A stretch of 10,926 bases of DNA from Armatimonadota bacterium (GTDB lineage Bacteria > Armatimonadota > Fimbriimonadia > Fimbriimonadales > GBS-DC). A model generated the notes under the pieces. It searched no databases, was not told the origin of the DNA, and saw nothing but the letters and a program-made list of their open reading frames with translations. Location of the stretch: NCBI GenBank assembly GCA_037445735.1, contig JBBIJY010000045.1, positions 1 through 10,926 of the forward strand, read 5' to 3'. The position numbers and the translations under genes were made by a program. Below, piece after piece: positions 1 through 10,926 of this stretch. Position 1 is the stretch's first letter. Each line of letters opens with the position of its first letter.

Positions 1-154
1 TTTGCCCCGATGGCGCTTGTACTATACCCCATCGATGACAGCGAAGTCAAGGGGTGTCGTCGATCGGGAGTTGATTTGAACTCAAGGGATGGAAAGTCGG
101 TGATCGACGGCAATCGGGTTGTGTGGATACGAGGTGTTGTGGTTGGATTGGTGA
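1..154. repeat. 154-bp direct repeat, copy 1 (CRISPR leader segment; identical to 10773..10926)
   Basis: Base-by-base identity of 1..154 (TTTGCCCCGATGG...GGATTGGTGA) with the last 154 nt of the window. Confidence 0.97.
21..50 (-). promoter_or_regulatory. Sigma70-like promoter in leader copy 1, pointing out of the window to the left
   Basis: Minus strand TTGACT-N18-TATAGT (45..50, 21..26); the same element precedes array 2 at 10793..10822. Confidence 0.6.
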
Positions 155-339
155 GAGGTCTACAGCGGGTGGTGGTATGGTGGTGGAAGTGTCGTCGAAC
201 GACCGGTCAGTCAGGATTAGTCGGGATTGGGGATGTTTTTGTTTTGCTGCCTGTGTCCCTCTTTTTTTTTCAGGGGGATAAGGATGTTAACTGGTGGGCA
301 TCGGCTCTGCCTTCGGGTGAAGCGGGTACACTTTACCCT

Positions 340-816
340 GTGATGGAGGGCAGGGCACCGCGCGAGAGCGAGGTCATTCTGACCCAGATGATGAACCCCG
401 AGCATGCGAACCCGCTGGGGAATGTGCATGGCGGCTGGATTCTGAAGCTGATTGACGAGGCGGGCGGGATTGTTGCCTCGCGTCATGCGCGCCGACCATC
501 GGTGACGGTTGAGATCGACTCGGTGAGTTTTCAGGCGCCTGTGCATGTGGGCAATCTGGTGCATGTGCGGGCGCGTATTACTCGCGCGTGGCGCACCTCG
601 ATGGAGATCGAGGCGATTGTGGAAGCCGAGAACCTGCTGACGGGCGAGCGGAGGCTGACCTCGCAGGCGTATCTGGTGTATGTGGCGCTGGACGAGCAGG
701 GTCGCCCGACGCCTGTGCCGCCCGTGCTGCCCGAAACGGACGAAGACCGCCGCAAGTGGGACCAGGCGGACCAGCGCCGTGCCGAACGGCTCGCCCGCCG
801 CGAAAAGAGGGGGTAG
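340..816 (+). CDS. Acyl-CoA thioesterase (hotdog fold, YciA-like)
   Basis: Motif NPLGNVHGGWILKLIDEAG, then SVTVEIDSVSFQAPVHVG and RTSMEI, and YVALDEQGRPTPVP. Start is GTG340 (7 nt after a TACACT -10 at 327..332) or ATG343; the longer ORF from 10 runs through non-coding leader DNA. Confidence 0.9.
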   Translation: MMEGRAPRESEVILTQMMNPEHANPLGNVHGGWILKLIDEAGGIVASRHARRPSVTVEIDSVSFQAPVHVGNLVHVRARITRAWRTSMEIEAIVEAENLLTGERRLTSQAYLVYVALDEQGRPTPVPPVLPETDEDRRKWDQADQRRAERLARREKRG

Positions 817-830
817 GGTATCCTTCCCCT

Positions 831-1016
831 ATGCCGATGGCGGTTCGATACGGGATCAGCGCGCTGATGGCGGTCTTCGGGCTGGCAATCATCTACTACG
901 ACTATGTTCTGCATCGGCGGCTGGAGGGCATCGCGCTGGGTGGATTGCTGATTGCGTGGGCGTTCCTGCGCATCTGGATTATCCGACGCTATCTGCCGCC
1001 GCGCCCGATGAAATAG
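831..1016 (+). CDS. Small membrane protein, 61 aa, two predicted TM helices, function unknown
   Basis: MPMAVRYGISALMAVFGLAIIYYDY...GIALGGLLIAWAFLRIWIIRR fills the intergenic gap; TATCCT -10 (819..824) lies 6 nt before the ATG. Confidence 0.7.
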   Translation: MPMAVRYGISALMAVFGLAIIYYDYVLHRRLEGIALGGLLIAWAFLRIWIIRRYLPPRPMK

Positions 1017-1047
1017 GGTACGATTCGCATGCGCACGGAGGCGAGCG

Positions 1048-1641
1048 TTGACGCGCGAGCGGCTCATACAGATGGAGAACGATGTGATCCGCGCGCTCAT
1101 CAGTGCGCTGGAGCTGGCGCACCCCTTTCTGGCGGGTCATAGCGAGCGTGTGGCGAGCTATGCGGTCGCGATTGGCTGCGAGCTGGGCTTGAGCAGACCC
1201 ACCCTGCGCCTGTTGCGCATTGCGGGCGCACTCCACGACATCGGCATGCTGGGGCTGCCCGATGAGCTGCTCACCTGCTCGAACCCGGCGCCCGAACAGT
1301 GGCAGGCGATTCGGGAGCATCCGCGCCTGAGCGTGCAGCTCCTGCGGCGCATCCAGCGGTTCCAGCACGCGCTGATTCTCATCGAGTGTCACCATGAGCG
1401 ATGGGACGGCAGTGGCTATCCGCACGGCTGGCGCGGCGAGCAGATACCGCTGCCGGCGCGCGTGCTGACGGTCGCCGAAGCGTTCGACGGCATGCGCACC
1501 CCGATGCCCTACCGACCCGCGCTCAGCGAACAGCAAGCCGTCGAACTCATCGAAGCGGGCGCGGGCAGCCTGTTCGACCCGCGCGTGGTGAAAGCCTTCC
1601 TCAAAGTGCAACCGCTCATCCAGCCTGTCGGACGCGAGTAG
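1048..1641 (+). CDS. Stand-alone HD-GYP domain protein (c-di-GMP phosphodiesterase family)
   Basis: GHSERV, LHDIG, HHERWDGSGYP, and RxxxPYR...FDP motifs; GGAGG SD at 1037..1041 before the TTG start. Confidence 0.9.
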   Translation: MTRERLIQMENDVIRALISALELAHPFLAGHSERVASYAVAIGCELGLSRPTLRLLRIAGALHDIGMLGLPDELLTCSNPAPEQWQAIREHPRLSVQLLRRIQRFQHALILIECHHERWDGSGYPHGWRGEQIPLPARVLTVAEAFDGMRTPMPYRPALSEQQAVELIEAGAGSLFDPRVVKAFLKVQPLIQPVGRE

Positions 1642-1674
1642 GGAAACGCCTGCCTGCATCGAACTCCATCCCTC

Positions 1675-2544
1675 GTGGTGGCGCTGATGGCGGAACTGTG
1701 GCATTATCGCGAGCTGTTATGGACGCTCGTCATCCGGGAACTGCGCGTGCGCTACAAAAACTCCGTTCTCGGATTCTTCTGGTCGCTGATCAACCCGCTC
1801 GTGACGGTGCTGGTGATGACCATCGTGTTCAAATATGTGATGGGCATGCGCATCGCGAACTACTCCGCCTATGTGCTGGTCGCCTATCTGCCCTGGACCT
1901 TCTTTCAGTTCGCGCTGCTCGATTCGAGCCAGACGATTCTGGCATATATGCCGGTCATCAAGAAGATCTATTTTCCGCGGGCGCTGCTGCCGCTGGCGAC
2001 CACGCTGGCGAATTTCATTCACTTTGTGCTGGCGATGGTGGTGCTGCTGCTCTATCTCCATCTCTATGTGGGCGCGCCGGTGCAGGTGGGGCTACTGCTG
2101 GTGCCGCTGGTGATGCTGACGGAGCTGCTGCTGGTGATGGGGCTGTCGCTGGTGATTGCCTGCTGGAACGCCTTCTATGAGGATGTGAAATATCTGGTGA
2201 GCGTCGGGTTGCAGTTGCTGTTCTTTCTATCGCCGATTATCTACTTTTCGGAACAGGTGCGTTATGCGGGTTTCGTGCCTGAGTCGTATCGGGAGACGCT
2301 GTTCTGTGCGTATCATCTTTTGAACCCGATGGCGACCTACGCGCTTGCCTACCGCAAGCTGATTCTGCCGCCCATCACGATTGTGCAGCAGAATCCGGGC
2401 ATCAGCGCCCAGCCGGTGCAGTTCCCCGATATGCCGCTGCCGTACTGGCTGCTGGGGGTTCATCTGCTGCTGGCGGCAGGTGTTGCGCTGGTCGGGCTGT
2501 TCTATTTCCGACGCCGTGAATGGGATTTTGTGGAGCGACCATGA
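1675..2544 (+). CDS. ABC-2 type polysaccharide export permease (Wzm/TagG family)
   Basis: RELRVRYKNSVLGFFWSLINPL, IKKIYFPR, FFLSPIIY and LLNPM motifs with multiple TM segments; the start could be ATG1687. Confidence 0.88.
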   Translation: MVALMAELWHYRELLWTLVIRELRVRYKNSVLGFFWSLINPLVTVLVMTIVFKYVMGMRIANYSAYVLVAYLPWTFFQFALLDSSQTILAYMPVIKKIYFPRALLPLATTLANFIHFVLAMVVLLLYLHLYVGAPVQVGLLLVPLVMLTELLLVMGLSLVIACWNAFYEDVKYLVSVGLQLLFFLSPIIYFSEQVRYAGFVPESYRETLFCAYHLLNPMATYALAYRKLILPPITIVQQNPGISAQPVQFPDMPLPYWLLGVHLLLAAGVALVGLFYFRRREWDFVERP

Positions 2545-3626
2545 ATCGGGCGGAGTTAGAGGCGTGGTTGAGGCTGTTGAATCTGGAGTTTTCGCCGGGC
2601 AAGTTGCGGGCGCTGCTGGCACGGTTCGGCGGCGACGCATCGGGCGTTTTGAGCGCGACGCCTGCCGAGTGGCGCGAGGTGCCTGGCGTACGCGAGGCGG
2701 ATGTGCAGGCGTTGATGCGCGCCGTGCAGGAGCCGTGCCCCATTCCGCCCGCGATTGCTGACGGCACTGTGCAGCTGGTGCTGGAGCGTGATCCGCGCTA
2801 TCCGGCGCCGTTGCGCGAGCAGCCCGATAGCCCTGTCGCGCTCTTCGTGTGGGGCACGCTGCAGGAGCGCGATCGGTTCGCGGTGAGCATCGTGGGCACG
2901 CGCGCGCCCAGCTCCTATGGGCGGATGGTCGCCGAGCGGCTCGCCCGCGATTTGAGCGAGGCGGGGCTGACGATTGTGAGCGGTGGCGCGCTGGGCATCG
3001 ATTCGGCGGCGCATCGGGCTGCCCTCGAAAGCGGCGGGCGCACGATTGCTATCATCGGCAGCGGGCTGGGACGGCTCTACCCTGCCGAGAACCGTCGCCT
3101 GTTCGAACGCATCGCGATGCAGGGCGCGGTCATCTCGCAATATCCCTACGAGGCGGAACCCGATGCGTGGCGGTTCCCCGTGCGCAATCAGCTGATTGCC
3201 GCCTGGGGGCTGGGCACAGTGGTGGTGGAGGCGCCCGAAGCCAGCGGCGCGCTCATCACTGCCCGACTCGCCGCCGAGTATGGACGCGAGCTGTTCGCCG
3301 TGCCCGGCAATATCGATAACCCGAAGGCGAAGGGCTGCCACCAGCTCATCAAGGATGGCGCGATGCTCATCGACTCGGCGCAGGATGTGCTGGACACGCT
3401 CGGCGTGCAACGCCAGCCGCGCGACGAGCCGACCGCCAGCCTGCCCGTGCTGACCGAAGTGCAGGAGCGACTGCTGAACGCGCTCTCGCTCCAACCGCAA
3501 CATCTGGACACGCTCGCCCGCGCCACGCAACTGCCCATTCAGCAGGTGCAGGTGGAGCTGACCATGCTGGAGATGATGGGGCTGGCACGCCGCATGCCAG
3601 GCGGCACCTTCGTACGGGTGCTGTAG
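2541..3626 (+). CDS. dprA: DNA-processing protein DprA (Smf)
   Basis: SIVGTRAPSSYG, IVSGGALGIDSAAHRAAL, FPVRNQLIA, VVEAPEASGALITA, GCHQLIKDGA and a C-terminal winged-helix segment; ATG2541 overlaps the permease stop (ATGA). Confidence 0.95.
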   Translation: MNRAELEAWLRLLNLEFSPGKLRALLARFGGDASGVLSATPAEWREVPGVREADVQALMRAVQEPCPIPPAIADGTVQLVLERDPRYPAPLREQPDSPVALFVWGTLQERDRFAVSIVGTRAPSSYGRMVAERLARDLSEAGLTIVSGGALGIDSAAHRAALESGGRTIAIIGSGLGRLYPAENRRLFERIAMQGAVISQYPYEAEPDAWRFPVRNQLIAAWGLGTVVVEAPEASGALITARLAAEYGRELFAVPGNIDNPKAKGCHQLIKDGAMLIDSAQDVLDTLGVQRQPRDEPTASLPVLTEVQERLLNALSLQPQHLDTLARATQLPIQQVQVELTMLEMMGLARRMPGGTFVRVL

Positions 3627-3631
3627 GCTGC

Positions 3632-4384
3632 CTATTCCCAGCAGAGCTTGCCCAGCGACACAGGCTTCGGAACGCCAGTCGTGCCCGGATATGCAACCGG
3701 CTCACCCTGCAGGTAGCAATCCGCCAGCACCGCGAACGCGATGGCCTCCTTGAAATCGGGATCGATGCCGTATAGCGCGGAGCTTTCGATGGCGGTATCG
3801 GGCAGGAGCGTTTGCAGGCGAGCCATCAGCGTGCGGTTGTGGACGCCGCCCCCGGAAACGATGAGTCGGCGCACGGGCACTTCGGGCAACACCCATCGCT
3901 GGATCGCGTCGGCAATTGTGCGGGCGGTCAGCTCCGTGAGCGTGGCGACCAGATTGTCCAGATCGCTCTTCTGCAGGTGATAGGCGAGCAGCATCGCCTG
4001 AAGCAACGCTTCACCGAACGGCTCGCGTCCGGTGGATTTGGGCGGTGGCAGGCGGAAGTAGGGGCGAGCGAGCAGTTCATCGAGCATCGCGGGGATAATC
4101 TGTCCGCGTGCCGCCCGTTCGCCGTCCCGATCGTAGCGTTCCGCGCCGTCGGTGCCCCAGCGCACCGCCAGATCGATCAGCGCGTTGCCCGGTCCTGTGT
4201 CGAAGGCGCGGATGGTGCTGGGGGAGCCGCTGGCAGGCAGCACGGTGAGGTTCGCGATGCCGCCAATATTGAGCGCGGCTCGCGGCTCGGTGCGATCGCT
4301 CAGCAGCAGCCAGTCGACGAAGGGCACAAGGGGGGCGCCCTGACCGCCGTACGCCATATCGCGCGTGCGGAAATCGGCAACAAC
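3632..4384 (-). pseudogene. anmK: Anhydro-N-acetylmuramic acid kinase, 5'-truncated
   Basis: Frame reads VVADFRTRDMAYGGQGAPLVP...LNIGGIAN...AFDTGPGN...PPKSTGRE...SGGGVHN...KEAIAFA. Upstream it runs directly into the CRISPR repeat (in-frame TGA at 4388..4390). The N-terminal SGTSxDG ATP-binding part is absent. Confidence 0.88.
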
Positions 4385-4480
4385 GTTTCAATCCCTCAGA
4401 GGTAGGCTACAAACGAAGGCGCAGGAGCTGCTCCTGCTCCTCAACCGTGTGTTTCAATCCCTCAGAGGTAGGCTACAAAC
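4385..4480 (-). CRISPR. CRISPR mini-array 1: 2 identical 30-bp repeats, one 36-bp spacer
   Basis: GTTTCAATCCCTCAGAGGTAGGCTACAAAC at 4385..4414 and 4451..4480; spacer 4415..4450. Orientation inferred from the reverse complement ending in ATTGAAAC, the typical Cas6 handle (type I-B-like repeat family). Confidence 0.9.
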
Positions 4481-4509
4481 GGTGGTCGACGGCTGCCCGC
4501 CCACCCTGG

Positions 4510-4569
4510 AGTATACCCCAAAGGCTGTCGGTCTCCTGCTCTATTATACCCCATCAGGTCTTTATGCAA
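4510..4569 (-). promoter_or_regulatory. Putative promoter(s) for mini-array 1
   Basis: Minus strand GGGTATAAT (4543..4551) with TTGCAT 15 nt upstream, and a second GGGTATACT (4510..4518). Shares GATGGGGTATA with the array-2 leader promoter. Confidence 0.5.
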
Positions 4570-4574
4570 CCCCT

Positions 4575-5000
4575 TCACTTGACAACCAGCACATGGCAGG
4601 GCGCGTGATTGACCAGCGCAGAGGCGGTACTGCCGAACACCCGCTCATGGAGCGTTGAGTGCCCCTGGTGCCCAATCACCAGCAGATCCACCTGATGGTG
4701 GTGGATGAACTCCACCATTGCCCACACCTCATGTCCTGCCACGATGTGGGTCTGAACGGGCATGCCCCTCTGTTGCGCCGCCTGCAGCACCTCCTGCTCC
4801 AGCTGGGCGAAGTAGGCATCTCGCTGATGTTTGACCTCCTCGTATTCACCGATGGTGATTGCATAGCGTGGCAGGTCCTCTTCCACCATTATCACGAACA
4901 GCTGGGTGTTGAGTGCCTGCGCCAGCGCCAGCCCTGTGTCGAGCGCCTTGCGGGCGCCGTCCGAGCCGTCAAAGCCGACCAGTATCCGCCGATACATCAT
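4575..5000 (-). CDS. Universal stress protein (UspA family)
   Basis: YRRILVGFDGSDGARKAL...DLLVIGHQG...FGSTASALVNHAPCHVLVVK; AGGAGGTG SD just upstream (start 5000 or 4997). Confidence 0.93.
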   Translation of the reverse strand: MMYRRILVGFDGSDGARKALDTGLALAQALNTQLFVIMVEEDLPRYAITIGEYEEVKHQRDAYFAQLEQEVLQAAQQRGMPVQTHIVAGHEVWAMVEFIHHHQVDLLVIGHQGHSTLHERVFGSTASALVNHAPCHVLVVK

Positions 5001-5013
5001 AACACCTCCTTCG

Positions 5014-6168
5014 CTAAGGGACAGACTCCGTCGCTTCAGTAGCCAGTGGCTCCACTTCTGTTGAGGGCTTGAAAAAGCTCTGGGCGATGAGGGTGGGCAG
5101 CAGCGCGCTCCCAATCACGACCGTCACCAGCACCGTGTACTGCTGCTGGTTGATGTAGCCGTGGGTCAAGCCGAACAGCGATGAGATGGTACCGAAGGTC
5201 AGCCCGGTGCTCATCAGCAGGGTGGTGTAGGTTGCCTCTCGATGGGGCATATGCCACAGGCGGCAGAGAGGATAACAGCCGACCACCTTCGCCACGATCT
5301 TGACCAGCAAGAGAATCGCCACCAGCCCGATGGCGGAGCCGAGCGCGGGCAGCGCGATGTACGAACCCGCTTTCAGGAAGTAGAACGGGGTGAGCAGGGT
5401 GAAGGTCACCGTGCGCAGCCGATGCATGAAGTCCCAGTTGCGCGCCATCGGCGCCGCCAGCGCCAACCCCAGCAGATAGGCAGGCAGCACCGCCTCACTG
5501 TTCGCCTGCACCGCCAGCGCACTTAGCAGCAAAACCAGCACCAGAATGAACTTGATCTGTGGCTCGCTGGTATGCACACTCACTCGCGCGAAGAACCAGC
5601 GGGTCAGCAGCGGCGCCAGCGGCAGGAGCAAAATGGACGCGCCCACAAACAGCAGTAGCCAGGCGTTAAAATGGGCAAACAGCAGTCCCAACGCGACGAC
5701 CGTGCCCAGATCGGTCACGAAGCACGCCGCCAGTATGAGTTTGCCCAGCGCCGTGCGGTTGAGACCTGTTTCGATCATCACGGCATAGACCACCGCCACC
5801 GAAGTGGTCGAAAGCGCAACGCCAGCGATTCTGGAGGCGTCCGCTGACCAGCCAGCGATGGAGAACGCATAAGCCATCGCCGCAAGGAAGGGCGCCACAA
5901 ACGAGACAAAACCGATTGCCAGCGATGCCTTCCAGTGCTGACGCAACGAATCGGGATCGATCTCCGCGCCTGCCAGAAAGGTCAGCAACACGCCGCCTAA
6001 ACCCGCCAGGAAATTAATCCACTCGTTTGGTTGAAGATGGAGCAGGTTGCCCGCAATCGTGCCCACAATAATCTCCATCAGCGCCACGCTGATCGCCAGT
6101 CGCATCGAAAGCAGCGAGGCAATCAGCGCCAGCCCAATCCACACAAAAGCGACCCACCAGACATTCAT
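5014..6168 (-). CDS. Cation:proton antiporter (Na+/H+ exchanger, CPA2/Kef-like), 384 aa
   Basis: Highly hydrophobic multi-TM protein with FLAGAEID, ALSTTSVAVV and ILAACFVTDLG motifs. Start set at MNVWW (6168) because the longer ORF overlaps the riboswitch. Confidence 0.88.
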   Translation of the reverse strand: MNVWWVAFVWIGLALIASLLSMRLAISVALMEIIVGTIAGNLLHLQPNEWINFLAGLGGVLLTFLAGAEIDPDSLRQHWKASLAIGFVSFVAPFLAAMAYAFSIAGWSADASRIAGVALSTTSVAVVYAVMIETGLNRTALGKLILAACFVTDLGTVVALGLLFAHFNAWLLLFVGASILLLPLAPLLTRWFFARVSVHTSEPQIKFILVLVLLLSALAVQANSEAVLPAYLLGLALAAPMARNWDFMHRLRTVTFTLLTPFYFLKAGSYIALPALGSAIGLVAILLLVKIVAKVVGCYPLCRLWHMPHREATYTTLLMSTGLTFGTISSLFGLTHGYINQQQYTVLVTVVIGSALLPTLIAQSFFKPSTEVEPLATEATESVP

Positions 6169-6248
6169 CGCGCCTGCCCCCCTGCCGTGTTGCAACCCGC
6201 AACGACGGTTGCAGGCGCCCGTAACAGCTGCCAGTGACCGTATACCAC
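6165..6248 (-). CDS. Putative 27-aa leader ORF (MVYGHWQLLRAPATVVAGCNTAGGQAR) coupled to the antiporter
   Basis: GGAGGTG SD (6255..6261) sits 6 nt before GTG6248; its TGA overlaps the antiporter ATG (ATGA, 6168..6165). Confidence 0.5.
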   Translation of the reverse strand: MVYGHWQLLRAPATVVAGCNTAGGQAR

Positions 6249-6271
6249 TGTCTTCACCTCCAGGAAAAGAT

Positions 6272-6334
6272 GCAGGAGTCATCAGCCGCTGGCGGCGGTT
6301 CGCCCCAAACGGGGGCGGGCGGAACTCCATCGCC
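6272..6334 (-). ncRNA. Fluoride riboswitch (crcB motif)
   Basis: Minus strand GGCGATGGAGTTCCGCC...AACCGCC...GCTGATGACTCCTGC matches the crcB consensus (P1 GGCG/CGCC, pseudoknot GGAGT/ACTCC). It lies upstream of antiporter and USP genes, classes known to follow this riboswitch. Confidence 0.9.
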
Positions 6335-6374
6335 CTCTCTGCAGTCCTACAAGGCGTGAGGGGACTGCAACTTT

Positions 6375-6402
6375 ATTATACCCTATCCCCTCACGGTATA
6401 CT
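6375..6402. promoter_or_regulatory. Back-to-back -10 elements for the divergent transcripts
   Basis: Minus strand GGGTATAAT (6375..6383) toward the riboswitch; plus strand GGTATACT (6395..6402) toward the 6426 gene. Confidence 0.55.
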
Positions 6403-6425
6403 TCCACAGACGGAGGGAGATGGAC

Positions 6426-6851
6426 ATGCGAAACCGATGGATGGTTGTGGCGTTAGGGCTTCTGCTTGGGCTGGGCGGGCTGCTCAGCCATGCGCAACTG
6501 GTGGAGAAGCTGCTCAAAGCGGGCGGCATCGCCTTTGTTGTGGACCGGCTGGGACCCGAAATGGACAGGGCGGTCAATCGGCTCACCAACACGAAGCCGA
6601 ACCGGAGTTTTGCGACGAAGGTGGTTCCCATCATCAGCGTTGGCACGGGCGCCTCTGTGGGCGCCGCGCAGGTGATGGGCAAACCCGACCTGGTGAAACG
6701 AGTGCAGGCGGTCGCCCAGATCGAGAGCAACTTCGCGGGGCGCCAGGTGCGTATCCGGGCGCTGGTGCCCATCTCCACCCGGAATCCTGGCAAGCGGCTC
6801 GAACGGGTGGAAGGCGTCGGTCTCTCCGGTCTGCTTGATATTCGCCTGTAG
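6426..6851 (+). CDS. Hypothetical exported protein with N-terminal signal peptide
   Basis: MRNRWMVVALGLLLGLGGLLSHA|Q signal-peptide pattern; GGAGGGAG SD at 6412..6419 (ATG6420 is an alternative start). Confidence 0.75.
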   Translation: MRNRWMVVALGLLLGLGGLLSHAQLVEKLLKAGGIAFVVDRLGPEMDRAVNRLTNTKPNRSFATKVVPIISVGTGASVGAAQVMGKPDLVKRVQAVAQIESNFAGRQVRIRALVPISTRNPGKRLERVEGVGLSGLLDIRL

Positions 6852-6903
6852 ACGCGGAAGCGCCCTATCAGCCAGTGTTGCTGGGCGATAAGCCAGACGC
6901 TCC

Positions 6904-7569
6904 ATGCAGCCCGATGGACTGGACTACACGGCGCAGGCGGAACTGCTGATCCAGCACATTCGCGAGAAAGGGGTGCGGGACGAGCGGGTGCTGGAGGCGA
7001 TTCGGCGCGTGCCCCGCCACCTGATGGTGCCCGAAGAGTACCGCTGGCAAGCCTATATTGATCACGCGCTGCCGATTGGCGAGGGTCAGACCATTTCCCA
7101 GCCCTCGCTGGTCGCCACGATGACCGAGCTGCTGGAGTTGCGGGGCGTCGAGCGCGTGCTGGAGATTGGCACGGGTTCGGGCTATCAGGCGGCGATTCTG
7201 ATATTGCTCTGTCGCGAGCTGGTGACGGTGGAGCGTTTCCCGCGTCTGGCGTTGCGGGCGTATCGGGTTCTCACCGCGTTGCGCTTTGCGCCCTCTGTGC
7301 AGGTGATTGGCGATGGCACGCGCGGTTTCCCGCCGATGGCGCCCTATGATCGGATTATCGTGACGGCGGGCGCGCCGCCGAGCATCCCGCCGCCGTTGCT
7401 GGAGCAGCTCTCGCCGAACGAGGGACGCCTGCTGCTGCCGCTCGGCTCCCGCACCCATCAGGTGCTGACACTCATCATCAAGCGCGGGCAGCAGCTGTCC
7501 ACCCGCACCTGCGGCGAGTGTGTGTTTGTACCCCTTGTGGGCGAGTATGGTTGGCAGCCGGACGAGTAG
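6904..7569 (+). CDS. pcm: Protein-L-isoaspartate O-methyltransferase
   Basis: VPRHLMVP, AYIDHALPIGEGQTISQP, VLEIGTGSGYQAAIL, APYDRIIVTAG, FVPLVG. Confidence 0.96.
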   Translation: MQPDGLDYTAQAELLIQHIREKGVRDERVLEAIRRVPRHLMVPEEYRWQAYIDHALPIGEGQTISQPSLVATMTELLELRGVERVLEIGTGSGYQAAILILLCRELVTVERFPRLALRAYRVLTALRFAPSVQVIGDGTRGFPPMAPYDRIIVTAGAPPSIPPPLLEQLSPNEGRLLLPLGSRTHQVLTLIIKRGQQLSTRTCGECVFVPLVGEYGWQPDE

Positions 7570-7580
7570 GGCGCCCCATT

Positions 7581-8453
7581 TTACCAGCGGACCTGGAGCC
7601 GATTGCGCAAATAGAGAGCCAGCGCGTTCATCGTCAGCAGCAGCGTTAGCAGCACGATAATGCCCGCTGCGGCGTTCTGATGGAAGCCGACCTGCGGGCG
7701 CGAAATCCAGTCGTAAATCTGCACGGGCAGGGCAGTGAAGGGCGAGGAGAGGCTATCGGGCAGTCGGGGCAGGAACACGAACGCGCCCAGCACCAGCAGT
7801 GGCGCGGTCTCGCCCACCACACGCGAAAGCGACAGGATGACCCCCGTCAGAATAGCGGGCATCGCGACAGGCAGCACAGCATGGCGCACGGTCTGCCACT
7901 GCGTGGCGCCGAGCGCGAGCGAGCCTTCGCGCAGACTGCGCGGCACCGCGCGCAAGCCCTCCCGCGCCGCCGTGATAATCACGGGCAACGCCAGCAACGC
8001 CATCGTGCATGCACCCGCCAGCAAACTGTGTCCCATCATCAGCGTTCGCACAAACACCTGCAGACCCAGCATCCCATAGATGACCGAGGGCACACCTGCC
8101 AGATTGGTGAGGTTGATATCGATCAGGCGGGTGAACCCGTTGCGCCGTGCGAACTCCTCCAGATAGATGGCGGCGCCCACGCCCACCGGCACCGCAATCG
8201 CCGCGGTCAGCAGCATCAGATAGAAACTGCCCACCAGCGCCACCTTGATGCCCGCGTTTTCGGGGATGCGCGAGGAGAAGGAGGTGAGAAAGCCGATGTT
8301 CAGGCGGGCATAACCGTCCAGCAGAATCTTGAGGATCAGCACGGTGAGCGCGGTTAATGCGAACAGCACCATCGTGGAGGCAATCAGCAGAAAGAGCCTC
8401 TCACGCCTCCTTATCGCCCGCCAGTGTGCCGGCGAGGAAATCAGCAGGCTCAT
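7581..8453 (-). CDS. pstA: Phosphate ABC transporter permease PstA
   Basis: [25 protein letters not shown]-loop [23 protein letters not shown]; follows pstC with ATGA overlap. Confidence 0.95.
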
Positions 8454-9412
8454 CGTCGCGCCTCCTTATAACGCGCCCGAAACGCCTCGCTCACCAGGTT
8501 CAGAGCGAGCGTGATGAGAAAGAGCAGCAGCCCCACCGCGAAGATGGTGCGATACTCCAGCGTGCCGTGCGGGACATCGCCCATCGCAATCTGCACGATG
8601 GAGGCGGTCATCGTCTGCACCGCCTGCAGCGGGTTGAAGGTGAAGTTCGGCTGTTGCCCCGCGGCAATGACGACGATCATCGTTTCGCCCACCGCGCGGG
8701 AGAGACCCAGCAGGAACGAGGCAGAGATTCCCGACATCGCGGCGGGCACCACCACGCCCCAGGTGGTTTGCAGGCGCGTCGCGCCCAGCGCCAGCGAGGC
8801 GTACCGCAGGCTGTTCGGCACCGCATAGAGGGCGTCCTCACTCAGCGAGGCGACCGTCGGCAAAATCATGAGTCCCATCACCAGCCCCGCCGAGAGCGCG
8901 TTGAAGCCCTCCAGCCCGGGAATGAACCGTTGCAGGAGAGGCGTGACGAAGGTGAGCGCAAAGTAGCCGTACACGACCGTCGGAATGCCCGCCAGCACCT
9001 CCAGCAGGGGTTTGACCACTCTGCGCAGGCGCGGTGAGGCATATTCGCTCAGGTAGACCGCCACAATCAGCCCCGTCGGCGCCGCCACACTGAGCGCAAT
9101 CACGGTGGTGAGCAGCGTGCCCATCACCAGCGGCAGCACCCCGAAAGCAGGTGGTTCAAACAGCGGCGCCCAGCGCGTGCCCGTCAGAAACTCCCGCAGC
9201 GAGACCCCCTTGAAAAAGCCCAGACTCTCCGTCAGCAGGATCAGCACGATGGCAACCGTGGTCAGAATGCCCACGATCGCGCACAGGAACAGGAAGACGC
9301 GCACGAAGAACTCCCGAACGCGCACAGAAAAGCGCAGGCGACGAGCGGACGGAAAGGCGACCACCGCCCTTTGACCGGTATCCGTTTCAGGGAGCGAAGC
9401 CTTACTGTCCAC
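8450..9412 (-). CDS. pstC: Phosphate ABC transporter permease PstC
   Basis: [48 protein letters not shown] start overlaps the pstS end (exact start uncertain). Confidence 0.95.
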
Positions 9413-10463
9413 CCTTTCCCGTGCCCTCCTCGATTCGGTAGAGGTCTTCCAGTTTCACGCCCACCTGCGAGCCTTTTGCGCCGAACACCGAGCCAGTGAT
9501 ACGCCGCTCCAGTCGCTGCTTCGCCAGCTCGTACACCTTCGGTGGCAGGGGCACATAGCCCACCTCCTTCGCCAGCGCGCCCGCGTTTTCAATATAGAAC
9601 TCTATGAAGGCGCGCACCTGCGGCTTCTCCAGCGATTTCACATTCACATAGATGAAGAGGGGGCGCGAGAGCGGCTGATAGGTGCCATTCAGAACCGTCT
9701 GCTCGCTGGGCAGGATGGGCCCGTCGCCGTTCGCCGGGTTCTCGTCGTCAATCGCGACCACTTTGAGGCGCTCCCTGTTCTGCAGGTAGTATGCCAGCCC
9801 GAAGTAGCCCAGTGCGTTCTCGTTGGTGGCGATGCCCTGCACCAGCGTATTGTCGTCCTCGCTGGAGTTGTAGTCGCTGCGGCTGCTGTGTTCCTTGCCC
9901 ACAATCGCAGCGGTGAAGTAGTCGAAGGTGCCTGAATCGACGCCCGCCCCGTACAGCACGAGCGGGCGGTCCGGGAAGCCGGGGCGAACCTGCGACCAGC
10001 GCTGGATTTTGCCCGTCGCTTCGGGCGACCAGATCTTGCGCAGCTCGCTCACCGTGAGGTCGTCGCACCCGGTGTTTTTCGGGTTCACCACCACCGCCAG
10101 CGCGTCATAAGCGACGGGGATTTCGATATACTCGATGCCGTTCTTTCGGCAGGCTTCGTCTTCAACGGGGCGAATGGGTCGCGAGGCGCCTGTGATGTCG
10201 ATCTCGCCGTGGGCGAACTTTTTGAAGCCGCCGCCTGTGCCCGACTTGCGGACGGCAGGCATCGTGTTAGGGTGCAGCTTCTGGAACTCTTCCGCAACGG
10301 CTTCCGAGAGGGGCAGCACGGTGCTGGAGCCGTCCACGATAATCGTGCCGCGGAGACCGCCTGCACCACCCGATGCTGCTGAGCCGTTCGAAGCCTGGCG
10401 CTGGCAGCCCGCCATCAGCCCCGCCAGCGCGATCAGCACCGTCAGGATTGTCCAGCGCGTCAT
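9402..10463 (-). CDS. pstS: Phosphate ABC transporter substrate-binding lipoprotein PstS
   Basis: Lipobox [51 protein letters not shown]. Confidence 0.95.
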
Positions 10464-10472
10464 AACACTTTG

Positions 10473-10506
10473 AGCCTACCCGTTGCCCTGTTAAGGAATG
10501 GTTAAG
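10473..10506 (-). promoter_or_regulatory. pstS promoter: Pho-box-like tandem repeat plus -10
   Basis: Minus strand CTTAACCA-TTC-CTTAACAG (10506..10488; 11-bp period, resembles the SphR/PhoB-type CTTAACCT box), 9 nt upstream of a TAGGCT -10 (10478..10473), itself 9 nt from the ATG. Confidence 0.7.
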
Positions 10507-10528
10507 CGCGGAGTGGATATAATCGAAC

Positions 10529-10671
10529 GTTTCAATCCCTCAGAGGTAGGCTACAAACAAGGAATGGTTAAGCGCAGACGTTTCAATCCCTCAGAGGTAG
10601 GCTACAAACCACGAAGCGAAAACAATCGGAGGGTGAGCAACGTTTCAATCCCTCAGAGGTAGGCTACAAAC
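10529..10671 (-). CRISPR. CRISPR mini-array 2: 3 identical 30-bp repeats, spacers of 21 and 32 bp
   Basis: Repeats at 10529..10558, 10580..10609 and 10642..10671, identical to array 1; spacers 10559..10579 and 10610..10641. Confidence 0.92.
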
Positions 10672-10926
10672 CAACCCCCTGCAGCGGGCAGGCGCGAACG
10701 CCCACCCGCTCAGAGGCACAGCTCTGAACTCCAATCGGACCCTTCGCCCGATTGTCAAGGTGCACGCACAGCTTTGCCCCGATGGCGCTTGTACTATACC
10801 CCATCGATGACAGCGAAGTCAAGGGGTGTCGTCGATCGGGAGTTGATTTGAACTCAAGGGATGGAAAGTCGGTGATCGACGGCAATCGGGTTGTGTGGAT
10901 ACGAGGTGTTGTGGTTGGATTGGTGA
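10672..10926 (-). promoter_or_regulatory. CRISPR leader with promoter and inverted-repeat motif
   Basis: TTGACT-N18-TATAGT (10822..10793) points at the array; TGTCGTCGATC/GATCGACGGCA inverted repeat at 10827..10837 and 10874..10884; non-coding. Confidence 0.7.
10773..10926. repeat. 154-bp direct repeat, copy 2 (identical to 1..154)
   Basis: Direct sequence comparison. Confidence 0.97.

Follow-up and report, generated by a model that had tools for sequence, protein, structure and literature searches.

How CRISPR repeats come to stand in small groups among housekeeping genes is the question raised by a 10.9-kb contig from a 2.78-Mb draft genome of an Armatimonadota bacterium; the window analysed here is this entire contig (10,926 nucleotides). 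The genome is a metagenome bin, and the junction evidence presented below comes from assembled contigs. A 30-nt CRISPR repeat (GTTTCAATCCCTCAGAGGTAGGCTACAAAC on the plus strand) occurs in five exact copies, at 4385, 4451, 10529, 10580 and 10642, each of which scored 43.3 bits against the Rfam profile CRISPR-DR2 (gathering score 37). The copies form two mini-arrays of common orientation on the minus strand. Mini-array 1 (4385–4480) consists of the repeats 4385–4414 and 4451–4480 around a 36-nt spacer, S36 (4415–4450), and mini-array 2 (10529–10671) of the repeats 10529–10558, 10580–10609 and 10642–10671 with spacers of 21 nt (S21, 10559–10579) and 32 nt (S32, 10610–10641). The sequence and the Rfam match agree on the two mini-arrays with five identical repeats in one orientation that the preliminary description of this DNA had claimed, and its statement that they lie amid housekeeping genes without adjacent cas genes was also borne out, no cas genes being found within the window. 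The units are real CRISPR units and are assigned to type I-B.

The pst operon (7581–10463, minus strand) follows array 2 downstream and is read from its strand, with pstS (10463–9402), a pstC-like gene (9412–8450) and a pstA-like gene (8453–7581), recognized by the Pfam domains PBP_like_2 and, twice, BPD_transp_1. The array is separated from it by the native pstS upstream region (10464–10528, minus strand), of which the repeat-proximal 36 nt (F36, 10528–10493) are the presumed protospacer. Array 1 abuts a 5′-truncated anmK (3632–4384, minus strand) that matches only positions 125–364 of Pfam AnmK and whose reading frame stays open as far as the repeat; here the presumed protospacer is formed by the first 36 nt of the truncated gene (4384–4349). 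On the other side of array 1 is the native usp-anmK intergenic region (4481–4574, minus strand), which has a TATAAT-like box at 4548–4543 and is conserved in the array-less sister genome G002. It shows no similarity to segment L of the array 2 leader and is not a CRISPR leader.

The leader of array 2 (10672–10926, minus strand) is composed of the segments L (10672–10827) and M (10828–10926) and is homologous to the leaders ahead of long arrays in the genomes G001 and G002. A promoter-like site, TTGACT-18-TATAGT, was found in it on the minus strand at 10822–10793 (−35 at 10822–10817, −10 at 10798–10793), one site where 0.2 were expected; the same scan gave no site at array 1 or in 4481–4574. 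The earlier proposal of a promoter-like region for each array thus holds for array 2, with its leader promoter, and fails for array 1, which has the native gene's promoter only and no CRISPR leader. L is 100% identical to positions 97872–98027 of contig C9, 84% identical to a copy on C21 and 80% to C9:45120–45273. A distal leader copy, comprising M (99 nt) and the first 55 nt of L, occupies the start of the window (1–154, minus strand) and is 100% identical over 154 nt to 10773–10926. At 155–215 (minus strand) more of the distal full-length leader follows, recognized by eye against the leaders of G002 (C26) and G001 and not seen in the copy of array 2; positions 1–213 are 76% identical to G001 contigs C15 and C16. 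The 1–154 copy shares 55-nt overlaps with C9 (97872–97926 and 99186–99240), as is typical of assembly-graph ends at k=55, and in Logan contigs the leader-plus-repeat piece has a depth of 51 against about 18 for the genome (about 3-fold). The copy at the window start belongs to a third locus with a leader, and the array of that locus would be situated to the left of base 1; this was already supposed in the preliminary description and agrees with both the 3-fold depth and the long arrays that follow the full leader in the relatives.

The copies in the window are not the only ones, since 17 repeats were found at nine places on seven contigs of the genome, together with one degenerate copy. The single type I-B cas operon lies on contig C2, away from the window, and was judged complete (Cas6, Cas7, Cas5, Cas3, Cas4 and Cas1b, with cas2 identified by eye). 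The inserted units, some with a leader and some without, are between 33 nt and over 400 nt long, and their left boundaries vary, taking in the repeat alone or as much as 255 nt of leader as well. The unit on C18 is leaderless and consists of 3 nt and a repeat, and the layout leader, single repeat, flank is seen on C21, on G002:C10 and in G007, G015 and G016. G001 carries at least four long arrays, all headed by the same leader, which is about 290 nt long, and similar modules stand upstream of genes in other genera.

Comparison with G002, which is about 95% identical (94–96% in the flanks), confirmed that filled sites have empty counterparts in a relative. In G002 anmK is intact where array 1 stands here, about 480 nt there being replaced by 96 nt here; run X2 shows the same empty anmK allele, in which 571 letters separate 4385 from 4541. 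Where array 2 and its leader stand in the window, G002 has a plain 86-nt upstream region of pstS, and on its contig C8 the F36 sequence is immediately preceded by CCT and the start of a divergent gene, and the repeat is absent. Three more filled sites of this genome, on C9 (upstream of pdxT), C18 and C21, have empty counterparts. At all five, the local alignment to the empty site begins at flank base 1, directly after the last repeat, and native DNA has been lost on the PAM side (about 480, 550, 817 and 784 nt and about 1.36 kb). The trinucleotides preceding the junction in the empty sites are CCC (anmK), CCT (pstS), CCA, CCA and CCG. With a CC dinucleotide frequency of 0.079 in the genome, the chance of CCN at five of five is about 3e-6. 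These trinucleotides fit a CCN PAM, which would then be that of the present system. Logan contigs of run X1 contain the flank–repeat junctions at a depth of 13.8–18, the genome level. Outside this genome, CCN was found at one of three testable junctions: CCC in G002:C27 versus G000:C14, within an 89.7% identical region with an indel; GTG in G002:C28 versus G000:C20, where the first eight flank bases are not homologous; and no CCN in G016:C186 versus G036, where the first eight are likewise not homologous. In the one clear match of a real spacer to a chromosome, that of spacer 2 of G001:C53 to G000:C3:48680–48715 (33/36), the PAM side of this allele reads ATT and the opposite side TTC.

The origin of two spacers is local. 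S36 agrees at 28 of 36 positions with the 5′ segment of G002 anmK that is deleted here. The match is in the same strand and preceded by CCT, several of the changes fall at third codon positions, and no other 36-mer among the 5.5 million positions of the whole genome that carries S36 reaches 28/36. Judged from its sequence, S36 is derived from the deleted 5′ part of anmK, the gene adjoining array 1. Its identity to G002 anmK is 78% against 90–95% in the flanks, and its source may have been another anmK allele. S21 is identical at 17 of 17 positions to 10493–10509, the last 17 nt of F36, and is a 5′-truncated copy of that flank; it also has a possible target (19/21) behind CCA in the pstS upstream region, 15 nt downstream. 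S32 matched nothing in viral contigs or in its own genome. The C9 spacer of 25 nt is pieced together, like a patchwork, from repeat (12 nt) and its own flank (9 nt). None of the five 36-nt flanks was found as a spacer of a donor array in the assembly, in which long arrays break at contig ends.

We consider it about an even chance that the mini-arrays are by-products of type I-B self-targeting followed by spacer–protospacer recombination or repair that fused the repeat to the target. An array would acquire a spacer from its own chromosome, next to a CCN PAM, and targeting of the protospacer would cause DNA damage on its PAM side. Survival of the cell would come from recombination or templated repair between the array spacer and its protospacer, for which single-strand annealing, crossover (if the array lay upstream) and strand invasion copying the repeat and leaderward material are candidate routes. 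The repeat would be fused exactly to protospacer base 1, with loss of the PAM and of as much as about 1.4 kb of DNA upstream, and the array material carried along could vary from a repeat alone through repeat–spacer–repeat to repeats with leader and promoter. The fused site would no longer be targetable because the repeat replaces the PAM. We infer CCN as the PAM, Cas3 as the source of the damage and the repair route. CCN is listed as a PAM of I-B and I-A systems (PMC8482600 Table 1; PMC5737086), and the latter describes preferential uptake of Pyrococcus furiosus self-spacers around CRISPR arrays. For Haloferax, I-B self-targeting is reported to have led to deletions by microhomology-mediated end joining (PMC7521656). 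Array 1 and the C18 repeat lack a leader and were therefore not grown in place by normal acquisition, which counts against self-targeting as the explanation. A simple crossover would not give the order S21, repeat, full flank, for which a further step has to be assumed. Also counted against self-targeting were the ATT at the real spacer match, the one CCN among three junctions elsewhere, the 78% identity of S36, the reliance on contigs of a metagenome bin and, as a weak point given the broken long arrays, the missing donor array.

The same exact PAM boundary would result if the adaptation integrase, Cas1-Cas2 with Cas4, had taken a CCN-processed DNA end that remained part of the chromosome and linked it to the leader-side repeat of an array, a half-completed integration that would rearrange the chromosome independently of Cas3. 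The genome encodes Cas4 and Cas1b, the layout of leader, single repeat and flank listed above is directly predicted, and nicking of the leader-proximal repeat and self-uptake around arrays are documented for P. furiosus (PMC5737086). This mechanism alone leaves leaderless units such as array 1 and the C18 unit unexplained and does not account for spacers in older positions that are derived from the same flank, and no published case of Cas1-Cas2 joining an attached chromosomal end to a repeat was found in the literature searched. We regard it as unlikely.

It is more doubtful still that these are ordinary orphan arrays, shrunk from longer ones by repeat–repeat recombination and random flanking deletions, with CCN as a coincidence. 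Genomes with several arrays and shared leaders are common, as the long arrays of G001 illustrate, internal decay is seen as partial repeats within spacers (G001:C12 and C9), and CCN is missing at two of the three junctions outside this genome. Yet a relative with 95% identity has these sites empty, which makes the arrays young rather than old remnants; CCN at five of five exact boundaries is hardly a coincidence at the chance given above, and S36 comes from the gene adjoining array 1.

The preliminary description had proposed that leader–repeat modules spread around the chromosome as small non-autonomous elements or form a distributed guide-RNA network. Transposition of such modules would agree with three 100%-identical leader copies beside those at 84% and 80%, with lineage-specific sites and with the modules upstream of genes in other genera. 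It is nevertheless improbable, since target-site duplications and terminal inverted repeats are absent, native DNA was lost at all five sites, the unit has no fixed ends, neither array is flanked by any of the 25 longest of the 56 inverted-repeat pairs found, and no transposase was seen in the window. Nor do the spacers demonstrate a distributed guide-RNA network, one having lost its target, one matching nothing and S21 alone retaining a possible target. Very little credence can be given to regulatory crRNA-like RNAs, in which short or partly matching spacers would guide Cascade to nearby promoters and repress them without cutting. The 19/21 match of S21 behind CCA would suit this role, and control of cas and cargo genes by mini-arrays whose spacers match in part is described for many type I loci in a preprint (Shmakov 2023). 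However, the arrays are far from the cas locus and not conserved in G002, the target of S36 is deleted and none was found for S32, and S21 ends where the 36-nt flank ends, as would be expected of a truncated duplicate more than of an evolved guide. Least credible of all is an assembly artefact, a chimera joined via repeats or collapsed long arrays: contigs of this draft bin do break in arrays (ends of C20 and C41), the contig ends are repeated leader, and the piece 229–428 near the left end has a lower depth (10.9) with alternative continuations at base 220, but the two flanks of array 1 are also neighbours in G002, the C9 end overlaps M and the order pdxT-tRNA-pstS is the same in G002, Logan contigs cross the flank–repeat junctions at full depth, the 30-nt repeat is shorter than the 55-nt overlaps between contig ends, and an artefact would not put CCN at empty sites.

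Several known systems resemble the outcome of self-targeting proposed here. Staphylococcal CRISPR spacers reportedly recombine with phage protospacers, and the joining of phage and array, as Varble and colleagues are said to have described in 2019, serves transduction. There as here, 30–40 bp of spacer–protospacer identity is the recombination substrate and CRISPR material is moved into a new DNA context. In the present genome, by contrast, recombination would be with the cell's own chromosome and would have left dispersed mini-arrays, a truncated gene and promoter fusions. Neo-CRISPR loci, said to have been described by Nivala and colleagues in 2018, are new small arrays outside the canonical locus that reportedly arise by off-target spacer integration. 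They share with the present units an origin through CRISPR machinery away from that locus, but their repeats are duplicated local genomic sequence, whereas here the canonical repeat is identical in every copy. The long-repeat/short-repeat elements of Methanocaldococcus jannaschii, a conserved leader with one to many repeats in many scattered chromosomal copies, are likewise multi-copy leader-plus-repeat loci; to our knowledge, no mechanism of origin, PAM-flanked junctions or empty sites have been described for them. CreTA is also a regulatory mini-array or crRNA-like RNA system.

The regulatory mini-arrays of the preprint (Shmakov 2023) likewise have two repeats and one spacer matching nearby host DNA, but they are located within or next to cas loci, are shared by relatives and show only partial matches to promoters, whereas those of the window are far from cas, missing in the sister genome and, in one case, without a target. 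P. furiosus shares the repeat 3′ end ATTGAAA-, the CCN PAM, a leader common to many arrays and host-genome spacers; the available text of that study covers acquisition only, seen as lethal autoimmunity, and mentions no fixed repeat–protospacer fusions (PMC5737086). Self-spacers are toxic in Pectobacterium I-F (PMC3630108) and Haloferax I-B (PMC7521656), and survivors lose the protospacer and its flanks, often via microhomology, as here. In those induced events end joining sealed the break, or mutations arose in the spacer or in cas genes, whereas here the fusion of repeat to protospacer at the PAM boundary is natural and array material, sometimes with the leader, is left at the target.

For the organism, anmK is now a 5′-truncated pseudogene. 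The leader promoter of array 2 is predicted to read into pstSCA, and on C9 the same leader promoter would read into pdxT, whose start codon now lies inside the repeat.

The 30-nt repeat is present in the window in five identical copies (positions 4385, 4451, 10529, 10580 and 10642), each of which, at 43.3 bits, exceeds the Rfam CRISPR-DR2 gathering score of 37. Array 1 (4385..4480, minus strand), located at the truncated anmK gene, consists of two repeats around a 36-nt spacer (S36). Array 2 (10529..10671, minus strand), upstream of pstS, consists of three repeats with spacers of 21 nt (S21) and 32 nt (S32). The preliminary description of two mini-arrays with five identical repeats was thus correct, and both have the build of CRISPR arrays, with near-identical direct repeats in the range of 23-50 nt and spacers of similar length apart from the short S21. 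The possibility raised there that only these copies exist no longer stands. With up to two mismatches, the draft genome (G000; 2.78 Mb, 59 contigs, 99.2% complete), of which the window is the whole of contig C45, contains 17 repeat copies at nine places on seven contigs: the two mini-arrays of the window, a two-repeat unit on C9, single repeats on C13, C18 and C21, and three array ends broken by contig ends (one on C20 and two on C41). C9 has a further, degenerate copy that follows a leader copy of 80% identity. With up to three mismatches, the repeat was found in 10 of the 31 genomes searched (nine of 30 relatives), and the relative G001 has long arrays of this family with 48, 33, 31 and 20 repeats.

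The genes of the window are all ordinary chromosomal ones (4HBT thioesterase, tRNA-Glu, HD-domain protein, ABC-2 permease, DprA, AnmK, Usp, Na+/H+ exchanger, PCMT, and pstS with two permeases). A fluoride riboswitch (Rfam RF01734, 53 bits against 34) is located at 6266-6343 on the minus strand, directly upstream of the gene of the Na+/H+ exchanger family (ORF 6330-5014), which is followed by the Usp gene. The type I-B operon lies on another contig (C2) than the window mini-arrays and no array adjoins it in this genome. Its order is cas6, an untyped 487-aa ORF, cas7, cas5, cas3, cas4 and cas1, with Cas1b (TIGR03641) scoring 450 bits against 304 and Cas7 of type I-B (TIGR02585) 229 against 73; cas2 was read by eye only. 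A second repeat family of ~37 nt, likewise ending in ATTGAAAC, occurs in the genome only as a one-spacer mini-array (C31:26032-26138) and a solitary degenerate copy (C2:175899), each behind its own short common leader with a TATAAT box.

On the minus strand, the 3′ end of the window repeat is ATTGAAAC; a conserved repeat 3′ end of this kind is described as the source of the crRNA 5′ handle (PMC8482600). The leader of array 2 extends on the minus strand over at least 255 nt (segment M, 10926-10828, followed by segment L, 10827-10672), and the promoter scan found in it a promoter, TTGACT-18-TATAGT, directed into the array. In G001, a leader of the same kind (~290 nt) stands after cas2 and in front of at least four long arrays. 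Since leader and promoter precede array 2 on the minus strand and the same leader heads the long arrays of G001, the minus strand is presumably the transcribed one. The conserved leader with its promoter on the ATTGAAAC side is present at array 2 but absent at array 1, upstream of which lies the native usp-anmK intergenic region that G002, the sister genome, also has without an array; the promoter scan upstream of array 1 found no promoter.

Copies of L are found on C9 (100%), on C21 (84%) and at 45 kb on C9 (80%). The last of these (C9:45000-45400, minus strand) ends in the degenerate repeat, whose 3′ end supplies the ATG of a gene that looks by eye like a XerC/XerD-type recombinase. In a genome of another genus (G007:C28, locus L095), a leader with a single repeat and then a partial repeat stands directly before the ATG of a gene that resembles trpC by eye. 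G001 carries two leader-plus-two-repeat units in the same orientation around a segment of ~2.9 kb (G001:C19:13500-17400, locus L079), a pair resembling the leader units around pdxT-tRNA in G000. Two of the long G001 arrays (G001:C15 and G001:C7, loci L071 and L072) have the second spacer in common and differ in the first and third.

The preliminary description had also placed a probable third array just outside the window. Window bases 1-154 are the same as 10773-10926, and the contig ends are a repeated assembly-graph node, with 55 nt of their sequence in common with the C9 end and with an inner part of C9. The repeat-plus-L piece has a depth of 51 against ~18 for the contig body in the Logan contigs of run X1, corresponding to about three copies; the Logan contigs used, which break at each repeat, come from four runs of one study that is also the likely source of the genome and are not independent of it. 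The C9 end most likely joins the right end of the window, because G002 has the order pdxT, tRNA, ..., pstS, and the leader copy at the left end would therefore belong to another locus. It has ~60 nt of additional distal leader (155-215), as do the full leaders of G001 and G002, and the same sequences stand upstream of arrays on G002:C26 and G002:C21. A third array just outside the left end is thus likely from this leader copy, its distal extension and the depth, although the array itself is not assembled. The depth at the left end is uneven (10.9 at 229-428) and the Logan contigs have alternative continuations at base 220. The contig was also considered as a 10.77-kb circle or plasmid, which was dropped, as the genes are chromosomal, the C9 end overlaps M and the gene order agrees with that of G002. 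At 7571-7582 synteny with G002 is broken, PCMT with all that lies left of it and the stretch from pstA onward falling on different G002 contigs; a single Logan contig of run X1 (4451-10555) bridges this break.

The G000 genome is a metagenome bin, the runs containing window stretches being labelled subsurface metagenome, with no RNA run among them, and the junctions were examined on contigs. G002 and the window are 94-96% identical in three blocks, each of which stops at the arrays. In G002, usp, the intergenic region and a full-length anmK occupy the site of array 1; in G000, ~480 nt, from just after '...cgaccacc' to anmK codon 124, are replaced by the 96-nt array. What remains of anmK covers only positions 125-364 of the Pfam AnmK profile, with the frame open into the repeat, and its N-terminal part was not found elsewhere in the genome; the gene is a fresh pseudogene. 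An empty anmK allele like that of G002, with 571 letters between 4385 and 4541, is present in a second run of the same study. Contig C58, 2.2 kb long and of lower G+C, carries another short AnmK fragment (80-310, Pfam positions 288-364), which may come from another strain or from contamination. At the site of array 2, a divergent gene in G002 starts 7 nt from the same pstS upstream sequence, without a repeat, and in G000 M, L and the array replace ~1.36 kb. On C9, the insert is made up of the leader, two repeats and a 25-nt spacer and takes the place of ~550 nt between pdxS and pdxT and of the initial 7 nt of pdxT; on C18, 3 nt and one repeat replace 817 nt inside an ORF; and on C21, 784 nt have given way to 377 nt comprising the 84% leader and a single repeat. 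The window mini-arrays are absent at both G002 sites, and the insertions were shown to be young and lineage-specific.

In the usp-anmK intergenic region of G002 (G002:C29:19575-19605, locus L035, about 278-290), a 12-nt remnant of the repeat 3′ end, gaggattgaaac, lies inside a 31-nt stretch absent from G000, and an older repeat may once have stood there. In G002:C28:8526-8625 (locus L069), a unit of two repeats stands immediately after sequence with 89% identity to the G000 cas6-cas8 region, and the DNA behind it is found ~850 nt from an array end in G000; the cas operon of the sister may have been truncated by such a fusion event.

The five junctions of G000 follow a common rule. At all five sites, the alignment of the trailer-side flank (the native DNA after the last repeat) to G002 starts at the first base after the repeat, and G002 bases -3 to -1 read CCC (anmK), CCT (pstS), CCA (pdxT), CCA (C18) and CCG (C21). 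The native DNA was lost on the CCN side in every case and no flank was duplicated. As the frequency of CC in G000 is 0.079, CCN at 5/5 sites is expected by chance with a probability of ~3e-6. The CCN idea was formed on the first three junctions and the S36 site; of five later junctions, three have CCN (chance ~0.004), namely C18, C21 and G002:C27 against G000:C14 (CCC; the region is 89.7% identical and has an indel). The two without it are G002:C28 against G000:C20 (GTG) and G016:C186 against G036 (none), in both of which flank bases 1-8 show no homology to the empty site. CCN was thus found at 6/8 junctions overall and at 1/3 outside G000. The base-level rule in G000 rests on one close genome pair, G000/G002, the further pairs (G001/G003 at ~77%, G007 and its relatives at ~79%) being too distant for base-level tests. 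CCN directly 5′ of the protospacer serves as a PAM in type I-B and I-A systems, among them those of Clostridium, Moorella and Ureibacillus (Table 1 of PMC8482600), and a CCN PAM is also described for P. furiosus (PMC5737086). We infer that CCN is the PAM of the I-B system of G000.

Spacers of the relatives were compared as well. A set of 132 G001 spacers gave one usable match against G000 and the loci examined, and it lacks CCN: spacer 2 of a G001 mini-array (G001:C53:2770-2805, locus L080) matches a chromosomal protein-coding gene (G000 C3:48680-48715) at 33/36, with ATT on the PAM side in that allele; no other real spacer has a clear chromosomal match. Since it matches G000 and, at up to three mismatches, no other among 29 family genomes, chromosomal DNA of kin appears to have been taken up as a spacer. 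A 3.5-kb G001 array had no match among GenBank phages and two weak matches in five relatives without the repeat.

The spacers of the mini-arrays were drawn in part from the lost or adjacent DNA. S36 matches G002 anmK at 28/36 on the coding strand. The matched stretch lies in the part of anmK that G000 has lost, at a distance of 233 nt upstream from the junction, and CCT immediately precedes it; several of the differences are at third codon positions. No other 36-mer on either strand of the whole G000 genome reaches 28/36 and one reaches 27; no target of S36 is left in G000, and an exact search did not find it in metagenome contigs or genome contigs. S21 is an exact copy of the last 17 nt of the 36-nt flank (10528-10493) and therefore looks like a 5′-shortened flank copy; it also matches the pstS upstream region at 19/21 behind CCA. 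The 25-nt C9 spacer is composed of 4 nt, 12 nt from the start of the repeat and 9 nt also present at flank positions 27-35. S32 has no exact match in viral contigs and no significant relative in G000. A likeness of S32 to the pstS junction region, with the best match on the junction, was not counted, since its score was reached by 24 of 300 shuffles under permissive and 168 of 300 under strict settings. Foreign origin was thus found for none of the three, S36 being anmK-derived, S21 flank-derived and S32 unmatched in viral contigs. Such an origin typifies arrays and is not required for array status.

PAM-side loss at 5/5 sites and spacers drawn from lost or adjacent DNA are what scars would leave, and the I-B operon is intact, including cas3, cas4 and cas1. 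We consider, with a probability of about one half, that the mini-arrays are scars of self-targeting in which a repeat was fused to the protospacer. An array would take up a spacer from its own chromosome, as documented for P. furiosus, notably near arrays (PMC5737086); the crRNA would target the chromosomal protospacer, and Cas3 would degrade DNA on the side of the PAM; in Cas3 editing, deletions as a rule lie upstream of it (PMC6897959). The break would be healed via the sole homology at hand, the spacer in the array. If the array lay upstream, crossover or single-strand annealing would delete the intervening DNA and reset the array to one repeat. Alternatively, strand invasion at the spacer and copying would paste the repeat and any newer spacers before the protospacer, bringing the leader along if the spacer is the newest one, with the far end closed by end joining. 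In either case repeat sequence would replace the PAM, and targeting would therefore end. Such a course would explain why the left ends vary, why leader copies are identical and why short spacers are patchworks, as well as the units of leader, single repeat and flank, which are frequent in G000, G001, G002, G007, G015 and G016; it would account for array 1 if the donor array had two adjacent anmK spacers, as from primed uptake. The divergence of S36 from its target (78% identity), which exceeds that of the surroundings (90-95%), counts against self-targeting, as does the ATT beside the G001 spacer match, the order S21, repeat, flank requires an extra step, and no donor spacers for the fusions were found in the G000 assembly.

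An unlikely alternative for the same junctions is that the Cas1-Cas2-Cas4 integrase itself joined a PAM-processed chromosomal end to the repeat. The suggestion made earlier that leader-repeat modules spread like small non-autonomous elements was not borne out. The marks of a MITE-like transposable element were not seen: the ends are not fixed, the left ones varying, native DNA was lost at 5/5 sites with no target-site duplication, and no pair among the 25 longest inverted repeats listed lies around the units. Regulatory mini-arrays of the CreA/CreR type stand in or beside cas loci and are conserved in close relatives, whereas the G000 units lie on another contig than cas and are absent in G002. 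For their further trait, a spacer partly complementary to a nearby promoter with a PAM, S21 is a candidate (19/21 behind CCA), and S36 has no target left. Neo-CRISPR loci, whose repeats are duplicated local genomic sequence, do not fit, the repeat here being the canonical genome-wide one.

The ingredients of the proposed origin are singly known. Recombination of spacers and protospacers with phage and genomes with many leader-repeat loci are familiar. Self-targeting with deletions (PMC7521656; PMC3630108), CCN PAMs with uptake around arrays (PMC5737086; CCN also PMC8482600) and mini-arrays as regulators inside cas loci (Shmakov 2023 preprint) have been described. In the literature, supplements aside, we found no report of repeat-protospacer fusion or of chromosomal spacer-protospacer recombination (the exact phrase occurred 0 times), nor any that traces dispersed mini-arrays to the fusion of a canonical repeat with a chromosomal protospacer at the PAM boundary. 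The test for a PAM at the empty site is simple and usable on any close genome pair, which makes the idea checkable at large scale. Should the junction rule hold at more sites, the proposed origin would be of real interest to specialists in CRISPR.

Judged from the sequence, the new arrays may also alter the expression of their neighbours. The pstS ATG lies 65 nt after the last repeat of array 2, and the leader promoter is predicted to read through the array into pstSCA. The C9 leader promoter would similarly read into pdxT, whose ORF, starting from a TTG inside the repeat, encodes the whole SNO/PdxT domain, which begins at residue 5 and covers profile positions 1-184 (219 bits). Transcripts of pstSCA and pdxT from the leader promoter would carry predicted Cas6 sites. 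A wider joint reading, quite improbable in our view, would be that arrays of this lineage repeatedly copy their leader-proximal end into self-targeted sites by spacer-templated break repair, seeding new arrays, deleting genes and giving downstream housekeeping genes a CRISPR promoter with a Cas6-cleavable 5′ end, and that S21 guides non-cutting binding of Cascade at the pstS control region.

Self-targeting spacers are common in genomes, and natural survival of self-targeting is known mostly from induced laboratory events. If the fusions are genuine scars, they are a readable natural record of CRISPR autoimmunity and repair, and the origin of scattered mini-arrays, solitary repeats and extra leader copies would be explained. 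CRISPR would then act to remove genes (anmK), rewire operons (pstSCA, pdxT) and break synteny between 95%-identical strains. Should the joint reading be true, autoimmunity would be a regular source of new CRISPR loci and of new gene regulation.
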